A DNA stretch of 64,000 nt from an uncultured Acidobacteriaceae bacterium. Its GTDB lineage: Bacteria; Acidobacteriota; Terriglobia; Terriglobales; Acidobacteriaceae. The translations under genes were made by a program, and so were the position numbers. This document shows positions 1 to 64,000 of the stretch, piece by piece. A model generated the notes under the pieces. The model was not told the DNA's origin, ran no database searches, and saw only the letters and a list, made by a program, of their open reading frames with translations. How positions within the stretch are numbered: position 1 is the first letter of the stretch; the number at the start of each line of letters is the position of its first letter. The DNA is taken from positions 476,378 to 540,377 of the forward strand of contig CAWHVT010000002.1 of assembly GCA_963832855.1 (NCBI GenBank), given 5' to 3'.

Positions 1-187
1 CTTCATCTTTATCACCTGAATCGTCTGAGCGCTGAACAAGAGCGCAGGAACCGTGACCCCGAGGCACCCCTGCTGTCTAACTGGATGCCGCTTTCCAGCG
101 CGCAGTTGTTTCCCGTTCGGTCCGTGCCAACATCCTGGGGCTGCGTCGCAGCGGGCTTCCCGGTTCACCAGCCGCTAAACTATTTAT

Positions 188-1525
188 GTGAGGGGATTTG
201 TGGTTCGATTCGCTCTTTTCGTTTTGTTTTTGGCGGTGATTTCCGGCCAAGCTAAGGCTTCTGCCCAGGACTCCTCATCGTCCGCCGGCTCCGCGCCGCC
301 ACCAACCAGCGCCGCCACCGCCCCGGCGCCTCCACCTCTTCCCGCCGAAGTCGCTTCGGCGGAATCGGCCATCGCCGCATCCGACTGGAAGACTGCTGAG
401 GCCAAACTTGACGTCTACCTCGCCGCCCATCCCAACGACGCGCGCGCCCTCTTTGACGCAGGCTATGTCGCCGATGCCCAAAACCGTCTCGACGATGCTG
501 CCTCTTTCTACCGCCGCGCCATCGCCGCCGACCCCAACTCGTTTGAGGCTCACATCTCCCTCGGCCTGCTCCTTGCGCGCCAAAACCAGCTCGCCGAAGC
601 GCGGCCCGAGCTAGTCGCCGCCACAACACTCGATCCCGGCCTGGCCGACCCCACACTCAAGGCTCGCGCATGGCGCGCACTGGCCCGCATTGATCGCGAC
701 TCCGATCCCGCCGCCGCATCCAACGACCTCCTCGAAGCTCTCAAGCTTACGCCGGAAACTCCTTCCGACACGCTCCTCGCAGCCACGCTCGCCGAAAAAA
801 CCGGCCAGCTTGAAGCCGCCGCGGCCGCCTATCGCCGTGTTCTTGACAAAGACCCTGACTCCGCGCCCGCCTCCGCCGGCCTGGCTCATCTGCTCATCCT
901 GCGCAAAGACTATCCGGGCGCCGAGACCCTCCTCCGCGCCGCTCTCGCCAAAAACCCCGACGATCCGACGCTCACCGCTCAGCTTGCCACCGTGCTTGCC
1001 GATCAGGACAAAGCCGAAGCCCTTCCGCTCCTGCAAAAACTCCACGCCGCCCATCCCACCGATCCCGCCGTCACTCGAATGCTGGCCGCGGTTCTCGCCG
1101 ATGCGGGTGACTTCGCCGGTTCCGACAAGCTCATCCTTCATCTCCTCGCCGCATCGCCCGACAACCCTGAACTGCTCGTCTCCCATGCTCAGAACTTTAT
1201 CCACGAGGGCCAGCTCGACCAGGCCTACGCAGTCTTCGGCAAAGTCACGCAAATCGATCCGGCCAACGTCGATGGCTGGAGCGGTCTCGCCTTCACCGCC
1301 TCCAAAACCGGCCATCCCGACGTCACCCTGCACGCGCTCGCCATGCGCTCCCGTTATCTCCCGGAGAACGCATCCACCCTCTTCCTTTGGGCCACCGCCT
1401 ATGACTCTCTGCACCAGAAAACTCAGGCCGCTGTCTACTACCACCGCTTCCTCGACGCTTCAGGCGGCCGGCTTCCAAACCAGGAATGGCAGGCCCGTCA
1501 GCGCCTCCAGGTCTTGGAAAAGTAG
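188..1525 (+). CDS. Secreted/periplasmic tetratricopeptide-repeat protein
   Basis: 445-aa ORF with N-terminal signal peptide and repeated TPR-like helices (e.g. ARALFDAGYVADAQNRLDDAASFYRRAIAADP). Confidence 0.85.
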   Translation: MRGFVVRFALFVLFLAVISGQAKASAQDSSSSAGSAPPPTSAATAPAPPPLPAEVASAESAIAASDWKTAEAKLDVYLAAHPNDARALFDAGYVADAQNRLDDAASFYRRAIAADPNSFEAHISLGLLLARQNQLAEARPELVAATTLDPGLADPTLKARAWRALARIDRDSDPAAASNDLLEALKLTPETPSDTLLAATLAEKTGQLEAAAAAYRRVLDKDPDSAPASAGLAHLLILRKDYPGAETLLRAALAKNPDDPTLTAQLATVLADQDKAEALPLLQKLHAAHPTDPAVTRMLAAVLADAGDFAGSDKLILHLLAASPDNPELLVSHAQNFIHEGQLDQAYAVFGKVTQIDPANVDGWSGLAFTASKTGHPDVTLHALAMRSRYLPENASTLFLWATAYDSLHQKTQAAVYYHRFLDASGGRLPNQEWQARQRLQVLEK

Positions 1526-1701
1526 CTCCGGACTCGCTCGCGGCCATCCCTGGCGTCGTCCATTTCGGAAATCCTATGATTTTTTGGTACCTGCGTTATT
1601 CACCGCATGAAAACGCGGCATCATAGTTCTTGCGGTTCGTTGCACAATGTGCGTACTATAGGGTCAATTTGGGGGCAGAACCGCGTTACAGGAGTTCCCC
1701 T

Positions 1702-2160
1702 ATGCGGACTGTGGTTCCCATCGCCGCGCTCCTCGCACTCAGCCTGAACGTTGGCTCCATGCGTGCCGCCACTCCTGACAGTTCCTTACCCGATCAGCAG
1801 GCGATTGAAGCGCTCGAAGCCCGCGCCAACCAGGCTCAGCCGCGCGAGCAATGCTTCCTCTACGCGCAGCTCGTCCAGCAAATGACGGAGATGAGCATTC
1901 GCCAGTACCAGGCGGGCAACGTGACCAGGGCGACCGGCCTGCTCCAGCAAATCCAGCGCATCGCCCGGAAGATCCATCTCACAGTCAACGATGACGATAA
2001 GCGCCTCAAGAACGCCGAGCTGATGTTGAGCCACACCGCGTTCCGGCTTAACGAAATGCTCCAGGCCAGTAGCATTGAGGACCGCCCGATCGTCGAGCAA
2101 ACCCTGGCGCAGGTCACCGACGCCAAGAATGCCACCTTGATGCAGGTCTTCCGCAAGTAA
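1702..2160 (+). CDS. Hypothetical secreted alpha-helical protein
   Basis: ATG 1702 after GGAG; signal-peptide-like N-terminus; host-like codon usage. Confidence 0.7.
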   Translation: MRTVVPIAALLALSLNVGSMRAATPDSSLPDQQAIEALEARANQAQPREQCFLYAQLVQQMTEMSIRQYQAGNVTRATGLLQQIQRIARKIHLTVNDDDKRLKNAELMLSHTAFRLNEMLQASSIEDRPIVEQTLAQVTDAKNATLMQVFRK

Positions 2161-2353
2161 GTCGCCGGACCCTCGCCCTTCAGCGCATTCCTCTTCCCTT
2201 GCCGGCTTCTGTGTGTTTTAACTTTGCCAGCGCCTTTGCGTCTCACGCGTATGAGCCAATGCGGGCGCTCGGCGTCTCGACGCTTTGCGCCTCGATCCAC
2301 GATCCACAAACCGCCTTCCTGTGCTTGAATATTCTCGTCGGAGTCTTTCTGTT

Positions 2354-2881
2354 ATGCGCTCTCTCGCCGCCGTCATCCTCGCACTCGTGGTTTCCGCGCC
2401 GCTCGCCGCGCAGAAAGATAAGCCCGAGCCGCTGACCGAGGCCCAGCAGGACCAGATCGCCCAGGCTGGCATCGATCCTGTCGCCCGTGTCGGGCTCTAC
2501 ATCAAGTTTCTCGACGATTATTCCGACACCATCAAGGGACTCATCCCTCGGGCCCACACGCAGGCGCGTGTCCGGCGCATCGACGGCGAACTCCAGAAAT
2601 TTGCCGCGCTCCTCGATGAGCTGGGCGATAATCTCGACGTCTACTCCGAGCGCAAGGCCGACATCCGCAAAGCGCTCAAACCGCTCAATGAAGGCGTCGC
2701 GCGCTGGCAGGAAACTCTGCACGGCTTGCCCAGCGAGCCCGGCTTCGAGCTCTCTCTCAAGGACGCTCTCGACAGCGTCACCGATCTCTCCGACCAGGCC
2801 CGGCAACTCACCGCCGACCAGGAAGCCTACTTCAAAGCCCACCCCGACGAAAAGGGCCAGGACCGCTACGAGCCGAAGTGA
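2354..2881 (+). CDS. Hypothetical secreted alpha-helical protein
   Basis: ATG 2354, signal peptide ending PLAA-Q, helical charged body. Confidence 0.7.
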   Translation: MRSLAAVILALVVSAPLAAQKDKPEPLTEAQQDQIAQAGIDPVARVGLYIKFLDDYSDTIKGLIPRAHTQARVRRIDGELQKFAALLDELGDNLDVYSERKADIRKALKPLNEGVARWQETLHGLPSEPGFELSLKDALDSVTDLSDQARQLTADQEAYFKAHPDEKGQDRYEPK

Positions 2882-2917
2882 GCCCGGCGATCACCGAGCA
2901 CTGTTATCCTGCTTTTT

Positions 2918-3604
2918 GTGGCCCCCGACCTCGCCCCCATCTTCCAGCACGAGTTCCGCGCCCTTCGCCCACGCGCGCCCATGCCGCCCTTTCACATTCG
3001 CTTTCGCCGCTTCACCTCGCTCAACACCACCATCCGCCTTCGCGAAGGCGAAATCTTCGTCGGTCTCTCCGATCTGCTTGAAGGCGCGCCCGAGTCCGTT
3101 CTCCACGCCATCGCTCACATTCTTCTTGCCAAGCTCTATCGCAAGTCCATCGACGCCGGCCACAACGTGCGCTACAAGCGCTTCGCATCCTCGGCCGCCG
3201 TGACGCGCCAAACGGAGCTCATCCGCCACGCGCGCGGCACCAAGCGCTACTTCGGCCCCGAGGGCCGTTTCTTCAATCTGGAAGAGGTCTTCGACTCGCT
3301 CAACACGCGCTTCTTCGGCGGGCTCCTCGGCCGCCCCGACCTTACCTGGAGCGAGCACCACGCCAAGCGCTCGCTCGGACACTACGATGCCGCCCACAAC
3401 ACCATCGTCGTCAGCCGCGTCTTCGACCGCCCTTCCAGCCCTCGCTACGCCATCGAGTACCTGCTCTACCACGAGATGCTTCACCTCAGGCATCCCATCA
3501 AAGCGCGCGGCCTGCGCCGCTGCATCCACTCGCCTGAATTCAAGGCCGACGAGTCTCGCTTTCCCCAGCTCGCTGAGGCCCTCGCTTTCATCAAGCGTCT
3601 GTAG
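2918..3604 (+). CDS. SprT-like/M48-type zinc metalloprotease domain protein
   Basis: HEMLH (HExxH) motif; WS...LGHYD...IVVSRVFD pattern. Confidence 0.8.
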   Translation: MAPDLAPIFQHEFRALRPRAPMPPFHIRFRRFTSLNTTIRLREGEIFVGLSDLLEGAPESVLHAIAHILLAKLYRKSIDAGHNVRYKRFASSAAVTRQTELIRHARGTKRYFGPEGRFFNLEEVFDSLNTRFFGGLLGRPDLTWSEHHAKRSLGHYDAAHNTIVVSRVFDRPSSPRYAIEYLLYHEMLHLRHPIKARGLRRCIHSPEFKADESRFPQLAEALAFIKRL

Positions 3605-3902
3605 TGCCGGCTCTCGCCGCATCCTGCATTCCAAACCGCGCATCCATGCGGAACAACTTCTGAGAGTCCCTGCGCCTCAATTCCTCCCATTCGGGAACCC
3701 TCGGGCAATTTGCGGTGTCTAACCATTCAAGCGAGCCCCTTGCGGAACATCTGCAAATGGTCTTGCGCAATTTCTGTGAGCGAGTCGGGGCACCTCATTG
3801 TCTTCGTTACAGATTCGTTTCACCTGCTTCCCTTGAAGAACCATTGGAGGTCTAACCAACAGTGAATCCGGACTGCCCAAAAGACTTCCCTCAAAATGTC
3901 GG

Positions 3903-3953
3903 TTGACTTGCTGCAATTTTACTGTTACTGTGCGTAACATTACGCTGTGTAAC
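3903..3953 (+). promoter_or_regulatory. Candidate sigma70 promoter with overlapping operator for the TonB-receptor gene
   Basis: TTGACT (3903-3908)-N17-TACTGT (3926-3931); inverted repeat TGTTAC-N5-GTAACA (3923-3939) overlaps the -10. Confidence 0.4.
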
Positions 3954-3999
3954 GCACGACCCAACCATCATCTTGTCCGATTGCTTCCCAAGGGTGGAC

Positions 4000-6873
4000 A
4001 TGAATTACTTTTCGCGCTTTGCCACATGTTGCCTGGTTGCTGCTTCCCTGCTTCTGCCTGCCGCCGCCGTGGCGCAAACCGCCGCGCTTCACGGCCAGGT
4101 CGCCGATCCGAGCGGCGCGGTGATCCCCGGCGCTGCCATCTCACTTACCGGTGGCGTCGCGCCCATCCGGACCCAATCCGGCGCCGACGGCGAGTATGCG
4201 ATCCGCGGTCTCACACCCGGTTCGTACACCATCTCCGTCACCGCCTCGGGCTTCGCCCCCCTCACCATCCCGTATGTCACTCTCAACGCAGGCCAGTCAA
4301 AATCGCTCAACCTGCCGCTCGCCATTGCCGTTGAAAAGCAGGAAGTCCAGGTTCAGGGCGAGACGCAGTCTGTCGGCCTCAGCTCCGAACAGAACGCGAG
4401 CGCTACAGTCATCAAGGGCAGCGCTCTCGATGCGCTCTCCGACAACCCTACTGAGTTGCAAAACGAATTGCAGGCGCTTGCCGGCCCCGCGGCCGGTCCC
4501 AACGGCGGCCAAATCTACATTGACGGCTTCGAAGGCGGCCAGATTCCGCCCAAAGCCGACATCCTTGAAATCCGCGTCAACCAAAATCCATTTTCCGCGG
4601 AGTACGATCGCATCGGCTACGGCCGCATCGAAATCATCACCAAGCCCGGCACGCAAAAACTGCATGGCGTCATCGGCGGCTGGGGCACCAGCTCCGCTCT
4701 CGGCACCGCCAACCCATTCCTCGCGGGCCAGCCCAGTTACTACCAGATCGGCAACTGGGACACAATCAGCGGGCCGATCTCCAAAACGGCCTCCTACTTC
4801 TTTAGCGCCACCAACATTCACCGCCAGAACCAATCCATCGTGAATGCTCTCGATCCCGCAACCCTCAACTCCAACATCATCGAGCCATTCTCTGCTCCAA
4901 TGGAGTACTTCGCCCTCACTCCCCGCGTCGATTTCCAAATCACAAAGACCAACTTCGTGAGCGTTCGCGATCAATACGCCCGATACTCCGCGCAGGGCCT
5001 TGGCGTGGGTTCACTGGTTCTTCCCGAGCAGGCTACAGGTGGCCTGAACTGGAACAACAACGTCCAGATCGGCGATACCTGGGTGATCAACCCACACCTT
5101 CTCATGGAGCCGCGCTTCCTCTGGCGTCGCATCGGCAATAACACCACCTCCAGCCTTTCCACACCGACCGTCACCGTTCAGGGCGCCTTCACCACCGGCG
5201 GCAATGGCGTTGGTACGCTCCACGACCATCAGGACGTTTTTATGCTGCAAAACTACGGCACCGCGACTGTTGGGCCGCATACCTTGCGCTTTGGCGCGCG
5301 CGCACGCGCTTATCGCGATGCCGATTACTCGACTGCAAACGTCAACGGCAACTATTTCTTCAATTGCGCTTTGACGTCGCCCCAGTGCGCTAACTCGTAC
5401 CAGGCCGGAACACCTGAAAAGTATTCCGCTACCGAGATTGAAAATCCGCTGGCCCGCGCTCTTCTCTTCGACGGTTCGCTCTTTATGCAGGACAACTGGC
5501 GCGTGAACCGCAGCTTTCTTCTCGGTCTCGGCATGCGCTATGAGGGCCAGAACTATATCCACGACCGCGATGACTGGGCGCCGCGTATCGCATTTGCATG
5601 GACGCCAGGGCATCCCGGGAAAACTCCGCCAAAAACAGTCATTCGTGCCGGTTATGGCTGGTTCTTCAACCGGTTCATCATGAACACCGCCTTCAATTCC
5701 GGTTCCGAGCCTTACATCATCACCGCGATTCACGACAATCGGATTAACCAGCAGAGCTACACCATCACCAACCCCAATACCGTCTTTCCGTCGTATCCAT
5801 TCAATAGCGCCGATCCTGCTCCGATTCCGGCATCTGTGCTCGCCACTGCTCCTTCGTCCATCCCCACCTATCACTCCGTCGATCCGCACTTCCACGCCGC
5901 GCTCGACATGCAGACCGGAATTGGCGTCGACCGCCAGATCGCCAGGCACGTCACCGGCAACGTTACCTATCTCTTCACCCAGGGCGTGCACCAATATATG
6001 TCGAACAATGTCACCGCGCCCGTCTTCGATGTTTCCGACTACACCATCGCCGGTTCCACTCCATCTGTCTACAACTACCAGTTCCAGTCCGAAGGTTTTT
6101 ACCGCCAGAATCAGCTCATCGTGTCGTCGGCCCTGCAGCTGAAGAAGTTCACCGTCAGCGGCAACTACGTGCTCAACGAGGCCAAAAGCGATACGCAAGG
6201 CATTAACTCATTCCCCTCCGTAGCGCAGGATCCCGGCCTCGATTATGGCCGCGCCAGCTTTGGCATGCGCCAGCGTTTCCTGGCGATCGGCAGTTACACT
6301 GCGCCGCACGGCTTCGTCCTCGGCGCTTACATTGCCGCGCAGTCTGGCACGCCTTACAACCTCACCATTGGCGAGGACCTCACCGGCAACAATCAATTCA
6401 ATGCGCGTCCCACCTACGGTACGTGCGGCGACCCCGGCGTCATCACCACGCAGTACGGCTGCCTCGACAGCGATCCTGTCGGGAAAGACGAGCCTATGAT
6501 TCCTTACGGCGTTGGCTTGGGTCCCGCCAACGCCATCGTGCACGTCCGCATCAGCAAGGTGTTTGGCATTGGGCCCAGGATTAAAACGGCAGCTGAAGGC
6601 CAGAGCTTTACAGTCGGTGGCGGCAACGTCAGCAGCCGCGGCATCGGCAGCGGCGGTCCCTCTATCCGTCTCGATGCCACCGCTCCCCGCCGCTACAATC
6701 TCACTCTCATCGCCGGCGCCAACGATGTCTTCAACATGGTCAATCTGGGCACGCCCAACGGCGTTTTGCTCTCGCCGCTCTTCAACCAAACACAATCGCT
6801 CGCCGCCGGCCAGTTCGGCAGCGCCACCCCGGGCACGCGCAGCATCACCTTTCAGTCGACCTTTACCTTCTGA
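4000..6873 (+). CDS. Oar-like TonB-dependent receptor with carboxypeptidase regulatory-like N-domain
   Basis: Signal peptide, GQVADPSGAVIPGA...PGSYTISV domain, FSAEYDRIGYGRIEIITKPG plug-like motif, C-terminal Phe. Confidence 0.85.
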   Translation: MNYFSRFATCCLVAASLLLPAAAVAQTAALHGQVADPSGAVIPGAAISLTGGVAPIRTQSGADGEYAIRGLTPGSYTISVTASGFAPLTIPYVTLNAGQSKSLNLPLAIAVEKQEVQVQGETQSVGLSSEQNASATVIKGSALDALSDNPTELQNELQALAGPAAGPNGGQIYIDGFEGGQIPPKADILEIRVNQNPFSAEYDRIGYGRIEIITKPGTQKLHGVIGGWGTSSALGTANPFLAGQPSYYQIGNWDTISGPISKTASYFFSATNIHRQNQSIVNALDPATLNSNIIEPFSAPMEYFALTPRVDFQITKTNFVSVRDQYARYSAQGLGVGSLVLPEQATGGLNWNNNVQIGDTWVINPHLLMEPRFLWRRIGNNTTSSLSTPTVTVQGAFTTGGNGVGTLHDHQDVFMLQNYGTATVGPHTLRFGARARAYRDADYSTANVNGNYFFNCALTSPQCANSYQAGTPEKYSATEIENPLARALLFDGSLFMQDNWRVNRSFLLGLGMRYEGQNYIHDRDDWAPRIAFAWTPGHPGKTPPKTVIRAGYGWFFNRFIMNTAFNSGSEPYIITAIHDNRINQQSYTITNPNTVFPSYPFNSADPAPIPASVLATAPSSIPTYHSVDPHFHAALDMQTGIGVDRQIARHVTGNVTYLFTQGVHQYMSNNVTAPVFDVSDYTIAGSTPSVYNYQFQSEGFYRQNQLIVSSALQLKKFTVSGNYVLNEAKSDTQGINSFPSVAQDPGLDYGRASFGMRQRFLAIGSYTAPHGFVLGAYIAAQSGTPYNLTIGEDLTGNNQFNARPTYGTCGDPGVITTQYGCLDSDPVGKDEPMIPYGVGLGPANAIVHVRISKVFGIGPRIKTAAEGQSFTVGGGNVSSRGIGSGGPSIRLDATAPRRYNLTLIAGANDVFNMVNLGTPNGVLLSPLFNQTQSLAAGQFGSATPGTRSITFQSTFTF

Positions 6874-7014
6874 TCGATCTGCGCAATACAAACGCAGCTT
6901 GTGATTGCCGTGGGCCTGAGCTACGGCAAAGAAGAATCGACAAAAGTAGCGGACGGTCTGACGAACGAAGTGACCTGGATGCTCGTGGCCATGATGCGCA
7001 AGCTGCAGCAGTGA
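6874..7014 (+). pseudogene. 5'-truncated remnant of a four-helix-bundle (IVP/Avd-like) gene
   Basis: No start codon; manual translation SICAIQTQLVIAVGLSYGKEESTKVADGLTNEVTWMLVAMMRKLQQ* resembles the S..E.QTQL.IA..L.Y...EV..ML..L..KL C-terminal half of that family. Confidence 0.55.
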
Positions 7015-7033
7015 TTGAGTGTTTTTGTAGTCC

Positions 7034-7966
7034 TTAGTCTCTGCTTTTCAGCGCCCCCGTCAGGCTGCTCACCTTCGCCACATCGTGGCTCTTGCACCAC
7101 GACTCCATCCCCTTCGCCAACCGCTCGGTGGCGCGCGGATCGGCGTAGCTTGCTGTGCCCACCTGAACCGCCGTCGCCCCGGCCAGCATGAACTCTATCG
7201 CGTCTTCCGGCGTCACAATTCCGCCCATCCCCAGGATCGGAATCTCCACTGCCCGCGCCACCTCGTACACCATGCGCAGCGCGATCGGCTTGATCGCCGG
7301 TCCTGACAGCCCTCCCGTCGCATTGCTCAGCCGCGGCCGCCGCTCTTCCGCATCGATCGACATGGCCAGAAACGTATTCACCAGGCTCACCGCATCCGCG
7401 CCGGCTTCCGCGCAAACGCGCGCCATTTGACCGATCGAAGTTACATTTGGCGAGAGCTTCACGATCAGCGGTTGAATGGCCACTCTCTTCGTCCGGTCCA
7501 CCAGCTCTTCCAGCGCATACGGATCGGCGCCGAAGGTCATTCCGCCCTCGTGCACGTTGGGGCACGATGCGTTCAATTCGTACGCCGCAATTCCCTCCGC
7601 ATCGTTCAGCCGGTCGATCACGCCGATATAGTCGTTCACCGTGTGCCCGAACACGTTCACAATCACCTTGCAGCTTGGGTGTCGGCTCATGGGCGGCAGC
7701 TTCCGCTCGACGAAATCTTCCACTCCTACATTTTGCAGTCCGATGGCGTTCAGCATTCCCGCCGCCGTCTGCACAATGCGCGGAGGCGCGTGCCCGGCCA
7801 TCGGCTCCAGCGAGATCCCTTTGGTCACGATCGCGCCCAGCCGATCCAGCGACACGATCTCTTCAAACTCAATTCCGTATCCGAACGTGCCGCTGGCGGC
7901 GATCACCGGATTCACCAGCTCCAGTCCGGCGAACGAGACTCTCATGTCTGGTTTCACGGTCCGCAA
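7034..7966 (-). CDS. pyrD: Dihydroorotate dehydrogenase, class 1B catalytic subunit
   Basis: NPVIAASGTFGYG, GMLNAIGLQN, ELNASCPNV, GGLSGPAIKPIAL; true start may be 7957 or 7945. Confidence 0.95.
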   Translation of the reverse strand: MRTVKPDMRVSFAGLELVNPVIAASGTFGYGIEFEEIVSLDRLGAIVTKGISLEPMAGHAPPRIVQTAAGMLNAIGLQNVGVEDFVERKLPPMSRHPSCKVIVNVFGHTVNDYIGVIDRLNDAEGIAAYELNASCPNVHEGGMTFGADPYALEELVDRTKRVAIQPLIVKLSPNVTSIGQMARVCAEAGADAVSLVNTFLAMSIDAEERRPRLSNATGGLSGPAIKPIALRMVYEVARAVEIPILGMGGIVTPEDAIEFMLAGATAVQVGTASYADPRATERLAKGMESWCKSHDVAKVSSLTGALKSRD

Positions 7967-8125
7967 TCATCCTTTCCAGCGGGTCTACAGGGCCTAGTGT
8001 CTTTCCCGTCGCCGGCACAGCTCTCCGATTCATCATAATTGGAGCGCCATCCGCCCGCGCGCGAATGCCGAAGGCAAAACAAGCACCCCGGGCGCGATCT
8101 CCACGCTGAACCTTGCGTGAACCGC

Positions 8126-8153
8126 AAAAAACCCTCCGGCAACCGCCGAAGGG
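8126..8153 (-). terminator. Rho-independent terminator after the ABC exporter operon
   Basis: Minus strand CCCUUCGGC-GGUU-GCCGGAGGG followed by a U run. Confidence 0.7.
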
Positions 8154-8154
8154 C

Positions 8155-8277
8155 CTTTGTGCTTGTCTTTGTCTTTGTCTTTGTCTTTGTTTCTGTTTTT
8201 GTCTTTGCTTCTGTTTTTTGTCTCTGCTTCTGTCTTTGCCTTTGTCTTCGTCTTTTCCTATTCCCTACTCCCTGACT
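8155..8277. repeat. Degenerate hexamer array (CTTTGT)n followed by heptamers CCTATTC/CCTACTC/CCTGACT
   Basis: About 16 imperfect 6-nt units read directly. Confidence 0.85.
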
Positions 8278-8280
8278 TCT

Positions 8281-9327
8281 TCATCTCCACCTGAAGATCT
8301 TGAGTGAAACCGCGAACGGTACTGCAAACCACACCATCAAAATCCCCACCTGCGCCATCAACTGCCCCAGTTGCGTGCCCTGCAGCATGTTGCCGCGGAT
8401 CGCATCGATCGCCGCCGTCAGCGGCAGAGCGCGAACAATCGGTTGGATAATCGCCGGAAACCGCGACGCCGAGAAAAACACTCCCGACAGAATCCACATA
8501 GGGAGCATCACCAGGTTCATCAGCCCACTTACCGCTTCCATCGTCCTCGCCCGCGATGCCACCAGCAGCCCCACCGCCGAGAACACCAGCGAAACTAAAA
8601 TGCATAGCAGCCCAAGCTGCCACAGCGGCCCTCGGAACGGCACGCCGAACACGAGCTTGGCAAATCCCAGGAACACCACCACCTCAATCGCCAGCATCAC
8701 CAGCCGCGACAGCAGATATCCCGCCAGAAACTGCCACCTCGGCATCGGCGACGCCACCATCCGCTTCAGCAACTTCTTCTGTCGCCCATCGACAATCGAG
8801 AATCCCAATCCCCACATCGCCGAGCCCATCAGGTTCATCCCCAGCAATCCCGGGACCACAAAGTCGATGTACCGCGAGCCCGTCTCGTGCACCAGCTCGT
8901 TCGCGGCCGTCACCACATCCTTCCTTCCCGCCGCCTCCTGGATCGCGCGGTTCGCAATCATTCGCGCCGTCCGCGCATCGGGATTCGTATTGTCGTACCG
9001 GTACACCACGCCATCGCCGCTCTGCTCGGCAAGCAGCACAATCGTTCCCACCGCCAGCGCGTGCACCCCCGCGCCCTCGTCCATCTCTGTCGCCTTTAGC
9101 CCCTTGTCCGCAGCCAGCGCCTGCGTTAATTGCTCTGTCGTCGCGCCTACCGGCAACACGTCAGCAGGACGATTGCGGAATGCAATCCCCAACCCGATGG
9201 CCAGCAAAATCGGAAAAATGAAGATCCAGAAGATCGCCTCCGGCTCCCGCAGCGTCAACTTCAGCCGCGTCGCTGTCAGCTGATAAAGGCTGCTGGTTTC
9301 CAAGCTCATCTTCTGGGAGCTACTCAT
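8281..9327 (-). CDS. ABC-2 type exporter permease
   Basis: RYIDFVVPGLLGMNLM, LSGVFFS, multiple TM helices; overlaps the ATPase gene. Confidence 0.9.
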   Translation of the reverse strand: MSSSQKMSLETSSLYQLTATRLKLTLREPEAIFWIFIFPILLAIGLGIAFRNRPADVLPVGATTEQLTQALAADKGLKATEMDEGAGVHALAVGTIVLLAEQSGDGVVYRYDNTNPDARTARMIANRAIQEAAGRKDVVTAANELVHETGSRYIDFVVPGLLGMNLMGSAMWGLGFSIVDGRQKKLLKRMVASPMPRWQFLAGYLLSRLVMLAIEVVVFLGFAKLVFGVPFRGPLWQLGLLCILVSLVFSAVGLLVASRARTMEAVSGLMNLVMLPMWILSGVFFSASRFPAIIQPIVRALPLTAAIDAIRGNMLQGTQLGQLMAQVGILMVWFAVPFAVSLKIFRWR

Positions 9328-10375
9328 CGCGAAGATTCCTTCCCGTCAGCCGCACAAACACATCCTCCAGCGTCGCCGAGTGCGTTCTGAACTCGCTCAA
9401 ATGCAGCCCCTGCTCTTCCAGCGCAGCAAAAATCCGCGGCACCGCCGTGTGCAGCTCGCTCACCGACAGCTGGTGCAGATTCTCGTCTACCCGATGCGAC
9501 TGCACTCCCGGAATCTTTTTCAACGCCTCCGTATCAACGCCCCCACGCGCCTCAGTTAAGCTGTCATCTTGAGCGGAAATCGCGCCGGCAATCGGAGTCG
9601 AATGGGAACCCGCGGCTGCGTTTGCTCCCACCGCAAACTCCACAATGTCCTCGCCGCCCACCGTCGCAATCAGCTCCTTCGGCGTTCCCATCGCAATCAC
9701 CTTGCCATGGTCCATAATCGCCACGCGATCGCACAGCCGCTCCGCTTCCTCCATATAATGCGTGGTTAAAATAATCGTCCGCCCCGCCCGCTTCAACTCC
9801 TCCACCAAATCCCACAAATGCCTCCGCGCCTGTGGATCGAGTCCCGTTGTCGGCTCATCCAGAAACAGCAGCTCCGGATCGCCCACCATTGCCGTCGCCA
9901 TCGCCAGCCGCTGCTTCTGCCCGCCGCTCAGCCCGCCCACGCGCGACCGCCGCTTCTCTTCAAGCTGCGATATCTTGATCGATTCATCCACAGTGATTCC
10001 GCGCCGGTAGAAACTCCGGAACAGCCGCAGCGTCTCTTCCACTGTCAACTTCTCCGGAAACTGCGTCTCCTGCAGTTGAATCCCGATCCGCTGCCGCAGC
10101 TCATCGGCGCTGCTGATCCAATTCAGCCCCAGCAGCTCCACCGTTCCCTCATCCGCCGCCGTCAACCCCTCGCAAATCTCAATCGTCGTTGTCTTGCCGG
10201 CCCCGTTCGGCCCCAGCAATCCAAAGCACTCGCCCTTCGCCACTTCAAGGTCGATCCCATCCACCGCCTGCACATCCACAAACGCTTTCTTCAGCCCGCG
10301 AATGCGCAACGCCGCGCCCGCGCCTGTTGCCGGCCCTGCGAAACCAAAACCTCCAGATTTCCCCAATTCTTCCAT
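9320..10375 (-). CDS. ABC exporter ATP-binding protein
   Basis: Walker A GPNGAGKTT, LSGGQKQR, LLFLDEPTTGLDP. Confidence 0.95.
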   Translation of the reverse strand: MEELGKSGGFGFAGPATGAGAALRIRGLKKAFVDVQAVDGIDLEVAKGECFGLLGPNGAGKTTTIEICEGLTAADEGTVELLGLNWISSADELRQRIGIQLQETQFPEKLTVEETLRLFRSFYRRGITVDESIKISQLEEKRRSRVGGLSGGQKQRLAMATAMVGDPELLFLDEPTTGLDPQARRHLWDLVEELKRAGRTIILTTHYMEEAERLCDRVAIMDHGKVIAMGTPKELIATVGGEDIVEFAVGANAAAGSHSTPIAGAISAQDDSLTEARGGVDTEALKKIPGVQSHRVDENLHQLSVSELHTAVPRIFAALEEQGLHLSEFRTHSATLEDVFVRLTGRNLRDE

Positions 10376-10588
10376 CGCCTTAGACTACCGCACCCGCGAT
10401 TTCCACGGTTCCAAAACGGGGCCGTTCAACAACGTAATTGTGGACAAAAGATCACGAGGTTTTGACCTGGTTTTCATCCTCCAGCCGCTCGACCAGTCCT
10501 ATCGTTATGCCATCTGCCAGCCGGCCAGATGCGACGCTCCCGATTCTCTTCAATGCACCCGGCCCAATACACACATTCGAGGTGTCCC

Positions 10589-13084
10589 ATGGTCGCTCCC
10601 GCTCTCCCCGATCTCGGCCCGGAAGGCTCGCTGAAAACCCAAAGAACCGCCGCGGGTTCCGACGCGTTGGCGCACTCGTTTCTCGACAACCTCTTCTTTG
10701 TACAGGGCCGCTCGCGCGATCGCGCCACGTTTAACGATCTCTATATGGCTCTCGCGCACACCGTCCGCGACCGCCTCGTCGAGCGCTGGATTCAAACCGT
10801 CCTCAACTATCGCGCTCAGGACGTCCGCGTCGTCTGCTACCTATCGGCAGAATTTCTCGCCGGCCCGCACCTTGCCAACAACCTCATCAACCTCGGCATC
10901 TACGAAGAAGCCGAAGAAGCCATGCGCAAGCTCGGCCTCGATCTCGAAACGTTGATCGAGCAGGAAGCGGAACCCGGCCTCGGCAATGGCGGCCTTGGCC
11001 GTCTCGCCTCGTGCTTCATGGATTCCCTTGCCACTCTCGACATTCCCGCCGTCGGCTACGGCATCCGTTATGAGTACGGCATCTTCGACCAGGAAATCCG
11101 CGACGGCTGGCAGGTTGAAGCCACTGACAAGTGGCTCCGCCTCGGTAATCCCTGGGCGCTGGAGCGCCCCGAAGACGCCTTCGAAGTTCCATTCGGCGGC
11201 CACACCGAAAGGCACAACGACGCCAACGACCATTTCCGCGTCCGCTGGATTCCCCAGAAACTCGTGCGCGGCATCCCCAATGACACGCCCATCCTTGGCT
11301 ACCGCACCAACACGGCCAACACCATGCGCCTCTGGTCCGCGCAGGCCGTCGAGTCCTTCAATTTTGAAAGCTTCAACACCGGCGACTTCTTCGGAGCCGT
11401 CCGCGAAAAAGTCGATTCCGAAAATATCTCCAAGATTCTTTACCCAAACGACGAAGAGATTCAGGGCAAGCAGTTGCGGCTCGAGCAACAGTTCTTCTTT
11501 GTCTCCTGCTCACTGCAGCACATTGTCAAGATCCAAAAGACCGCCGAGCGCCCGCTCGCCGATCTGCATCGTTCCTTCACCATCCAGTTGAACGACACGC
11601 ATCCGGCCATTGCTGTTGCTGAATTGATGCGCCTCCTGGTCGACGAAAACCTGATGGACTGGGACACCGCCTGGCACGTAACCACCCAAACACTCTCCTA
11701 CACCAATCACACGCTCATGCCCGAGGCCCTCGAAAAGTGGCCCGTCCCCCTCTTCGGCGCTCTTCTTCCTCGCCATCTCGAAATCATCGAGGAGATCAAC
11801 CGCCGTCATCTCGACGACGTTCGTTCCCGCTTCCCCGGCGACGAAGATCGCCTGCGCCGCGTTTCCATCATCGACGAATCCGGCGACCGCTACGTCCGCA
11901 TGGCTCATCTCGCCACCGTCGGCAGCCATGCCGTCAACGGCGTCGCTGCGCTGCACACCGATCTGCTCAAAGCCCACGTCCTCCGCGATTTTTACGAGCT
12001 CACCCCGGGCAAATTCTCCAACAAGACCAACGGCGTCACGCCCCGCCGCTGGATGGTCCTCTCCAATCCCCGGCTCGCACACTTGCTCAGCTCCCGCCTC
12101 GGCCACAGTTGGATTCACGACCTCGAAAAGCTGCGCAAGCTTGAGCCCATGATTGACGATCCCGACTTCGTCCGCGAGTGGCGCGCCATCAAGCATCACA
12201 ACAAGCAGCGCCTCGCCGCCTACGTCTACCAAACCCTCGGCATCGCCGTCGATCCCGATTCCATGTTCGATGTTCTCGTCAAGCGCCTCCACGAATACAA
12301 GCGCCAGCACCTTAAAGTGCTGCACATCCTCACCCTCTACAAGCGCATCCAGCACAACCCCGATATCGCCATGCAGCCGCGCACCTTCATCTTCGGCGGC
12401 AAAGCTGCGCCCGGCTATCGCATGGCCAAGCTCATCATCAAGCTCATCCACTCCGTCGCCGCCGTCATCCACGGCGATCCGCTTGTCCGCGAGCGCCTCA
12501 AGGTGGTCTTCCTGCCCAACTTCAACGTCAAGCTGGGCCAACGCGTCTATCCTGCCGCCGATCTCTCTGAGCAAATCTCTCTCGCCGGCCTTGAAGCCTC
12601 CGGCACCGGCAACATGAAATTCGCCATGAACGGCGCGCTCACCATCGGCACCCTCGACGGCGCCAACATCGAAATCCGCGAAGAAGTCGGAGCCGACAAC
12701 TTCTTCCTCTTTGGCTTCACCGCGCAGGAGGTCGAGCAGAAAAAAGCGGCGGGCTACAATCCCCACGCCTGGTACGAAGCCAACACCCACCTTCGCGAAG
12801 TCGTCGATTCACTTGCCAGTGGCGAGTTCTCCCACGGCGACCGCAGCCTCTTCGAGCCGCTCGTCCAGTCCCTGCTCACGAGCGATCCCTACATGCTCTT
12901 TGCCGACTACCAGTCCTACATCGATTGTCAGGATCAGGTCGACCAGGCCTACCATGACGTCGACCACTGGACGCGCATGTCCATCCTCAACGTCGCGCGC
13001 GTCGGAAAATTCTCCTCCGACCGCGCCATCCGCGACTACTGCGCCGACATCTGGAAGACATGGCCCGTCAAAATCGAAATTTAG
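10589..13084 (+). CDS. glgP: Glycogen/starch/alpha-glucan phosphorylase
   Basis: GLGNGGLGRLASCF, LNDTHP, KRLHEYKRQ, EASGTGNMKF; ATG 10589 after GAGGTG. Confidence 0.97.
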   Translation: MVAPALPDLGPEGSLKTQRTAAGSDALAHSFLDNLFFVQGRSRDRATFNDLYMALAHTVRDRLVERWIQTVLNYRAQDVRVVCYLSAEFLAGPHLANNLINLGIYEEAEEAMRKLGLDLETLIEQEAEPGLGNGGLGRLASCFMDSLATLDIPAVGYGIRYEYGIFDQEIRDGWQVEATDKWLRLGNPWALERPEDAFEVPFGGHTERHNDANDHFRVRWIPQKLVRGIPNDTPILGYRTNTANTMRLWSAQAVESFNFESFNTGDFFGAVREKVDSENISKILYPNDEEIQGKQLRLEQQFFFVSCSLQHIVKIQKTAERPLADLHRSFTIQLNDTHPAIAVAELMRLLVDENLMDWDTAWHVTTQTLSYTNHTLMPEALEKWPVPLFGALLPRHLEIIEEINRRHLDDVRSRFPGDEDRLRRVSIIDESGDRYVRMAHLATVGSHAVNGVAALHTDLLKAHVLRDFYELTPGKFSNKTNGVTPRRWMVLSNPRLAHLLSSRLGHSWIHDLEKLRKLEPMIDDPDFVREWRAIKHHNKQRLAAYVYQTLGIAVDPDSMFDVLVKRLHEYKRQHLKVLHILTLYKRIQHNPDIAMQPRTFIFGGKAAPGYRMAKLIIKLIHSVAAVIHGDPLVRERLKVVFLPNFNVKLGQRVYPAADLSEQISLAGLEASGTGNMKFAMNGALTIGTLDGANIEIREEVGADNFFLFGFTAQEVEQKKAAGYNPHAWYEANTHLREVVDSLASGEFSHGDRSLFEPLVQSLLTSDPYMLFADYQSYIDCQDQVDQAYHDVDHWTRMSILNVARVGKFSSDRAIRDYCADIWKTWPVKIEI

Positions 13085-13093
13085 ATAGCTAAA

Positions 13094-14280
13094 TTACATC
13101 CCCCGCCTTAAAGAACTCGGACCGCCGCAAGAGCTCCACGGACACCTTCTCGTCCGTGGGGCGCCCGCCCAACTCTTCGCACCCATGTCCGCCAGCCCTC
13201 GCTTCGGCACAGGGCTCCGCTCTCCCACAGCCCGAGCTGACCCCTGTCCACTGTTCACTGTCCACTGTTGCTTGATTCCCACCACCATCGAGTCCGGCCC
13301 CACCAGATGCTCCACTCGCGTCTGGCTGAACCCCGCCTCCTTCATCCATCCCTGGCAATCCGCGCCCGTGTAGTCGAATCCGCCATAAGTCTCCATCAGC
13401 ATATTCAGACTCGCCATCAATCCAAACGCATTCTTGCTCCGGTCGTCGTCGATGATCGCCTCATACACAATGAACGCCCCGCCCTTCGGCAGCGCCTCAT
13501 ACGCCTTCCCAATGAGCATCTTCTTCGTGGGCAAATCCCAATCGTGCAGAATGTGCCCCATCACAATCACATCCGTCTTCGGCAGCGCGCCCTCAAAGAA
13601 ATTTCCCGCCGTAAACCTCAGCCGCCCATTCAGCCCCAGTTCGCCCACATACTCCTCAAAAATCGGCCCTACCTCCGCCAAGTCGAACCCCATCCCGCTC
13701 AGGTGCGGATGCGCCAACGCAATCTGCGCCGCCGTATCGCCCTGCGCCGTGCCCACATCGCAATACGTCTTGTACTCCTTCCACGGAAACTTCGCCGCAA
13801 TGGCCAGCGCCGCCCATGGCTGATCCCGCTCATGGCCTTCAAAAACACCTTCAGCCGCGCCGGATCGGCATACAGCGTCTCGAACAGCGGCGCGCCTCCG
13901 CCGCGCACCTCATTCTGCGGCTGCCCCGTCCGCAACCCCTCCGTTAAATGCGCCCAGTGCCCATACAGCCTCTGGTTCGCCATCTCCAGCATCCCGCCAA
14001 TGTACGACGGCTTCTTCCTGTCCAGAAACAAATCCGTCTCCGGCGTATTCCCATACTTGCCGTCGCGCCGTTCGAGGAACCCCAGCGCCACCAGCGCATC
14101 CAGAAAATCCCGCGCCCCTCTCGGATGCAGTCCCAGCCGCCCCTGCACCGCCTCCAATCCCTCAGGCCCTCGCGCCAGCTCCGTAAACAATCCCATTTCC
14201 ACCGCCGCCAGAAGTGTCTTCGAGGCCCAGAATCCCAGGCCAATCTGCATAATCTTTTCCGGTGTCGGATGCTCGCCCAC
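13094..14280 (-). pseudogene. O-methyltransferase (dimerisation + SAM domains) split by a 1-nt frameshift at ~13813-13815; the C-terminal frame also lacks the expected stop near 13268
   Basis: N-half [19 protein letters not shown]...[11 protein letters not shown]; C-half (D)VGTAQGD...GFDL...GNFF...MGHILHDW; adding one G restores [14 protein letters not shown]; GTG 14280 after GAGGAGG. Confidence 0.8.
13244..13269. repeat. Heptamer tandem repeat CTGTCCA/CTGTTCA
   Basis: 3.7 units read directly. Confidence 0.75.
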
Positions 14281-14462
14281 AATGACCTCCTCGTCATCTC
14301 TCAATTTGAATTTTGTTTCAGGAGACCTGCGTTGCTTCGGGGGAATTTTCCTTTGCTCTTCGGAATCGACCCAGGTTTCAGTTTCGGGGGGATCTTGTCT
14401 TCGTCTCAGGGGAACCGCTTCAGCAGAGGGAACCCGTCCACTATACCCCATCCCCAGCCCCA

Positions 14463-14549
14463 CGAACCAAGCTGAGAGCTGAAAGCTGAGAGCTGATGGC
14501 TGCCTTCGCGAACCAAGCTAATAGCTAAAAGCTAAGAGCTAACGGCTGC
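14463..14549. repeat. Two 41-bp copies of CGAACCAA + 4 heptamers (GCTGANN vs GCTAANN) + GCTGC
   Basis: Units at 14463-14503 and 14509-14549. Confidence 0.85.
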
Positions 14550-14569
14550 TTTTCTGCGATACTCGCACC

Positions 14570-15073
14570 ATGCTCCTCCGCCCCGCCGAGCCCACCGACG
14601 CTCTCGCCATCGCTCGCATACACGTCCGCGCCTGGCAGCAAGGCTATAGCGGAATCCTTCCCGCCAGCTATCTCAACAATCTCCGCCCCGAGGAGCGCGC
14701 CGACAAATACGACCTCTCCAACTCCGATCCCCTCAAGCCCCACACCATCGTCGCCGTCTCCGACAACATCGTCCACGGCTTTGCCACCACCTGCCCCTCG
14801 CACGAGCCCGACCTTCCCAACCACGGCGAGCTCACCGCCCTCTATGTCGATCCCCATTCCTGGGGCCTCGGCGTCGGCGTCGCTCTGGTCTCCGCGGCCC
14901 GCGCCCACCTCGTGTCTCTTGGCATCCGTCAGGCCTACCTCTTCACACTGGTCGACAACCTCCGCGCCCAGCGCTTCTACAAAACCGACCAGTGGACCCC
15001 CGACGGACTCCAGCGCGTAGACACCGTCTGGGGAATCGCCGTCCACGTCCTCCGCTTCCAGCGCAACCTCTAG
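14570..15073 (+). CDS. GNAT family N-acetyltransferase
   Basis: IARIHVRAWQQGY, ELTALYVDPHSWGLGVG, NLRAQRFY. Confidence 0.9.
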   Translation: MLLRPAEPTDALAIARIHVRAWQQGYSGILPASYLNNLRPEERADKYDLSNSDPLKPHTIVAVSDNIVHGFATTCPSHEPDLPNHGELTALYVDPHSWGLGVGVALVSAARAHLVSLGIRQAYLFTLVDNLRAQRFYKTDQWTPDGLQRVDTVWGIAVHVLRFQRNL

Positions 15074-15079
15074 CGCACG

Positions 15080-15158
15080 CCTTATTCCCTATCCCCTGCT
15101 CACTGTCGCTCTGATCCCTGACCCCTGAAACCTGATCCCTGCCCCCAGCCCCCACATC
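15080..15158. repeat. Heptamer tandem repeat (CCTGACC/CCTGAAA/CCTGATC type)
   Basis: About 10 degenerate units between the GNAT and EAL genes. Confidence 0.75.
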
Positions 15159-15294
15159 CCCGTTGCCTTCGCCCGCTCCGCCTGCACCAAAAGAGTGATC
15201 CCCACCCCCCACCTTGGTCTGTTCGCCCCAGTTTTCAATCCACTATCATCTTTCATCAGGTCCACAGATTTCTTCCCAGGGAGAGGTTTTCGAA

Positions 15295-16881
15295 TTGCCA
15301 CATCGGCCACGCATTGCTTTTGCGCTCGCCGTCGGACTGGCCGCCATCTGCGCGCCCATCTTGGCCTCCATCTACCTCGCCTGGCACCAGAGTCTCGCCG
15401 CCCAAAAAGCCCTCAGCCTCGCCTACGCTCACGATTCTCTTCGCCGCGTTGAAGAAGCCGCCAGCCAGTTCGCCTTCGCCAAGCACCGCATCGACGCTGC
15501 AAACTTCGCTCCTTGCTCGCCCAACGAGATCGACCTGCTCCGCCAGATCGATCTCGGTTCCAGCTACATTCAGGCCGCCGGCCGCGCCTCCGGCAACACG
15601 CTTCTGTGCACCTCGCAGGGTGTCACCGCTCCGGTCTCTCTCGGCAAGCCAAGCCTCATCTCCTCCCGTGGCGTCGACGAATACTTCAACGTCAAGCTCT
15701 CGCCCCAGCAATGGCATCCGCTCGACGTCTTCTCCGCCGGCGGCTTCGCCATCATTGTCGACCCCAAGCTGCCCATCGACATTCCCACTGAAGGCTCCGA
15801 TGTCGAGCTCTCCGTCTTCGTCCCCTCAGCCCCCAACCGCGACCGCCTCGCCGTTGTCGGCAGCAGCTTCCAGCCTGCTTGGTTCCAGCCCATCGCACCT
15901 GGCTCCGAGGCCACCCTCCTCGATCACGGCTTTCTTGTCTCCCGGCTCCGCTCCGCCAAATGGGACCTCGCTGTTGTCGCGGCTGTCCCCGAGCGTTATG
16001 CCTTTCAGCAAGTCCGCCACTTCACTCTCATCTTCGCCCCCTTCGGCGTGCTCTGCGGAGTTCTCCTCGCCTGGGCGGTCAACTACCTCTGCCAGCTCAG
16101 CTCTTCATTTCCCACCATCCTTCGCCGTGCCCTCCGCCGCAAGGAATTCTACGTCGAGTACCAGCCCATCGTTGAGCTCGATTCGCGCCGCGTCATCGGC
16201 GCCGAGGCCCTCATTCGCTGGAAGAGTCCCCTCGCCAACATCCCGCCCGACCACTTCATCCCGCTCGCTGAAGATCGCGGCCTCATCCATCTCCTCACTA
16301 ACCAGGTCCTCGAAATCGTCACCCACGATCTGCCTCGAATCCTGGCCATCGATCCAGACTTCGAAGTCGCCATCAACATGTCGGCCGGCGATCTGCGCTC
16401 CGGCCGCACCCTCACGCAGCTCGATCAGTTGCTCCAGGCCACCGGCGCTATGCCCCACAACATCGGCATCGAGGCCACCGAGCGCGCCTTCTTCCACGAT
16501 TCCCAAACCGCTCAGCTCATCGCCACGCTCCGCACCAGGGGCTTCCACGTCTCCATAGACAACTTCGGCACCGGCTGTTCCTCGCTCGCCTGCCTGCAAT
16601 CTCTCTCGCTCGACACGCTCAAAATCGACAAGGCCTTCGTCGAAACCATCAACACCGACGGCGCAACCAGCCAGGTCGTCGTTCACATCATTGAGATGGC
16701 CCGCTCGCTCCACCTCCAAACTATCGCTGAAGGTGTCGAGACAGAAGCGCAGGCCCATTTCCTCCGCAGGCGCGGCGTCCGCTACGCCCAGGGATGGCTC
16801 TTCGGCAAATCCATGCCCATCGCTTCGCTCCTGAAGAAAATTCCAGCCAGCACAACCGATCCCGTCGCCGTTCGTGTCTGA
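15295..16881 (+). CDS. CSS-motif-type periplasmic sensor + EAL domain protein (c-di-GMP phosphodiesterase-like)
   Basis: TM-periplasmic (PCSP...LLCTS)-TM, then YQPIV, AEALIRW, DNFGTG, LKIDKAFV, AEGVET, QGWLF; TTG 15295 after GGAGAGG. Confidence 0.85.
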   Translation: MPHRPRIAFALAVGLAAICAPILASIYLAWHQSLAAQKALSLAYAHDSLRRVEEAASQFAFAKHRIDAANFAPCSPNEIDLLRQIDLGSSYIQAAGRASGNTLLCTSQGVTAPVSLGKPSLISSRGVDEYFNVKLSPQQWHPLDVFSAGGFAIIVDPKLPIDIPTEGSDVELSVFVPSAPNRDRLAVVGSSFQPAWFQPIAPGSEATLLDHGFLVSRLRSAKWDLAVVAAVPERYAFQQVRHFTLIFAPFGVLCGVLLAWAVNYLCQLSSSFPTILRRALRRKEFYVEYQPIVELDSRRVIGAEALIRWKSPLANIPPDHFIPLAEDRGLIHLLTNQVLEIVTHDLPRILAIDPDFEVAINMSAGDLRSGRTLTQLDQLLQATGAMPHNIGIEATERAFFHDSQTAQLIATLRTRGFHVSIDNFGTGCSSLACLQSLSLDTLKIDKAFVETINTDGATSQVVVHIIEMARSLHLQTIAEGVETEAQAHFLRRRGVRYAQGWLFGKSMPIASLLKKIPASTTDPVAVRV

Positions 16882-16929
16882 TGGACCTTCCCTCCGCATC
16901 CTCCGCTTCCATCGCAACCTTTAGCGTCG

Positions 16930-16962
16930 GCTGATCCCTGACACCTGACACCTGAACCCTGT
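16930..16962. repeat. Heptamer tandem repeat CCTGACA type
   Basis: GCTGATC-CCTGACA-CCTGACA-CCTGAAC-CCTGT. Confidence 0.75.
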
Positions 16963-17097
16963 CTTGGGTTGGCGAGTGAGATACGGTCCACCCACCGAAT
17001 AAAGACCGCAGAACCCAGCCGGCGATATACTGGCGCCGCCGGGATAGCAATCCGGCTTCACGGCTTCCCAGGAACTGAAATCTCAAGGAGGTTTGCG

Positions 17098-17595
17098 ATG
17101 AGTACATTTCGTGCAGGACGGTTGTTGGTGCTCTCCACCGTGATCGCTGTGCTGCTGCCCGCAGTGCCGGCCTACGCCGCGTTCGATACATTCATCACGA
17201 TCACGGGCTCCAGGCAAGGACAGTTCAAGGGCGACGCGGGGTCCGATCAAATCCGGCTCGTCAGCGTCGTCCGCGACACCCCGATGGAAACTGCCATGCA
17301 CACCGGCAGGAGCACGCACTCCACCATCACCATCACCAAAGAGATCGATAAGGCATCGCCCAGGTTCGCCCAGGCGCTGAGCACCAACGAGGTCTTGAGC
17401 GAGGTGGTGATTAACTTTGAGGGAGCCTCCGGAGGCGCGAAGACGGCCCAGAAGATCGTGCTCACCAACGCCAAAATCATCAGCGTTCGCAAGGCGGGCG
17501 GCAGCGAGATGATCACGCTCGACTACCAGGCCATCGAGGTCACATGGACCGACGGCGGCAAGACCATGGCGGACAACTGGCAAACTCCAAGGTAG
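17098..17595 (+). CDS. hcp: Hcp (type VI secretion tube) family protein with an N-terminal Sec-type signal peptide; orphan
   Basis: FITITGSRQGQFKG, HSTITITKEIDKASP, IVLTNAKI, EMITLDYQAIEVTW...DNW; leader MSTFRAGRLLVLSTVIAVLLPAVPAYA; AAGGAGG RBS. Confidence 0.8.
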   Translation: MSTFRAGRLLVLSTVIAVLLPAVPAYAAFDTFITITGSRQGQFKGDAGSDQIRLVSVVRDTPMETAMHTGRSTHSTITITKEIDKASPRFAQALSTNEVLSEVVINFEGASGGAKTAQKIVLTNAKIISVRKAGGSEMITLDYQAIEVTWTDGGKTMADNWQTPR

Positions 17596-17639
17596 AGCCG
17601 CGCAGCCCATCCACCCGCGCCGTGTCACCGCACGAACTT

Positions 17640-17684
17640 GTAGCGCCGGACTCCAGTCCGGCTGTCGTGCGGGCGTCTCCGCCC
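17640..17684. repeat. GTAG-type REP-like palindromes
   Basis: GTAGC-GCCGGAC-TCCA-GTCCGGC and GGGCG-TCTC-CGCCC. Confidence 0.55.
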
Positions 17685-18000
17685 GGACCGTTACCACCCA
17701 AACCGTCGGAGGGAGCAGGACGCAGGGACGATGGGACCGAGGAAACGAGGGGAACGAGGAGGGCCGATGGCGCGCGGCTCTTCTGAGTTGGATAGTCAAT
17801 GGTTCTCCCGAACTTCGCCCGCAAACCCAGAAAATGGCGTCTAACAGCCTTTAGATGGACGAATTTACGAGGCAGGTGTTTTGGAATCAACGATCTAGAG
17901 AAAATGATCGGGGGTACATATGGCTCAAAACAAACCTCTTAACCCCAAAAAATGGGAGGGGGGGGTATATCAAGATAGTGAACACCCGCCAGCTACTGGC

Positions 18001-18083
18001 CACGGCTCACGGTCCACCATCCACCGTCCACTGTTCACTGTTTGTCGTCCTCTGCGAACTGTGAACTACGAACTGTGAACTGC
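18001..18083. repeat. Two heptamer arrays (CACNGTY type x6, GAACTGT type x4) upstream of ispG
   Basis: Read directly. Confidence 0.8.
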
Positions 18084-18102
18084 TTTTCGGTAAACTGGAG
18101 GT

Positions 18103-19353
<1,251 letters not shown>

Positions 19354-19431
19354 ACCCTGCCCTGCGGCGGCCGTCACTGACTCGTCGACTCATGCTCATT
19401 ACTCTGTCTCCAACTCTCCTCGGAGACTCCG

Positions 19432-19953
19432 ATGCGGCTCACCCTCCCCCGCACCCTGGCGGTCATCGTACTTATGGCCCCCGCCCTCGCATTCGCCGCC
19501 AAACCCAAACCCTGCGTGTCCGCAGACCAAGCAGCAAAACTGCTCAACAAAGACGTTTGCGTTTCCGCGCATGTTTATGATGTGGTGGAACTTCCAGACG
19601 GCACGCGCTTCCTCGACGTCTGCTCGCCGCAAACTTCCGACAACCAATGCCGCTTCACGGTGGTGAGCCTGCCTGAGGATCGCCGCGAGGTGGGCGAACT
19701 CAAGAAGTATCGCGATGCCAACGTCGAGATTCGCGGAATCGTCCAGCCGATGCACGGCCGCTCCGGCATGGTTCTGAGCCACGCCCGCCAGTTCTACGGC
19801 GGGCCGCCAAAGTTCAAACCCAACCCTCTTCTCGCCCGCGGTTTTTCGGCCGATGAGGATCGTGCGCCCATCCACGATCCCAACCTGCACTCCCAGGGTG
19901 GCCGCCGCGCGTTCATGAACACGCGCGATCAGGAACCTACGCCGTCGAAGTAA
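19432..19953 (+). CDS. Hypothetical secreted protein (OB-fold-like)
   Basis: Signal peptide ending AFA; beta-rich core. Confidence 0.65.
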   Translation: MRLTLPRTLAVIVLMAPALAFAAKPKPCVSADQAAKLLNKDVCVSAHVYDVVELPDGTRFLDVCSPQTSDNQCRFTVVSLPEDRREVGELKKYRDANVEIRGIVQPMHGRSGMVLSHARQFYGGPPKFKPNPLLARGFSADEDRAPIHDPNLHSQGGRRAFMNTRDQEPTPSK

Positions 19954-19983
19954 GCCGGAAAATTCTCCCGCTCCGCTGACTTG

Positions 19984-21243
19984 CTAACTCGCTGTCTCGA
20001 TGACTTGCTGCCCTTCTTCGAGCACCGGCGCGTGCCTGGCGCCTGTAAAGAGAATGGTGCATGAGATCAGCAGGAAGACGAGCGTTGCGCCCAGGCCGAC
20101 GCTGAGGTTTGAGCGATCGCTGATGGCGCCGATGATCTGCGGCGAGAACGTGTCGCCGAAGAAGTGAATGCAAAACAGGTTGATGGAGATGGCGGTCGCG
20201 CGCACCGGCGCTGAGACTGAGTTGACGATCGCCGTGTTGAGCGGCCCGGTGTTGAGGAAGAGAAAGAACTCCGCGGCGAACAGCGAGGGCACGGCCCACC
20301 GATGCGGGCCGAAGAACAGCATTACCCCACACGGCAAGGTCAGCGCCACGCTCCACGCAGAAAGAAGGTACAGCGCTCTGTGATTCCTTCGCAGCCACAC
20401 CTGTGCAATCCATCCCCCCACCAGCGTTCCGGCAATGCCGTCAATCACTGTAGTCGCGCCAACTGTGAGGCTTGCCGTTCCCATCGACATACCCGCGAAA
20501 CGCCGCAGAAACTCCGGCACCCACCACGAGATCCCGCCCATGGCAAAGGTCAGCATGGCCAGACCAAAGGTCGCTGTCAGGAAGGCCGGGTTGGTGAAAA
20601 GCCCCAACACCGTGCCCCGGTTCAGATTCGCTTCGATGTGATCGCTGGCTCCCCGCTCCGGCTCGCGCCCGATCCAGCCATAGAGAGCCGCGACCAGAAA
20701 TCCCGGCAGAGCGCAGACGAAGAACGGCGCACGCCAGCCCCAATGTGAGCCAATCTGCCCGCCGGCCAAGTAACCGAGCGCTGCGCCTACTGGAATCGCA
20801 ACATAAAACACTGAAAGTACCCGGTTGCGCTCCCGCTCCGGATAAAAGTCGCTGAGCACAGCAGGCGCAAAGATCCCGAAGGTCGCTTCGCCGATTCCCA
20901 CCAGCGCCTGGCGGAGATAGAGCGTGGTGTAGCTGTGAATCCAAAGGGCTGCGAGCGTGGCCGCGCTCCAAAGAATTGCGCCGGTAATGATCATCGGCTT
21001 GCGGCGAAAGCGGTCTCCCAGCCAGCCGGTCAGTGGCGCGGCAATCATGTAGAAGACGAAGAACGCGGTGCCCAGCGCGCCCATCTGCTGGTCGCTCGCA
21101 TGAAACTCATGCTGAATGGGCGAGACTTCGCCGGCGAGGATGTAGCGGTCAATGTAGTTCAGCAGGTTGAGTGCGAGAAGCAGCGCCACGGTGCCCAGTG
21201 CAGGGCTGATGCCGGGGCGCGCACTCTGAGTCACGTTTGGCAA
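19984..21243 (-). CDS. MFS transporter (spinster-like)
   Basis: LNLLNYIDRY, GWLGDRFRRK, GIGEATF, ~12 TM segments. Confidence 0.9.
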   Translation of the reverse strand: MPNVTQSARPGISPALGTVALLLALNLLNYIDRYILAGEVSPIQHEFHASDQQMGALGTAFFVFYMIAAPLTGWLGDRFRRKPMIITGAILWSAATLAALWIHSYTTLYLRQALVGIGEATFGIFAPAVLSDFYPERERNRVLSVFYVAIPVGAALGYLAGGQIGSHWGWRAPFFVCALPGFLVAALYGWIGREPERGASDHIEANLNRGTVLGLFTNPAFLTATFGLAMLTFAMGGISWWVPEFLRRFAGMSMGTASLTVGATTVIDGIAGTLVGGWIAQVWLRRNHRALYLLSAWSVALTLPCGVMLFFGPHRWAVPSLFAAEFFLFLNTGPLNTAIVNSVSAPVRATAISINLFCIHFFGDTFSPQIIGAISDRSNLSVGLGATLVFLLISCTILFTGARHAPVLEEGQQVIETAS

Positions 21244-21324
21244 GGCTCTCCAGGGCGAAGCAGAGACACAAGAGAACTCAGGAATACCACAGGGGAGCGC
21301 GATCCCCCAACCGGCGCTTCCGAT

Positions 21325-21723
21325 TTACGCTGAGGGCCGCGGCCAGCGCGCTTCGACGGTGGTCCCGATGCCGCCGCGCGGGCGGAATTCGCCTTTCACA
21401 ACGGCCCACACCGGATTGCACGCCTTCACGATGTCTTCCAGGACCTGGTTGACGATGTTCTCCTGAAAGATGCCGAGGTTGCGGTAACTGAAGAGATACT
21501 CCTTGAGCGATTTCAATTCCAGACAGCGCTCCCGCGGCATGTAGCGGATGGTCAGGAGTCCAAAATCGGGCAGGCCGCTCTTGGGGCAAACCGAGGTCAG
21601 CTCCGGATCGTCGATCTGAATCTCATATCCGGGAAACTGATTCTGCCAGGTCTCGATGGCCGGAAAAGCAAAATCCAGTCCGGCCTTGGCGTGTTGGTCA
21701 GTGTATCTCGGTTTTGCCGCCAT
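21325..21723 (-). CDS. queF: NADPH-dependent 7-cyano-7-deazaguanine reductase (preQ1 synthase)
   Basis: PELTSVCPKSGLPDFG, ELKSLK QueF motif, GIFQE, PRGG. Confidence 0.93.
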   Translation of the reverse strand: MAAKPRYTDQHAKAGLDFAFPAIETWQNQFPGYEIQIDDPELTSVCPKSGLPDFGLLTIRYMPRERCLELKSLKEYLFSYRNLGIFQENIVNQVLEDIVKACNPVWAVVKGEFRPRGGIGTTVEARWPRPSA

Positions 21724-21831
21724 ACCGGTATTGTACGAGGCTCGACGAGAAGACGCGATCCAGATTCCAGCCCATTTTGCCGCTCCTTATGCGACGTTTT
21801 TGAGTCTTATATACTGACTCTGGTTAATTGC

Positions 21832-23070
21832 ATGGCTGAAGCAAGATCGCAAATAAGCCGCCCGTGGCTTTGGGCAGCCGCAGTGGTTGTTCTGCTTGGC
21901 GTATTCTTCACGGCGCGTTATTTCTTGCGCGAGCGCCTTCCGGTACGCGTGGCGCGCGTGGAACACGCGATGCTAGTGAACACGGTGAGCACCAATGGCC
22001 GCGTTGAGCCTGTAGTGAACTATCAGTTCTACAGTCCAATTGCCACCACGGTGAAGGCCGTGTACGCGCAGGTAGGCGACACGGTTCCTGCCGGGAAGCT
22101 GCTCGTCAAGCTGGACGATGTGGCGGCCAGGGCTCAGGTGGCAAACGCGGAGAGTGCAGTGAGTTCCGCGCAGTCTGCTTTGGATGCGGTGAGAAACAAC
22201 GGGACCCAGGCAGAGCGGCAAGCCTCTGCCGCCGAAATTGCGCAGGACCGCCTGACGCGCGATCAGGCCCAACACGATCTCGACGCGCTTAACAAATTGG
22301 TTGCGACTGGCGCAGCGGCTCTCGGCGAAATCGTAGCGGCGCGCGCGCGTCTGGATTCGGCACAGGCAAGCCTGACCGCGGCCGAGCAGAGTGCGCATCA
22401 TCGTTTTTCGCGGGGCGATGTGGCGCGCGCCGAGGCTGCACTGGCCGACGCGCAAGCGGCTCTATCCGCCGCACAACACGTCGAATCGCAGACCGAGATT
22501 CGCGCCCCCATCACAGGAACGATTTACAACATGGATGCTTCGCCGTCGGAATTCTCCGCGAGCGGCAACTTGCTTCTTGAAATCGCCGATTTGCGCCATG
22601 AGCGCGTGCGCGGCTACTTTGACGAGCCTGACCTGGGAAGACTGGCCGTTGGACAGCCGGTTGTAATTCGCTGGGATGCGAAGCCAGGCGTCGAGTGGCA
22701 CGGGCACGTCGCGCGCCTTCCCTCCGATGTGGTCACGTATACAACTCGCAATGTCGGAGAGGCCCTGATCGAATTCGATGATTCATCGGACGGACTTCTG
22801 CCGGACACTAATGTCACTCTCACCGTAACGACCTCGAGCCTGCCCGACGCTCTGAGCATGCCGCGGGAGGCACTCCACGAACAGAACGGGAAATACTTTG
22901 CGTTCAAGGTCGAGAACACCGAGTTGGTGCGCGTTCCAATCACGATCGGATCTCCGAACCTAACCCAGGTGCCCATTCTTTCCGGGCTCGAAGACGGCGA
23001 CACGGTGGCCATCGGCACAACGAACGGGCAGCCCTTGCAGCAGGGCGTACTGATCAAGGAAGAACAGTGA
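21832..23070 (+). CDS. Efflux RND periplasmic adaptor (MacA/HlyD-like)
   Basis: N-terminal anchor, GDTVPAGKLLVKLD lipoyl half, long coiled coil, IRAPITG. Confidence 0.88.
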   Translation: MAEARSQISRPWLWAAAVVVLLGVFFTARYFLRERLPVRVARVEHAMLVNTVSTNGRVEPVVNYQFYSPIATTVKAVYAQVGDTVPAGKLLVKLDDVAARAQVANAESAVSSAQSALDAVRNNGTQAERQASAAEIAQDRLTRDQAQHDLDALNKLVATGAAALGEIVAARARLDSAQASLTAAEQSAHHRFSRGDVARAEAALADAQAALSAAQHVESQTEIRAPITGTIYNMDASPSEFSASGNLLLEIADLRHERVRGYFDEPDLGRLAVGQPVVIRWDAKPGVEWHGHVARLPSDVVTYTTRNVGEALIEFDDSSDGLLPDTNVTLTVTTSSLPDALSMPREALHEQNGKYFAFKVENTELVRVPITIGSPNLTQVPILSGLEDGDTVAIGTTNGQPLQQGVLIKEEQ

Positions 23071-24050
23071 TGCGTTCACCAGTGTCGGCCATCGCATTCA
23101 CACTGGCTTGCCTGATATGGGCGGCAGTGAATCCGGGCTACGCACAAATCTCTTCCGCGACGCTGACCCAGGCCAACGCAGATCTGCAGGCGGGCGAGGC
23201 GGACAAGGCCATTGCCCTGCTCGCGCCCCTGCCGACCTCGGGCCAAGGCGCTGCACAAGCGCAAAACCTTCTGTGCCGAGTCCGATTTATTCTGCAGCAA
23301 TGGTCGAAGGCAGCGGCAAACTGCCAGCAGGCCGTGAATCTTGACCAGCAGAATTCGGACGATCACATGTGGCTGGGCCGCGTTCTGGGCCGGCAGGCCA
23401 GCCACGCGAGTTTCCTTTCCGCATACGGAATCGCGAAGCACTCACTCGCTGAAATGCGGACCGCGGTCAAGCTCAATCCTCAAAATGGCGCCGCTCTGTC
23501 GGACGTCGGTGATTACTATGCCCAGGCTCCCGGCATCGTGGGCGGCGGGACAGACAAAGCTCAGGCAATCGCTGGGCAACTCGACAAGGTCGACTCTGCC
23601 AGAGCTCAGCAGTTGCGCGGTGACATCGCCATGGCCCAAAAAAACTACACCACGGCCGAGAATGAATATCGTCAGGCGGTCGCCGTCGCTAAGGAGCCTG
23701 CCGATTATTGGAGTGTTTTAGCGAACTTCTACCGTTCGCGCCAGCAGTGGTCCGATCTGGACTCGGCCATTCAAGGCTGCATTGCTGCCGTGGCGAAGGA
23801 AAAGAATTCAAGCTTTGCCCTTTATGACGGCGCGGGCGCGCTCATTGCGGCCAAGCGGAATCCTTCGCTTGCCGCGCAGATGCTCGAGAATTATCTGTCG
23901 AGCTCGTCGACGACCGAGGATGCGCCGGCATTCATCGCCCACATTCTGCTTTCGCGCCTGAAGCAGCAACTCGGCGATGCCGCGGGCGCCAAGGCAGAGC
24001 TCGCGATTGCGGCGCAAATGGCGAAAGAGTTTAATCCGGCCCAGGCTTGA
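23067..24050 (+). CDS. Secreted TPR protein
   Basis: Signal peptide, TPR-like repeats; overlaps the adaptor stop. Confidence 0.8.
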   Translation: MMRSPVSAIAFTLACLIWAAVNPGYAQISSATLTQANADLQAGEADKAIALLAPLPTSGQGAAQAQNLLCRVRFILQQWSKAAANCQQAVNLDQQNSDDHMWLGRVLGRQASHASFLSAYGIAKHSLAEMRTAVKLNPQNGAALSDVGDYYAQAPGIVGGGTDKAQAIAGQLDKVDSARAQQLRGDIAMAQKNYTTAENEYRQAVAVAKEPADYWSVLANFYRSRQQWSDLDSAIQGCIAAVAKEKNSSFALYDGAGALIAAKRNPSLAAQMLENYLSSSSTTEDAPAFIAHILLSRLKQQLGDAAGAKAELAIAAQMAKEFNPAQA

Positions 24051-24057
24051 ATCATTC

Positions 24058-25416
24058 ATGCGAAAAGCGCGCTTGAAACTTCGACAAAGATCGCTCGTGC
24101 GCAGGGCAGAAGCCGTGGCAGCCCTGGCGCTTGCCTGCGCGTCTATTCATTTGCAGGCGCAGGTCTCGCTGACCACAGTGGTTGAGCTCGCGCAGAAAAA
24201 CAGCGCCACGGTTCACCTGGCGCAGGCCGACGTGCAAAAGGCCGCTTCCCTGTTGTCGCAAAGCAAGGACGCGTTCGTCCCGTCGATCTCGTTTGGCTCA
24301 GGGCTTCCCGCATTCCCCGAGATTGGATTCACCGGCTCCTTGCCGACGATCTGGGATGGCAGCGTGCAGTCCATGGTCTTCAGCATGCCGCAGATTCGCT
24401 ATATTCAGGCGGCGCGCGAGGGCCTCAAGGCCGCGCAACTCGCGCTGAAGGACGCCAAAGAGCAGGTCGCCCTCGATGCTTCGACGGCCTACATTGAGAT
24501 GGACACCGTGAATAGCGAGCTTGAAGCAGTCAACGAACAAGAACAAGTTGCGGGCCGCCTTGTCGTCATCGAGGAACAGCGCACGGAAGCCGGCGTCGAT
24601 CCCCTGAGCGGGTTGCTCCAGGCAAAACTAACAGCAGCACAACTCAAGCTCAGTCGCCTGCACCTCGAAACTCGTGCCGCCACGCTGGCCGTGCAGCTTG
24701 CCACGCTCACCGGCCTGCCCGTCGGTTCCATTGTGCCCGATCACGCGAGCATTCCCGAGATTCCCTCCGTTACCGCGAATGAAGCGCCGATCTCAACGCC
24801 GGCTCTGGATGCAGCAACAGCGCAGGCGAAAGCGAAGTATCTGGTTGCCAAAGGCGACCAGGAGCATTTGTGGCTACTCCCGGAAGTTGGCTTTGGTGCT
24901 CAGTACAATCGCAACACCACGCTGCTCAACAGCGTCGGGAGTTACTTTGTAGGAGGCCACCTTCCGGCCAACAACTTCAGCACCGGATTCTCCATCAAAG
25001 TTCCTCTCTTCAATTTGGGTTTCCACGCCAAAGAGAGAGAGTCCGCTGCCGGCGCGCTGCGCGCGAAGGTGGAGGCTGAACAGGCGCAGCAGCAGAATGA
25101 CATTCAGATCAGCGAGCTTACCGCGAGTTTGCGCGAACTGGATGCAGAGGCTGAAGTTGCGAGCCTGAAGCAGCAGATTGCCGAAGAGCAGTTGAAGAGC
25201 GTTGTTGCGCAACTGGAAGTGGGCAACGGGACCACGGGGACTCCCGGCGCGCCGCCCCAGCTATCGCCAACGGCAGCGCAACAGGCTCGCATCAATGAAC
25301 GCCAGAAATACCTTGACGCGCTCGACTCCGGGCTTGACCTGAGCAAGGCGCGGCTCGACCTGCTGCGCGCCCTGGGTCACATGCAGGACTGGCTTGACGA
25401 ACTGCACGCCAAGTAA
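24058..25416 (+). CDS. TolC family outer-membrane efflux protein
   Basis: Signal peptide, SLTTVVELAQKNS, LPEVGFG..., IKVPLFN two-repeat pattern. Confidence 0.85.
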   Translation: MRKARLKLRQRSLVRRAEAVAALALACASIHLQAQVSLTTVVELAQKNSATVHLAQADVQKAASLLSQSKDAFVPSISFGSGLPAFPEIGFTGSLPTIWDGSVQSMVFSMPQIRYIQAAREGLKAAQLALKDAKEQVALDASTAYIEMDTVNSELEAVNEQEQVAGRLVVIEEQRTEAGVDPLSGLLQAKLTAAQLKLSRLHLETRAATLAVQLATLTGLPVGSIVPDHASIPEIPSVTANEAPISTPALDAATAQAKAKYLVAKGDQEHLWLLPEVGFGAQYNRNTTLLNSVGSYFVGGHLPANNFSTGFSIKVPLFNLGFHAKERESAAGALRAKVEAEQAQQQNDIQISELTASLRELDAEAEVASLKQQIAEEQLKSVVAQLEVGNGTTGTPGAPPQLSPTAAQQARINERQKYLDALDSGLDLSKARLDLLRALGHMQDWLDELHAK

Positions 25417-25593
25417 TGGCGCCTGGGTACCCCCGGAGCAACCCCTCCCGAAACCCACTGAACACTTTCAGAATTTGAATTTCAGGATTGATTCCACTTG
25501 GGTTAAGGGCGTGGCCATGCCCAAATGTTGGTGCGCATTTCGTGCCCCTTGATTCCGGGCAAACGCGTCTAACAAAACAGCCCGAATGGTAGA

Positions 25594-27081
25594 ATGAAGG
25601 AGATGCCAATGCCCCTGAAAACGCTCTTCCTCAACCCCCCTTCGTTCGAGAACTTCGATGGCGGCGCAAGTTCGCGCTGGCCGGCGACTCGCGAGATCGA
25701 GTCATACTGGTACCCGGTCTGGCTCACCTATCCCGCCGGCCTGCTTGAGGGTTCGCGGCTACTTGACGCTCCGCCACACCACGTCTCCGCCGAGGAGACT
25801 ATCAAGATTTGCAAGGATTACGAGTTCCTGGTACTCTTCACGTCCACTGTCGGATGGGAGGGGGACCAGCGCCTGGCCGAAGCCATCAAGGCGGCGAATC
25901 CTGCTCTTCGCATTGCCTTTGTTGGTCCGCCGGTGACGACGGATCCCGACCGCGCCCTTAACGAATGCGCCGCGCTCGATTTCATCTGCCGCCGCGAGTT
26001 TGACTACTCCGTCGTGGAGTTCGCGCAGGGCAAGCCGCTCAACGAGATCCTTGGCATCAGTTACAAGAAAGATGGAAGGATCGTTCACAATCCCGACCGC
26101 CCGCAGATCGAGGATCTGGACGCGATGCCCTGGGCCACCAAGATTTACAAGCGCGACCTCGACGTGACGCGCTACAACGTGCCCTTCCTGCTGCATCCTT
26201 ATATCGCGCTTTACTCCACGCGCGGCTGCCCGGCACAGTGCACCTTCTGCCTGTGGCCGCAAACCCTGAGTGGGCACGCCTGGCGCAAACGCTCCGCTGA
26301 AGATGTTGCCGCGGAGATGAAGTGGGCGAAGGAGAACTTCCCCGAGGTGAAGGAGTTCTTCTTTGACGACGACACCTTCAACATCCAGAAGCAGCGCACC
26401 ATCGAGCTCTGCGAACAACTGAAGCCTCTGGGCCTGACCTGGAGCTGCACGTCACGCGTCACTACCGATCGCGAGACCTTGAAGGCCATGCGCGAGGCGG
26501 GTTGCCGGCTGCTCATCGTGGGGTTCGAATCAGGCGATCCGCAGATTCTCAAGAACATCAAGAAGGGCGCAACCGTTGAGCGCGCGCGGGCCTTCGCCAA
26601 GGACTGCCGCGACCTGGGCCTCACGATTCACGGCGACTTCATCCTGGGACTTCCAGGCGAGACGAGAGAATCTGTCCGCAACACCATCAACTTCGCCAAG
26701 TCGCTCGACGTGGAGACGATTCAGGTGTCGATCGCGCACGCCTATCCGGGCACGGAGTTTTACGAGTACGCCAAGGCCAACGGTTTCATCACCAACGAAA
26801 AGATGGAAGACGGCGGCGGGCACCAGATGGCGCACATCGAGTATCCCGGCCTGCCCACGGATTACGTGATGGAGATGGTGCATCGTTTCTACGACGAGTA
26901 CTACTTCCGTCCAAAGGCCGCCTTCCGCGTGGTCTGGAAGGCGATGGTGAATCGCGATCTGCCTCGCCTGTATGTCGAAGCCAAGTCGTTCCTGAAGCTG
27001 CGCGCACAGCGCAACAAGATGGTGAAGATTGCGCGCAGCCAGCAGGCAACGCCTTCGGCTCCAGTCGGCGCCGGCGCGTAA
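25594..27081 (+). CDS. hpnJ: Hopanoid-associated radical SAM protein HpnJ
   Basis: LFLNPPSFENFDGGASSRWPATREIESYWYPVWL, RGCPAQCTFC. Confidence 0.93.
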   Translation: MKEMPMPLKTLFLNPPSFENFDGGASSRWPATREIESYWYPVWLTYPAGLLEGSRLLDAPPHHVSAEETIKICKDYEFLVLFTSTVGWEGDQRLAEAIKAANPALRIAFVGPPVTTDPDRALNECAALDFICRREFDYSVVEFAQGKPLNEILGISYKKDGRIVHNPDRPQIEDLDAMPWATKIYKRDLDVTRYNVPFLLHPYIALYSTRGCPAQCTFCLWPQTLSGHAWRKRSAEDVAAEMKWAKENFPEVKEFFFDDDTFNIQKQRTIELCEQLKPLGLTWSCTSRVTTDRETLKAMREAGCRLLIVGFESGDPQILKNIKKGATVERARAFAKDCRDLGLTIHGDFILGLPGETRESVRNTINFAKSLDVETIQVSIAHAYPGTEFYEYAKANGFITNEKMEDGGGHQMAHIEYPGLPTDYVMEMVHRFYDEYYFRPKAAFRVVWKAMVNRDLPRLYVEAKSFLKLRAQRNKMVKIARSQQATPSAPVGAGA

Positions 27082-27101
27082 GCAACTTTCGAGACGCAAA
27101 G

Positions 27102-27140
27102 TCGAGGGCGGCGCCGCTGCGCCCTGCCCTCGATTTATTT
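27102..27140 (+). terminator. Probable intrinsic terminator after hpnJ
   Basis: TCGAGGGC-GGCGC/GCGCC-CT-GCCCTCGA stem followed by TTTATTT. Confidence 0.6.
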
Positions 27141-27289
27141 CGAGCTTCAACCTGTGGATTGGAGCGGTTCAGCAGTTCATGTAGCCGTTTCCGGCCCTAG
27201 TGCGTGGTGGATTCTTCTCGAGGAAGAATCCACTTGAAGTTCGAGGCTTCAGGACACAATAATTGCGGAACCGCTGAAATCGGCCACCG

Positions 27290-27748
27290 ATGGTGCAGCA
27301 CTCACTTTCGTCGCGCCAATACCTGATCCTGGGATTGGTTTCCCTCTGCGCCCCACTTGGCGACAGTTGCCTGGCTCGCGGCATGACCGCGATGCCCGCC
27401 ATTTCGCTGGCCCATCCCGGCGCGCTCATCGCAGCGGCCTTCACGCCATGGGTCGCAGCGGGGATTGCGTTGCTAATCGGCTTTTTTGCCAGCTATCTGA
27501 CGGCGCTGTCGTGGGCCGACCTGACGTTTGTTCTCCCGGCCACGGCACTCGGCAACGTCGTTGTCGCGCTCCTCTCGCGATTCTGGCTCCAGGAAACCAT
27601 CTCACTCGAGCGCTGGGCAGGAATCGCGCTCATCACTCTGGGCGTGAGCTTCGTTGCGCAAGGGCCCGCCCTCACAGAGCGCCCGGCTCCCGAAGCCGAG
27701 GAGCCGCAATTGGAAGAGCCCGCGGCCACGGAGGCGCAGCCGCGATGA
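27290..27748 (+). CDS. EamA/DMT family small transporter
   Basis: 4 TM segments, ALSWADLTFVLP, ERWAGIALI. Confidence 0.85.
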   Translation: MVQHSLSSRQYLILGLVSLCAPLGDSCLARGMTAMPAISLAHPGALIAAAFTPWVAAGIALLIGFFASYLTALSWADLTFVLPATALGNVVVALLSRFWLQETISLERWAGIALITLGVSFVAQGPALTERPAPEAEEPQLEEPAATEAQPR

Positions 27749-28158
27749 TGCTCTCAGCCGCGACGCTAGCCGTAACGCCGAACCCGTGGATGGCCACGGC
27801 CATGATTGCGGCTGTTGTGCTCACTTCCACGGCGGGCGAAGTTCTGACAGCCGCTGCGATGAAATCAATCGGCGACCTGGACGTGATTCGCGCACGATCC
27901 GGTCTCAAAGGTGCAATTCGCGCCGTCATCACCTGCCCGCTGTTCTTTGCCGGAGTTTTCTTTCTCGCCGTCGCGTTTTTCTCACTGCTGCTAGCACTCA
28001 ATCACCTGAACTTGAGCCTCGTGGCGCCGGCCTCGGCATCGCTGACGCTGGTCACGAATGCGATCGCAGGAAAGATTTTCCTCAAGGAGAATGTCGACAG
28101 TCGCCGCTGGGCGGCGGCGGGGCTGGTGTGCGTCGGCGTGTATTTCCTGGCGCACTGA
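27745..28158 (+). CDS. EamA/DMT family small transporter (partner subunit)
   Basis: ATGA overlap; LNLSLVAPASASL, KENVDSRRW. Confidence 0.85.
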   Translation: MMLSAATLAVTPNPWMATAMIAAVVLTSTAGEVLTAAAMKSIGDLDVIRARSGLKGAIRAVITCPLFFAGVFFLAVAFFSLLLALNHLNLSLVAPASASLTLVTNAIAGKIFLKENVDSRRWAAAGLVCVGVYFLAH

Positions 28159-28163
28159 AACAC

Positions 28164-28197
28164 AGCTTCTAGCGGCTAGCTTCCAGCTACTAGCTCC
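28164..28197. repeat. Heptamer tandem repeat AGCTTCT type
   Basis: About 5 degenerate units between convergent genes. Confidence 0.7.
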
Positions 28198-28230
28198 GGA
28201 ATCTGCAGGCGAAGAGCGCGGACGAGCGCG

Positions 28231-29655
28231 CTAGGCGCCAGTGGCAGTTTTCACGAATTGCATGAATCCGCGAGGTTTGAGATCGGCGACGAGGAATTTT
28301 CGCTGCTCGCCGACGGCGGCGCACACCGCCTCCGCTGCTAGATGTCCGCTGCGCGCGGCACTCTCCATGGTCGAGGGCCAGCCCGTCGCGGTCCAGTCGC
28401 CAGCAAGGACGCAGTTCGGCCACGGAGATGCGGCGCCGGGTCTCGCGGCATCGATTCCCGGCGGCACGGTAAATGTGGCGCGCACTTCCTTGACCAGCGC
28501 AGCTTTTTCGAGCTTCGCCGCGGCAACCGTTGGGAAAAACTCGGCGAGTTCGCGCACGGAAAGCTCGATTGCCTCTTCCCGGCTGAGCGCCGCAAACTCG
28601 TGCGACGCGCTCACGACCAGTTCCAAATAGGTTCCCTTCCCCTCGCGCCAAGGCTGCAACCGGCTCTTGTTATACATCCAGTGAATCTGGCGGTCGAGCA
28701 GGACGGCGTGATCGAGCCCGGTAATCTCGCGGTCAAACCACAGATGCACGCTGCAGATCGGCCCGTGTTCCTGCCGCGCGATTTGCCCTGCCAGTTTTTC
28801 GACGCCGTCGGCCGGAGGCATGAGCGGCAGCAGTTTCGCCGTGGCCTCAAACGGGAGCGCGAGCACGAGAAAGTCCGCGACCTCGTTGCCCCCACGCGTC
28901 GTCAGTGTCCATTGCGAAGTCTCCTCATCCCACGCCACAGCTTCGACGCTCGCGTTGAAGGCCACTTCGCCGCCGTGGTCGCGGAGAAACTGACCAACGC
29001 CGGAATACAAGTCGCTGAGCGGGACAGAGCTCATTCCCATGCTGCCTGCCTCGGCGGAGTTTAGAAACAGCTCTCGGATCACCTTGGCCGCGTAGGTGAG
29101 CGCGATCTCGTCCACGTCGGCGTTCAGCGCACTCGCAATCACAAGGCGCCAGAAGCGATTGATGGCGCCGGGAGTTTGCCCGTTGCGTGTGAGCCACTCG
29201 CCGAGAGTCTCGCTGGAGTCCGTTGGCACCGGCCGCATCAACGCGCGAAACGCGCGTGCCAGCGCCTTTTTGTCTACGCGCGTAAGAGCTTTGGCGGCGA
29301 GCAGACTGGGCAGGCCGTGCAGAGGGGCCGGCAGCCATCGGGACGATGCGAGGCGCGTCTGTTGGCCGCCGGGCTCGATCATGGTCATCGAGTGGGTCCA
29401 ATGGATGCGGTCGGCGGCGCCGATGCGCCGGTAGAAGCCAATCAGATTCGTGCAACAGCCGAAGAGCACATGCTGGCAGTTGTCGATGTCTTCGTCTACG
29501 CCCGGATGATGGTACGAGCTAGCCCGGCCGCCAAGGTAGGAGCGGCGCTCGACAAGCTTAACGCGCAGGCCGGCCTCAGCGAGCGCGCAGGCGGCGCTCA
29601 TGCCGGCGACGCCGCCGCCTACCACGATTGCCGTTTTTGCTGCGTCGGTCAGCAT
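28231..29655 (-). CDS. hpnE: Hydroxysqualene dehydroxylase HpnE (FAD-dependent)
   Basis: IVVGGGVAGMSAA, LGGRASS, DNCQHVLFGCCTN, AGDWTATGWPSTMESAARSG. Confidence 0.9.
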   Translation of the reverse strand: MLTDAAKTAIVVGGGVAGMSAACALAEAGLRVKLVERRSYLGGRASSYHHPGVDEDIDNCQHVLFGCCTNLIGFYRRIGAADRIHWTHSMTMIEPGGQQTRLASSRWLPAPLHGLPSLLAAKALTRVDKKALARAFRALMRPVPTDSSETLGEWLTRNGQTPGAINRFWRLVIASALNADVDEIALTYAAKVIRELFLNSAEAGSMGMSSVPLSDLYSGVGQFLRDHGGEVAFNASVEAVAWDEETSQWTLTTRGGNEVADFLVLALPFEATAKLLPLMPPADGVEKLAGQIARQEHGPICSVHLWFDREITGLDHAVLLDRQIHWMYNKSRLQPWREGKGTYLELVVSASHEFAALSREEAIELSVRELAEFFPTVAAAKLEKAALVKEVRATFTVPPGIDAARPGAASPWPNCVLAGDWTATGWPSTMESAARSGHLAAEAVCAAVGEQRKFLVADLKPRGFMQFVKTATGA

Positions 29656-29721
29656 TTCCCTCACAATTCCGGCCGTTGTGTCTGGTCCATTCTTATCATC
29701 GCCGATGAGACGGCGGTTTAC

Positions 29722-29741
29722 GGCACGAGTAAACTCGTGCC
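29722..29741. repeat. REP-like palindrome
   Basis: GGCACGAG-TAAA-CTCGTGCC. Confidence 0.55.
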
Positions 29742-29968
29742 CTGATACAAAGCCTCCCGGCAGACGTGTTTTTCGGCAAGCTGCAAGGCGTGCCATGACA
29801 CTTCGTGCCCGTCCTGGCTGAATTCCGGCGGCTGGGAAGCCGACGGTACAGCCGGTCAGCCACCCCAACGGCGAAGACCTGTCGTTGGGGGCCCGAGGCA
29901 GGAGAGCAGCGCTACTCGATTGCTGAATTTGCCGAAAGGTTCTATGCGCGAAATGGCGGGGTAAGAGG

Positions 29969-30015
29969 AATGGTGGGCAGTGAGGGACTCGAACCCCCGA
30001 CTTCCTGCTTGTAAG
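29969..30015 (-). repeat. att site: displaced 3' fragment of tRNA-Val
   Basis: Identical to 37716-37762; identity ends at the edge of the anticodon loop. Confidence 0.95.
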
Positions 30016-30123
30016 TCGGTCGGAGATTTTCTCTCTCACTGCCTACCATTTGCTCTAATTATTACAAAATCAGCAACTTCCTGCTAGTCAAAGACGCGCG
30101 GGATTTCTATGGTTATCTATCAC

Positions 30124-30138
30124 TATTACTCAGTAATA
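30124..30138. promoter_or_regulatory. Perfect palindrome TATTACT-C-AGTAATA upstream of the cargo gene
   Basis: Read directly; function inferred. Confidence 0.4.
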
Positions 30139-30148
30139 TCAGAATAGC

Positions 30149-30169
30149 TTCCGCGGTTTTCACCGCGGT
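30149..30169. repeat. Probable integrase arm-type site, left arm
   Basis: TTCCGCGGTTTTCACCGCGGT identical at 37650-37670. Confidence 0.75.
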
Positions 30170-30197
30170 AGAGTGGAGTGCAAATGAGGAAAATCAC

Positions 30198-30434
30198 ATG
30201 GACCTAGACCACCCTATTTTGCGCGAAGAGATCAGGCTGCACGGAAAGCAGTGTTTTTGTGAAGTGGGCGAGCGCCTAGCTTGGGACTACTTACAGGCAG
30301 CGCGCGATGCCCTCAAGCGAAGCGAGATGACACGGCCTATATCACCGCCAATGGAACGTGTGCCCCCGGCGTTTGCACTCTTCTGGAGTCATAGTTCTAA
30401 CTGCAAAAAGTGTAGTGACCAGAATCAGCGCTGA
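30198..30434 (+). CDS. Small Cys/His-rich cargo protein (78 aa)
   Basis: GAGGAAA RBS; H...CxC and H..CxxC motifs. Confidence 0.6.
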   Translation: MDLDHPILREEIRLHGKQCFCEVGERLAWDYLQAARDALKRSEMTRPISPPMERVPPAFALFWSHSSNCKKCSDQNQR

Positions 30435-30453
30435 AACTGCCCCACAGAATGCC

Positions 30454-31188
30454 CTAGGACGCGTCGCCGGGGTCCGGGTGAGGGGTAACCCTGCCTGAAT
30501 CGCCGTCATTGCTGGGAGCAGGCAGCGCAGCGCTGGGAGCTTCGTTGTCAGCGCTGGTGACATTGGCAACCGGCAACTGAAGGCTGGGATCGAAAAAGGC
30601 GAGCTTGGCTTTAACTACCGGACTGATGTGCGCCCACTCGCGTGCGATGCATTCGGGGTGTTGCAGCAAATAAGATTCCGCGAAGTATCCGGCACCGTCG
30701 CTGGGAATGAAATCACAACGGGCCATGACTGCGGCCACTCCGTCCACAGGCGACTGTGTATCTTCGGTGTCGGTCTCAGAGTAGGTAAAACCAAAGAACC
30801 GTCCGCCCGGACGTGCGCCGTCGATTAAGTCTTTCAGGAAAGTTGCAGCGTCAGTGTCGCCAGTGGCGGCGCGTATGAATTGCGCTTCAATGGCTACTTC
30901 GTTCCAGCTTGCACCGGGTTTCAAACCTACTGCGATTGCAGCCGCATTCGGCGCACGCTGACCCGATCTGCGAATTGCGCACTTACGAAAACTGCGATCT
31001 TCGCGGACTTTTCCGCCCGGATTCGGAGAGCTGCCCGGTTGGAACTGGACTGGTGATGGATTGCTTGCGGAGTATGCTGTAGACGGCGGATTTTTCTTGC
31101 GTTTTACTGTGTCGAGCACAACGTGCTGCACGGATTTCTTTTTTGTCTTCTTTGTTGATTTCTTCGGTGCTGTTTTTTTCGTTGCCAT
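30454..31188 (-). CDS. DUF5681-like protein, putative terminase small subunit
   Basis: FQPGSSPNPGGK motif plus WNEVAIEAQFIRAATGDTDAATFLKDLIDG; Lys-rich N-tail; AAAGGAA RBS. Confidence 0.65.
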   Translation of the reverse strand: MATKKTAPKKSTKKTKKKSVQHVVLDTVKRKKNPPSTAYSASNPSPVQFQPGSSPNPGGKVREDRSFRKCAIRRSGQRAPNAAAIAVGLKPGASWNEVAIEAQFIRAATGDTDAATFLKDLIDGARPGGRFFGFTYSETDTEDTQSPVDGVAAVMARCDFIPSDGAGYFAESYLLQHPECIAREWAHISPVVKAKLAFFDPSLQLPVANVTSADNEAPSAALPAPSNDGDSGRVTPHPDPGDAS

Positions 31189-31214
31189 ACTGGTTCCTTT
31201 CGTTAGTTAAGTAA

Positions 31215-31241
31215 GGACTTCACTCAGCGTCAGTGAAATCC
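31215..31241 (-). terminator. Hairpin (possible attenuator) upstream of the TerS-like gene
   Basis: Minus strand GGAUUUCACU-7nt-AGUGAAGUCC with one U.G pair, followed by UUACUUAACU. Confidence 0.4.
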
Positions 31242-31242
31242 C

Positions 31243-31587
31243 TCACGGCATGAACCTTTCCATTCTCGTGCGTGCTCTGGCGCGCTCAGCCCAAAGCAAC
31301 ACCTGCGCTCTCTCTTGCTCCATCGCGCGCCGCGCCCGACACTCCTGATTCTGAAGGCTGCGTAGTGTCGCACTGGGAAATTCGCCATCGATATAAATGC
31401 CACTGCGAACGGCGAGCTTCGCGCGGCTCAGCACCAATGCGCAAGCGCGCCAGTAGCGATGACATGGAGGTTCAGGGAAAGGCGCATTCCAGCGGAGATG
31501 CCGCGCCCGTGGTCGCAGGTTTCCGCGCCGGTCGATCAATTGTGCGAACTGGAGCAATGCGGCGGTTTGTCTATCTTCAATCTTCAT
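31243..31587 (-). CDS. Hypothetical Arg-rich satellite protein (114 aa)
   Basis: GAGGTG RBS before ATG 31587; same strand as the operon. Confidence 0.55.
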   Translation of the reverse strand: MKIEDRQTAALLQFAQLIDRRGNLRPRARHLRWNAPFPEPPCHRYWRACALVLSRAKLAVRSGIYIDGEFPSATLRSLQNQECRARRAMEQERAQVLLWAERARARTRMERFMP

Positions 31588-31607
31588 AGTTCACCTCGAA
31601 AAGTGTT

Positions 31608-31797
31608 GTGCGGGCCGATGGCCTTGAAACACCGGCCCGCACGCGAGCAGCGCAACGTGAGAAGGGCAGGCACGTCGCGCTGCATGTCGAATCTTGCGCG
31701 GCGAGTGGATGAGACAAACACCCGCCGCGCTTTGTGACCGGGAGCAGGAGTATCCCCCGGTGTTCGCCCTCCGAGTGCCTGCCACACCCGGCGCGAA
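31608..31797 (-). ncRNA. Candidate structured RNA: five tandem hairpins
   Basis: Stems of 13, 13, 12, 8 and 8 bp; all six stem mismatches are A.C on plus and therefore G.U on minus. Confidence 0.55.
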
Positions 31798-31807
31798 TTC
31801 AAGATTG

Positions 31808-32317
31808 TTATTGTGGAGCAAACACGCCTCCCACGCGATCTACACCCGACGAATTCTGAAGTTGGTTGATAAAATCACTTTCCGCAAATTCCAACTGCTG
31901 TACGCGCTCCCTGATCCCGATGGCCTCGATCCGAAGCAGTTCGATATTTCCCAGCGTCTGCTTCGCCTTTTTCAACTCCTCCAGCCGCTCGTTGAGGGTG
32001 CGCACGCCGTCAAACCACTGCACGGCTTCTGGCTCATTCGGCAAAAAGTCGCAGACTGCCGGACGGCCAGCAGCATGGTAGCCTTGCGCCGCGATCACCG
32101 ACATCATATTTCTGTGGATGGCATCGAGTTCGGGTTGCGCGTTGAAAATCTTCTTGGCCAGCTTCTCAAACTCGCGCCGTTTGATTTTGAGTTCGCCACG
32201 CACGGCGACAAGGTTGGCAACGAGCTTGGTGCGGCGCTCCTTGCGCTCGGTGGCTTCGATCTCGGCAAGCTGCGCACGCAGTTCGTCGGCGCTAGGTTTT
32301 TTCTTTTTCGTGGTCAT
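31808..32317 (-). CDS. Hypothetical coiled-coil satellite protein (169 aa)
   Basis: AGAAGGGAG RBS; heptad-rich charged helices. Confidence 0.75.
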   Translation of the reverse strand: MTTKKKKPSADELRAQLAEIEATERKERRTKLVANLVAVRGELKIKRREFEKLAKKIFNAQPELDAIHRNMMSVIAAQGYHAAGRPAVCDFLPNEPEAVQWFDGVRTLNERLEELKKAKQTLGNIELLRIEAIGIRERVQQLEFAESDFINQLQNSSGVDRVGGVFAPQ

Positions 32318-32493
32318 GGTCTAGCTCCCTTCTTGGTTGTGTTGCGTTCATCGACTGGCTCGGCCTTCATCCACCAGCCGTCGATAGGTTGGCGCTGTGG
32401 CAGCACCGGTGGAGCAATGGGTACGCCGCTGTCGCCGTAGCGGACAAGACTCCAATAGACGGCATGCAGCCGGTTCAGAACGGCGGGCGTCAT
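32314..32493 (-). CDS. Small hypothetical protein (59 aa), absent from the ORF track
   Basis: MTPAVLNRLHAVYWSLVRYGDSGVPIAPPVLPQRQPIDGWWMKAEPVDERNTTKKGARP*; ATGA overlaps at both ends. Confidence 0.65.
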   Translation of the reverse strand: MTPAVLNRLHAVYWSLVRYGDSGVPIAPPVLPQRQPIDGWWMKAEPVDERNTTKKGARP

Positions 32494-32741
32494 CCTTTGG
32501 CCTCATCTTCCTGACCTTTGCCCAACGCCTCATCGTGGGCCAGAGCGTCGCTGGGTGAAGATGGAGCCTGTCGTGGAATCGAGGTGCGCGATTCCGTGCG
32601 CGTCGGAGTGCTGGTCACGTTCTCGAATGGATCGGTGTTATCGCGCGCCGGGGTTGGGTCGTCGAAATCCGGCGCACCGTTGATAAGCACGTCGCTGGGC
32701 GAGCCGCTGAATTTTCTGTTGTCCCATTTTTGTTCTGCCAT
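32490..32741 (-). CDS. Hypothetical acidic/Pro-rich protein (83 aa)
   Basis: AAGGAGA RBS; coupled to the downstream ORF. Confidence 0.6.
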   Translation of the reverse strand: MAEQKWDNRKFSGSPSDVLINGAPDFDDPTPARDNTDPFENVTSTPTRTESRTSIPRQAPSSPSDALAHDEALGKGQEDEAKG

Positions 32742-32773
32742 GATGATTCTCCTTGTAAGTTAGAAGTTGAGGT

Positions 32774-32968
32774 TTACGGCGTAGGAATTTTGCTTTCCGT
32801 GCCATGTAGAGTGCAACTCAAACTGGTGAAAATCAGACCGCCCACAGGTTTGTGTCTGCCAGTGCAAATGCATTCGCGGCGAACTAGAGGAAGAGTTTCC
32901 CGTGAGCGCTCCAACAATTCAGCTTTGCGCCTCCTGCCAACGCCGCAAATCCCGCTGTTACTTTTCAT
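32774..32968 (-). CDS. Possible small Cys-containing protein (64 aa)
   Basis: ATG 32968 after AGGGGAAGGA; same strand as the operon; competes with an antisense ORF. Confidence 0.35.
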   Translation of the reverse strand: MKSNSGICGVGRRRKAELLERSRETLPLVRRECICTGRHKPVGGLIFTSLSCTLHGTESKIPTP

Positions 32969-33286
32969 GCGATCCTTCCCCTTGGCTGTTTGGTTTCCGC
33001 GAAATCCACCGCAATTTCGCGCTCGAAAAAGAAAAATCATTGAAAGCGCGTGGCTTGCCCACCTGCGACTTCCTGCTTATGAAGCAGCATGGCTGAAAAA
33101 GGCACACGGGCCTGCGGGTTGAAGAGGTCCGCTGGCCCGTGTGGGCGAAGTGGCGAACCACTTTGCACGTGGCGCGTGGAGAGCGGGGACAAGACCACCC
33201 TCCACGTGTTGCGGCGCTGTAGAGGACGCCGCGCATCGGGGCAGACGGAGTGGAATGCCCCGAACTTGATACCGGGAGGGGGTATA

Positions 33287-33386
33287 ACACGCGACAAGTA
33301 CCCGATCTCTGTAAAACTGTCGTTTCTGTCGCGTGTCGTGTGTTGGGAACACGCGACAGTAACGACAGAAAAGACAACAACGACAG
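33287..33386. other. Putative replication origin (iterons)
   Basis: CTGTCGCGTGT/ACACGCGACAG and CTGTCGTT/AACGACAG inverted pairs plus extra copies, just downstream of the primase-helicase. Confidence 0.6.
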
Positions 33387-33427
33387 TAATGTCCATTTAT
33401 CAGTGATCGAGGAATTGTCGTGTGTTC

Positions 33428-35236
33428 TCACCGCTTTTCCTCCACTTTTTGTCCCGGTAGCGACCACTTCACAACCTTCCCCGGTCCCGGTTTATCGCGA
33501 TGCACACCGATCCGGTTGGCTGCGCGCTGCAACATGCGCAGCTCGTGATCGCCCGCTGCCAGCAGATACTCCAGTGTCCGGGGACCAGCGGCTAGTTGCT
33601 TCTTTAGGAACTCTCTTGCGCGTGTCACGCCTGTTTGCGCTTGGGTAGTTTTCTCAGGTGCCGTCAGATCACCCAGTGTGCACTTCGATTCACCCTTCCA
33701 GACCAGCTTGGCATTGTCGGCGTGCTTTTCCTTCACGTCTTCAATGGCGAAACGCAGCCCCGGCGCAGGCTTACCGATTTTGTTTTGTACGGTGAGCATG
33801 TGGCGATTATTCGGCTCGTCAGCACAGGTGCCGATTATGAACTCGATACGCACGCACGCGGAAAAGTCAATCGACCCTATGCCTCTGTGAATGGCCCTGC
33901 CTCCGCTGGCTTTGGAAAGGTGCCTGATGATGACAACTCCGATGTTGTACTTTTTTGCCAGCCGCACAACGTTGTCCATGAGCGGTCGCGTTTCACTGGC
34001 TTTGTGAAAATCGGCGCTGGAGCCAAAGTACGATTGCAAAGGATCGAAGACCACAAGATCGATTTTGTTTTTCTCAATGGCGCGCTCGACGAGTGTGAGA
34101 TCGGCGAACGAAATGCCTGTGCTATTGCCATCGGCGTTTTCCGCTCCTTCAACTACGGCGAAGTGCCGAAAGTCTCCACCAGCCAAACGAAATCGCGCAT
34201 GAAGCACATGCTCAGGGTCGTTTTCATTTGTCACATACAGCGTGCGAAGAACCGGGCACTTCTCGCCGGTGACAGGGACTCTTCCACATGAGAAATCCGC
34301 TGCCGCCTTCACAGTTACGAACGATTTTCCTTCGCCGGGATTGCCTGAGAGCAGAGTGATCTCTCCGCGCGCGATCCGTCCTCTCCAGATGTAGTCCACG
34401 GGCTTTTCCGTGACTTCTGTCAGCCAGCGCATAATCAACCTCCCTTCTCCTTGGGTTTTGCTCGCTTCAAACAACGGCGCTGCACTGCAAAGCGAGTCGA
34501 ACAGTTCCTTGCCGTGTGGTTGTGCCAGCACATCATCAAGGCCGGTCTTACCGTCAGCAGTGAGGCGTGGCAACGATATGATGTGCACCAGCCCGCCGCG
34601 CGCCGTGAGTAGGGCTGCGAGCTTCTCCTGCGCGCGCTGCACGTTCTTGTTTCCGCTGGCGTCGGCGTCGAAGGCCAGATAGACTGTGCGGTTCTTCCAT
34701 TTGATCTTTTGCAGCAAAGGCACAAGCTCAGAGCATTTGCTGGCAGATGCGAATCCGTTGAATACGCCGCCCAGCGAGATCACGATGATTCCGTGTTTGG
34801 CACCGGCTAGTGCACGCGGCTCGCCTTCGCTGAGGATGAGCGGAATTTTCACGTTGCCAAAAATCTCCGGCCACGGCAGGATCGATACACAATAAGGAAC
34901 AGACTCGGTGTTGCTTGATTGCAGGAACTTCACCTTTTCCCCTTTGATCGTGCGCTCAAAGCGGAGACGAAGCCTGCTGCCCGGTTGTAGCCTGCCGGTC
35001 AGCGGATCGTAGTTCCTGAAGTCGAGTCCTTCGCGCGTTTCATCAGTGCGTAAAATGACTCCACACGCTTTCGCGAGAGAGAGATCGCTTCCACGCTGGG
35101 AGAGATATTCTTCAGCCCACTCCTGCGTGGTTTGTTCATGCTGCGGCGTTGGTTTGGATTTTGCGGGAACGAGTCGCGGTTCACGCTTCTGTTTTTTCAG
35201 CGCAGCCGGTGCCTTGAACTTGAGTTTTTCGACCAT
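33428..35236 (-). CDS. Primase-helicase fusion (DUF3854-like Toprim + AAA_25/RecA-type ATPase)
   Basis: ILSEGEP, VYLAFDAD (DxD), Walker A GNPGEGKS, Walker B LVVFDPL, IIRHLSK. Confidence 0.85.
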   Translation of the reverse strand: MVEKLKFKAPAALKKQKREPRLVPAKSKPTPQHEQTTQEWAEEYLSQRGSDLSLAKACGVILRTDETREGLDFRNYDPLTGRLQPGSRLRLRFERTIKGEKVKFLQSSNTESVPYCVSILPWPEIFGNVKIPLILSEGEPRALAGAKHGIIVISLGGVFNGFASASKCSELVPLLQKIKWKNRTVYLAFDADASGNKNVQRAQEKLAALLTARGGLVHIISLPRLTADGKTGLDDVLAQPHGKELFDSLCSAAPLFEASKTQGEGRLIMRWLTEVTEKPVDYIWRGRIARGEITLLSGNPGEGKSFVTVKAAADFSCGRVPVTGEKCPVLRTLYVTNENDPEHVLHARFRLAGGDFRHFAVVEGAENADGNSTGISFADLTLVERAIEKNKIDLVVFDPLQSYFGSSADFHKASETRPLMDNVVRLAKKYNIGVVIIRHLSKASGGRAIHRGIGSIDFSACVRIEFIIGTCADEPNNRHMLTVQNKIGKPAPGLRFAIEDVKEKHADNAKLVWKGESKCTLGDLTAPEKTTQAQTGVTRAREFLKKQLAAGPRTLEYLLAAGDHELRMLQRAANRIGVHRDKPGPGKVVKWSLPGQKVEEKR

Positions 35237-35406
35237 GTCCGCTCCGTCAACCAAAATCTTTGTGCTCTAAAAGGCCGCTGTTGTTCGTGTGTTTTACGCG
35301 CCCATCCGCTGAACAAGCAGGCGTTCGCAGGTAGGCAGGTTGCACACTTTAAACGATCCCCCTGCGCGGACCGCGCCAACCGCGGCGAAAAATGCGGAAA
35401 TCGTGG

Positions 35407-35628
35407 TCACCGGCGCGCCTTCCGTGCGGGCACGGTCCCAGCATCGATCAACCTGTCGAGCACATCCTGAGGGATGCAGACACTACGCCCGATGTGGACG
35501 TGCTCAATCTGTCTCCGCCAAATCCACTGGCGCAACGTCGCGACCTTCACCGCGCCGCCCAGATATTCAGCCGCCTTAGGGATGCGAAACAGGCGGCGCT
35601 GAGTTCGAGTGTTTTGTTGGACTGCCAT
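35407..35628 (-). CDS. Excisionase/AlpA-like HTH protein
   Basis: LFRIPKAAEYLG...TLRQWIWRRQI...IGRSVCIP; AGGAGG RBS. Confidence 0.85.
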   Translation of the reverse strand: MAVQQNTRTQRRLFRIPKAAEYLGGAVKVATLRQWIWRRQIEHVHIGRSVCIPQDVLDRLIDAGTVPARKARR

Positions 35629-35724
35629 CGGAGTCCTCCTGTGTTTATTACCTCTCAGGCTCTCTCGCGTGTGTGACTTTTCTTTGTTAAACTATTTTTA
35701 GCTGTTTAGTGCTAACATCAATGT

Positions 35725-36414
35725 ATGGCGAGTCACGGCCCACTTCCCGTCTACTTCCTCGATGAAACAGCGCTGGTGCGAATGCGCGACTTCCTGAACG
35801 ATGGCAAATGCGGGCGGGAGACTATTGATGAAGGAGACCGGACCGAACTCCGCACACTGATTGACGATTGGCTGGGGGCCGGAAAGAACTGGCGGCGATT
35901 CATCGCTCGCAGGCTGAAGGCGCATAGGTCTGTGGGCTTCACAAGTGGGACGTTCAATATCCCATCGCACACGGCGCGTCCTGTTCCTGTTCACTACCCC
36001 GCACCGAAGGCAACGTATGCGGAAGGTGTATTCCTTCAATTCATCCTTCATCCTGAACGCGAACAACTGGACGGCCCATGCCGCCGCGTGAATTGCGGGC
36101 GCTACTTTCTGCGCGAGACCGCACATCCGAAGGTGTACTGCTCACGAGCTTGCGCCACTAAGGACTCTGCGGTTTTCGCAATGCGCGAGAAACGAGAGGA
36201 TGAATTCCGTGAACTGAAAAAGAGAGTGTTGAGCGCCATTGCAAGGTACACGGACAATCGGCGGCAAGGCGACTGGCGCATCTATGTTGAAACCGAAACG
36301 GGCGTCACAGTGCGCACCCTGAACGGCTGGGTCAAAAGGAGATTCATCAAAGCTCCGCCCACCGCCCGGAGACGCGTAAACCAACCACCAAGAAAACCGA
36401 CGAGAAGGAGATGA
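35725..36414 (+). CDS. CGNR-type zinc-finger protein, putative element regulator
   Basis: CRRVNCGRYF...YCSRAC; basic C-terminal helices; divergent from the xis-like gene. Confidence 0.7.
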   Translation: MASHGPLPVYFLDETALVRMRDFLNDGKCGRETIDEGDRTELRTLIDDWLGAGKNWRRFIARRLKAHRSVGFTSGTFNIPSHTARPVPVHYPAPKATYAEGVFLQFILHPEREQLDGPCRRVNCGRYFLRETAHPKVYCSRACATKDSAVFAMREKREDEFRELKKRVLSAIARYTDNRRQGDWRIYVETETGVTVRTLNGWVKRRFIKAPPTARRRVNQPPRKPTRRR

Positions 36415-36418
36415 ACCG

Positions 36419-37702
36419 ATGGGACTCTATCGACAATCAGGGAGCAAAATCTTCGCGATAGATTTTGTCTTTCATGGCAGGCGCATCCGCCGAACTACGG
36501 GGCTAACCCGCAAGCAGGATGCGCGTGAATTCTTCGACAACTTCAAAGAGGACCTCAAGAAAAAGGCAGCGGGCATTCAAAAAAAGAAACAGCCTGATTT
36601 CTTCAAAGATGCCGCGGCAAAGTGGCAGGAACACAAACTCGCAAAGGGCAAATGGAAAAGCGCCAAGACGCGAGACATTGCCCGTGTTGCTCTGAATCAC
36701 ATCTTGCCCCGCCTAGGCGACCTGCTCCTAATTGAGGTTGAGTCTAATCACATTACTGGGTATCAGGAGTTTCGCAAACAGCAAGGTGCAAGTGACCGAA
36801 CCATCGATATTGAAGTCTCTGTGGTTCGGCAAGTCTTGCAGAAATACGGTCGCTGGGAAGCGTTGAAAGAGGATGTGGATTCAAAGTTGGATGAAGAGAA
36901 GGAAGTAGGCCGAGTGCTCACTGCCGAACAGCAGCGCATCCTACTCACTGAATGCTCTCGGTCCGCATCGCGCGGCCTGTTGCCTTTCGTTGTGCTCGCA
37001 ATTGAGTGCGGCGCTCGTTATGGTGTCATCCGCAAACTGCAATGGGGCGGGGTGGATTTTGTGAACCGCACCGTCCGATTCGGCAAAGACAAAACGAAAT
37101 CAGGCACAGGTCGAACCATTCCACTGAATCAACGGGCCGTGTCAGCTTTGACCTTTTGGGCGGAGCAGTTCCCCGACCGCGAGGCGGAGCACTATGTCTT
37201 TCCATCGGAGAAGTACGGCCTCCACGGGACCAAAGGCGAATTTGGCGGTCGTGTGGAGGTCTTCGAATGCGACCCGAAAAAGCCGGTTGGTTCCATTTCC
37301 TCCGCGTGGGAAACCGCTCGCGCAGCGACGCGGCATCATTGCCCGGAGTGCGATGGAATACTGATTGATTGTGCGAAACCGGCAAGCGGGTACGTCTGCG
37401 ACTCTTGCCGTTTCGAGACCGCGGAACTTCCCGAAGGGGTAAGTCGCTTCCGGTTCCACGATCTCCGCCACAGTTGTGTTACGCGTCTAGTCCAAGGCGG
37501 AACACCCGTCGTCAAGATCGCCAAGCTCGTGGGTTGGAGCAATTCGACAGCGATAAAGATGGCGCTGCGCTACTCCCATCCTTCAACCGAAGACTTGCGG
37601 GCCGATGTGGAAGCAGCGAGCCTGCCAGAACCCCCGGAGTCCAATCCAGTTCCGCGGTTTTCACCGCGGTCGGATGATCCGGGCAACGTCAACGTAAACT
37701 AA
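36419..37702 (+). CDS. int: Tyrosine recombinase/integrase
   Basis: ECGARYG (R), KTK (K), HDLRH, LVGW, LRYSH (Y); ends next to att. Confidence 0.95.
   Translation: MGLYRQSGSKIFAIDFVFHGRRIRRTTGLTRKQDAREFFDNFKEDLKKKAAGIQKKKQPDFFKDAAAKWQEHKLAKGKWKSAKTRDIARVALNHILPRLGDLLLIEVESNHITGYQEFRKQQGASDRTIDIEVSVVRQVLQKYGRWEALKEDVDSKLDEEKEVGRVLTAEQQRILLTECSRSASRGLLPFVVLAIECGARYGVIRKLQWGGVDFVNRTVRFGKDKTKSGTGRTIPLNQRAVSALTFWAEQFPDREAEHYVFPSEKYGLHGTKGEFGGRVEVFECDPKKPVGSISSAWETARAATRHHCPECDGILIDCAKPASGYVCDSCRFETAELPEGVSRFRFHDLRHSCVTRLVQGGTPVVKIAKLVGWSNSTAIKMALRYSHPSTEDLRADVEAASLPEPPESNPVPRFSPRSDDPGNVNVN
37650..37670. repeat. Probable integrase arm-type site, right arm
   Basis: Identical 21-mer to 30149-30169. 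Confidence 0.75.
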
Positions 37703-37717
37703 ATTATTGATTTCAAA
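37700..37717 (-). promoter_or_regulatory. IHF consensus site beside att
   Basis: Minus strand AATCAA-TAAT-TTA matches WATCAANNNNTTR. Confidence 0.6.
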
Positions 37718-37794
37718 TGGTGGGCAGTGAGGGACTCGAACCCCCGACTTCCTGCTTGTAAGGCAGGCGCTCTAACCAACTGAGCTAACCGCCC
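37718..37794 (-). tRNA. tRNA-Val (anticodon TAC), CCA encoded
   Basis: GGGCGGT/ACTGCCC acceptor stem, CCTGC-CTTACAA-GCAGG anticodon arm, TTCGAGT T-loop. Confidence 0.98.
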
Positions 37795-37885
37795 ACGCGG
37801 CCGCGAATCGATGCGTCCTACCGACATGATACCAGCGCGTTCATGATGCGGAAGACGCGGTACAGCCAATTGATAAACTCACCTG

Positions 37886-38740
37886 GTGGGCGCACTCATC
37901 GTCAACGCCGATGATTTTGGGCTGACCAAAGGCGTCAATCGCGCCATCGTCGAATTGCACGGCGTTGGCCTTGTCACCAGCACTTCGCTGATGGCCCGCG
38001 CCGGCGCGACGGAAGAGGCCATCGATTTTGCCGTCCGGACGCCGACCCTCGGCGTGGGCTGCCATATTGTGCTAGTCGACGGTGAGCCTGTGCTGCCGCC
38101 GGATCGGATTCCCTCGCTCGTCGATCCGAAGACCGGCAGTTTTCCGAATTCGCTGGCCACATTTCTGAAGCGCTTGTTTAGGGGCCGCATCTGCGCGGCC
38201 GAAATGGAAGCCGAAATTTCCGCGCAGATTGCTCTCTTGCAACAGCGCGGCGTTCGCCTGACGCACGTGGATACGCATAAGCACACGCACGTTTTCAGCG
38301 CGGTTCTGCGGCCGCTGCTGCGAGCAGCACGCTCGGCCGGAATTCGCGCTCTCCGCAATCCCTTCGAGCCGCACTGGTCCACCCGGGCTACGCGTCGCGC
38401 GCATTGGATGCGGCTGGCGCAAGTGGGAGCGTTGCGCTGGCTGGAGCCCGCATCGCGGCGAATCATCGAGGAAGAAGGTTTTGTGACCACCAGCGGCACA
38501 GTCGCCGTGGCGGGCACAGGGATTCTCGACGCCGATACCCTGCGTTCCCTGCTCCGGAGCCTGCCCGCCGGCACATGGGAGCTGGTAACGCATCCCGGCT
38601 ACAACGACGCCGACCTTGACCGCGTTCGCACGACGCTGCGAGCCACGCGCGACGTGGAGCGTGCGGCGCTCGCTGCTCTCAAAGAATTCCCAGCCATTGA
38701 ACTCAAATCGTTCGCCGACCTCCAGCCGCACTCGCCTTGA
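37886..38740 (+). CDS. hpnK: ChbG/HpnK (YdjC) family deacetylase
   Basis: LIVNADDFGL, VGCHIVL, THVDTHKHTH, ELVTHPG. Confidence 0.85.
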   Translation: MGALIVNADDFGLTKGVNRAIVELHGVGLVTSTSLMARAGATEEAIDFAVRTPTLGVGCHIVLVDGEPVLPPDRIPSLVDPKTGSFPNSLATFLKRLFRGRICAAEMEAEISAQIALLQQRGVRLTHVDTHKHTHVFSAVLRPLLRAARSAGIRALRNPFEPHWSTRATRRAHWMRLAQVGALRWLEPASRRIIEEEGFVTTSGTVAVAGTGILDADTLRSLLRSLPAGTWELVTHPGYNDADLDRVRTTLRATRDVERAALAALKEFPAIELKSFADLQPHSP

Positions 38741-38862
38741 CCAGTGAACCGCGCGCCTTTACGGTGGACTCGCCGGCGCGCTCACTGACTCTGTGCATCG
38801 TTTGTGTACTCCCGCGCGTCCAAAGCGTAGCGGCAAAGCGAATTCAAAGGTCAGAAGGGCTC

Positions 38863-40002
38863 ATGCGCATCGGAATTACCTGTTATCCGACATACGGCGG
38901 CTCGGGCGTTGTGGCCACCGAGCTGGGCATTGAACTCGCCGTCCTGGGGCACGAAGTTCATTTCATCTCCTATTCGCAACCCTTCCGGCTGAACGGCCGC
39001 GACAACGGTATTTTTTACCACGAGGTTCCCGTCTCCAACTATCCGCTGTTTGAATTCCCTCCGTACGATCTGGCGCTGGCGTCGCGCATGGCGGAAGTGG
39101 CGGAGTTTAACTCGCTCGACCTGCTCCACGTTCACTACGCGATTCCTCACTCGGTTTCCGCGCTGCTGGCCCGCCAGATGCTGGCGGCGCGCGGCCGGCG
39201 GCTGCCCTTTGTTACGACTCTCCATGGCACCGACATTACACTGGTTGGCCTGGATCGGAGCTATCTGCCGATTACGCGCTACGCGATCCAGGAGAGCGAC
39301 GGCGTGACCAGCATTTCAAATTACCTGCGCGAAAGGACAATCGCCGACTTCGACGTTACGCGGCCCATCGAGACCATTACCAACTTCGTGAACTGCGACG
39401 TCTACACACCGATCAAAGACGAGGCGACGCGCGCACGCTGCCGCGCACATTACGCGGCGCCAGACGAGTCGCTGCTGGTGCACCTTTCGAACTTCAGGCC
39501 GGTGAAACGGGTTACCGACGTGGTGAAGATTTTCGCGCTCGTCGCGCGCGAGCGCCCCGCGCAACTTATTCTGATCGGTGACGGGCCAGACCGCTCCGCC
39601 GCCGAGTGGCTCGCGCACGACCTCGGCATTCACGCCCGTATTCATTTTCTCGGCAAGCAGGAGCGTGTGAGCGAGCTGCTTGCCCTCGCCGATCTTCTGC
39701 TGATGCCGAGCGAGCTGGAATCCTTTGGCCTGGCAGCGCTTGAGGCCATGGCCTGCAAGGTTCCCTCGATTGCCACGCGGGTTGGCGGGGTTCCAGAGCT
39801 GATTGACGAAGGAGTCACTGGGTTGCTCTTCCCTGTTGGCGATGTCGAGGGCATGGCCCATGGCGCGCTGAGCCTGCTGAACGATCCGGCGCGACTCGAC
39901 GCGATGCGCGAGGCAGCCCGCAAAGAAGCGCAGAAACGCTTCTGCGCCACGCTGGTTGTGCCCCAGTACGTCCGCTATTACGAGAAGATCCTGGGGCAGT
40001 AG
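38863..40002 (+). CDS. bshA: N-acetyl-alpha-D-glucosaminyl L-malate synthase
   Basis: MRIGITCYPTYGGSGVVATELG, HVHYAIPH, TTLHGTDIT, SNFRPVKR, ESFGLAALEAM. Confidence 0.93.
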   Translation: MRIGITCYPTYGGSGVVATELGIELAVLGHEVHFISYSQPFRLNGRDNGIFYHEVPVSNYPLFEFPPYDLALASRMAEVAEFNSLDLLHVHYAIPHSVSALLARQMLAARGRRLPFVTTLHGTDITLVGLDRSYLPITRYAIQESDGVTSISNYLRERTIADFDVTRPIETITNFVNCDVYTPIKDEATRARCRAHYAAPDESLLVHLSNFRPVKRVTDVVKIFALVARERPAQLILIGDGPDRSAAEWLAHDLGIHARIHFLGKQERVSELLALADLLLMPSELESFGLAALEAMACKVPSIATRVGGVPELIDEGVTGLLFPVGDVEGMAHGALSLLNDPARLDAMREAARKEAQKRFCATLVVPQYVRYYEKILGQ

Positions 40003-40082
40003 GGCTGCGCGTCAACCGTGAGCAGGCGCGATTTCGGGGCGTGATTTCGGGCACGGTTCCGGCGAGAAAGAATCGAATTTCA

Positions 40083-40096
40083 CAAGAAATTTCTTG
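40083..40096. promoter_or_regulatory. Perfect 14-bp palindrome CAAGAAATTTCTTG
   Basis: About 50 nt upstream of ATG 40145. Confidence 0.3.
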
Positions 40097-40144
40097 CGTA
40101 ACATGCCTCCGGTGGTCTTATCCTGCTCTCACTGGAGGTCATCC

Positions 40145-40630
40145 ATGAGAATTGGGAAAGCACTGACCTTTGGCGTGATTTGCGGACCGGCGCTGCTCTG
40201 GGCTCAGGCTGCGGGCGGCGCTTTCGACGGCACCTGGACTACGAACATGTCCTGTGACGCGAGCACCCACATGCCTGCCTACACCTGGACTTTCGTGAGC
40301 ACGATAACCAACAGCAACTTCCACGGCCAGCACGGAGAAGAGGGGGGGCCGGGCTACATGGTGATGGACGGGGCGATCGGATCCGACGGCTCGGCAAAGC
40401 TACACGCCAAGGGGACGGTGCAGGCGGGGAAAGCAGGACTCGTGACTCAACTGAAAGGCAACAAGTACGACTACTACGTTGACGCCAGGTTCACGGGCAC
40501 AACGGGCACTGGCAAGCGCGAGGAAGGCGCGGGGATTCTGGGCCGGCCGTGCAGTTTTGAGTTCACCAAGCAGACGGATACAAACGCGCCGCCCACCGCC
40601 CCGGCAACGCCGCCGCCACCTGCGCAATAA
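40145..40630 (+). CDS. Hypothetical secreted beta-rich protein
   Basis: Signal peptide, FDGTWTT motif, Pro-rich tail. Confidence 0.7.
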   Translation: MRIGKALTFGVICGPALLWAQAAGGAFDGTWTTNMSCDASTHMPAYTWTFVSTITNSNFHGQHGEEGGPGYMVMDGAIGSDGSAKLHAKGTVQAGKAGLVTQLKGNKYDYYVDARFTGTTGTGKREEGAGILGRPCSFEFTKQTDTNAPPTAPATPPPPAQ

Positions 40631-40682
40631 GGATTCGAGTCGACCGGTGCCACCCGCACTTCTGGTGAAGGAGGACCAAGCT

Positions 40683-41264
40683 GTGACCGCGCGCCAACGC
40701 AGGATTCACACCGAGCTTGCCGAGGCCGCGGTCCGTATCTTTGCCGCCAACGATCGCCTGAACCAGATTCTTATCGAGAGCATTGATTCTGCTGCCTGGA
40801 AGGCCCAACCGCCGGGGAGAGTCCGCACGATTGCTGCCATCTTCACGCACATGCACAATGTGCGCATGAAGTGGATCATGCTCACGGCGCCGCACCTGGG
40901 AGTTGTGCCAAAACTCAACCGCGCACGGTGCACGCCGAGCCAGACTCGGAAGGCGTTGGCGCGGAGCGCCGCGCTCTGCACGGCAATGCTTGCCGAAGCG
41001 CTCAATACTCGCACAGGGGGCGACGGCCGCATGACGGAGTTTCGCAGGGATGGTTGGGCTCGTCCATGGCCGGCTGGGCCGGAGATGCTGTGCTACATGA
41101 TTTCTCACGAAGCTCACCATCGCGGGCAAGTGTGCATGCTGGCGCATCAGCTCGGATTCCCGCTGCCGGGCAAAGTGACGTCGACTTTGTGGAGCTGGGA
41201 GAGGCTATGGAAAGAGGGCGGAACGCCCGGCGGACGCACGGCAAGCAGCAGCGTTAGCGGCTAA
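40683..41264 (+). CDS. DinB/YfiT family protein
   Basis: IFTHMHNVR and HEAHHRGQ His motifs; GTG after AGGAGGA. Confidence 0.85.
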   Translation: MTARQRRIHTELAEAAVRIFAANDRLNQILIESIDSAAWKAQPPGRVRTIAAIFTHMHNVRMKWIMLTAPHLGVVPKLNRARCTPSQTRKALARSAALCTAMLAEALNTRTGGDGRMTEFRRDGWARPWPAGPEMLCYMISHEAHHRGQVCMLAHQLGFPLPGKVTSTLWSWERLWKEGGTPGGRTASSSVSG

Positions 41265-41318
41265 TTTAATAGCCCAAACCGAGCCACTACCGGGCGTTCT
41301 TTATCCTGTTCCCAGCCC

Positions 41319-42427
41319 CTACAGCGTCCGCTTGAAGAGCGGGGTGGCAATGAGCAGCGTGGTGATGCCGAAGATGGTGAGGAACGCGAGGTCGCCCCAG
41401 ATGGCGATCCAGCCGCCGTCTTTGAGAAGAACGGCCTTGAAGCCGTGAATCGCATACGTGAAGGGATCGACAACGCTCATGGCCTGCATCCACCTGGGAA
41501 ACGACACCGTGGGATACATGGCGCCTGAGGGATATAACAGGAGCACATTCAGCACGCCGAACATGGCGCGCGGCACCAGCGGATCGTCGACACGCACCAT
41601 GAGCAGAAACATCATGCCGTTGAAGGCAATGGAACCGGCGATGATGAGGCTCAACATCTGCAGCATAATCATGGGATGAAAGACAATGCCCAGGCCCGCG
41701 ATGAGCGAGCCGATGACCCCGATTGATATTCCGCTGAGCGTGGCCTTGATGGCGCCGGCTATGTTGAGGCCGAAAACGAGTTCCAGCTTGGTGATGGGCG
41801 TGACCAGGTAGCCCTCGTGGACGCCGCGCGCCTTGTCGTCGATGTAGAGCATGCCGCCGCCGATCATGACCGAGATATACATTGCCAGCGCCACTGTCAT
41901 GGGCAGGAGATACTTCAGATAATTGACGTAAGGGTAGAGCTCCACGATCTCGAGGGCGATCGACTTCGAGAGCCGGTCCTGAATTTGCGGCGCATTCATC
42001 GCGTCGAGCAGCGATTGCATCTCCGCTTCAAGACTGGCCGAGGTGAACAGGTCGGAGTTGTCGACGACGAAGCCGAGCTGGGGGGCGTCCTGCGCGTAGA
42101 CGCGGCGTGAGTACTGCTCGGGGATAATGACCGCGGCGTCGATTTTGCCGGTGCGCACGTCCTCGCGCGCCTGCACCTCGTTGGGATAATCGACGGTGGT
42201 GAAGGTCTTGATGTTGGCGGCGACGGCATCGAATGCCTCGCGCACCTTCACCGCTTGCGGTCCATGGTCATGGTCGACCACAGCCACGTGCGTGCCGACA
42301 ATCTTGCCGCCGAACGCGTTGCCGATAATGATGAGCTGCAGGATGGGCAACATCAGCGACATGATCATCAACGTGGGCGAGCGGAAAAACTTGCGCATCT
42401 CGCGCTCGATGATGGCAAACATTCTGT

Positions 42428-42431
<4 letters not shown>
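41319..42431 (-). CDS. ABC-2 exporter permease (YbhS/R-like)
   Basis: VAVVDHD periplasmic domain, YLLP, DPFTYAIHG. Confidence 0.9.
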
Positions 42432-43467
<1,036 letters not shown>

Positions 43468-43471
<4 letters not shown>

Positions 43472-44532
43472 TGCTTCACCAGCTTTGCCTTGGGGATGTA
43501 GACATAGGCCGTCATGCCGGGAACAAATTTTTCACCAGGATTGGGAATGAGGAGCTTGAGTTGAATGGCCTTGATGTCGCGCTTCATGCTGTTCACGTCG
43601 CGTTGTGTAGCGAAATCGCCTTCCGCCGCTTTGGCGATGACTTTGCCGTAGAGGGTGTCGCCGCTGGGCATGACCACGCGCAGCGAATCGCCCAGTTGCA
43701 CACTGTCAGCCTGCGTCTCCGGCAAGGGCGCGTAGACCCAGGTTTGCGAAAGGTCCATGATGGTGACGATGGGCGCGCCGACGGTGACCACTTCGCCTTG
43801 CCGCGCGGCCCACACATCGACCTTTCCGTCAATGGGCGCGAGGACCTGCGCGTAGCTCTCCTCGACACTCGCTTCCTGGGCCAGTGCGCGCGCATTTGCC
43901 TCTTCCGCGCGCGTTTCTTCCACAGTATGCTCCGACACTGCGGTCAGCAGCTCATGGGCGCGTGCCTGGCGCAGGTTGGCTTGCGCTGCGGAAAGATTGT
44001 CGCGCGCCGCGTTCACTGCGGCCTGCGCAGCTTGGAGGCTGGTCACGGCTTCGTCCCGCGACTGAGTGCTCATGATTCCCTGCTTCTCCAACGCCACGGT
44101 CCGGCTGGTATCGGCCTGCTGATGCTCGAAGTTTGCCTGCGCCTGCGCCAGCGCCGCCTGCGCCGCCCTTACCTCGGCCTCCGCGCTCACCGTCGCGCTG
44201 GAAGTTTCACCGCGGTTCTGCTCTTCCGTTTCCACAGTGCCGTTCAGCTTCGACTTCTCACTTGCAGCCGTTGCCTGAGCCGCTTTGAGCGCAGCGGCGA
44301 GATCATCGCTCTCGATGGTGGCGATAAGCTGGCCGGACTTTACCGGGTCGCCCTCCTGAACCGTCAAATTCTGGATGCGGCCGGGTATTTTCGAGCTCAC
44401 AATCACTTCGTTGGCGTCGACCGTGCCGACCAGTTGCAGATCGCCGCTGCGCTGCGTGGTAAGCAAGTACCAGATCAGCGATCCCACGGTCAGCAGTCCC
44501 AAGATCAGAAAAACTCGATTTCGCGCGTTCAC
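43468..44532 (-). CDS. HlyD family membrane fusion protein (YbhG-like)
   Basis: VSSKIPGRI, EGDPVKSGQL, APIDG. Confidence 0.9.
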
Positions 44533-44539
44533 TCGCTTA

Positions 44540-45268
44540 TCACCTCAAACTTTTGAAATCGGCGAACTCCGGCATGGGCGAGTCCTCGAGAACCCGCGCC
44601 GCGAGCTTCGCACCGTGCTCCCGGTCCTGAAAGATCGCCTTGCCCAGAAAATCAACCAGCGCCACTCTGCGTGCCTGCAAGGCATCGCGATCGAAGGGCT
44701 CGAAAGGCAGAATGTGACGCCAGATGGGCGCGCTGAGGAAATAAAAAACGTTTCCGCCGAGCGCCGCGAGCACCATCTGCAGCCAATCGGCTTCGATGAG
44801 TTCGCCCGAAGCGATGCCTTCGCGGACCATGGACTGAAACATCGCATGCAGCGGCGCGAAGATTCGCTTGACCAGGATCAGCAGCTCGCCTTCTTCGCCC
44901 TTGTGCAAACGCATCATCTCGTGCTGCATCAAGGTTTGGAATTCGCGCTGCGTCAAAATGCGGTCAAAATGATCGAGGGCGGCGCGAAGCATCCGCTCGC
45001 CGGGGCTGGCCTCGCGGAGGAAAACCGCCATGGAGCGGTCGCGCACCCGCGCCGAGACCATCTCCAGCGCCGCGGAGTACAGCTTTTCCTTGCTCTCGAA
45101 GTAGTAATAGAGCAGCGCCTTGTTGACGCCGGCGGTTTGGGCGATGTGCTCGGTCCGCGCGCCGGCGAGGCCGTTGGCGGCAAACTCGCTGAGGGCGGCG
45201 TCGAGAATGCGGCTGCGGGTCTCGGCGGAGCGCTCGGCCTGGGGCTCGGAATGGGTGTTGAGGGCCAT
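44540..45268 (-). CDS. TetR/AcrR family regulator
   Basis: RILDAALSEFAANGLAGART..IA..AGVNKALLYYYF.SKE.LY. Confidence 0.93.
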   Translation of the reverse strand: MALNTHSEPQAERSAETRSRILDAALSEFAANGLAGARTEHIAQTAGVNKALLYYYFESKEKLYSAALEMVSARVRDRSMAVFLREASPGERMLRAALDHFDRILTQREFQTLMQHEMMRLHKGEEGELLILVKRIFAPLHAMFQSMVREGIASGELIEADWLQMVLAALGGNVFYFLSAPIWRHILPFEPFDRDALQARRVALVDFLGKAIFQDREHGAKLAARVLEDSPMPEFADFKSLR

Positions 45269-45278
45269 GGTTCGCGAG

Positions 45279-45298
45279 TTAACTAACTGGTTAGTAAA
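45279..45298. promoter_or_regulatory. TetR operator candidate
   Basis: ACTAAC-TG-GTTAGT (45282-45295), 14 nt upstream of the tetR ATG. Confidence 0.65.
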
Positions 45299-45387
45299 TT
45301 ACACCAGACGCGGTCCCAAAGGCAAGCTCCCCCTAGAAACCGCCTCGACTTTTTCCCTTATCATTCAGATTTTTGGAGCTTTACGGA

Positions 45388-45798
45388 CTAGGACTGGTGC
45401 CCTTGCCGCGCCACGACCTGCCGGATCGGCTCATTATCGGCATAGACCCGCCACTCTGCTACCTTGCCGTGTTCCACCTGCGCACGGAATGCAGCAGGCG
45501 TTTGCCAGCGATTTTCCGCGGCCGCTCCGGCGCCGCCAGCATAGGTCCCCTGCGCCGTGCCCAGCAGCACCACGATCGGCCCATCACAGAAGGTCTCTTC
45601 CACGGCGATCGTGTAGTCCGGAACCATTGCAAAATAGCTCTTCCAGCCTGCCCGCATCCGATCGCGGCCCTCGACAACATTTCCCAGAGAATCGACAAAC
45701 CTGTGCTCCTCAGTCATCAGTTCGGCCAGAGCATCCACATCCTGCCGGTTGATGGCCCGCACGAACGCTCGGGCTACCCCTTCAACTGATTCGCTCAT
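45388..45798 (-). CDS. SnoaL/NTF2-like protein
   Basis: AFVRAINRQDVDAL, FVDSLG, WRVYADN. Confidence 0.85.
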   Translation of the reverse strand: MSESVEGVARAFVRAINRQDVDALAELMTEEHRFVDSLGNVVEGRDRMRAGWKSYFAMVPDYTIAVEETFCDGPIVVLLGTAQGTYAGGAGAAAENRWQTPAAFRAQVEHGKVAEWRVYADNEPIRQVVARQGHQS

Positions 45799-45854
45799 AC
45801 GACCTCGCTTTCAAGCGCGCCCCCAACTCGCCGCTTCTTACTCTCTATCTTGTC

Positions 45855-46760
45855 TTAATCGAATACGACCGTCTTGTTCCCATAGCACAAAATGCGGCGG
45901 TCGAGGTGCCAGCGGACGGCGCGCGAAAGGACCATGCGCTCGAGGTCGCGGCCGCGGGCGACGAGATCCTCGACCTGGTCGCGGTGCGAGATCCGCGCTA
46001 CATCCTGCTCGATGATGGGGCCATCGTCGAGCACCTCGGTGACATAGTGGCTGGTGGCGCCGATGAGCTTGACGCCGCGTGCGTGCGCTGCGTGATAGGG
46101 ACGCGCGCCGGTAAACGCCGGCAGAAACGAGTGGTGAACATTAATGATCGCTGCGCGATAGTGAGCGACGAATTGCGGCGAAAGAATCTGCATGTAGCGC
46201 GCGAGAACGACGAGATCGATCTGGTGCTGCGAGAGCAGAGCGAGCTGGTGGGCCTCGGCATCAGCGCGCGTTTCGGCGGTCACGGGCACAAACTCAAACG
46301 GCACACCATAGAACGCGGCCAGCTTTTCGACTTCGCGATGATTCGAAACGATCAGCGGAATTTCGCAAACCAGCTCGCCGGCGCGCCAACGGTGCAGCAG
46401 GTCGGCCATGCAGTGCAGATATTGCGAGCAGAAGAGCGCTACGCGCGGGGGGCGTTCGCTCGAGGTCAGCTTCCAGTTCATTTCGAGCTCGGCCGCGATG
46501 GGCGTGAATTCCTGACGGAACGCCTCGAGGTCGAATGGCTTCGGGTTGTCAGGCGCCGTCTGCCTGACACTCCCCTCGTCCAAAGGGCTGCCGTCTGCAA
46601 GACCCCACTCCACGCGCATGAAAAAGAGGCCGAGGTCATGGTCGATGTGCTGGTCAGCGTGGAGGATGTTGGCGCCACGCTCATAGAGGAGACCGGAGAC
46701 GCGCGCGACAAGGCCCTTGCGATCGGGGCAATCGATCAAAAGAACAGCCGAAGCTTTCAT
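45855..46760 (-). CDS. purU: Formyltetrahydrofolate deformylase
   Basis: DCPDRKGLVA ACT domain, LARYMQIL, INVHHSFLPAF, GATSHYVT. Confidence 0.96.
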   Translation of the reverse strand: MKASAVLLIDCPDRKGLVARVSGLLYERGANILHADQHIDHDLGLFFMRVEWGLADGSPLDEGSVRQTAPDNPKPFDLEAFRQEFTPIAAELEMNWKLTSSERPPRVALFCSQYLHCMADLLHRWRAGELVCEIPLIVSNHREVEKLAAFYGVPFEFVPVTAETRADAEAHQLALLSQHQIDLVVLARYMQILSPQFVAHYRAAIINVHHSFLPAFTGARPYHAAHARGVKLIGATSHYVTEVLDDGPIIEQDVARISHRDQVEDLVARGRDLERMVLSRAVRWHLDRRILCYGNKTVVFD

Positions 46761-46841
46761 GGTGAGAACAGATTACGACATCGCCGCCGGCGAGAAAACA
46801 GCGGGAGCATGCGCGAGCCTCGCTCCCGCTCGCAAGGCTCC

Positions 46842-48215
46842 TCAGTCGTAGTATTCAAGGCCGAGGTGCGTGATGAGGTCCGCGCCCATGATGTGGCGCA
46901 ACGTGTTTTTGAGCTTCATCGACTGGATGAAGAGATCGTGCTCCGGGTACAGGCCTTTGGCGGTTTGCGGTGACTTCAAGTAAAAGCTGAGCCACTCCTG
47001 AATGCCGATCGAACGAAGCTCGGGCGTACGCTTGGCCAGGTCGAGGAAGAGCACGAGGTCGAGCGCGATGGGCGCGGCCAGAATCGAGTCGCGGCAGAGA
47101 AAGTTGACCTTGAGCTGCATGGGATAGCCGAGCCAGCCGAAGATGTCGATGTTGTCCCACGCTTCTTTTTCATCGCCGCGCGGCGGATAGTAGTTGATGC
47201 GGATCTTGTGGTAGATGTCGCTGTAAAGATCGGGATAAAGGTCGGGCTGAAAGATGTATTCGAGCGAACCGAGCTTCGATTCTTCCTTGGTTTTGAAGGA
47301 GTGCGGCTCGTCGAGGACTTCGCCGTCGCGATTGCCGAGAATGTTGGTGGAGAACCAGCCCTTGACGCCGATCATGCGCGCTTTGAAGGCCGGGGCGAGC
47401 ACGGTCTTCATGAAGGTCTGGCCGGTTTTGAAGTCCTTGCCGCAGATGGGCGCGGCGTTCTGCTTGGAAAGCTCGATCATCGCGGGAAAGTCCACGGTGA
47501 GGTTCGGTGCGCCATTGGCGAAGGGCACGCCCTCTTTGAGCGCCGCGTAGGCGTAGATCTGCGAAGGCGCGATGCCAGGATCATTTTTCTCGAGTCCCTT
47601 TTCGAAGGCTTCGATGGATTGATGCACGGCGGTCGGCTTGAGGAAAATTTCCGTCGAACCGGCCCAGATCATGACGACACGGTTGACGGTTTTCCTGAAG
47701 GCGCGAATGTCGGCCCGCAACTGCTCGGCCAGATCGCGCTTGGTCTTGCCCTTTTTGACGTGCGTGCCGTCGAGGCGCTTGACGTAGTAGCGATCGAAAA
47801 CCGCGGGCATGGGCTTGATCTTGGAGAGATAGGGCTTGAGCTTTTTGAGAGTTTCGGGCTGCAGAACCGCTGCGTGCGCGGCCGCCTCGTAGACGTTGTC
47901 CTCGAAGATGTCCCAACCGGTGAAGACAATGTCTTTCAAATCGGCCAGCGGAACGAAATCCTTGATGAGCGGCGAGTGGTTATCGGTGCGCTTGCCCAGG
48001 CGGATGGTTCCCATCTGCGTGAGCGAACCGATCGGCTTGGCCAGTCCGCGTCGAACCGCTTCAACGCCGGCGATCATTGTGGTGGCCACGGCGCCGAGTC
48101 CAACGACCATCACGCCCAACTTGCCCTTGGCGGGCTCAACCATCATTGCAGCGGTCTTACGTCCCATCGACGATGGGGCTACATTTTTCGGGCCGCCTTT
48201 TTTCTTCGTTGCCAT
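46842..48215 (-). CDS. ino1: Myo-inositol-1-phosphate synthase
   Basis: GLGAVATT, GKDFKTGQT, NILGNRDG, YYPPRGDEKEAWD, RDSILAAP. Confidence 0.93.
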   Translation of the reverse strand: MATKKKGGPKNVAPSSMGRKTAAMMVEPAKGKLGVMVVGLGAVATTMIAGVEAVRRGLAKPIGSLTQMGTIRLGKRTDNHSPLIKDFVPLADLKDIVFTGWDIFEDNVYEAAAHAAVLQPETLKKLKPYLSKIKPMPAVFDRYYVKRLDGTHVKKGKTKRDLAEQLRADIRAFRKTVNRVVMIWAGSTEIFLKPTAVHQSIEAFEKGLEKNDPGIAPSQIYAYAALKEGVPFANGAPNLTVDFPAMIELSKQNAAPICGKDFKTGQTFMKTVLAPAFKARMIGVKGWFSTNILGNRDGEVLDEPHSFKTKEESKLGSLEYIFQPDLYPDLYSDIYHKIRINYYPPRGDEKEAWDNIDIFGWLGYPMQLKVNFLCRDSILAAPIALDLVLFLDLAKRTPELRSIGIQEWLSFYLKSPQTAKGLYPEHDLFIQSMKLKNTLRHIMGADLITHLGLEYYD

Positions 48216-48354
48216 TGCTTCTCCTAACCTTCCTTTACGGATGATTTCGAAATCTTCCCCAGGCTCGCGCCTGGGACTACCTTCTTTCGCCCGGTACGCA
48301 GGCTTTGAAAAACGTCGCAATGAGTGACGCAAGCCGGGCGCGCTCCTGTTCTGC

Positions 48355-48993
48355 TCATGCGGCATCCGGTTGCCTAACGCGGCTGAGGTGCGACCAGACA
48401 AACCAGACGATCGCTGCCAGAATCGCGATCTCGACGACGAGATGGAAGCGATGAAAGATCTGCTCGAGGCGCGGATCAGTATGCCACCTTTCGCCGAGTT
48501 TCATGCCGGCCCAGGCGAGGCAGATATACCAGGTGATGGAACCCAACAACGTGTAGATGTGGAAGCGCAGCCGCGGCATGCGCGCGATTCCCGCAGGGAT
48601 GGAGATAAATGTCTGCACGACGGGCATCATGCGCGCCAGAAGAACGGCGATGGAGCCGTACTTTGCGAAGAACCAGCCCATGCGGTCCAGATCGTGATGG
48701 CTCATCAGGACCCATCTGCCATAGCGCTCGACGAATGGACGCCCACCTTTGGCTCCAATCCAGTAGCCGATGGCCGAGCCGATGTTGCAGCCCACCATTC
48801 CCATGATTGCCACCATAAAGAGATTGAAGCGGCCGAGATAAACCAGGTAGCCGGAGAACGGCATGATGAGCTCGGATGGGAGCGGGATTCCGGCCGAATT
48901 GATGGCCATCAAACCAATGATGCCTGCGTAACCCCCGGCGCTGATCACACGGGTCACGAACTCCACCAGCAGGGCCAGGATTCTTTCACTCAT
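48355..48993 (-). CDS. DedA family membrane protein
   Basis: IPLPSELIMPFSG, ARMMPVVQTFISIPAG. Confidence 0.92.
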   Translation of the reverse strand: MSERILALLVEFVTRVISAGGYAGIIGLMAINSAGIPLPSELIMPFSGYLVYLGRFNLFMVAIMGMVGCNIGSAIGYWIGAKGGRPFVERYGRWVLMSHHDLDRMGWFFAKYGSIAVLLARMMPVVQTFISIPAGIARMPRLRFHIYTLLGSITWYICLAWAGMKLGERWHTDPRLEQIFHRFHLVVEIAILAAIVWFVWSHLSRVRQPDAA

Positions 48994-49129
48994 GAGCTTT
49001 CCCAGTATAGCCGCTCACGGTGCGCGCTCACGCGCTTTTGAGTTTTGGTTGAGAGTGTGGGCGAGAAGAGACACTGCACACGTCTGCAATTTGCATTTGT
49101 TAGGATGAGATGTGTTCGAGGGAGACTAA

Positions 49130-50002
49130 GTGACCGATCAAATACCAGATTCGCATCCGCCGGTTCCGCTGACGCTTGAGGGATCGAGCGTGCTGCACCA
49201 GTTCTTCCGGTTTGACTGGAAGGCGTGGAAGTCCTGCGGGGACGGCGAAACTAAAAGCGGCGCGGACGGCGGACGTGGAAGCATCGTCGCCGAGACGGTA
49301 GAGACGCTGAAGACGCTCGAACGAAAAGACGCGAACGCGTCGGCGCGCTCGGCGCTGTATTCGCAGCTCGGGCACAAGGGCGACTTGATGCTCATTCATT
49401 TCCGCGACTCGCTGGAGGAGCTGAACCAGGTGGAGCTGACTTTTGCGCAGACACCGCTCTACGATTTTCTTGAGCTGCGCCACTCCTATCTCTCGGTTGT
49501 CGAGCTGGGCTTGTACGAGTCGAGCCGGAAGACGTACGAGGCCGCGACGGCCAAGGGATTCGAGCAGTTCTCAGCGGAGTGGAATGCGGAGATTGCGGCG
49601 TCGCTCGAGCGCGGCGCGGAAGCGATGAAGCCTCGGCTGTTTCCCTCGATTCCCGAGGCGAAGTATTTGTGCTTTTATCCCATGGACCGGAAGCGCGGCG
49701 AGCAGGTGAACTGGTACACCGTTCCATTTGCCGAGCGCCAGAGGATGATGCACGAGCACGGGATGATCGGGCGGCGATACGCCGAGCAAGTGAAGCAGAT
49801 CATCTCCGGCTCAATTGGGATGGACGATTGGGAGTGGGGCGTCGATCTCTTTGCCGACGATCCGGTGGTCTTCAAAAAGCTGATTTACGAGATGAGATTT
49901 GACGAAGTGAGCGCTGTGTACGCGCTGTTCGGACAGTTTTATATCGGGGTGCGATTGCCGGTGGAGAAGCTGGCGGCGTGGGTTGAGGGGAAGCCTGCGT
50001 AA
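49130..50002 (+). CDS. hemQ: Coproheme decarboxylase ChdC/HemQ (chlorite dismutase superfamily)
   Basis: GHKGDLM, SVVELGLY, CFYPMDRKR, HEHGMIGRRY, DDWEWGV. Confidence 0.88.
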   Translation: MTDQIPDSHPPVPLTLEGSSVLHQFFRFDWKAWKSCGDGETKSGADGGRGSIVAETVETLKTLERKDANASARSALYSQLGHKGDLMLIHFRDSLEELNQVELTFAQTPLYDFLELRHSYLSVVELGLYESSRKTYEAATAKGFEQFSAEWNAEIAASLERGAEAMKPRLFPSIPEAKYLCFYPMDRKRGEQVNWYTVPFAERQRMMHEHGMIGRRYAEQVKQIISGSIGMDDWEWGVDLFADDPVVFKKLIYEMRFDEVSAVYALFGQFYIGVRLPVEKLAAWVEGKPA

Positions 50003-50019
50003 ATCGACGGAATGTTGAA

Positions 50020-50493
50020 ATGATCACGAAGGCACTTTACTTTCGATTGTTCCTTCTGTGGGCGCTGATCGCGACTGTACGACTTGCATTAACTTGGGGC
50101 TTGACAACCGGCGGCTTGTCGCCAGGGGCAGTCTCGATCTTGACACTGGCCTTTCTACCCGTTCTCCTCGCAATTGAAGGTCTGATACTTTTGAAAGCAG
50201 CCAGAGAGTTCCCATCGAAGCCACCTGCTCCAAGGAAGACTTGGGACTCGGTAGAGCGGTCACTGAGTAAGTTCAGCCGTCGCTCGATGCGGATCTTTTT
50301 GGGGCTGCTCCTGTTTGCACTTCCGTATGGGCTCTGGAGTGCGCGATTCGATGCGGAAGCCACACTTCCCGTCCTGGTAGGCTGCGTGATGAATCTTCTG
50401 TTTGTGAGCTTCGTGGGCAATGCGCTTGCATTCGATAAAAAACGCGGCGAAGGCGAGAAGACTGCAGATGCACGGACAAATACCCGGGCCTGA
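50020..50493 (+). CDS. Hypothetical membrane protein (about 4 TM)
   Basis: Hydrophobic segments; visibly more AT-rich than its neighbours. Confidence 0.55.
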   Translation: MITKALYFRLFLLWALIATVRLALTWGLTTGGLSPGAVSILTLAFLPVLLAIEGLILLKAAREFPSKPPAPRKTWDSVERSLSKFSRRSMRIFLGLLLFALPYGLWSARFDAEATLPVLVGCVMNLLFVSFVGNALAFDKKRGEGEKTADARTNTRA

Positions 50494-50538
50494 AGGCCGG
50501 TCCATGTTGCGATCGTATCTAGGGGCCTGAAGGCCCCT
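50484..50538. repeat. Pair of GGCCTGAAGGCC REP-like palindromes
   Basis: CCGGGCCTGAAGGCCGG and AGGGGCCTGAAGGCCCCT. Confidence 0.6.
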
Positions 50539-50573
50539 GCTCCCTCCATGGCGGACGGTTTACACTCGCAGTC

Positions 50574-51299
50574 ATGCATGCGAAGAAGCCAGCAAAGAAA
50601 GCATCGCCGAAGAAATCCACGAAGAAAGCCTTAGCCAAGCCGGCAGCGCGCGGGGCGCTGGCGAAGGAGCGCGTCGACGCGATTCTGAAAGCGCTCGACG
50701 AGGCGTATCCCAATGCAGTGTGCGCGCTTCATCATCGCACGCCGTGGGAGCTGCTCGTTGCGACGATTCTGTCGGCGCAGTGCACGGACGTGCGCGTGAA
50801 CATGGTGACGCCGGAGTTGTTCCGGCGCTTCCCTACCCCACAGGCGATGGCCAAGGCGACGCTGCCCGAGCTCGAGGAGCTGATCCGGACGACAGGGTTC
50901 TTCCACAACAAGGCAAAGTCGATTCAGGGCGCGGCGAAAAAGATCGTTGCAGATTTTGGCGGCGAGGTTCCGAAGACGCTCGCCGAGCTGATCACGATTC
51001 CCGGAGTGGCGCGCAAGACGGCGAACGTCGTGCTCGGCGTGAGCTTTGGCAAGGCCGAGGGCGTGGTGGTCGATACGCACGTGTTCCGCATTGCGCGGCG
51101 GCTGGAGCTGGCCAAGGGCGGCACACCGGAGAAAGTGGAGCAGGAGCTGATGCAGGTTCTGCCGCGCGACAGATGGATCAGCTTTTCGCATCAGATCATC
51201 CAGCACGGCCGTCAAGTGTGCCTGGCGCGCAAACCGAAGTGTGACCAGTGCAATCTCGAGCCATTGTGCCGATCGAAGGACAAGGCGTGGAGTTCGTGA
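50574..51299 (+). CDS. nth: Endonuclease III
   Basis: LVATILSAQCTD, PGVARKTANVV HhH motif, VDTHV, C-x6-C-x2-C-x5-C Fe-S motif. Confidence 0.97.
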   Translation: MHAKKPAKKASPKKSTKKALAKPAARGALAKERVDAILKALDEAYPNAVCALHHRTPWELLVATILSAQCTDVRVNMVTPELFRRFPTPQAMAKATLPELEELIRTTGFFHNKAKSIQGAAKKIVADFGGEVPKTLAELITIPGVARKTANVVLGVSFGKAEGVVVDTHVFRIARRLELAKGGTPEKVEQELMQVLPRDRWISFSHQIIQHGRQVCLARKPKCDQCNLEPLCRSKDKAWSS

Positions 51300-51323
51300 A
51301 GAGCGGCAAGTTGGCGAGTTAGC

Positions 51324-51349
51324 GAACAGGCCCTTTCGCGGGGCCTGTT
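51324..51349. terminator. Hairpin between convergent nth and hemD
   Basis: GAACAGGCCC-TTTCGC-GGGCCTGTTC perfect 10-bp stem. Confidence 0.65.
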
Positions 51350-51378
51350 CTGTTAGCGAGTTGGCGGAGTCAGGGAGG

Positions 51379-52152
51379 TCAGCGCAGAGTGCGGGCGACG
51401 GCCTGAATGAGGCCGGAAACGTCGGATGGGCTGGCTTCCGCGGCAATCTCCCAGCCAAGTTCGCGCAGAGTCTTGCTGGTGATGGGGCCGATGGAAATGG
51501 CCGCGACGCGGGCGAAGGGGAATGCGATTCCAGCGTGACGCGCGGCGTCGGCGAGATGCGTGACGCTGGATGAGCTGGTAAAAGCCGCCGCATCGATTCC
51601 CTTTTGCAGAGCTTCGTGCAGGAGCGTGGGCGCGGACGAGGGTATGACGTTGCGGTAGGCGTCGACGACGTCAACGGTGGCGCCGGCTGCGCGAAGCGCA
51701 TGAGGAATCACGTCGCGCGCAACGGCTGCTCGGGCCAGCAAGACTTTTTTGCCGCACGTTTGGACCGCCAGGCTTCTCGTCAAGCTTTCGGCAACATAGG
51801 ACTCCGGAACCAGCGCAACGGCCAAGCCCGCCTGACGCGTTGCCTCGGCCGTGGCTTCTCCGATTGCGGATATGTTGAGATGAGTTGCGGCAGCCAAGCT
51901 GAGGCCAAGCTTAGCCGCACGCTTTGCGAGCGCACGAACGGTGTTCGCGCTGGTGAGGATGAGCCAATCGTAGGAATCGAGTTCTCGCAGCGCGCGATCG
52001 AGGGGCGCGAAATCCAAGGGTGGCTGAATTTCGATGACGGGAACTTCGACAGGTTCGGCGCCGAGGGCGCGAAGGCCTTCGCTGAGTTTGCCGGCCTGGT
52101 GCGCGGCGCGGGTTACGAGCACGCGGCGGCCAGCGAGAGGCAGCGCGTTCAT
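51379..52152 (-). CDS. hemD: Uroporphyrinogen-III synthase
   Basis: LAGRRVLVTRA, YDWLILTSAN, AIGEATA, FTSSSSV, SIGPITS. Confidence 0.93.
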   Translation of the reverse strand: MNALPLAGRRVLVTRAAHQAGKLSEGLRALGAEPVEVPVIEIQPPLDFAPLDRALRELDSYDWLILTSANTVRALAKRAAKLGLSLAAATHLNISAIGEATAEATRQAGLAVALVPESYVAESLTRSLAVQTCGKKVLLARAAVARDVIPHALRAAGATVDVVDAYRNVIPSSAPTLLHEALQKGIDAAAFTSSSSVTHLADAARHAGIAFPFARVAAISIGPITSKTLRELGWEIAAEASPSDVSGLIQAVARTLR

Positions 52153-53108
52153 CAAGCGGCTCCGCCGGCGGTGTTGGTGCCGGCCGCAAGCAATGGTCCC
52201 GCTCCCTCGGCCAGCAGAACTTCTGCGGCTTCGCGCCCTAACGAAGCGGGATCGGTGTTCTGGCGCGGCGCATGCAAGTGGACGCGGACGAGCTGGCCTG
52301 AGTCCGGCGAAGCGACGACGCCAAAAATCTCCCACCAGGCAACGCCTGGAATGTCCTGAGCAAACGAAGGACGGCAGTGAATGCCTATGGGAACCTGGCA
52401 ACCGCCGCCAAGAGCGGCGAGAGCGGTGCGTTCGGCGGTAACCGCAAAGCGCGTATCGGCGTGATCGAGGAAGGCCACGGCGGCAAGGGTCTCCACATCG
52501 CCCTGGCGAATCTCGATGCCGAGCGCTCCCTGGCCGGCGGCGGGACAGAAATCTGCCGGGTCGAGACGCTCGCGCACGTAGTCGGTTTTGCCGAGACGGT
52601 CCAGACCGGCTGCGGCGAGGAGGATGGCGTCGACCTGGCCTTCGGCGAGCTTGCGCAGGCGCGTGTCGACATTGCCGCGAAACTCGATGGCTTCAATGTC
52701 TTTTCGCAGGGCCTTCAATTGCGCGCGGCGCCGCTGGCTGCTGGTGCCCACGCGCGCCCGACGCGGCATTTCGGCGAGGCTGGCGTGCTTGACGGAGACA
52801 AATGCATCGCGCGGGTCAACGCGCGGCGGCGTGGCCGCGAGTGCAAAGCCAGAAGGCAGCTCGGTGGGTAAATCCTTGAGCGAGTGCACGGCGAGATCGA
52901 TGCGGCTTGCGGCGAGGGCTTCTTCAATTTCTTTGGTGAACATGCCCTTGGAGCCGACCTCGGCGAAAGTGACCTCCTGCAGGCGGTCGCCGGTGGTTTT
53001 GATGATTTCGATTTCGACCTGGAGACCCTGAACGCGCAGCAGTTCGGCGATGTGATTGGCCTGCCAGAGGGCGAGCTGGGATCCGCGGCTGCCGATGCGG
53101 AGTTTCAT
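52152..53108 (-). CDS. hemC: Hydroxymethylbilane synthase (porphobilinogen deaminase)
   Basis: LRIGSRGSQLALWQA, KGMFTKE, AVHSLKD, RGNVDTRL, GGCQVPIG. Confidence 0.97.
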   Translation of the reverse strand: MKLRIGSRGSQLALWQANHIAELLRVQGLQVEIEIIKTTGDRLQEVTFAEVGSKGMFTKEIEEALAASRIDLAVHSLKDLPTELPSGFALAATPPRVDPRDAFVSVKHASLAEMPRRARVGTSSQRRRAQLKALRKDIEAIEFRGNVDTRLRKLAEGQVDAILLAAAGLDRLGKTDYVRERLDPADFCPAAGQGALGIEIRQGDVETLAAVAFLDHADTRFAVTAERTALAALGGGCQVPIGIHCRPSFAQDIPGVAWWEIFGVVASPDSGQLVRVHLHAPRQNTDPASLGREAAEVLLAEGAGPLLAAGTNTAGGAA

Positions 53109-54535
53109 CGGGGGACCTCCGCGTTGCCTTCGAAGACGCGCACGCTGATCACCTTTTTGTCTTCGCCGGACGCGGAGTTTGGGGCGGGATCGACGGCGGT
53201 GCGAGGGGCTTCGCCTGGATCGGCTGGCGAGGCCTGGCTTGATGCTGCTTGCGGAATTTCGCTCGGCGCGGTGGGCGAGACGGACCATTCTTCACAGAGC
53301 GCGTCGAGCTTGGCCGCATCGCCTTCGCGCGCGGCCTGCTTGAGCGCCGCCATGGGTTGATGGAGAAACTTGTTGACGAGGCCGCGCGTGAGCGCCTCGA
53401 CGGCTGCGAGCTGCTCGGCCGAGAGGGTCCCCAGGCGGCTGTGGAGGCGCTCGATCTCGGCTATGCGAATCTCTTCGGCCTTTTTCTGGAGCGCGACGAT
53501 CGCGGGGGCGACGTTGACGGTGCGCTGGCGCTGGTGGAAGCGCTCGACTTCAGCGGCGATGAGCGCCTCGGCGTCAATGGCCTCGCGGCTGCGCTCTTCC
53601 ATGTGCGAGGCGGCGACCTGCTGCAGATCATCGATGTCGTAGACAAAAATGCCGTCGAGCTTGTTCATCAACGGATCGACGTCGCGGGGGACGGCGATAT
53701 CGATGAAGAACATGGGTCGGTTGCGGCGCTTGTGAAGAAATGCCTGGCCGTGCTCGGGGCGGAAGATGGGATGCGGTGCGCCGGTGGAGCTGATGACGAT
53801 GTCGGCGCGGCTGGCGGCATCATAGAGCTGGCTGTAGTCGATGACCTCGGGGACGATACCGCCCTGGAGCTCCGCGGCCATGCGACGGGCGCGCTCGGCG
53901 GTGCGATTCGAGACGAGGATGGTTGCGGCTCCCTGCTGCACGAGATGGCGCGCGGCGATCTCGCTCATCTTGCCGGCGCCGACGAGGAAAATGGTGCGGC
54001 CTTCGAGCGAGCCGAAGATTTTGCGGGCGAGATCGACGGCCACGGAGGCGATGGAGACGGAGTTGGAGCCGATGCCGGTTTCGCTGCGCGCTTTTTTAGC
54101 TGCGGCAAAGGCGCTCTGCAACAAGTGCTCGAGTTGGCCGGAAACAGTGCCGGCGGCACGCGCGACGGCGAAGGCTTCCTTAACCTGGCCGAGAATCTGC
54201 GGTTCACCGACAACCATGGAATCGAGGCTGGCGGCCATGCGGAAGAGATGGCTGACGGCTTCCTTGTCGCGGTATTCGTAGAGGTGAGGTTCGAGGATGG
54301 ACGCTTCGATGCCGAACTGGCGCGAGAGAAACGATGCGACGGGAACGCTGTCGCCTTCGACGACCGAAAGCAGCTCCACGCGATTGCAGGTGGAGACGAT
54401 CATGCACTCGGTGACGCCGGGCATGGCGGCGAGAGCGCGCGTAGTCTCGGCGAGCTCATCGCGGCCGATGGCGATCTTCTCGCGCAGCGCGATGGGCGCC
54501 GTTTTGTGGTTCACGCCAATGAGAGTGAGCGTCAT
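53105..54535 (-). CDS. hemA: Glutamyl-tRNA reductase
   Basis: GVNHKTAPI, STCNRVE, GEPQILGQVK, VGAGKM, DIAVPRDVD. Confidence 0.97.
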   Translation of the reverse strand: MTLTLIGVNHKTAPIALREKIAIGRDELAETTRALAAMPGVTECMIVSTCNRVELLSVVEGDSVPVASFLSRQFGIEASILEPHLYEYRDKEAVSHLFRMAASLDSMVVGEPQILGQVKEAFAVARAAGTVSGQLEHLLQSAFAAAKKARSETGIGSNSVSIASVAVDLARKIFGSLEGRTIFLVGAGKMSEIAARHLVQQGAATILVSNRTAERARRMAAELQGGIVPEVIDYSQLYDAASRADIVISSTGAPHPIFRPEHGQAFLHKRRNRPMFFIDIAVPRDVDPLMNKLDGIFVYDIDDLQQVAASHMEERSREAIDAEALIAAEVERFHQRQRTVNVAPAIVALQKKAEEIRIAEIERLHSRLGTLSAEQLAAVEALTRGLVNKFLHQPMAALKQAAREGDAAKLDALCEEWSVSPTAPSEIPQAASSQASPADPGEAPRTAVDPAPNSASGEDKKVISVRVFEGNAEVPR

Positions 54536-55368
54536 TGGGGACCGAACCGGTGCACCTGGCTGAAGAAGTTGACGGCCCAGACGGCCATCATCACGACCAG
54601 CGCCGCGCCGGAGATGTAGGCGGCCTTTCGGCCGCGAATTCCGACGCCGCGGCGGAGCAGAAGGAGCGTGACGTAGACGATCCACATGGCGAACGAAGCA
54701 AGGATATTGGGATCGAGAAAATAGGAGGCGCCGAGTGAGGTTTCCTGCACCAGAACGGATCCGATCAAGAGGCCGACGGTCATGCAGGGAAATCCGAATT
54801 CAAGAGTAGCGAGAGCGAGACGCTCGAGGGTGTCGAGAGGAGGCAGCCAGTCGAGCGGCGCGAAACGCGCGGATTGTCCGGGCTTGACCTTGGCCTTGAT
54901 GCGTCGCTCCTGCACCAGGTACAAGACGGAGGCGAGCAAGCTGAAGCCGAGCGCCGCATAGGCGAGCAGCAGAGCGATGATGTGCGCGACCAGCCAGCTC
55001 ATCCAGACGCGCTGCGACGGGAAGCGGTAGGTGCCGGGGCCCAGCGCGGGGATAAAGACCAGGAAAAATGTTGCCGGGAGAGCAAAGAGGCCAAGCGAGA
55101 TGGCTTCATAGAGCCACCAGACGAGAAAGAAAAGGCCGGCGACCAGAAACCCGAGGAGGGATTCGATCTCGCGAACGCCGACGGGCATCCAGCGATGAGC
55201 GAGCACGAGCATTTCAACGACAGAGACAAAATGGAAGAAGAAGGCCAAGCCGCCGAGGTGGACGCAGGTCTTCCGCCAGGGGACGGAGTTATAGAGCACC
55301 GCCGGGAAGACGGCGACACATCCTCCGGCATAGAGAATGGCCGCAACTCGTAGCCAAAGCAGGTACAT
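54532..55368 (-). CDS. CcsA/HemX-like cytochrome c assembly membrane protein
   Basis: About 8 TM segments, YLVQERRIK, LDTLERL, DPNILAS; coupled to hemA. Confidence 0.8.
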   Translation of the reverse strand: MYLLWLRVAAILYAGGCVAVFPAVLYNSVPWRKTCVHLGGLAFFFHFVSVVEMLVLAHRWMPVGVREIESLLGFLVAGLFFLVWWLYEAISLGLFALPATFFLVFIPALGPGTYRFPSQRVWMSWLVAHIIALLLAYAALGFSLLASVLYLVQERRIKAKVKPGQSARFAPLDWLPPLDTLERLALATLEFGFPCMTVGLLIGSVLVQETSLGASYFLDPNILASFAMWIVYVTLLLLRRGVGIRGRKAAYISGAALVVMMAVWAVNFFSQVHRFGPQ

Positions 55369-55406
55369 GGCAGCTTTTACGTTAAGGCGTAACCATTCAG
55401 TATAAC

Positions 55407-55422
55407 TGTGATGCAAATCACC
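55407..55422. promoter_or_regulatory. CRP/FNR-family box upstream of the hem operon
   Basis: TGTGAT-GCAA-ATCACC; minus-strand -10-like TATACT at 55399-55404. Confidence 0.55.
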
Positions 55423-55564
55423 TGTAGAGGCGAAGGAACCGCCAGGCATCCATTCGGCGGGAACGGCTATGTACGGCGCGGCTCTTGAGGGGTGATGCGT
55501 GGGCCAGGAGTGCCGGAGACGAACGAGAGTGGACAGGCGGAACTGGAACCCCACGATCCCGCCT

Positions 55565-55807
55565 TCATTGGGTGGTCTTGGAGTCTGAAACAGCCCATCG
55601 GCCTTGCTGGAGTTCGTTCAGGGATTGAATCTGCGGCTTCACACCACGCCAAGCGTCCTTCATGAGACTTTCCGCACGCTCTTTCTGCATCTGGAGCAGG
55701 CATTCCTCGGCTTCGTTTACGAGTTCGCGGAGTGTAGCGTTATCGGCGGTGCCGATGGCGCGTTCAATGGTGAGGAGTTTCTGAAGGAGAACGGTGGCCG
55801 TGGTCAC
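55565..55807 (-). CDS. Small helical hypothetical protein (80 aa)
   Basis: Amphipathic helical ORF upstream of the hem operon on the same strand. Confidence 0.6.
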   Translation of the reverse strand: MTTATVLLQKLLTIERAIGTADNATLRELVNEAEECLLQMQKERAESLMKDAWRGVKPQIQSLNELQQGRWAVSDSKTTQ

Positions 55808-55869
55808 GATGAGCCCTTAGAATTTTAGAATATGAGGATTCCAGTTTGCCCTGAAGACCGACTACCGGA

Positions 55870-55885
55870 TGTGATCTAAATCACT
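55870..55885. promoter_or_regulatory. Second CRP/FNR-family box
   Basis: TGTGAT-CTAA-ATCACT, 63 nt upstream of ATG 55807. Confidence 0.55.
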
Positions 55886-55982
55886 CAGATATGCAAATTA
55901 AGGGGTTCCGGGCCGGGTCCGCCACGGGAATTGGCGACGGACCCTCGATCCGGGTAAGTTGCTGATGGTACTTCGGTTGCCC

Positions 55983-56789
55983 TCACTGCTTGGTTGCAAT
56001 GAAGGTGGTTACGCGGCCGGTGAGCTTGCTGGTCTCGACGGCGGTCATCGTCTTACCACTAGGTGAGACGGTCATCGTGGTCACATCGGTGACCGTGCCA
56101 TCGCGCTTGTCGGTCTCCTCGATGGTGTGGGAGTTGATCTTTTTGAGCGAGACGGCATCCCAGCCATAGGAGCCCCTGACCGGGTAATCGCTGCCGTCGA
56201 ACTTTGCGGTGTAGGTTTCGCCGGTAGGTGAGGTCATGGTGATCTCGTCCCCGTTGGTCTTGTAGGTCGTCAGCAATGCGTTGGAGCTTCCGGTTTGCTT
56301 CTGGATGATCCAGTCGCCCGAAGTGGCGTGGACACCGGAGGGCAGCTTGCCGCTGCGCCTGGCGGTGGTTTCAAAGCTTGTCGGCGGACCACCGCTGACG
56401 GGGTGGCCGGTGGTTTTGAAGGTGAGCGTTTTGCCGTCGGTGGAAACGGTGCGGGTCTGTTCAAATGTGACGACGCCTCCCTTTTTGGCGACGAAAGAGA
56501 TGGTGTGCGGGTTGACGATTGTGACGTTGATGGTGTCATAGGATTCGTCGGAAACGGCGTGATCCTGACCGTCGGCGGGGACGTCAAAGGGGTGACTGCA
56601 ACTTACGCAGTGATACCAGCCTCCGCTGATGTAGAAAGTGAGAGGCTTGGGGCTGAACTTCGTCTGCGACAGGTCAGTTTTCCAGGTGCCGTCGAAAGGT
56701 GATTGGGCTGAAGAAGCCGCGACCGCGAAGAAGGCGGCCATGGCGATGAGCGCGCAAAGTGCATACCGCTTGGTGCTGGACGTTAGCAT
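55983..56789 (-). CDS. Hypothetical secreted protein with two internal beta-rich repeats
   Basis: AGGAGG RBS, signal peptide, FDGTWKTD; paired HTI...TVS.xGKT.T motifs. Confidence 0.75.
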   Translation of the reverse strand: MLTSSTKRYALCALIAMAAFFAVAASSAQSPFDGTWKTDLSQTKFSPKPLTFYISGGWYHCVSCSHPFDVPADGQDHAVSDESYDTINVTIVNPHTISFVAKKGGVVTFEQTRTVSTDGKTLTFKTTGHPVSGGPPTSFETTARRSGKLPSGVHATSGDWIIQKQTGSSNALLTTYKTNGDEITMTSPTGETYTAKFDGSDYPVRGSYGWDAVSLKKINSHTIEETDKRDGTVTDVTTMTVSPSGKTMTAVETSKLTGRVTTFIATKQ

Positions 56790-56927
56790 GTTCCTCCTTG
56801 GGGAACTTGAATTCCAAATTTGGAGAAAGGGCCCGACTTGCGGGAAATCGACTCGACCCAAGTGACCGAGCGATTGTATATGGCGAAGGCCGCAGGTGAG
56901 TAGTTTTGTTTTGCGGGATGGGGCGGC

Positions 56928-59771
56928 ATGTGCCGGCGGCTCGAGATTCGGGACGAGGACGATGGGCTTCTGGGGCGGAGCCCCGCTATCGCGGCGGTGC
57001 GGGGCCGCGATAGTCTTGAATGCAACGTGATCAAAGCGGATCCCCAACCCGGCGCGGGCGCGGCGCGCTCTCCCCTTTTGGATGAGAGCGGCGCGCCGGA
57101 GGAGTTTGCGCTGACTTCACTGAACGCGGCAAAGGTCCCAACAGAAAAAACGTCCGCCGATCTGACACCGTTCATGCGGCAGTGGGCCGCGGCCAAGCAC
57201 CAGAATCCGGATGCGCTGGTGTTCTTCAGAATGGGCGATTTTTACGAGCTTTTTTATGACGACGCGGCCGTGGCCAGCCGCGAGCTGCAACTGACGCTGA
57301 CGGCACGCGACAAGGAACGCAACATTCCCATGTGCGGCGTGCCGTTCCACGCCGTGGAGCAGTACGTGGCGCGGCTGCTGCGCAAGGGCTATCGCATTGC
57401 TTTGTGCGACCAAATGGAGGACCCGAAACTCACCAAGAAGCTGGTGAAGCGCGAGGTGACGCGGGTTCTTACACCGGGAACGGCGCTCGATGCGGGGCTG
57501 GGGCAGGAACGGAACAATTTTCTGGCGGCGCTATGGGAGAATGCGCCTCAGGGTGGGCGCGAGGGCGCGTGCGCGGTGGCGCTACTCGACGTTTCGACAG
57601 GCGAGTTTCGCGCGATGGAGTTTCGCGGGGAACATGCGCGGGCGCAGGCGATGGATGAGCTGCTGCTGGCAACGCCGAGTGAGGTACTGGTGGCGGCGAG
57701 CGCGGAAGCACCGGCGCAGTTGGAACGCATTCCGGCGCGGACGCACGTTGAGGATTGGGTGTGGACGCGCGAGTACGCAGTTCCACTAGTCGAGCGGCAG
57801 TTGAATGTGCGCTCGCTCGAGGGGTTCGGGTTGAATGGACATGAGACGGCGGCCATTGCAGCGGGCGCGGTGCTGCACTACGTGCGCTCGACGCAAAAAA
57901 ACGACGCGCTGCACATTGACAGCCTGAAATTCGAGGAGCACTCGACGGCGCTGGAGCTGGACCAGGTGACGGTCCGGAACCTGGAGCTGGTCGAGCCGCT
58001 TTTTTCAGGGCAGGACGATCGTGCGACGCTGTTCCGCACACTCGATGCCTGCCTCACGCCGATGGGCAAGCGGCTGCTGCGGGCGACGATACTGCGGCCA
58101 CTGAACAACGCGCAGGAGATTGAAGCGCGATACGAAGCGGTGGCCGAGGCGCATGGAGATCTGCTGAAACGCGAGGAAATTCGGCGCGCGTTTGGCGGGA
58201 TTCTGGATCTGGAGCGATTGCTGGCGCGGATTTCTCTCGATTCAGCAGGACCGCGCGATGTGCGCGGGTTGGCAGCGAGTTTGGCGCGGCTGCCGGGAGT
58301 GAAAACAGCGCTGAACGCATTGACTGCGCCGCGGTGGCGCGCAGTTGCGGCAAATCTCGACACGCTCGAAGACGTGACCGCGCGCATTGCCAAGACGCTG
58401 GTGGCCGTGCCGCCTCTGTCGCTGGCGGATGGTGGCGCAATCGCGGCGGGGATTGATGCGGAGCTGGACGAGCTGCGAACGATTTCGACGAGCGGGCGGC
58501 AGGCGATCGCGGCGATTGAAGATCGCGAGCGGCAACGGACGGGAATCGGGTCGCTCAAGGTGCGCTACAACTCGGTCTTCGGGTACTACATCGAGATTAC
58601 GAAGGCCAACCTGGCGCTGGCGCCCGCGGACTACGAGCGGAAACAGACGCTGGTGAACGCGGAGCGCTTTACCACGCCTGAGCTGAAGGAATACGAGCGC
58701 AAGATTCTCTCGGCACACGACCGCTCGATCGAAATTGAGAAGCGGATCTTTGCCGAGCTGAGAAAATTCGTGCTGGAGAGCGCGGGGCGAATTCGCAGGA
58801 GCTCGGCTGCTGTGGCGGAGGCGGATCTGCTGGCTTGTTTTGCGCACCTGGCAGCGGCAAGGCGCTATGCACGGCCAAAGTTGACCGAGGAGCAAGTGCT
58901 CGAGGCCGTAGCGGCGCGGCATCCGGTGATCGAGCAGTGGCTGGAAGAGACGCGCGAGGGACGGTTCATCGCGAATGATGTGTATCTGAACGCGGGTGAG
59001 AACGGTCCCAACCTGTTGCTTGTGACCGGACCGAATATGGGCGGCAAGAGCACGTACCTGCGTCAGGCGGCGATGCTGGTGCTGATGGCGCAGATGGGGA
59101 GTTTTGTTCCGGCCGAGAGTTTGCGGTTCGGGCTGGTCGATCGCATTTATACGCGCATTGGGGCGAGCGACAACGTGGCACGCGGGCGGTCGACGTTCAT
59201 GGTGGAGATGACGGAGACGGCGACCATCCTGAATACGGCGACCAGTCGATCGCTGATTCTGCTGGATGAGATGGGACGCGGTACGGCGACGTTTGACGGG
59301 CTGTCGCTGGCGTGGGCGACGGTCGAATACCTGCACGCAGAGGTGGGCGCGCGAACACTCTTCGCTACGCACTATCACGAGCTGACAATGCTGGCTGAAA
59401 AACTGCCGCGCGTGCGCAATCTTCGCGTGGGCGTGAAGGAGACGGCGAGCGGGATTGTATTTCTGCACAACATCGAGCCGGGCGCGGCGAGCAAGAGCTA
59501 TGGAATCGAAGTGGCGCGGCTGGCGGGGCTGCCGGCGGCGGTGATCGAGCGGGCGAAACATGTACTCAAGCAGCACGAAAAACAGGAGCGCCAGAGTGTG
59601 CAGATGGAGACTGAAGCCGATCCGATGCAGCTGACCATCTTCACGCCGCTCTCGCAGAAGATCGTGGACCGGATCGAATCGACTGATGTGAACTCGCTGA
59701 CGCCGCTGCAAGCGCTGAATCTGCTGGAGGAGTTGCAGCAGGAGTTGAAGAAACCGGACAAGGCAGGATGA
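56928..59771 (+). CDS. mutS: DNA mismatch repair protein MutS (true start probably downstream of 56928)
   Basis: [58 protein letters not shown]. Confidence 0.97.
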
Positions 59772-59786
59772 GTGTGAGAAGAAAAA

Positions 59787-59839
59787 TGAAAGAGTGAAAG
59801 AGTGAAAGAGCGAAAGAGTGAAGAAGTGAAAAAAGTGAA
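59787..59839. repeat. Octamer tandem repeat (TGAAAGAG)n
   Basis: About 6.5 units immediately after the mutS stop. Confidence 0.85.
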
Positions 59840-59875
59840 TCAGCGGCGAAAACTGTAGGGGAGAAAAAAGCGGCA

Positions 59876-60976
59876 ATGGCTAGGACGCTTCGCGAAGCGG
59901 CGGGAAGTTTGCTCGTGGTCGGGCTCGAGGGATTGGAGCTGATTGCGCTGGAGCGCGCGTGGCTGAAACTGCTGCGGCCGTCGGGGATTATTCTGTTTCG
60001 CCGCAACATCGAGAATGCGAAACAGACGCGGGCGCTGCTTAGCGAGGCGACGCAGTTCTGCGCGCCGCATTGCGCACGGTTCGTGGATGTGGAGGGCGGA
60101 ACGGTGGACCGGCTGCGAGACGCGCTCACGCCGATGGCGCCGGTGGAGGCCGTGGCACGGGCCGCGCGAGCGAGGGGGCACAGCGCAATCGCGCGCGAGC
60201 ACGGAGAGTTAATAGCGCGGGCAGTGAAGGCATTCGGGTTCAACTCGCCGCTGGCGCCCGTGTTCGACCTTGGGCTGCCCGCGTCGCAAAAGGTTCTGGG
60301 GACGCGGTGTGCAGGTGCGACTGCGGCGGAGGTCGTTGCGTACGCGCGACCGTTTCTTGCTGGATTGGCGGCGCAAGGCGCGGCGGGATGCGGGAAGCAT
60401 TTTCCGGGCCTGGGAGGTGGAACGCTCGATTCGCACCTGGAGACGCCGAAGATTCGCCGTTCATGGCAGAAGTTGTGGCAGGAGGATCTGGAGCCTTACC
60501 GCGCGCTGGGCCGCGAATTGCCGATGGTGATGGTGAGCCACGCAGCGTATCCGCTGACGAAGGATACGAAGCGGCCGGCGAGCGTGTCGAGTTTCTGGGT
60601 CGGCGATGTACTTAGAAAACGCATCGGCTATCGCGGCATGGTTCTGTCGGACGATCTGGAGATGGGCGGCGTGACGAACTTCTTGCCGATGGGCGAGGCG
60701 GGAGTTGAGGCCGTGCGCGTGGGCTCCGATCTTCTGCTGATCTGCCACCATGCGGAACCGATTCTGGACGTTTATGAGGCGCTCATTCGCGAAGGCGAGC
60801 GGTCGGCGGCGTTTGGCAGGCTGTTGCAAGCGCGGACGCGCGAGTCAGAGCGAAAGCGGGCGAAGGTGTTTCGCGCGGGAATGCCGGCGGCGCTGAGCAA
60901 ATCGCAATTCGAGGCGCTGCGCGCGAGGATTCAGAAATTCGGCGAGACGGTGGGACAGGCGGAGCTGGCTCGATGA
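59876..60976 (+). CDS. nagZ: GH3 beta-N-acetylhexosaminidase (NagZ-like)
   Basis: GIILFRRN, VDVEGGTVDRL, KHFPGLG, DSH loop, SDDLEMG. Confidence 0.8.
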   Translation: MARTLREAAGSLLVVGLEGLELIALERAWLKLLRPSGIILFRRNIENAKQTRALLSEATQFCAPHCARFVDVEGGTVDRLRDALTPMAPVEAVARAARARGHSAIAREHGELIARAVKAFGFNSPLAPVFDLGLPASQKVLGTRCAGATAAEVVAYARPFLAGLAAQGAAGCGKHFPGLGGGTLDSHLETPKIRRSWQKLWQEDLEPYRALGRELPMVMVSHAAYPLTKDTKRPASVSSFWVGDVLRKRIGYRGMVLSDDLEMGGVTNFLPMGEAGVEAVRVGSDLLLICHHAEPILDVYEALIREGERSAAFGRLLQARTRESERKRAKVFRAGMPAALSKSQFEALRARIQKFGETVGQAELAR

Positions 60977-62508
60977 GAGCGCGGGCAATGCTGGCGGCGG
61001 TGGTCTTGCTGGCGGGGTGCAGCGGGATCGCGGGGTGCGGGGCAGCGCAACGCGATCCGAAGACCGTGGTGTTCCTCATCCAGAACTCACCCGCGAGCCT
61101 AGATCCGAGGGTGGGAACCGATGAAGCCTCGGAGCACATCGATGAATTGCTGTTCGACGGACTGGTGCAGAAGAACGCACAATTTCAATTTAAGCCGGCG
61201 CTGGCGACGTCGTGGGAGCAGCCCGATCCGCGCACGGTCATCTTTCACTTGCGCAGCGGCGTCAAGTTCAGCGATGGACGCGCGCTGACGGCGAGGGATG
61301 TGAAGTGGACCATCGACTCGATGAAAACGGGCGCAGTGATCAGCTCGAAGGCGGCGTCGTATACGTCCGTTGACTGGGTCGAGGCGCGCGACCCGCTGAT
61401 GGTGGTTTTTCATCTGAAGCACGCGGACAATTTTCTGTTCACGAATCTGGCGACAGATGCAATGGGGATTGTCCCGGAGGGCAGCGGGCGAGATTTCTGG
61501 CGGAATCCAGTTGGGACAGGGCCATTCCAATTCGTGAGCCAGAGGATCGATCAGGATGTGTTGATCGAGCGCAATCCAATGAGCTGGGCCGGCGAGCCGA
61601 AGATCGAGCGCGTACGATTTGCCGTGGTGCCGGACGCGATTACGCAGTCGCTGGAGCTGGAGAAAGGGTCGGCCGACGTAGAGGTCAATTCCCTTCCCAT
61701 GGATTCGATCTCTGTGCTGGCCAGCCGGGCCAACCTTGAAGTGAGCGCCATGCCGGGGACGGAGGTTCAATACCTGGCGTTTAACACGCGCGACCCGGTT
61801 TTAAAGGATGCGCGCGTGCGGCAGGCGATTGCCTGCGCCATCGACCGCAGTCTGATCATCGCCACGCTGTACCACGACCATGCGCGGCCCGCGTTGAGCT
61901 TGCTGCCGCCGAATCACTGGGCGTGGACCGGCGACGTGGAGCGGTACGATTTCGATCCCGCGCGGGCGGAGCGATTGCTCGACGAAGCCGGCTATCCGCG
62001 CGATGCCAATGGGGTAAGACTGCATCTGGCCATCAAGACAAGCACCGACGAGCGCGCGCGGCTGCTGGCGGCTGTGTTGCAGCAACAACTGGGACGCGTG
62101 GGCATCGCACTCGACATACGGAGCAATGAGTTTGCGACGTTTTATGCGGACGCGGTGCGCGGCGCCTTCCAGATGTATTCGCTCTATTGGATTGGCGGCA
62201 ACGAGCAGCCGGACATTTTCAGTCTGGTGTTTTCGTCGGCGCGCTTTCCTCCGAACGGCGCGAACCGCGGGCGTTATTCAAATCCGGAGCTTGACGCGCT
62301 GCTTAGCGATGCGGGCCAGAGCCCGGACATGGCCGAGCGCCGCGCGGATTATGTGAAGGCGCAACAGATTCTGGCGCGCGATCTGCCTTCGGTCAACCTT
62401 TGGTATCTGGACACCCTCGTAGTACACAACCGGCGGCTGACGAACGTAGTGCCCTCGCCGTCGGGCAGTTATACCTTTTTGGAAACGGCGGAGCTCAGGC
62501 CCGACTGA
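60973..62508 (+). CDS. ABC transporter peptide-binding lipoprotein (SBP family 5)
   Basis: LLAGC lipobox, LDPR, FHLRSGVKFSDG, GTGPF, VRQAIA. Confidence 0.9.
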   Translation: MRARAMLAAVVLLAGCSGIAGCGAAQRDPKTVVFLIQNSPASLDPRVGTDEASEHIDELLFDGLVQKNAQFQFKPALATSWEQPDPRTVIFHLRSGVKFSDGRALTARDVKWTIDSMKTGAVISSKAASYTSVDWVEARDPLMVVFHLKHADNFLFTNLATDAMGIVPEGSGRDFWRNPVGTGPFQFVSQRIDQDVLIERNPMSWAGEPKIERVRFAVVPDAITQSLELEKGSADVEVNSLPMDSISVLASRANLEVSAMPGTEVQYLAFNTRDPVLKDARVRQAIACAIDRSLIIATLYHDHARPALSLLPPNHWAWTGDVERYDFDPARAERLLDEAGYPRDANGVRLHLAIKTSTDERARLLAAVLQQQLGRVGIALDIRSNEFATFYADAVRGAFQMYSLYWIGGNEQPDIFSLVFSSARFPPNGANRGRYSNPELDALLSDAGQSPDMAERRADYVKAQQILARDLPSVNLWYLDTLVVHNRRLTNVVPSPSGSYTFLETAELRPD

Positions 62509-62655
62509 TTCGGGACGGCGAAGCTCTGGCGGCTCCACGCGACCGGGATTTTTCCACGCGACGCTCTGCTACCATGGAATCGACTGCATTTCTAACGGCC
62601 TCGCTCACTCGCAGCATCTGAAGAGCGGCCGAAGCCAAACCAAAGGAGAATTTGT

Positions 62656-63705
62656 ATGCCTCTCGTTTCAATGCGGCAGCTCCTCGATGAAGCTGCGAAG
62701 GGCGGATATGGCGTCGGCGCATTCAACGTCAACGACATGGAGCAGATTCAAGCCATTATGATGGCGGCCAGGCAGACCAAGTCGCCGGTGATCGTGCAGG
62801 CGAGCCGCGGCGCGCGGGCGTTTGCCGAGGACCTTTACCTGTTCAAGCTGATTCAGGCGGCGGCAGAGCTGAACCCGGATATTCCCATCGCCATGCACCA
62901 GGATCACGGCAACAGCTTTGAGACCTGCAAAAGCGCCATCGCGCTGGGCTACACGAGCGTGATGATGGACGGATCGCTGCTGGAGGATGGCAAGACGCCG
63001 TCGACGTTCGAGCAAAATGTGGATGTGACGCGGCGCGTGGTGGACTATGCGCACGAGCGCGGCGTGACGGTGGAGGGCGAGATTGGCGTGCTGGGCGGCA
63101 TTGAAGACGGCCACGGCGCGGGCGGCACGGGACTCGAGCATGTGACCGATCCCGATCAGGCAGTGGAGTTCGCGGAACGCACCGGCGTGGATGCCCTGGC
63201 CATTGCCATCGGCACCAGCCACGGCGCGTACAAATTTTCGAAGAAGCCCGACGGCAGCGTGCTGAAGATGGGCCTTCTCATCAAGATTCACGGGCGCCTG
63301 CCGCACACGCACCTGGTGATGCACGGCAGCTCGTCGGTGCCCAAGGACCTGCAGGACATCATCAATCAATATGGCGGCAAGCTGAAGCCCACGTGGGGCG
63401 TACCGGTGGAGGAGATTCAGCTCGGCATCCGCAACGGCGTGCGCAAGGTCAACGTGGATACCGACAACCGCCTGGCCATGACCGGCGCCATTCGCAAGGT
63501 GCTGTGGGAGTCGCCGGAAAAGTTCGATCCGCGCGATTACCTGAAGCCGGCGCGCGAGGCGATGGCGAAGGTGGTGGCGCAGCGCATGACGCAGTTTGGG
63601 CAGGCCGGGCACGCAGGCGACTACGCGCCGATTCCGATCACCGAGATGGCCAAGGGCTACGCCAACGGCACGCTGGACACGCGGCCTTCGCTGACGGCGA
63701 AGTAG
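62656..63705 (+). CDS. fba: Fructose-bisphosphate aldolase class II
   Basis: [48 protein letters not shown]. Confidence 0.97.
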
Positions 63706-63737
63706 CCTGTTTGGTGACAGATGCAGGACAAAGCAAA

Positions 63738-63771
63738 TGCGCCACTTCCGCAATGGGAGTGGCGCACTTTT
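63738..63771 (+). terminator. Intrinsic terminator after fba
   Basis: TGCGCCACTTCC-GCAAT-GGGAGTGGCGCA then CTTTT. Confidence 0.75.
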
Positions 63772-63855
63772 GTCGAACGCCGCAATAAGTCTATGAAATA
63801 GATTTGCGCTCGAACGGTGGTCCAGCCGCCGCTCCCTTCCGAAACGGCGCCGTCG

Positions 63856-64000
63856 TCAAAGGCCCAGATTTTCCTCGGTGTAATCCTTGCCGTCGATCTT
63901 CATCGGGATGGGCTTAACGTCGCGCGGCATAACAACCGTCCTCTCCACTTGATTCTGCGTTTCCATGGCCTGCTGCACGCCGAAGGTCATGGCGATCTCG
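63856..64000 (-). CDS. 3' end of an unidentified gene running off the window
   Basis: Manual translation ...EIAMTFGVQQAMETQNQVERTVVMPRDVKPIPMKIDGKDYTEENLGL*. Confidence 0.55.
   Translation of the reverse strand, partial: EIAMTFGVQQAMETQNQVERTVVMPRDVKPIPMKIDGKDYTEENLGL

What the first reader, a model, noticed from the sequence alone, without database searches (positions are those of the whole stretch)
17098..17595. Orphan Hcp tube protein with a Sec-type signal peptide
Seen: Hcp motifs along the whole mature chain, preceded by a 27-aa leader with a basic n-region, hydrophobic h-region and A-Y-A cleavage site, plus a strong RBS. No tss, vgrG or PAAR genes in 64 kb. Established: T6SS Hcp assembles in the cytoplasm and has no signal peptide. 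Inference: an Hcp repurposed as a periplasmic or extracellular ring or tube (cargo carrier, surface filament, decoy) independent of a T6SS.
Basis: partly seen in the sequence, partly recalled or inferred. Interest (0 to 1): 0.75.

Follow-up and report, generated by a model that had tools for sequence, protein, structure and literature searches.

The report
Exported Hcp tube protein, outside T6SS
A soil acidobacterium (Terracidiphilus) carries a lone gene for an Hcp, the protein that normally builds the type VI secretion tube inside the cell, but this one has a conserved export signal, so it probably works outside the cytoplasm; similar exported Hcps occur in at least three phyla and are labelled in databases as T6SS tube proteins.

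Summary
Window 17098-17595 (+) encodes a 165-aa protein whose residues 28-165 are a full Hcp/TssD domain (Pfam and NCBIfam above cut-off, Foldseek top hits all Hcp). Residues 1-27 look like a Sec/signal-peptidase-I leader. The start is secure: AAGGAGG plus ATG is invariant in 27 species. All 120 listed close homologues keep the leader or its cleavage region: -1 Ala 120/120, -3 Ala 111/120, -2 variable.

The gene is an orphan. No T6SS core gene was found in the 64-kb window or in about 50 related loci. It travels with its own conserved upstream module. This clade was found only in Acidobacteriaceae MAGs (41 species-level genomes).

Leader-bearing Hcps are much wider: at least 105 clusters at 50% identity, including Myxococcota and Bacteroidota. 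Some are 70-78% identical to leaderless Hcps. The three leaderless relatives checked all sit between TssC and TssE in T6SS clusters.

The best reading is a Sec-exported, T6SS-independent Hcp, probably a ring, in the cell envelope. Its role is unknown.

Not shown: actual export and cleavage, oligomeric state, and whether the genome has a T6SS elsewhere.

I found no prior description in the paper library. I rate it a new variant of a known kind, interest about 0.65.

The parts
17098..17595 (+). Gene for the signal-peptide Hcp precursor (165 aa, stop included)
   Evidence: ORF and sequence. PF05638 and TIGR03344 above cut-off. 99% identical to P0001, which NCBI names 'type VI secretion system tube protein TssD [Terracidiphilus sp.]'.
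17098..17178 (+). Predicted Sec/SPase I signal peptide, residues 1-27. The n-region is M1-R8, the h-region L9-L20, the c-region P21-A27, with predicted cleavage A25-Y-A27 | A28.
   Evidence: Hydropathy and charge. The model shows a low-confidence helix at residues 6-19. Across 120 homologues -1 is Ala in 120, -3 is Ala or Val in 119, -2 is variable, and L19 and L20 are each kept in 119/120.
17179..17592 (+). Mature Hcp domain, 138 aa, with no Cys. Against cluster-encoded relatives it is shorter in the b1-b2 turn (12 vs 16 residues), the extended loop (14 vs 18), the loop between F107 and K115 (9 vs 11) and the hairpin between the LTNA and YQxIE strands (19 vs 31).
   Evidence: Pfam and NCBIfam coverage. 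Foldseek hits to Hcp structures. Alignment A5 and region lengths.
17085..17091 (+). Shine-Dalgarno AAGGAGG, 6 nt before the ATG
   Evidence: Read from the sequence. The motif caAGGAGGttt plus ATG is conserved in 27 species-level genomes.
16966..17084 (+). Conserved upstream module that travels with the gene. It holds the GTTGGCGAGTGAGATACGG box (16968-16986); the near-palindrome GGCGA-TATACTG-GCGCC, which carries a -10-like TATACT (17021-17037); a GC-rich hairpin with a variable loop (about 17038-17056); and a duplicated CGGCTTC motif whose GGCTTCC (17062-17068) can pair with the SD.
   Evidence: Upstream alignment of 27 loci from different chromosomal contexts. RNAalifold predicts the hairpin and a 7-pair SD-masking helix, but with no covariation. 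No Rfam family and no sigma-70 consensus match. Its function is inferred only.

Best explanation
The gene encodes an Hcp-fold protein that is exported rather than built into a T6SS tube.

Proposed steps:
1. A classical N-terminal signal peptide sends the unfolded precursor through SecYEG.
2. Signal peptidase I cuts after A25-Y-A27. This leaves a 138-aa mature protein starting with Ala. That Ala aligns with Ala2 of cytoplasmic Hcps, which begin Met-Ala and would start with Ala if the initiator Met is removed.
3. The protein folds outside the cytoplasm, most likely as the hexameric ring typical of the family.
4. The T6SS tube is polymerised in the cytoplasm on the baseplate, so an exported Hcp cannot be a tube subunit. 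It acts on its own, as a single-gene module with its own conserved upstream module and strong RBS.
5. I favour a ring-shaped protein-binding or scaffold module in the periplasm or cell envelope, not a long stacked tube. The hairpin that I place on the ring-stacking face is cut from 31 to 19 residues.

Shown here: Hcp homology and fold; leader features and their conservation; a secure start codon; orphan context; leaderless relatives inside T6SS clusters.

Inferred: export, cleavage, ring assembly, loss of stacking, and the binding role.

Rough probabilities: exported and independent of the T6SS tube, about 0.8; ring-forming, about 0.6; any particular role, 0.2 or less.
For: Hcp identity.

Leader:
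- It has the tripartite n/h/c layout with AxA.
- Across 120 homologues -1 is Ala in 120/120, -3 is Ala or Val in 119/120, and -2 is variable, the usual SPase I pattern.
- In 171 more distant leader-bearing relatives -1 is A, G or S in 148 and +1 is Ala in 139. That matches the 'MA' start of 62/67 leaderless forms.

Start codon: no alternative start exists at the domain boundary. AAGGAGG plus ATG is conserved in 27 species.

Orphan status:
- No T6SS core gene in the window or in 51 fetched loci other than L008.
- The largest ORFs of the window are housekeeping genes.
- Orthologues at 70% identity or more sit between a GNAT gene and ispG, with variable inserts. More distant family members sit elsewhere with no shared neighbour.
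- Distant leader-bearing Hcps are also orphans: L004, L006, L007, L009, L055, L056, L057.

Contrast: all 3 leaderless relatives examined lie between TssC and TssE in T6SS clusters.

Autonomous module: a conserved upstream region moves with the gene.

Structural divergence: the LTNA-to-YQxIE hairpin has 19 residues here, a median of 24 in 185 leader-bearing forms, and 31 in 57/67 leaderless forms.

Selection: the gene is retained in 41 Acidobacteriaceae species-level genomes. pN/pS is 0.52, which is below 1 but higher than the well-aligned neighbours at 0.10-0.35.
Against: - There is no experimental evidence, and no SignalP result, for export or cleavage.
- No RNA run containing the gene was found, so expression is unshown.
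- Oligomeric state could not be modelled.
- Only 64 kb of the genome was seen, plus 20 kb or less in each relative. A T6SS elsewhere cannot be excluded, and some Acidobacteriota have one.
- Placing the shortened hairpin on the stacking face rests on my recollection of the Hcp1 strand order and of the G90C/R157C nanotube work. It does not come from coordinates.
- The leaderless comparison set is dominated by one clade, so the 31-residue figure is not 57 independent observations.
- The leader's pN/pS of 0.93 gives no codon-level proof of constraint. Its conservation shows in physico-chemical pattern and in the -3/-1 sites.
Confidence: 0.72

Rival explanations
1. Exported decoy or sink. The periplasmic Hcp ring keeps the effector-binding lumen of T6SS Hcps. 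It captures Hcp-borne effectors that attacking neighbours inject into the periplasm, giving broad protection that needs no immunity gene. This is a specific version of the best explanation.
For: Leader-bearing forms have arisen or been lost repeatedly next to T6SS Hcps: at least 14 switches on an NJ tree, and 50 of 185 have a leaderless relative at 60% identity or more, up to 78%. After cleavage the N-terminus would match the Ala2 start of leaderless Hcps. Amino-acid change is faster than in the neighbours, with pN/pS 0.52 against 0.10-0.35, as might be expected for a conflict gene. One relative (L007) lies 3-6 kb from a Colicin-DNase/WHH toxin with SUKH immunity genes.
Against: There is no direct evidence. 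By established knowledge Hcp-effector binding is specific to the cognate Hcp. The window's clade is only 42% identical to its nearest leaderless relative. There is no conserved neighbourhood with toxin or immunity genes. PADLOC found nothing. The tree is a quick NJ tree of a short protein, and the sample is biased towards leader-bearing sequences.
Confidence: 0.15
2. Exported and then released from the cell, by a type II system, vesicles or lysis. Outside, it forms extracellular tubes, fibres or a matrix or surface layer.
For: The leader evidence is the same. The strong, invariant RBS and low synonymous divergence (pS 0.295 against 0.36-0.52 for ispG, ABC and MFS neighbours; GNAT 0.278) fit an abundant structural protein. 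Related proteins hold 3-7 Hcp domains in one chain, one of them with a bacterial Ig-like domain (P0142), which looks like a surface-protein design. Tandem leader-bearing paralogue pairs exist.
Against: No secretion-system gene, sortase-like signal or anchoring signal lies next to the gene in any context. The shortened hairpin argues against tight ring stacking, if my placement of it is right. There are no proteomic or expression data.
Confidence: 0.15
3. Uncleaved signal-anchor. The hydrophobic N-terminus stays in the inner membrane and tethers the Hcp domain to its periplasmic face.
For: The hydrophobic span R8-F29 is about 20 residues, long enough for a membrane helix. About 13 of 150 distant relatives have longer N-terminal extensions, with a hydrophobic segment followed by a linker.
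Against: Ala is invariant at -1 and Ala or Val is nearly invariant at -3, with Pro at -4 and a variable -2. That is the pattern of a processed site. The h-region proper is only 12 residues.
Confidence: 0.1
4. An ordinary orphan hcp that feeds a T6SS encoded elsewhere. On this view the leader is an annotation artefact or a harmless extension.
For: Databases call it TssD. Orphan hcp genes are common, and T6SS exists in some Acidobacteriota.
Against: No start codon is available at the domain boundary. RBS and ATG are invariant before the leader. The leader is kept in all 120 listed close homologues, two of them N-terminally truncated entries. No vgrG, effector or tss gene lies near it in about 50 loci. 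Several loops and a hairpin are shortened. A Sec leader would take the protein away from the cytoplasmic assembly site.
Confidence: 0.04
5. A tail-tube protein of a prophage, tailocin or extracellular contractile injection system.
For: Hcp shares its fold with phage tail-tube proteins (established knowledge). There is a weak PHROG hit, phrog_27303 at E=7.5e-5, of unknown function.
Against: No phage or eCIS genes flank it. It sits between a GNAT gene and ispG in many species. The only mobile element in the window is about 13 kb away, at tRNA-Val. Tube proteins of such particles assemble in the cytoplasm and have no signal peptide.
Confidence: 0.01

Closest known systems
T6SS tube protein Hcp/TssD (PF05638, TIGR03344), e.g. 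P. aeruginosa Hcp1 (1Y12) and Hcp3 (3HE1), B. pseudomallei Hcp1 (8Z7K), EAEC Hcp1 (4HKH)
   Same: It has the same domain over its full length, and both family models score above their curated cut-offs. It has the same fold. The conserved core motifs are kept: G(K/R)RxH-x-I-TITKExDxASP, LTNA, YQxIE and DDW.
   Different: It carries a conserved cleavable-type signal peptide. It is not in or near a T6SS, vgrG or effector locus. Its mature chain is 138 aa against about 160. Several loops and one hairpin are shortened. It is only about 42% identical to the nearest leaderless relative found and 16-26% identical to solved Hcps.
Orphan hcp genes and hcp-vgrG-PAAR auxiliary islands
   Same: It is encoded away from the main cluster and is annotated as hcp.
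   Different: Known orphan hcp genes have no leader, usually sit beside vgrG, PAAR, effector and immunity genes, and supply a T6SS encoded elsewhere. This gene is monocistronic among housekeeping genes and carries a Sec leader.
Leader-bearing Hcps of other phyla found here, e.g. P0310 (Nannocystaceae MAG), P0175/P0390/P0391 (Lewinella, Flavilitoribacter), P0281, P0373
   Same: They share the design: an N-terminal signal peptide ending in AxA directly in front of the Hcp N-terminus, an orphan context and a shortened hairpin.
   Different: They are 30-40% identical to the window protein and lie closer to cluster-encoded Hcps, at up to 78% identity. The window's clade is a separate, more diverged lineage found only in Acidobacteriaceae. 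None of these has a published description that I could find.
Phage tail-tube proteins and eCIS tube proteins (lambda gpV, T4 gp19, Afp1/Pvc1 types)
   Same: The distant fold relationship is shared (established knowledge).
   Different: There is no sequence-family match beyond one weak PHROG hit. There is no phage or eCIS context. Those proteins assemble in the cytoplasm.

Membership tests
Hcp/TssD protein family (sequence and fold) | Match to PF05638 above the gathering threshold, over the whole profile | tested here: met
   63.5 bits against 23.5; residues 32-150 cover profile 1-129 of 129.
Hcp/TssD protein family (sequence and fold) | Match to NCBIfam TIGR03344 (TssD) above its curated cut-off | tested here: met
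   67 bits against 58.9; residues 28-163 cover 2-166 of 167.
Hcp/TssD protein family (sequence and fold) | Hcp beta-sandwich fold with one flanking helix | tested here: met
   The AF2 model has pLDDT 78. The top 50 Foldseek PDB hits are Hcp structures or Hcp fusion constructs, with probability 1.00.
Hcp/TssD protein family (sequence and fold) | Assembly into hexameric rings | not testable with these tools
   Only single-chain prediction was available. This needs AF-multimer, SEC-MALS or EM.
Functional T6SS tube subunit | Made and assembled in the cytoplasm, with no signal peptide | tested here: not met
   A 27-aa Sec-type leader is kept in all 120 listed homologues (two are N-terminally truncated entries), with AxA rule statistics to match. 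SignalP was not run.
Functional T6SS tube subunit | Encoded in a T6SS cluster or next to vgrG, PAAR or effector genes | tested here: not met
   tblastn with 13 T6SS core proteins found nothing in the window or in 51 fetched loci other than L008. Pfam scans of window ORFs show housekeeping genes. PAAR was not tested separately.
Functional T6SS tube subunit | A complete T6SS (TssA-M) present in the same genome | not testable with these tools
   Only 64 kb of the genome is in hand. Some Acidobacteriota have a T6SS.
Functional T6SS tube subunit | Full-length loops and hairpin as in cluster-encoded Hcps | tested here: not met
   The hairpin between LTNA and YQxIE has 19 residues against 31 in 57/67 leaderless relatives. 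Two loops are 4 residues shorter. What this means for function is inferred.
Functional T6SS tube subunit | T6SS-dependent secretion | not testable with these tools
   This needs experiments.
Sec / signal peptidase I secretory precursor | Tripartite leader: a basic n-region, a hydrophobic h-region of 7-15 residues and a polar c-region | tested here: met
   The n-region has charge +2, the h-region is 12 residues with KD about 2.7-3.0, and the c-region is PAVPAYA.
Sec / signal peptidase I secretory precursor | Small neutral residues at -3 and -1 (AxA), with a variable -2 | tested here: met
   Position -1 is Ala in 120/120, -3 is Ala in 111 plus Val in 8, and -2 takes seven residue types.
Sec / signal peptidase I secretory precursor | Neither a lipoprotein (lipobox with Cys at +1) nor a Tat substrate (S/T-R-R-x-F-L-K) | tested here: met
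   Position +1 is Ala. The window protein has no Cys at all. No twin-arginine motif is present.
Sec / signal peptidase I secretory precursor | Demonstrated export and cleavage, or a trained predictor's call | not tested
   SignalP and DeepTMHMM were not available, and there are no proteomic data.
Phage / eCIS tail-tube protein | Co-located with sheath, baseplate and spike genes | tested here: not met
   None are present in the window or in related loci. The PHROG hit is weak and of unknown function.

The most novel reading that the evidence does not exclude
Signal-peptide Hcps are a widespread class of Hcp rings with several origins, exported by Sec and derived again and again from T6SS tube proteins. 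They act in the periplasm as decoys or sinks for Hcp-borne effectors injected by rival bacteria. That would be an innate anti-T6SS defence needing no immunity gene. The Acidobacteriaceae protein would be an old, fixed member of this class.
Probability: 0.12. Interest if true: 0.9.

Novelty: new variant of a known kind. Interest (0 to 1): 0.65.

Why it matters
Hcp is a textbook example of a protein secreted without a signal peptide, and finding an hcp gene is routinely taken as a sign of a T6SS. This finding shows a conserved, apparently functional Hcp whose sequence directs it through Sec. The design is not a one-off. It recurs in at least three phyla and in more than a hundred clusters at 50% identity, all labelled 'T6SS tube protein TssD/Hcp' where a source gives a name.

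If export is confirmed, three things follow:
1. Genome surveys that count hcp genes would overcount T6SS components.
2. The Hcp ring would gain a second life as an envelope or extracellular module, with possible roles in defence against T6SS attack, in protein holding, or in surface structure.
3. The abundant but little-studied peat and soil Acidobacteriaceae would gain a conserved, testable envelope protein.

The proposal is cheap to test, with fusion reporters, fractionation, mass spectrometry and EM.

Tried and rejected
- Mis-called start: rejected. No start codon lies at the domain boundary, and RBS plus ATG are invariant in 27 species.
- Lipoprotein or Tat signal: rejected.
- A conserved partner gene: none found. 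Clustering neighbour ORFs across 26 non-syntenic loci gave only small synteny groups of 5-6 loci. The GNAT...ispG synteny holds only for orthologues at 70% identity or more.
- Codon-level proof that the leader is under purifying selection: not obtained. The leader's pN/pS is 0.93 against 0.54 for the mature part, so I rely on the pattern of conservation instead.
- Promoter, terminator and Rfam scans around the gene: nothing found.
- Expression evidence: DNA runs hold the gene, but no RNA run could be listed.
- A genome-contig scan with the diverse alignment A2 failed for lack of a conserved stretch. It was repeated with the narrower A3, which reaches only Acidobacteriaceae.
- Organism names for the T6SS-cluster relatives: none on record.
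- PADLOC: no hit. PHROGs: one weak hit of unknown function.
- Literature: nine searches and three look-ups found no paper describing an Hcp with a signal peptide. The held library is incomplete, so this is absence of evidence only.
- Whole-genome T6SS census and a multimer model: no tool was available.
- Bias caveat: the searches used queries that included the leader, which favours leader-bearing hits. The 185:67 ratio is therefore not an estimate of frequency among all Hcps.
Full report
WHAT IS THERE

Window 17098-17595 (+) is a 165-aa ORF with an AAGGAGG box six bases before its ATG. A longer reading from TTG 16969 exists, but the extra part is not conserved as protein and overlaps a conserved non-coding module.

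Residues 32-150 cover the whole Pfam T6SS_HCP profile (E=3.1e-17, 63.5 bits against a cut-off of 23.5). Residues 28-163 cover NCBIfam TIGR03344, the TssD model, at 67 bits against a cut-off of 58.9. Direct sequence matches to solved Hcps are weak, 1e-6 at best.

An AlphaFold2 model built on 46 homologues has pLDDT 78 and pTM 0.70. It shows a low-confidence N-terminal helix at residues 6-19 and a disordered loop at 65-71. In a PDB search it finds only Hcp structures at the top: Hcp3 3HE1, 8Z7K, 4HKH and 1Y12, with probability 1.00 and target TM 0.6-0.75.

THE LEADER

Residues 1-27 read MSTFRAGR-LLVLSTVIAVLL-PAVPAYA, followed by AFDTF. The n-region has charge +2, the h-region is 12 residues, Pro sits at -7 and -4, and A-Y-A sits at -3 to -1. 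There is no twin-arginine motif, no lipobox, and no Cys anywhere in the protein. I had no SignalP, so I tested the leader by conservation.

- A search of 5.8 billion proteins returned 248 relatives. The 120 listed are 63-99% identical and nearly all are 161-166 aa (two are shorter, N-terminally truncated entries, P0083 and P0110). Every one carries the leader or, in those two, its cleavage region.
- At -1 Ala is invariant (120/120). At +1 Ala is invariant. At -3 there are 111 Ala and 8 Val. At -4 there is Pro in 115. At -2 there are seven different residues. Small residues fixed at -3 and -1 with a free -2 is the pattern of a site cut by signal peptidase I.
- The start codon is secure. Codon 29 is TTC, no start codon lies near the domain boundary, and the next Met is residue 63. 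In 27 species-level genomes the motif caAGGAGGttt plus ATG is conserved in front of the leader.
- A crude pN/pS is 0.93 for the leader and 0.54 for the mature part. The leader is therefore free in its exact residues but fixed in its pattern, as signal peptides usually are. That number alone proves nothing.

CONTEXT

The gene stands alone, with 216 nt of spacer upstream and 507 nt downstream. Upstream lies an EAL/CSS-motif gene and downstream lies ispG.

I took 13 T6SS core proteins from a real cluster found here (L008: TssK, L, M, TagF, TssA, B, C, E, F, G, ClpV in two parts, VgrG) and ran tblastn against the window and all loci fetched up to that point. There was no hit outside L008. The ten largest ORFs of the window are an outer-membrane barrel, MutS, an amine oxidase, a primase-helicase, inositol-phosphate synthase, HemA, a solute-binding protein, a radical-SAM enzyme, an efflux OMP and the EAL protein. 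PAAR was not tested separately.

A scan of one genome per species (GTDB) found the family in 41 genomes (a 42nd locus, a weak partial match in a Candidatus Kapaibacterium MAG, is not counted). All are Acidobacteriaceae MAGs from peat, bog, palsa and soil, labelled Terracidiphilus, Granulicella or unnamed. Orthologues at 70% identity or more sit between a GNAT acetyltransferase and ispG, with variable inserts; the EAL gene is one such insert. More distant members sit in other places and share no neighbour.

What does travel with the gene is about 130 nt of upstream DNA:
- a GTTGnCGAnTnAGATnCGG box;
- a near-palindrome around a -10-like TATACT;
- a GC hairpin whose loop accepts extra small hairpins in some lineages;
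- a duplicated CGGCTTC motif that RNAalifold pairs with the Shine-Dalgarno sequence (7 pairs, with no covariation because both sides are invariant).

The gene therefore looks like a self-contained, regulated, single-gene unit.

THE WIDER PICTURE

An exhaustive phmmer search of 1.84 billion cluster representatives gave 1436 hits at E<=1e-3 and 163 at E<=1e-10. Of the best 150:
- 92 have a hydrophobic leader of 45 aa or less;
- 13 have a longer N-terminal extension with a hydrophobic segment;
- 12 have no leader;
- the rest are fragments, multi-domain proteins, or have non-hydrophobic extensions.

A profile search gave 2521 proteins at E<=1e-10. They are a mix of leader-bearing forms of 177-205 aa and leaderless forms of 162 aa that start MALNAYLKLKGQKQG. 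In the leader-bearing forms the leader typically ends ...A-x-A directly before ALNAYLK. Cleavage would therefore leave a chain that starts at the residue aligned with Ala2 of the leaderless 'MA' forms.

Named members come from a Nannocystaceae MAG (Myxococcota) and from Lewinella and Flavilitoribacter (Bacteroidota).

Context separates the two kinds cleanly. All three leaderless relatives examined lie between TssC and TssE in full clusters. All seven distant leader-bearing ones are orphans among unrelated genes.

On a quick NJ tree of 252 sequences the trait changes at least 14 times. Fifty of the 185 leader-bearing forms have a leaderless relative at 60% identity or more in the mature domain, up to 78%. 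The window's clade is older and more diverged, at 42% to its nearest leaderless relative.

Two cautions apply. My queries contained the leader, which favours leader-bearing hits. And the tree is rough.

HOW IT DIFFERS FROM TUBE HCPS

The mature chain is 138 aa. Measured between conserved anchor residues, it is shorter than cluster-encoded relatives in four places:
- the b1-b2 turn, 12 against 16 residues;
- the extended loop, 14 against 18;
- the loop between F107 and K115, 9 against 11;
- the hairpin between the LTNA strand and the YQxIE strand, 19 against 31.

Across the sample that hairpin has a median of 24 residues in 185 leader-bearing forms and exactly 31 in 57 of 67 leaderless ones.

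From my recollection of the Hcp1 strand order, and of the G90C/R157C disulfide nanotubes, the tip of this hairpin lies on the face that contacts the next ring. If that is right, these proteins have lost part of the stacking surface. That would fit rings rather than long tubes. This is inference, not a measurement.

The protein changes faster than its well-aligned neighbours (pN/pS 0.52 against 0.10-0.35). Its synonymous divergence is lower than most of them (pS 0.295 against 0.36-0.52 for ispG, ABC and MFS genes; GNAT 0.278). Together with the invariant strong RBS, that hints at high expression.

MECHANISM

The best-supported reading is Sec export, cleavage after A27, folding outside the cytoplasm as an Hcp ring, and a role that does not involve a T6SS tube. 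The tube is polymerised on the baseplate inside the cell (established knowledge).

I put about 0.8 on export and independence from the tube, about 0.6 on a ring, and no more than 0.2 on any single role. The roles I consider are:
- a periplasmic protein-binding ring, acting as a holdase or sink;
- a decoy for injected Hcp-borne effectors;
- a released structural protein;
- a membrane-tethered form.

An ordinary orphan hcp and a phage tube protein are both very unlikely.

COMPARISON AND NOVELTY

By sequence and fold this is a member of the Hcp/TssD family. It fails the features that define a working T6SS tube subunit: it is not leaderless, it has no T6SS or vgrG context, and its loops are not full length. 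I could not test genome-wide T6SS content or the dependence of its secretion on a T6SS.

Nine literature searches and three look-ups found no paper describing Hcps with signal peptides. The library is incomplete, so I call this a new variant of a known kind rather than claiming priority. Where a source names these proteins, it calls them T6SS tube protein, secreted Hcp or Hcp family effector.

LIMITS

- No signal-peptide predictor was available.
- No expression data were found.
- No multimer model could be made.
- The whole genome was not in hand.
- The sample of relatives is biased towards leader-bearing forms.

Noticed in passing
window 16966-17097: About 130 nt upstream of the gene are conserved in 27 Acidobacteriaceae species, even where the chromosomal context differs. 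The region holds a GTTGnCGAnTnAGATnCGG box, a near-palindrome around a -10-like TATACT, a GC hairpin whose loop takes extra small hairpins with compensatory changes in L026, L029, L032 and L036, and a duplicated CGGCTTC motif that can pair with the invariant SD. It could be a translational control element. There is no Rfam match.
   Followed up: partly
L044 7428-7892 and 8003-8602; L046 9980-10468 and 10565-11167: Two Acidobacteriaceae lineages, one labelled Granulicella, carry a tandem pair of leader-bearing Hcp paralogues. The second copy (199-200 aa) has its own signal peptide and a long Ser/Thr/Ala/Gly-rich insertion. The pair might form a hetero-oligomer.
   Followed up: partly
proteins P0142 (2164 aa), P0138 (1230 aa), P0234 (881 aa), P0268 (646 aa), P0241 (538 aa), P0202 (1145 aa): These single polypeptides hold 3 to 7 Hcp domains. 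P0142 has six complete domains plus a bacterial Ig-like domain, and P0202 ends in a Hint domain. Six domains in one chain could form a covalent pseudo-hexameric ring.
   Followed up: partly
window about 30450-37800: There is a probable integrated mobile element next to tRNA-Val (37718-37794, minus strand). It has a tyrosine integrase (36419-37702), a DUF3854/Toprim/AAA_25 primase-helicase (33428-35254), and DUF5681 and DUF6076 proteins. It is unrelated to the Hcp gene, which lies about 13 kb away.
   Followed up: partly
window 15214-16881: The CSS-motif/EAL (c-di-GMP phosphodiesterase-type) gene just upstream of the Hcp gene is a variable insert. It is present between the GNAT gene and Hcp in only some orthologous loci, and at 55-89% identity.
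   Followed up: partly
protein cluster of P0121: Gene callers disagree on the start within one 90% cluster: some members are 166 aa and others 148 aa. The short calls cut off most of the leader, so database surveys of signal peptides in Hcps will miss some cases.
   Followed up: no
L007 4257-8408: One distant leader-bearing Hcp (P0140) lies 2-6 kb downstream of a 727-aa Colicin-DNase/WHH polymorphic toxin with SUKH immunity genes. This is a single case and may be coincidence.
   Followed up: no
window 17098-17595 compared with its neighbours: The Hcp gene has lower synonymous divergence (pS 0.295) than most of its neighbours (0.36-0.52 for ispG, ABC and MFS genes; GNAT 0.278), while having the highest pN/pS (0.52) among the well-aligned ones (GNAT, ispG, orf_19432, MFS, ABC: 0.10-0.35). 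This could reflect codon bias from high expression. The values are uncorrected p-distances.
   Followed up: partly

Follow-up and report, generated by a model that had tools for sequence, protein, structure and literature searches.

An intact integrative element of satellite-like layout at tRNA-Val in a soil acidobacterium

What kind of mobile element has a soil acidobacterium acquired between its hpnE and hpnK-like genes, and by what means could it leave again? An original prediction, made from the DNA alone, had taken this insert for a miniature helper-dependent phage satellite of SaPI/PICI type. We have followed up that reading in the window, i.e. the whole 64-kb stretch of DNA analysed, and among related elements in other genomes. 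Coordinates are those of the window.

Insertion site and integration module

The insert measures 7.75 kb (29969-37762) and lies within the 3′ half of a tRNA-Val(TAC) gene. The predicted 47-bp att duplication is confirmed by a repeat search of the 64-kb window, being exact over 47 nt (29969-30015 = 37716-37762) with the sequences diverging directly beyond; a perfect match of this length has a negligible probability of arising by chance in 64 kb. The attR core (37716..37762) supplies the 3′ part of tRNA-Val, which is intact (37718-37794, minus strand; Rfam 74.4 bits), and the attL core (29969..30015) is a copy of the last 45 nt of that gene plus 2 nt. At 30032..30050 the element itself provides an inverted-repeat counterpart (19 nt, 89% complementary) to the first 19 nt of the att core, and this counterpart gives rise to a weak pseudo-tRNA signal (Rfam tRNA 23.7 bits, 29974-30044). 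The insert has a GC content of 0.556, whereas the adjoining 20-kb stretches have 0.609 and 0.610. The flanks are the hopanoid neighbourhood that had been claimed, with profile matches to HpnJ (760 bits), HpnE (447 bits), BshA and IspG, and an HpnK-like protein at 197 bits, under its cut-off of 232.6. All the open reading frames named earlier exist, including the rightward int and Zn-finger genes and the leftward HTH, primase-helicase and small genes, and profile searches of the element's ORFs (including Pfam and PHROG) matched no capsid, portal, TerL, tail, relaxase or T4SS family, as had been foreseen. Judged by its sequence, this segment (29969-37762) is an integrative element that is still intact and that a tyrosine integrase inserted with regeneration of tRNA-Val(TAC).

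The integrase gene (36419..37702, plus strand; PF00589 70.9 bits, phrog_1 4e-47) specifies a tyrosine integrase whose catalytic domain contains a Zn-ribbon insertion. Ending 4 nt upstream of it is a gene for a 229-aa protein (35725..36414, plus strand) with a C-x4-C...YCS-x2-C zinc ribbon and weak DUF6076 and zf-CGNR matches, which is a candidate regulator or integrase partner. A divergent control region of 96 bp (35629..35724), in which no match to the sigma-70 consensus was found, separates this rightward operon from the leftward replication operon. The latter is headed by a gene for an HTH_17/excisionase-family (AlpA/Xis-type) DNA-binding protein (35407..35628, minus strand; PF12728 30.1 bits, phrog_66), whose TIGR01764 score of 29.9 bits exceeds the curated cut-off of 28.8.

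Two further features tie the ends of the element together. A 21-nt hairpin repeat, TTCCGCGGTTTTCACCGCGGT, is found on the P′ side at 30149..30169 and in an exact second copy on the P side at 37650..37670, inside the 3′ end of int, and we regard the pair as candidate arm-type integrase sites. The sister element L025, inserted at the identical tRNA-Val/hpnK site, has a different 22-nt repeat arranged with the same geometry around its core. The original prediction had also assigned a convergent gene to cargo. This gene, taken from the ORF list (30198..30434, plus strand), encodes a 78-aa Cys-rich protein that gave no family match in profile searches, and in the excised circle it would lie downstream of the Zn-finger and int genes, across attP. 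As L025 keeps a homologue (E 2e-10) in the same place across attP, downstream of int, the 78-aa gene probably belongs to the integration/excision module instead of being cargo.

Replication module and the leftward small genes

The primase-helicase gene (33428..35254, minus strand) encodes an N-terminal DUF3854/Toprim part (69 and 25.9 bits) and a C-terminal RecA-type ATPase of the AAA_25/KaiC/DnaB-like kind (AAA_25 83 bits). It matches phrog_239 primase/helicase at 2e-14, and its distant homologues in actinophages carry primase/helicase annotation. The non-coding region directly 3′ of the gene (32742..33427) contains the predicted iteron cluster, and we confirm its CGACA/TGTCG repeats, in inverted arrays with a period of ~9 bp, at ~33286-33430. 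The same motif is found at the equal position in L008, whose primase is 47% identical, and L009 has an 8-bp iteron of different sequence at the equivalent position, so that the iterons co-vary with the replicase in both relatives. By its position and repeats the cluster is a candidate replication origin.

Beyond the origin the leftward operon continues with small ORFs, those of 83, 59 and 169 aa being chained by 4-nt overlaps and followed by one of 114 aa. The 59- and 83-aa ORFs (32314..32741, minus strand) are poorly conserved, with no tblastn matches in the relatives. The 169-aa coiled-coil protein (31808..32317, minus strand) is found by tblastn and HMM in L001, L002-7, L008, L009-13, L014 and L018-L023, and gave only coiled-coil noise against the PDB. 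The conserved 114-aa protein (31243..31587, minus strand), defined by family alignment and HMM, adjoins the gene for a DUF5681-like protein in 10 element types. This last protein (244 aa; 30454..31188, minus strand) ends the operon and is itself the hallmark of the element family; it has a basic N-terminus, an RKKNPP...SPNPGGK motif and a four-helix core that is modelled by AF2 with pLDDT above 90.

The DUF5681-like protein had been called TerS-like, a label that is not demonstrated and that rests on a PF18932 match of 24.5 bits, below the Pfam cut-off of 27.5; all 50 relatives match DUF5681. Neither it nor its 49 relatives match TerS profiles in Pfam, PHROG or NCBIfam, Foldseek of the model found nothing in PDB and BFVD despite the confident core, and its HMM found nothing in the PDB. 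Among phage proteins annotated DUF5681, the gene lies directly upstream of or overlaps TerL in 6/6 annotated phages checked, an arrangement that also rests on PMC8954984, and 302 phage records contain homologues; from this gene position a TerS function may be proposed for the phage proteins. Those of the Salmonella phage STGO-35-1/Skate group and of Vibrio siphoviruses have one Pfam family label in common with the element's protein and resemble it in overall layout: the N-terminus is basic and includes an F..(N/Q)P..(R/K)G(K) motif, and behind it come a short helical domain and a VFV.SDGDGRP/VFEVDFPDDGTP-like strand. The phage proteins, however, have a terminal coiled coil and an overlap with TerL, both of which are missing from the element proteins. 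An hhalign comparison of the element family with seven TerL-adjacent phage DUF5681 proteins was not significant (probability 0.25%, E 0.24).

A family of small elements in Terriglobia

We find ~15 distinct elements of 7.7-10 kb in Terriglobia, including one in the cultured Occallatibacter savannae AB23, and all six genome relatives are Acidobacteriota/Terriglobales, in agreement with the acidobacterial host that had been proposed. The elements are bounded by 41-50-nt repeats at six tRNA genes (Thr, Lys, Glu, Arg, Asn and Val), which gives sizes of 7.7-9.9 kb, and have a common gene order of HTH_17, primase, ori, coiled-coil protein, ~110-aa protein, DUF5681-like protein, variable cargo and integrase. 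TerL, portal and capsid genes, as well as relaxase, T4CP and T4SS, are absent from every member. The DUF5681-like gene is always the last of the replication operon, and in L008 it comes directly after the origin. In relatives it is often followed by a small serine recombinase, of resolvase type in L016, L019, L022, L023 and L027. Behind the DUF5681-like gene there is a variable cargo slot, whose contents include a type III R-M system in one case and a HEPN protein in another; variable cargo slots are also a feature of satellites. Since the replicase is swapped between elements (DUF3854+AAA_25, DUF3854+DUF5906 or NrS1 prim-pol+AAA_25) while the trio of coiled-coil, ~110-aa and DUF5681-like proteins is kept, the conservation pattern identifies the trio as a selected, family-specific function.

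Two larger elements of 13-15 kb, L025 and L027, have the same int/zf/HTH_17/DUF5681 backbone as the small ones, and in L025 the integrase is 48%, the Zn-finger partner 32% and the HTH_17 protein 39% identical to that of the element. Both encode a tape-measure/lysozyme-like protein (628/635 aa, E 1e-57 between them; phrog_2276 down to 1e-33), and other genes of phage structural-like kind are present, L027 having a phrog_587 structural protein; through these genes the wider group is linked with the biology of tailed phages. L025 is without the coiled-coil and ~110-aa proteins by which the 8-10 kb family is defined.

Among known satellites, PICMI (PMC10803314), of 6.1 kb, is also very small and likewise combines int and a tightly linked small partner gene with an AlpA-type regulator, a primase and a few proteins of unknown function, and lacks terS, capsid-remodelling and structural genes. 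However, PICMI resides in Vibrionaceae next to fis rather than in a tRNA gene, and its helper dependence and concatemer packaging were shown experimentally. In the family described here the primase-helicase is larger and an iteron origin can be recognised, and there is a conserved module of three genes that descriptions of PICMI do not mention. We regard these 7.7-10 kb Terriglobia elements as a previously undescribed family. The claimed SaPI/PICI likeness (PMC6092414; PMC10085698) holds for gene order: int lies terminally, and there follow a divergent control region, an HTH gene of AlpA/Xis type, pri-rep with its iteron origin, and a small-gene block closed by a putative DNA-binding protein. 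An accessory slot is likewise common to both, and structural and lytic genes are absent from both. It does not extend to membership, as the element is about half the usual PICI/SaPI size, none of its genes matches Stl, Ppi, Cpm, Rpp or phage-type TerS (neither the regulator nor the small proteins match a known PICI family, in keeping with the original prediction), and with only int, AlpA-like and primase genes it scores at most as 'Type C', a set excluded as ambiguous by the SatelliteFinder authors (PMC10085698). In the literature we found no satellites described from Acidobacteriota.

Like P4-like satellites, the element integrates at a tRNA gene and encodes int, an HTH protein of Vis/AlpA type and a large primase-helicase for initiating replication at nearby repeats, and the relatives L001, L019, L023 and L028 have a helicase of the D5_N/DUF5906 type, as is typical for primases of the P4 family. 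In contrast to P4, the element has no homologues of Psu, Sid, Delta or Epsilon/Cnr in a PHROG scan, and its replicase ATPase is AAA_25/RecA-type, not SF3. Prochlorococcus tycheposons also target tRNA genes with a tyrosine recombinase and carry variable cargo, some of them with a primase-helicase replication module and satellite-like features, but their host and gene families are unlike those of the element.

Satellite, plasmid-like replicon or remnant

Probably the element can excise and copy itself. We favor, with a probability of roughly one half, that it is a helper-phage satellite, PICI/P4/PICMI-like in layout and a member of none of those families. A signal, most likely from an infecting or induced helper phage, would turn on the leftward operon at the 96-bp control region. 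The excisionase-type protein and the integrase would then cut the element out at the 47-nt cores, with the 21-nt repeats serving as arm sites and possibly with help from the Zn-finger partner and the 78-aa protein, whose gene would come to lie behind int only once the circle has formed. Next, the primase-helicase would start replication from the iteron origin immediately 3′ of its gene, amplifying the circle, and the trio, with the DUF5681-like protein as its DNA-binding member, would redirect the packaging machinery of the helper, so that the element leaves in particles that the helper makes. Site-specific insertion, intact modules, origin position and family-wide conservation are features of the DNA itself; induction, replication in vivo and above all the diversion of helper packaging are steps that we infer.

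We count in favor of the satellite reading the att repeats, intact tRNA, GC dip and complete integration module, the arm-repeat geometry conserved in L025, the excisionase-family HTH above cut-off, the co-varying iterons, the recurrent module order with trio and cargo slot and without conjugation or structural genes, the phage DUF5681 genes beside TerL and the tail-like genes of L025/L027. PICMI is a precedent, being experimentally proven, only 6.1 kb and without terS (PMC10803314). The reading is weakened by the missing TerS and fold matches, the non-significant hhalign result and the sub-threshold DUF5681 score, and by the ambiguity of the 'Type C' pattern (PMC10085698). Searches for a helper and for mobility weaken it as well. 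No attB or attP junction was seen in the metagenome containing the element, where its depth (18.9-19.2) equals that of the flanks (19-22.8), no copy-number excess and no helper phage were found and no prophage lies within the 64-kb window. The 50,697 phage records gave only a distant primase match, and no relative is present in IMG/VR. The helper dependence of the original prediction is an argument by elimination.

A second reading, possible though on the unlikely side, is that of a plasmid-like replicon in its integrated state, or of an integrative mobilizable element, that excises and replicates itself, uses the trio for replication control, partition or maintenance, and spreads by conjugative mobilisation in trans via an unrecognised oriT or alternates between chromosome and episome. 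The DUF5681-like gene closing every replication operon would fit such a replicon, as would the lack of TerS signal and of kin in viral collections, the possibility that 'Type C' sets are other kinds of mobile element (PMC10085698) and the resolvase-type recombinase, which answers a plasmid's need for multimer resolution equally well. Yet relaxase, coupling protein and other conjugation families are absent from all members, the DUF5681-like protein has no match among 72,556 plasmids, neither circular contigs nor excess coverage were found, the replicase is phage-type and the sister elements carry phage tail-like genes. It is improbable that the element is instead a stripped-down derivative of the L025/L027 type, elements that could themselves be satellites donating tail or ejection proteins or relics of very small phages. 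The shared tRNA-Val/hpnK site, the int, Zn-finger, HTH_17 and 78-aa homologues in L025, and the tape-measure-like and phrog_587 proteins would be explained, but the small form is the common and conserved one over six tRNA targets, two of the trio are missing from L025, and the intact, tightly packed ORFs include no tail-gene pseudogene remnants. Least probable is a decayed, immobile prophage, as which the phage-like integrase, excisionase and primase-helicase without morphogenesis genes, and metagenome contigs with no excision signal, might be read. The att repeats are perfect, the ORFs are intact and translationally coupled, and random decay would not reproduce one compact architecture and size in ~15 diverged elements that occupy six tRNA sites and differ in replicase; the relatives form a coherent 7.7-10 kb family without structural modules, not the full-module prophages that a deletion origin would call for.

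Gene content and insertion site

The element lies in the only tRNA gene that ARAGORN finds in the window, a tRNA-Val(tac) gene at 37718–37794 on the minus strand (Rfam 74.4 bits). The repeat finder returns a direct repeat at its two ends (29969–30022 vs 37716–37769), of which 47 bases (29969–30015 and 37716–37762) are identical, with divergence directly after, and which corresponds to the 3′ 45 nt of tRNA-Val plus two bases. The 47-bp att duplication in tRNA-Val proposed in the original prediction is thus borne out by an exact repeat and a tRNA call. The GC content drops to 0.556 between the att repeats, from 0.609 and 0.610 in the two adjoining 20-kb stretches, and over the element the tRNA is the only Rfam match. 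The left flank encodes HpnJ (760 bits) and HpnE (447 bits), with IspG farther left, and the right flank an HpnK-like protein (197 bits, under its cut-off) and BshA; the HpnJ, HpnE and HpnK-like flanks therefore agree with the hopanoid neighbourhood first proposed. The true start of hpnE is at 29655, and a long ORF extending to 30039 is an artefact of ORF listing.

ORF calls, Pfam, PHROGs and NCBIfam confirm every structural detail of the predicted gene content. The integrase (36419–37702, plus strand; PF00589 70.9 bits, cut-off 27.1; phrog_1 4e-47) is a tyrosine recombinase of the phage integrase type by its domain score and by the att core in the 3′ half of the tRNA. Four nucleotides upstream of int is a gene for a 229-aa protein (35725–36414, plus) with a C-x4-C...YCS-x2-C zinc ribbon and weak matches to DUF6076 and zf-CGNR. 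Across a 96-bp divergent spacer, the gene for an HTH_17 protein (35407–35628, minus; NCBIfam excisionase family TIGR01764, 29.9 vs 28.8) heads the leftward operon and is a putative master regulator. On the same strand are a 608-aa primase-helicase (33428–35254; DUF3854 69 bits, Toprim 25.9, AAA_25 83; PHROG "DNA primase/helicase" 2e-14), 686 non-coding bases (32742–33427), three ORFs that overlap successively by 4 nt and encode 83, 59 and 169 aa (32490–32741, 32314–32493 and 31808–32317), an ORF of 114 aa (31243–31587) and a 244-aa protein (30454–31188) whose sole match is DUF5681 (PF18932, 24.5 bits, gathering cut-off 27.5). A Cys-rich ORF of 78 aa (30198–30434, plus) points inward from the left end. 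The element has no match to any capsid, portal, terminase, tail, lysis, relaxase or T4SS family, and the predicted absence of structural and conjugation genes holds in these searches. Promoter and terminator scans of the element gave chance-level results, and its intergenic regions share no common operator motif.

Directly 3′ of the primase gene, at 33286–33430, CGACA/TGTCG units with a period of about 9 bp form inverted arrays. The relative locus with the closest primase (L008, 47% identity) likewise has the TGTCG motif in the same place, and a second relative (L009, primase 45% identical) carries instead an array of 8-bp TTTGACG iterons that begins 3 nt past the stop codon. The array keeps its position, and in L009 the motif changes along with the replicase; we therefore see the pattern expected of cognate origins. 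At the ends of the element, a 21-nt hairpin repeat, TTCCGCGGTTTTCACCGCGGT, has exact copies at 37650–37670 and 30149–30169, which in the excised circle would flank the att core at 46 and 133 nt. The larger sister element L025 carries an unrelated 22-nt repeat 43 and 136 nt from its own core, and we suggest that the paired repeats of both elements are putative arm-type integrase sites.

Some smaller features of the site may be mentioned. A 19-nt inverted repeat (29969–29987 / 30032–30050) brackets the attL core; its element-borne arm resembles an extended acceptor stem, and Rfam has a weak tRNA match at 29974–30044 (23.7 bits). Between hpnE and attL are two GC-rich hairpin motifs (29718–29754 and 29847–29894), with the sequences GGCACGAG-TAAA-CTCGTGCC and CCCCAACG...CGTTGGGG. 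Very many unrelated metagenome contigs are drawn to them: in one public metagenome run (X4) depth climbs from about 3 in the vicinity to 596, and loose ends occur on either side. Both motifs have the look of REP-type dispersed repeats. The integrase has a four-Cys zinc-ribbon insertion in its catalytic domain (37319–37417, residues ~301–333, weak HVO_2753 matches), which is kept in the L025 integrase.

A family of small elements in tRNA genes

Close relatives of the DUF5681-like protein are few. A profile search returned 52 relatives, and an exhaustive search of 1.84 billion cluster representatives gave 67 at E ≤ 1e-30, 183 at E ≤ 1e-10 and 1,928 at E ≤ 1e-3. Every context that we fetched has the same gene order, namely HTH_17, a large primase/helicase, a non-coding gap, a coiled-coil protein (165–250 aa), a protein of ~85–120 aa, the DUF5681-like protein, variable genes and a tyrosine integrase. 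By tblastn and HMMs the coiled-coil, ~110-aa and DUF5681-like proteins, here called the trio, co-occur in L001, L002–7/L021, L008, L009–13, L014/15, L018, L019, L020 and L022, and two of the three are found in L023. With element limits defined by 41–50-nt repeats of the tRNA 3′ end, the family spans 7.7–9.9 kb and uses tRNA-Thr (L001, 9.0 kb), tRNA-Arg (L009, 8.3 kb), tRNA-Lys (L018, 8.8 kb), tRNA-Glu (L022, 8.4 kb), tRNA-Asn (L023, 9.9 kb) and, in the window, tRNA-Val (7.75 kb between att cores). All six matches in the species-representative genome set are in Acidobacteriota/Terriglobales, and one of them is the cultured Occallatibacter savannae AB23, whose 9.9-kb member of the family is at tRNA-Asn (NZ_QFFY01000006.1, within about 126–147 kb). 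The replicase is exchangeable among elements (DUF3854+AAA_25, DUF3854+DUF5906, or NrS1-type prim-pol+AAA_25) while the trio is retained, and this three-gene module, a label that implies no function, is shown at the level of sequence to be under family-wide selection.

The slot after the DUF5681-like gene is variable. It holds a HEPN RiboL-PSP protein in L014, a Sel1 protein in L009 and, in L016, a type III restriction-modification pair, which is the sole cargo that PADLOC recognises as a defence system; other slots hold membrane or unknown proteins. In five relatives a small serine recombinase of the resolvase/invertase type is encoded downstream of the DUF5681-like gene, with at most one small ORF in between (L016:2326–2907, L019:10809–11393, L022:10893–11489, L023:10685–11434 and L027:5091–5906), and could serve in multimer or concatemer resolution.

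Two larger sister elements, L025 (L025:4283–17725, 13.4 kb) and L027 (a ~14.7 kb contig with tRNA-end repeats at its bounds), also carry HTH_17, primase and DUF5681 genes. The two have in common a further protein, of 628 or 635 aa (mutual E 1e-57), most of which is similar to tape-measure PHROGs (phrog_2276, 1e-33 and 3e-17) and which has a lysozyme domain at its end. A phrog_587 "structural protein" that includes a Phage_Wedge1 domain is encoded in L027 as well. Neither L025 nor L027 has genes of TerL, portal or capsid size. The tape-measure and structural-like genes tie the wider group to tailed-phage biology, and they also open a rival view, in which reduction of an element of this type gave rise to the one in the window.

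L025 is the only other occupant seen at the tRNA-Val site, where its neighbours, hpnK-like/ydjC and GT4 genes, are the same; L025 and the window element share 48% identity in the integrase and 32% in the Zn-finger partner. L025 also encodes a homologue of the 78-aa protein (E 2e-10), which the original prediction had taken for a convergent cargo gene. In both elements this gene is at the att end far from int and co-oriented with int, so that excision would place it downstream of zf-int across attP. The homologue and the conserved synteny across attP point away from cargo; we infer that the gene belongs with the integration/excision genes, or that circularisation switches it. In that case the window element would be without any cargo.

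Two further observations concern individual lineages. An IS630-type DDE_3 transposase (L004:17–1090) lies just upstream of the coiled-coil gene, and five sibling contigs (left ends among L002–L007) all break ~200 bp upstream of that gene; the transposase and the common breaks together suggest an IS insertion within this tRNA-Thr element lineage. Directly outside the tRNA-Arg that hosts the L009–L011 element is a HigB-like toxin / HTH_3 antitoxin pair (L009:8174–8849).

The DUF5681-like protein and small terminases

All 50 family members match DUF5681 at E ≤ 0.1 (best 4.6e-12); the L025 protein scores 35.6 bits. Neither the window protein nor 49 relatives match a TerS family in Pfam, PHROGs or NCBIfam, and the PHROGs that these proteins do match (phrog_26239, phrog_4114 and phrog_26081) are without assigned function. 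A first AF2 model, built without alignment depth, had a pLDDT of 56.6 and no PDB match; with a 50-sequence alignment the pLDDT rose to 70, with a four-helix core at residues 63–122 (pLDDT 90–97) flanked by disordered basic and acidic parts. Foldseek with this model found no match in BFVD or in the PDB, which includes solved TerS structures; in BFVD even the top matches stayed above E 0.3, and among these an unnamed "DUF5681 domain-containing protein" had E 2.6. HMMs of the three conserved proteins against the PDB returned coiled-coil noise only, and tblastn with the window protein and five relatives against phages gave no usable match, as did the window protein against plasmids.

DUF5681 proteins are nevertheless found in phages, among them Salmonella phage STGO-35-1 (PMC8954984), where, on the circular map, TerL follows the gene after 128 nt. 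The STGO-35-1 protein was also detected in the virion proteome. Homologues occur in 302 phage records. In the annotated phage genomes inspected the homologue abuts or overlaps TerL in six of six, and a portal gene follows within two genes of TerL in all four where the region is visible; the phage genes, labelled DUF5681 or "hypothetical", are at MW477799 46936–47355, MG592644 1–437, MG592439 1–447, MZ375340 30487–30933, KJ395778 1717–2064 and MK947460 1–447. The slot directly before TerL is the canonical TerS position, and the TerL-adjacent DUF5681 protein is likely the unannotated small terminase of these siphoviruses. The phages concerned are ~45-kb siphoviruses of Salmonella, Klebsiella, Escherichia and Vibrio. 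The TerS of phage Jersey, tested as a further member of DUF5681, is not one.

Profile-profile comparison of the acidobacterial family with seven TerL-adjacent phage proteins was not significant (hhalign, probability 0.25%, E 0.24), with an aligned register that fits shared motifs (a basic F..NP..G(K/R), an LL..AL helix and a VF.V..DG.P strand). The phage proteins have a C-terminal coiled coil, whereas the element proteins do not. In the elements the gene is always terminal in the replication operon, in L008 directly after the origin, and the window element has no TerL for it to adjoin. The original prediction turns on this gene, which it had called TerS-like; with no TerS family, no PDB or BFVD match to the fold despite a confident core, and that hhalign E-value, we find the name unsupported.

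Relation to known satellites and mode of spread

The original prediction of a SaPI/PICI-like element stands in part. The divergent AlpA-type regulator region agrees with it, as does the pri-rep gene with an adjacent iteron origin (Toprim/DUF3854 + AAA_25; iterons placed alike in L008 and L009), but the packaging module does not, since no TerS or interference family (ppi, cpm, rpp) is matched in Pfam, PHROGs or NCBIfam. Gram-negative PICIs measure 10–12 kb. Both the window element and its family fall under the typical PICI size, which is around 15 kb in GP PICIs (PMC6092414). As it is without a TerS/interference module, PICI-specific genes and the typical size, the element is not a PICI by published criteria (PMC6092414); its gene set corresponds to the "Type C" that the SatelliteFinder authors set aside as ambiguous (PMC10085698). 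It is not P4-like either, as none of its ten proteins has a PHROG match to Psu, Sid, Delta or Epsilon/Cnr. Among proven minimal satellites, the 6.1-kb PICMI is made up of int, iolg, alpA, prim and two genes of unknown function, and is without terS (PMC10803314). Compared by description the gene sets are analogous, but PICMIs are found beside fis in Vibrionaceae and the window element in a tRNA-Val of Acidobacteriota, and with a different site and host it is not a PICMI.

What can be read from the sequence is an insertion at a specific site that leaves the tRNA intact, a full set of integration/excision genes, and a replicase with its cognate origin. The element would be excised by Int and the excisionase-type HTH protein, amplified from the iterons by theta or rolling-circle replication, and would leave the cell via the machinery of another element. 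We favour a helper-phage satellite as the single most likely reading, at a probability of about one half, because there are no conjugation genes, the replicase is of phage type and the layout is like that of proven minimal satellites; the phage-like genes of L025 and L027 raise it modestly. A plasmid-like integrative replicon or a relaxase-less mobilizable element ranks second, and we consider it less likely than not. It would account for the recurrent resolvase next to the DUF5681-like gene, for the operon position of that gene and for the lack of any TerS signal; no relaxase, coupling protein or T4SS family is matched in the window element or its relatives, which may carry an unrecognised oriT. 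A decayed prophage we reject, as the family is conserved. No member has an ORF of TerL, portal or major capsid size, nor any signal for these, which rules out the deleted prophage with complete relatives that the original prediction named as its refutation and makes random decay very unlikely.

We also put forward, tentatively and with the odds against it, a joint reading in which these are the first phage satellites of Acidobacteriota and a new family. The trio would be the hijacking module, the DUF5681-like DNA-binding protein a TerS analogue without detectable sequence or fold kinship to known TerS, and L025 and L027 satellites of a kind so far undescribed, equipped with tape-measure/lysozyme and baseplate-like proteins of their own.

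Few groups of bacteria in soil are as abundant as the Acidobacteriota, and their phages and mobile elements are, to our knowledge, barely known. Our literature search found no paper on satellites in this phylum and no named family for the trio. The elements are a new, well-delimited family of small, tRNA-targeting, self-replicating elements in a poorly studied soil phylum, with a cultured carrier. An int-AlpA-primase island is of a familiar kind; helper dependence, the most interesting property of the family, is putative. Elements of 8–10 kb that hop between tRNA genes and have a slot for changing cargo would spread genes, and possibly phage defence, in soil; in one relative the cargo is a type III restriction-modification system. 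If the family is helper-dependent, satellitism would have arisen here independently, with a packaging or hijack module of a new type, and DUF5681 proteins, with 1,928 cluster representatives at E ≤ 1e-3, would gain a first testable function. The member in O. savannae AB23 opens the question to bench testing.

No prophage is present in the window. Nor does the DNA of the element match any phage record, hence there is no sign of a common cos/pac site; in IMG/VR neither the DUF5681 family nor the primase gave a match. Searched as exact strings, the attB and attP junctions do not occur in the JGI metagenome contigs (assembled contigs only), and no contig of 7–9 kb is circular. A 7,759-bp Logan contig considered as a circle is only the unitig between the att repeats. 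Seven public runs contain the element, as contigs only, which are silent on inducibility. Peat, soil and sediment are the sources of the runs X1–X4 in which it occurs. In the best run its depth is 18.9–19.2 against 19–22.8 in the flanks, and contigs break at the att repeats, with no joint that skips or circularises the element. In the sampled contigs the element is quiescent, single-copy and integrated. An identical DUF5681-like protein is found on seven contigs in all, including a public MAG (L029; GCA_049688995.1, JBAVLL010000019.1) and a 1.0 Mb metagenome contig (L030; ERZ25039519 contig_29642), both with the same hpnE neighbour.

Follow-up and report, generated by a model that had tools for sequence, protein, structure and literature searches.

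What is the function of a dense run of hairpins lodged between two genes of a mobile island, and from which strand would it be exerted? The question is raised by a spacer of 220 nt (31588-31807) within the 64,000-nucleotide stretch of DNA that was analysed (referred to here as the window). The spacer separates a gene for a coiled-coil protein from a gene for a small basic protein and, together with a DUF5681-like gene, these two form the tail of a leftward operon in an island of 7.75 kb. The island was found to be integrated in tRNA-Val, with ends consisting of a 54-nt direct repeat of the 3' half of that gene (29969-30022 and 37716-37769), and its G+C content is below that of the flanks. Its genes include one for a tyrosine integrase, one of HTH_17/AlpA-like type and one for a primase-helicase (Toprim/DUF3854 plus AAA_25); genes for a capsid or a terminase are absent. 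Because of this set of integrase, HTH_17/AlpA-like and primase-helicase genes, the island is consistent with a phage satellite or a similar small integrative element. Its read depth equals that of the flanks, with no molecule ends or informative joints in the available data, which are contigs only. The genes and initiation sites around the spacer are as follows.

31808-32317, minus strand: upstream gene, encoding a 169-aa coiled-coil protein, start codon ATG at 32315-32317; the proposed target of regulation.
32327-32333, minus strand: Shine-Dalgarno (SD) region AGAAGGG of the coiled-coil gene, 9 nt ahead of its ATG.
31243-31587, minus strand: downstream gene, encoding a 114-aa basic, arginine-rich three-helix protein.
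31592-31597 and 31585-31587, minus strand: SD (GAGGUG) and ATG of the small basic gene, both outside the hairpins.
30454-31188, minus strand: DUF5681-like gene, the last of the operon (Pfam 24.5 bits, cut-off 27.5).

Searches with the neighbouring proteins (Pfam, PHROGs, NCBIfam, PDB by sequence, phage tblastn, AlphaFold and Foldseek) returned only the sub-threshold DUF5681 match and the primase-helicase, and no fold or family relative of the small basic protein was detectable. The flanking proteins are very rare, each being represented by two clusters in 5.8 billion proteins, and the small basic protein has four representatives in 1.84 billion proteins. An earlier note on this DNA had called the last gene of the operon 'TerS-like', a label which is not supported, as its sole match is the sub-threshold DUF5681 family and the structure model was unusable. 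The start of the coiled-coil gene overlaps the stop of the preceding ORF (ATGA), and because of this overlap its translation may be partly coupled to that ORF and so be less sensitive to masking of its SD.

The earlier note had described five hairpins and an outer helix in the spacer. All were recovered at the same positions, three of the stems by a repeat finder (31608-20/31630-42, 31647-59/31671-83 and 31696-707/31719-30, each 92% complementary) and the remainder by the minimum free energy (MFE) fold of the minus strand, which adds 31737-44/31754-61, 31771-78/31784-91 and the outer helix 31763-67/31793-97. The minus-strand RNA has a predicted energy of -116.3 kcal/mol (z -6.5), a value equalled by none of 200 shuffles, compared with -97.5 kcal/mol (z -3.1) for the plus-strand RNA. 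As the earlier note had also pointed out, all six stem pairs that are not Watson-Crick are A.C on the plus strand and G.U on the minus (mRNA) strand. One falls in each of the three long stems, where the mismatches were read from a strand-neutral hairpin scan, two in the apical hairpin and one in hp4. The GUG/CAY closure that had been noticed was likewise found on three stems. The parts of the array are listed below.

31692-31810, minus strand: core of three hairpins (P2, hp4 and hp3), beginning at the stop codon of the upstream gene (covariance model R1, 79 bits).
31763-31797, minus strand: P2, an outer helix UUCGC/GCGAA (31793-97 with 31763-67) and an apical hairpin (31784-91 with 31771-78, loop GGCAG), from the MFE fold.
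31737-31761, minus strand: hp4, reading ACCGGGGG / AUACUCCUG / CUCCCGGU.
31696-31730, minus strand: hp3, a 12-bp stem with loop UUUGUCUCAUC, from the MFE fold and the repeat finder.
31647-31683, minus strand: hp2, an accessory hairpin with a 13-bp stem and loop CCUGCCCUUCU, from the MFE fold and the repeat finder.
31660-31666, minus strand: putative anti-SD heptamer CCCUUCU in the loop of hp2, unpaired in the MFE fold.
31608-31642, minus strand: hp1, an accessory hairpin with a 13-bp stem and loop UUUCAAGGC, then AACACUUUU, from the MFE fold and the repeat finder.

Hairpins with at least 11 Watson-Crick pairs are few in the 64-kb window, ten in all, five of which lie inside the island. No hairpin similar to those of the array was found outside the island within the window, and a REP/BIME element was rejected as an identity for the array on this ground. 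Within the island, a fold significantly more stable than that of shuffles is predicted for just two stretches, the strand-asymmetric array spacer and a strand-symmetric structure at 33051-33425, directly after the primase gene. The latter contains a 19-bp inverted repeat and CTGTCG repeats, has equivalents in five other islands (L019, L020, L027, L028 and L029) and looks like a replication origin.

Two simpler identities for the spacer were considered. It overlaps a 72-codon ORF with a TTG start (31584-31802), along which, as the earlier note had allowed, conservation might have run instead of along the stems. Neither the frame nor the peptide is conserved: the block GAACACCGGGG lies in different frames in the window and in island L001, loop lengths differ by non-multiples of three, homologues contain stops and no family match was obtained. 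An intrinsic terminator was also rejected, no canonical site of hairpin plus U-tract being called in 31588-31810, and the same result speaks against a discrete OppZ/CarZ-type small RNA ending at an intrinsic terminator. Hairpin hp1 is followed by AACACUUUU, in which the U run begins 5 nt past the stem. A tract rich in U comes after the last hairpin in three homologues (L020, L030 and L019) and is weak in the window.

Related islands were reached through the flanking proteins, through relatives of the primase, and by one metagenome pattern scan and one genome scan. Those used here are L001, L008, L015, L016, L019, L020, L028, L030, L105, L109 and L111, which come from genomes of Acidobacteriaceae and from metagenomes of soil, peat and sediment; that of L030 lies in a cultured strain, Granulicella sp. 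S190, NZ_LMUD01000014.1. The DNA pattern scan of metagenomes gave two true matches (L015 and L016) and three chance matches (L014, L017 and L018), and that of viral contigs chance matches only (L007 and L009-L013); viral contigs scanned with the small-protein alignment yielded nothing. The order of coiled-coil gene, spacer with array, small gene and DUF5681 gene is kept in all islands with enough sequence, and strong structure recurs at this junction in about ten related lineages, nearly all of them from Acidobacteria-type soil or peat samples. Nine spacers gave z-scores of -6.5, -3.0, -2.7, -2.7, -5.9, -4.5, -7.1, -2.8 and -3.8, and each of the nine compared was more stable on the sense than on the antisense strand (L105 and L109 being left out of the comparison). 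The spacers range from 130 to 355 nt in length. Three hairpins are present in most of them (L001, L008, L015, L016, L019, L028, L105 and L109), five in the window, seven in L020 and eight in L030. The stop codon of the coiled-coil gene lies 10 nt ahead of P2 in the window and 9-10 nt ahead of it in five sequences.

Within these spacers a core composed of P2, hp4 and hp3 was found to be homologous in the window, L001, L008/L015/L016, L020, L028, L109 and, in part, L111. It is common to seven lineages, in which the stem sequences differ and full pairing is kept. Its layout is P2 (UUCGC...GCGAA around a variable hairpin), a single nucleotide, hp4, a short linker and hp3, with hp4 following the pattern A-CCG...CGG-U with a flanking CA, and hp3 usually followed by CCAGA. 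Conservation is highest in hp4, which retains its stem base CCG/CGG and the flanking GAAC-A...U-CA; its upper stem shows covariation (GGGG/CCCC, UGGCG/CGCCA and GUGU/ACAU), and its arms are spaced 9 to 17 nt apart. P2 is all-canonical in seven lineages, where compensatory replacements are seen, for instance of C-G by G-C at positions 3 and 5, and the arms of hp3, at an identity of 0.44 across the seven lineages, are in each case fully paired over 9-13 bp. With its flanks, hp4 forms the only non-coding stretch that can be aligned as DNA between distant islands. The accessory hairpins are less constant: hp2 is missing from L001, L008 and L028, and a related hairpin with compensatory changes is present in L019. 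Mosaic recombination joints were located exactly at both edges of the spacer, between L015 and L016 and between L008 and both L016 and the window.

A covariance model (R1) built from seven sequences recovers L001, L008, L015, L016, L020 and L028 besides the window, and also L109, which was outside its training set (31 bits, E 7e-10); L019, L030 and L105 gave no match to it. Paired cells make up 82% of the model-fitted alignment, a share that falls to 41-52% once partners are slid, and double changes occur in seven pairs. When helices were anchored by hand every pair was canonical in every lineage, with 13 G.U and no A.C pairs in an alignment that is fitted to the structure, and the strand-neutral scan of the stems gave 11 G.U and four A.C pairs. 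At gathering thresholds Rfam 15 has tRNA-Val as its sole match in the whole window. With E values up to 10 allowed, the best matches to the spacer score 20 and 17 bits against thresholds of 50 and 60, and a search with the L020 homologue returned nothing. The array therefore matches no described family, an outcome that the earlier note had left to be checked. Its reading of a selected fold that is specific to the transcribed strand is borne out, since homologous spacers of about ten lineages all beat their shuffles, the sense strand is favoured, the stems covary and Rfam holds no match. The structure and its conservation are solid. By these comparisons the array is an RNA family new in sequence and structure, of a known general kind, namely structured mRNA elements, intercistronic or in a 3' flank, that carry an anti-SD motif.

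The loops provide the next indication of function. Taken over 34 loops they are 68% pyrimidine and poor in A. The trinucleotide UCC occurs in half of them (17 of 34, against 7.1 expected from spacer composition), and at least a 4-mer of the 16S 3' tail is found in 25 of 34 against 18.9 expected (P 0.008, for an assumed generic tail that may not be that of the host). GGA occurs in just four of the 34 sense loops, and a CsrB/RsmZ-type sponge was rejected as a candidate. The earlier note had proposed that the loops pair with each other, GGCAGG with CCUGCC or CCUGC, in kissing loops or a pseudoknot that would give a compact tertiary fold or a multimer. The complementarity itself is present in the window, and a 6-nt run of this kind was obtained in 21 of 500 loop shuffles. 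Since nearly every loop is rich in pyrimidines, the longest loop-loop run in each of the eight homologues examined reaches only 2-4 nt, a length no greater than chance would give. Moreover, hp2 is missing from most lineages that retain the apical hairpin. Loop-loop pairing of this type is consequently regarded as very improbable. A P4 CI-type immunity RNA was also considered and rejected, as the internal loop complementarity is confined to the window and stands at chance level in the eight homologues.

A different complementarity was found to recur among the islands. The heptamer CCCUUCU (31660-31666) had been described in the earlier note as complementary to the ribosome-binding site (RBS) AGAAGGG (32327-32333) of the upstream gene; the match is perfect, and such a match extends to seven of nine lineages, with the matching specific to the lineage. 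It was assessed as the longest Watson-Crick complement between a spacer and the 25 nt before the coiled-coil start of the same island, with the RBSs of the other lineages as comparison and with no hand-picking of loops, in nine to ten lineages, some of which are related. The longest complement averaged 7.1 nt for the own RBS and 6.1 nt for a foreign one, with a permutation P of 0.0006 when 25 nt were considered, 0.0015 with 18 nt and 0.007 with 35 nt. The effect is small, about 1 bp above the generic complementarity of pyrimidine-rich loops to purine-rich SDs, and a version of the test based on duplex energy was marginal (P 0.044). The best match falls on the SD, 5-9 nt ahead of the start codon, in seven of the nine lineages and is 6-9 nt long; the matching segment lies fully within a predicted loop in four of these seven and partly within one in the other three. 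The segments are given below.

Window: CCCUUCU
L001: CUCCUUC
L016: CUCCUG
L019: GCUCCUU
L020: UCCUUUCG
L028: UUUCUCCU
L109: UUCUCCUUU

No SD-directed match was found in L030 or L105. L015 has the same array as L016 with a different upstream gene, and a complement of 7 nt is found there too. The excess was absent from all controls, namely the RBS of the downstream small gene (no own-lineage excess, P 0.91), that of the DUF5681 gene (P 0.86), that of the gene preceding the coiled-coil gene (P 0.39), the reverse-complemented spacer (P 0.25) and a coding segment of the coiled-coil gene (P 0.51). These values tell against a switch acting on the 'TerS-like' (DUF5681) gene, as the earlier note had suggested, or on the small downstream gene; neither RBS showed a reduction in accessibility, the SD of the latter gene being predicted to be no less accessible than the SDs of other genes of the islands. 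The MFE fold also predicts a closing helix, formed by the downstream SD with U/C-rich sequence past the stop codon, that could have coupled the two genes; this helix was set aside, as matched pairs were no better than cross-lineage ones. A perfect complement of about 7 nt to a gene's own SD, located downstream of that gene's stop codon, is the arrangement by which an icaR-type element is recognised, and it is found here. The hairpin that bears the anti-SD loop differs between lineages (hp2, P2, hp4 or a distal hairpin), so the conserved core is not accounted for by an anti-SD function alone.

On this evidence the array is tentatively read as an icaR-like anti-SD regulator in the 3' flank of the coiled-coil gene, carried on a nuclease-resistant array of hairpins, an interpretation to which we give somewhat less than an even chance. 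The spacer would be a cis-encoded structured RNA domain of a polycistronic mRNA, in which accessory hairpins, varying in number, are added to a conserved core. Transcription would reach the array about 0.5 kb beyond the target RBS, and the anti-SD loop could then pair with that RBS, either within one molecule or in trans, as part of a decay fragment that resists nucleases and is held together by the G+C-rich hairpins. Such pairing would limit further initiation on the coiled-coil gene and so provide negative feedback or a timer. The array may at the same time shield the 3' flank of the upstream message and keep the untranslated spacer closed, with the downstream RBS staying free. Co-transcription of the array with the operon, the pairing and its effect on translation are inferred; none of the RNA-seq runs searched contained the window sequence. 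The conserved base and flanks of hp4 are left unexplained by the anti-SD mechanism; a second interaction at these positions is probable, the partner being a protein or some other host factor. In a bolder variant, which seems improbable, the array would be freed as a stable, multi-headed anti-SD RNA whose 16S-tail-like loops catch the RBSs of its own coiled-coil mRNA and of helper-phage or host mRNAs, serving the satellite as a translational weapon or timer, with hp4 as the handle for a protein partner.

Among other readings, the one that deserves most attention, although it is rather unlikely, is a passive intercistronic barrier, in which the hairpins act as a shield against 3' exonucleases, a block to Rho loading or a leaky terminator and thereby set unequal expression before and after the array; the pyrimidine-rich loops would then merely avoid spurious RBSs. 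It would suit such a barrier that 3-8 stable hairpins stand at the same junction even in islands with no shared sequence there (L019, L030 and L105), that their number is free to vary, that the downstream RBS is left free and that the mosaic joints at both edges of the array delimit it as a module. The U-rich tract noted above in three homologues and, in weak form, in the window is of the same tendency, although a canonical hairpin-plus-U-tract terminator was not called in the window spacer. However, a barrier accounts neither for a conservation of hp4 and its flanks that exceeds that of the neighbouring proteins nor for the matching of the complementarity, lineage by lineage, to one particular RBS. 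Another reading is a protein-binding platform, in which hp4, and perhaps the hairpins closed by GUG...CAC, would be operators for a protein of the island, the helper phage or the host, for example a nut/put-like antitermination site or an operator for the small basic protein of the next gene. Distant lineages show no change in the stem base and flanks of hp4 or in the single nucleotide that joins it to P2, whereas its upper stem covaries, the next gene encodes an arginine-rich helical protein of 114 aa, and the place of the array directly before a small basic gene recalls that of nutL ahead of lambda N. On the other hand, the spacer has no boxA/boxB-like consensus and no Rfam match, does not resemble lambda nut or HK022 put by eye and has only one gene downstream to antiterminate; the small protein is without detectable fold or family relative, and hp4 is missing in L019, L030 and L105 even though the gene order is kept. 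We regard such a platform as unlikely.

The two remaining readings take the array away from the mRNA. Hairpins of single- or double-stranded DNA could serve in replication priming, packaging (pac/cos) or oriT-like transfer, and the island does encode a Toprim/DUF3854 and AAA_25 primase-helicase. A short block conserved beyond the proteins is what would be expected of a site read by an external partner such as the terminase of a helper, and G.T pairs stabilise hairpins in single-stranded DNA too. A DNA element nevertheless fits poorly and is judged quite improbable: the asymmetry follows the mRNA strand in every lineage compared, a stop codon invariably lies no more than about 10 nt from where the array starts, the spacing of the hp4 arms varies (9-17 nt) and the stems covary instead of remaining constant. 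Moreover, a far better candidate for an origin is available at 33051-33425, no relaxase or HUH protein was detected, and the depth of the island equals that of its flanks, with no molecule ends in the contigs, the only data at hand. The last reading places the function on the plus strand, as an antisense RNA whose loops, with GGA or AGGA, would sponge a CsrA/RsmA-type protein. The frequency of UCC in the sense loops corresponds to GGA in 17 of the 34 antisense loops, but in the window GGA is present in only one of five. The antisense fold is less stable in nine of the nine spacers compared, the stem mismatches are A.C on that strand, no promoter-like site was found, and the reverse-complemented array is devoid of the matched complementarity, which leaves this reading with hardly any credibility.

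Should the pairing be real, 3'-flank anti-SD self-regulation, which to our knowledge has been documented so far by a handful of cases in Firmicutes and Vibrio, would be extended to a mobile element of a poorly studied phylum and would gain a new format, that of an anti-SD carried on a conserved, modular hairpin scaffold within an operon. Should it not be, an intercistronic hairpin barrier of an ordinary kind would remain. In addition, the array is a candidate for a new RNA family, backed by covariation and without an entry in Rfam.

With respect to known systems, the REP/BIME and Rhodobacter puf intercistronic hairpins shield upstream mRNA from 3' exonucleases, and the array resembles them in consisting of G+C-rich sense-strand hairpins of about 35 nt between genes that are, here presumably, co-transcribed. 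It differs in not being dispersed (over the 64 kb examined), in having an ordered core with a sequence-specific hairpin, and in its larger loops (9-17 nt) with complementarity to an RBS. The CI RNA of satellite P4 (seqA, seqB, seqC) is likewise structured, is cut from an operon transcript and pairs with sites on that transcript; these sites act on transcription termination, in a leader upstream of the primase gene. In the array, by contrast, internal loop complementarity is not conserved, and the complementarity that is conserved is to an RBS.

OppZ and CarZ are RNase E-processed, Hfq-dependent small RNAs with a terminator end, whereas the array, which lacks a canonical terminator in the window, far exceeds them in size and in degree of structure. 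OppZ and CarZ of Vibrio cholerae are described as autoregulatory, 3'-derived small RNAs that work with 'the major' ribonuclease (PMC7398697). The proposed likeness is that an RNA derived from the 3' portion of an operon message base-pairs with one of that operon's own RBSs and exerts negative feedback (PMC7398697). RNAIII and RsaE-type regulators share with the array the use of several hairpins with C/U-rich loops that pair, or in the array would pair, with SDs (PMC3868564). They are, however, independent small RNA genes of Firmicutes with a UCCC motif, while the array has CUCCU, CCUUC or UCCUUUC and lies in an mRNA spacer.

The closest parallel is the 3'UTR of Staphylococcus aureus icaR, where the motif UCCCCUG, located 260 nt beyond the stop codon, base-pairs with that gene's own SD (PMC3868564). 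It was shown experimentally that this pairing, possible in cis or in trans, blocks initiation and creates a substrate for RNase III (PMC3868564). A pyrimidine-rich stretch past the stop codon, of similar length (6-9 nt here) and with a similar logic of distance, is common to both (PMC3868564). The array differs from icaR in that the hairpin bearing the putative anti-SD varies by lineage. Its motif is set in the loop of one of several very stable hairpins that make up a conserved multi-hairpin domain and, whereas icaR carries its motif in a terminal 3'UTR, this domain is flanked by genes on both sides within an operon of an acidobacterial mobile element.

The island, which lies in tRNA-Val, is bounded by a direct repeat of part of that gene, with a second repeat just inside each end; further repeats and a hairpin lie in its interior:

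29969-30022 and 37716-37769: direct repeat of the 3' half of tRNA-Val, 54 nt long with 94% identity between the copies, bounding the 7.75-kb island
30149-30169 and 37650-37670: perfect 21-nt repeat TTCCGCGGTTTTCACCGCGGT, just inside each island end
33061-33087: 27-nt stretch inside the island, beside the origin-like region, matching the anticodon-arm portion of the tRNA-Val att repeat at 81% identity
33103-33143, minus strand: G+C-rich hairpin of 14 bp whose loop is ACCUCUUCAAC; CCUUUUUC comes next on the operon strand
33317-33368: 19-bp inverted repeat with CTGTCG-type repeat units, within 33051-33425

The two copies of the 21-nt repeat may be integrase arm sites, and the 27-nt tRNA-Val-like stretch could be a relic or a secondary att core. 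A metagenome contig of 7759 bp (L004) was found to consist of the island alone.

Besides the multi-hairpin array, the island has one other strongly structured region (33051-33425). It is located directly 3' of the primase-helicase gene, and its fold is equally stable on the two strands (z down to -10 and -12). Five loci from other genomes or metagenomes (L019, L020, L027, L028, and L029) have equivalent inverted repeats, likewise rich in repeats, after the primase gene. This region is probably the replication origin of the island. The hairpin at 33103-33143, with the origin-like region on one side and the small ORFs on the other, is the sole canonical-looking terminator or attenuator within the operon. 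Further along the operon, a preceding 59-codon ORF and the coiled-coil gene share a stop/start overlap (ATGA, 32314-32317), so that the coiled-coil gene may be translated partly by coupling to this ORF.

The related islands are mosaic at the multi-hairpin array, which marks a module boundary. Beginning at the upstream gene's stop codon, L015 and L016 share 93% identity, whereas their upstream genes differ; in L008, an array of the L016 type is fused to a small gene of the window type (69% protein identity), with the joint ~40 nt into the small gene. The accessory hairpin hp2 of the window (31647-31683; GCAGCGCGACGUG/CCUGCCCUUCU/CACGUUGCGCUGC) looks homologous to the final hairpin in L019 (6866-6902; CCCGCGCGAUGUG/CCUUCUU/CACAUCGCGCGGG), with three compensatory pair changes between them. 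As L019 carries this hp2-like hairpin without the core hairpin hp4, the hairpins behave as separable modules. A metagenome match to the pattern of the core hairpins P2 and hp4 (L014, 2115-2170), located upstream of a divergently oriented gene and without island context, was taken as a chance occurrence.

A 7.3-kb contig of SRR490155 (L107) encodes a protein distantly related to the primase-helicase (30% identity), next to genes for the two terminase subunits, small and large, and for a major capsid protein. The primase family is thus common to phage-like and capsid-less elements.
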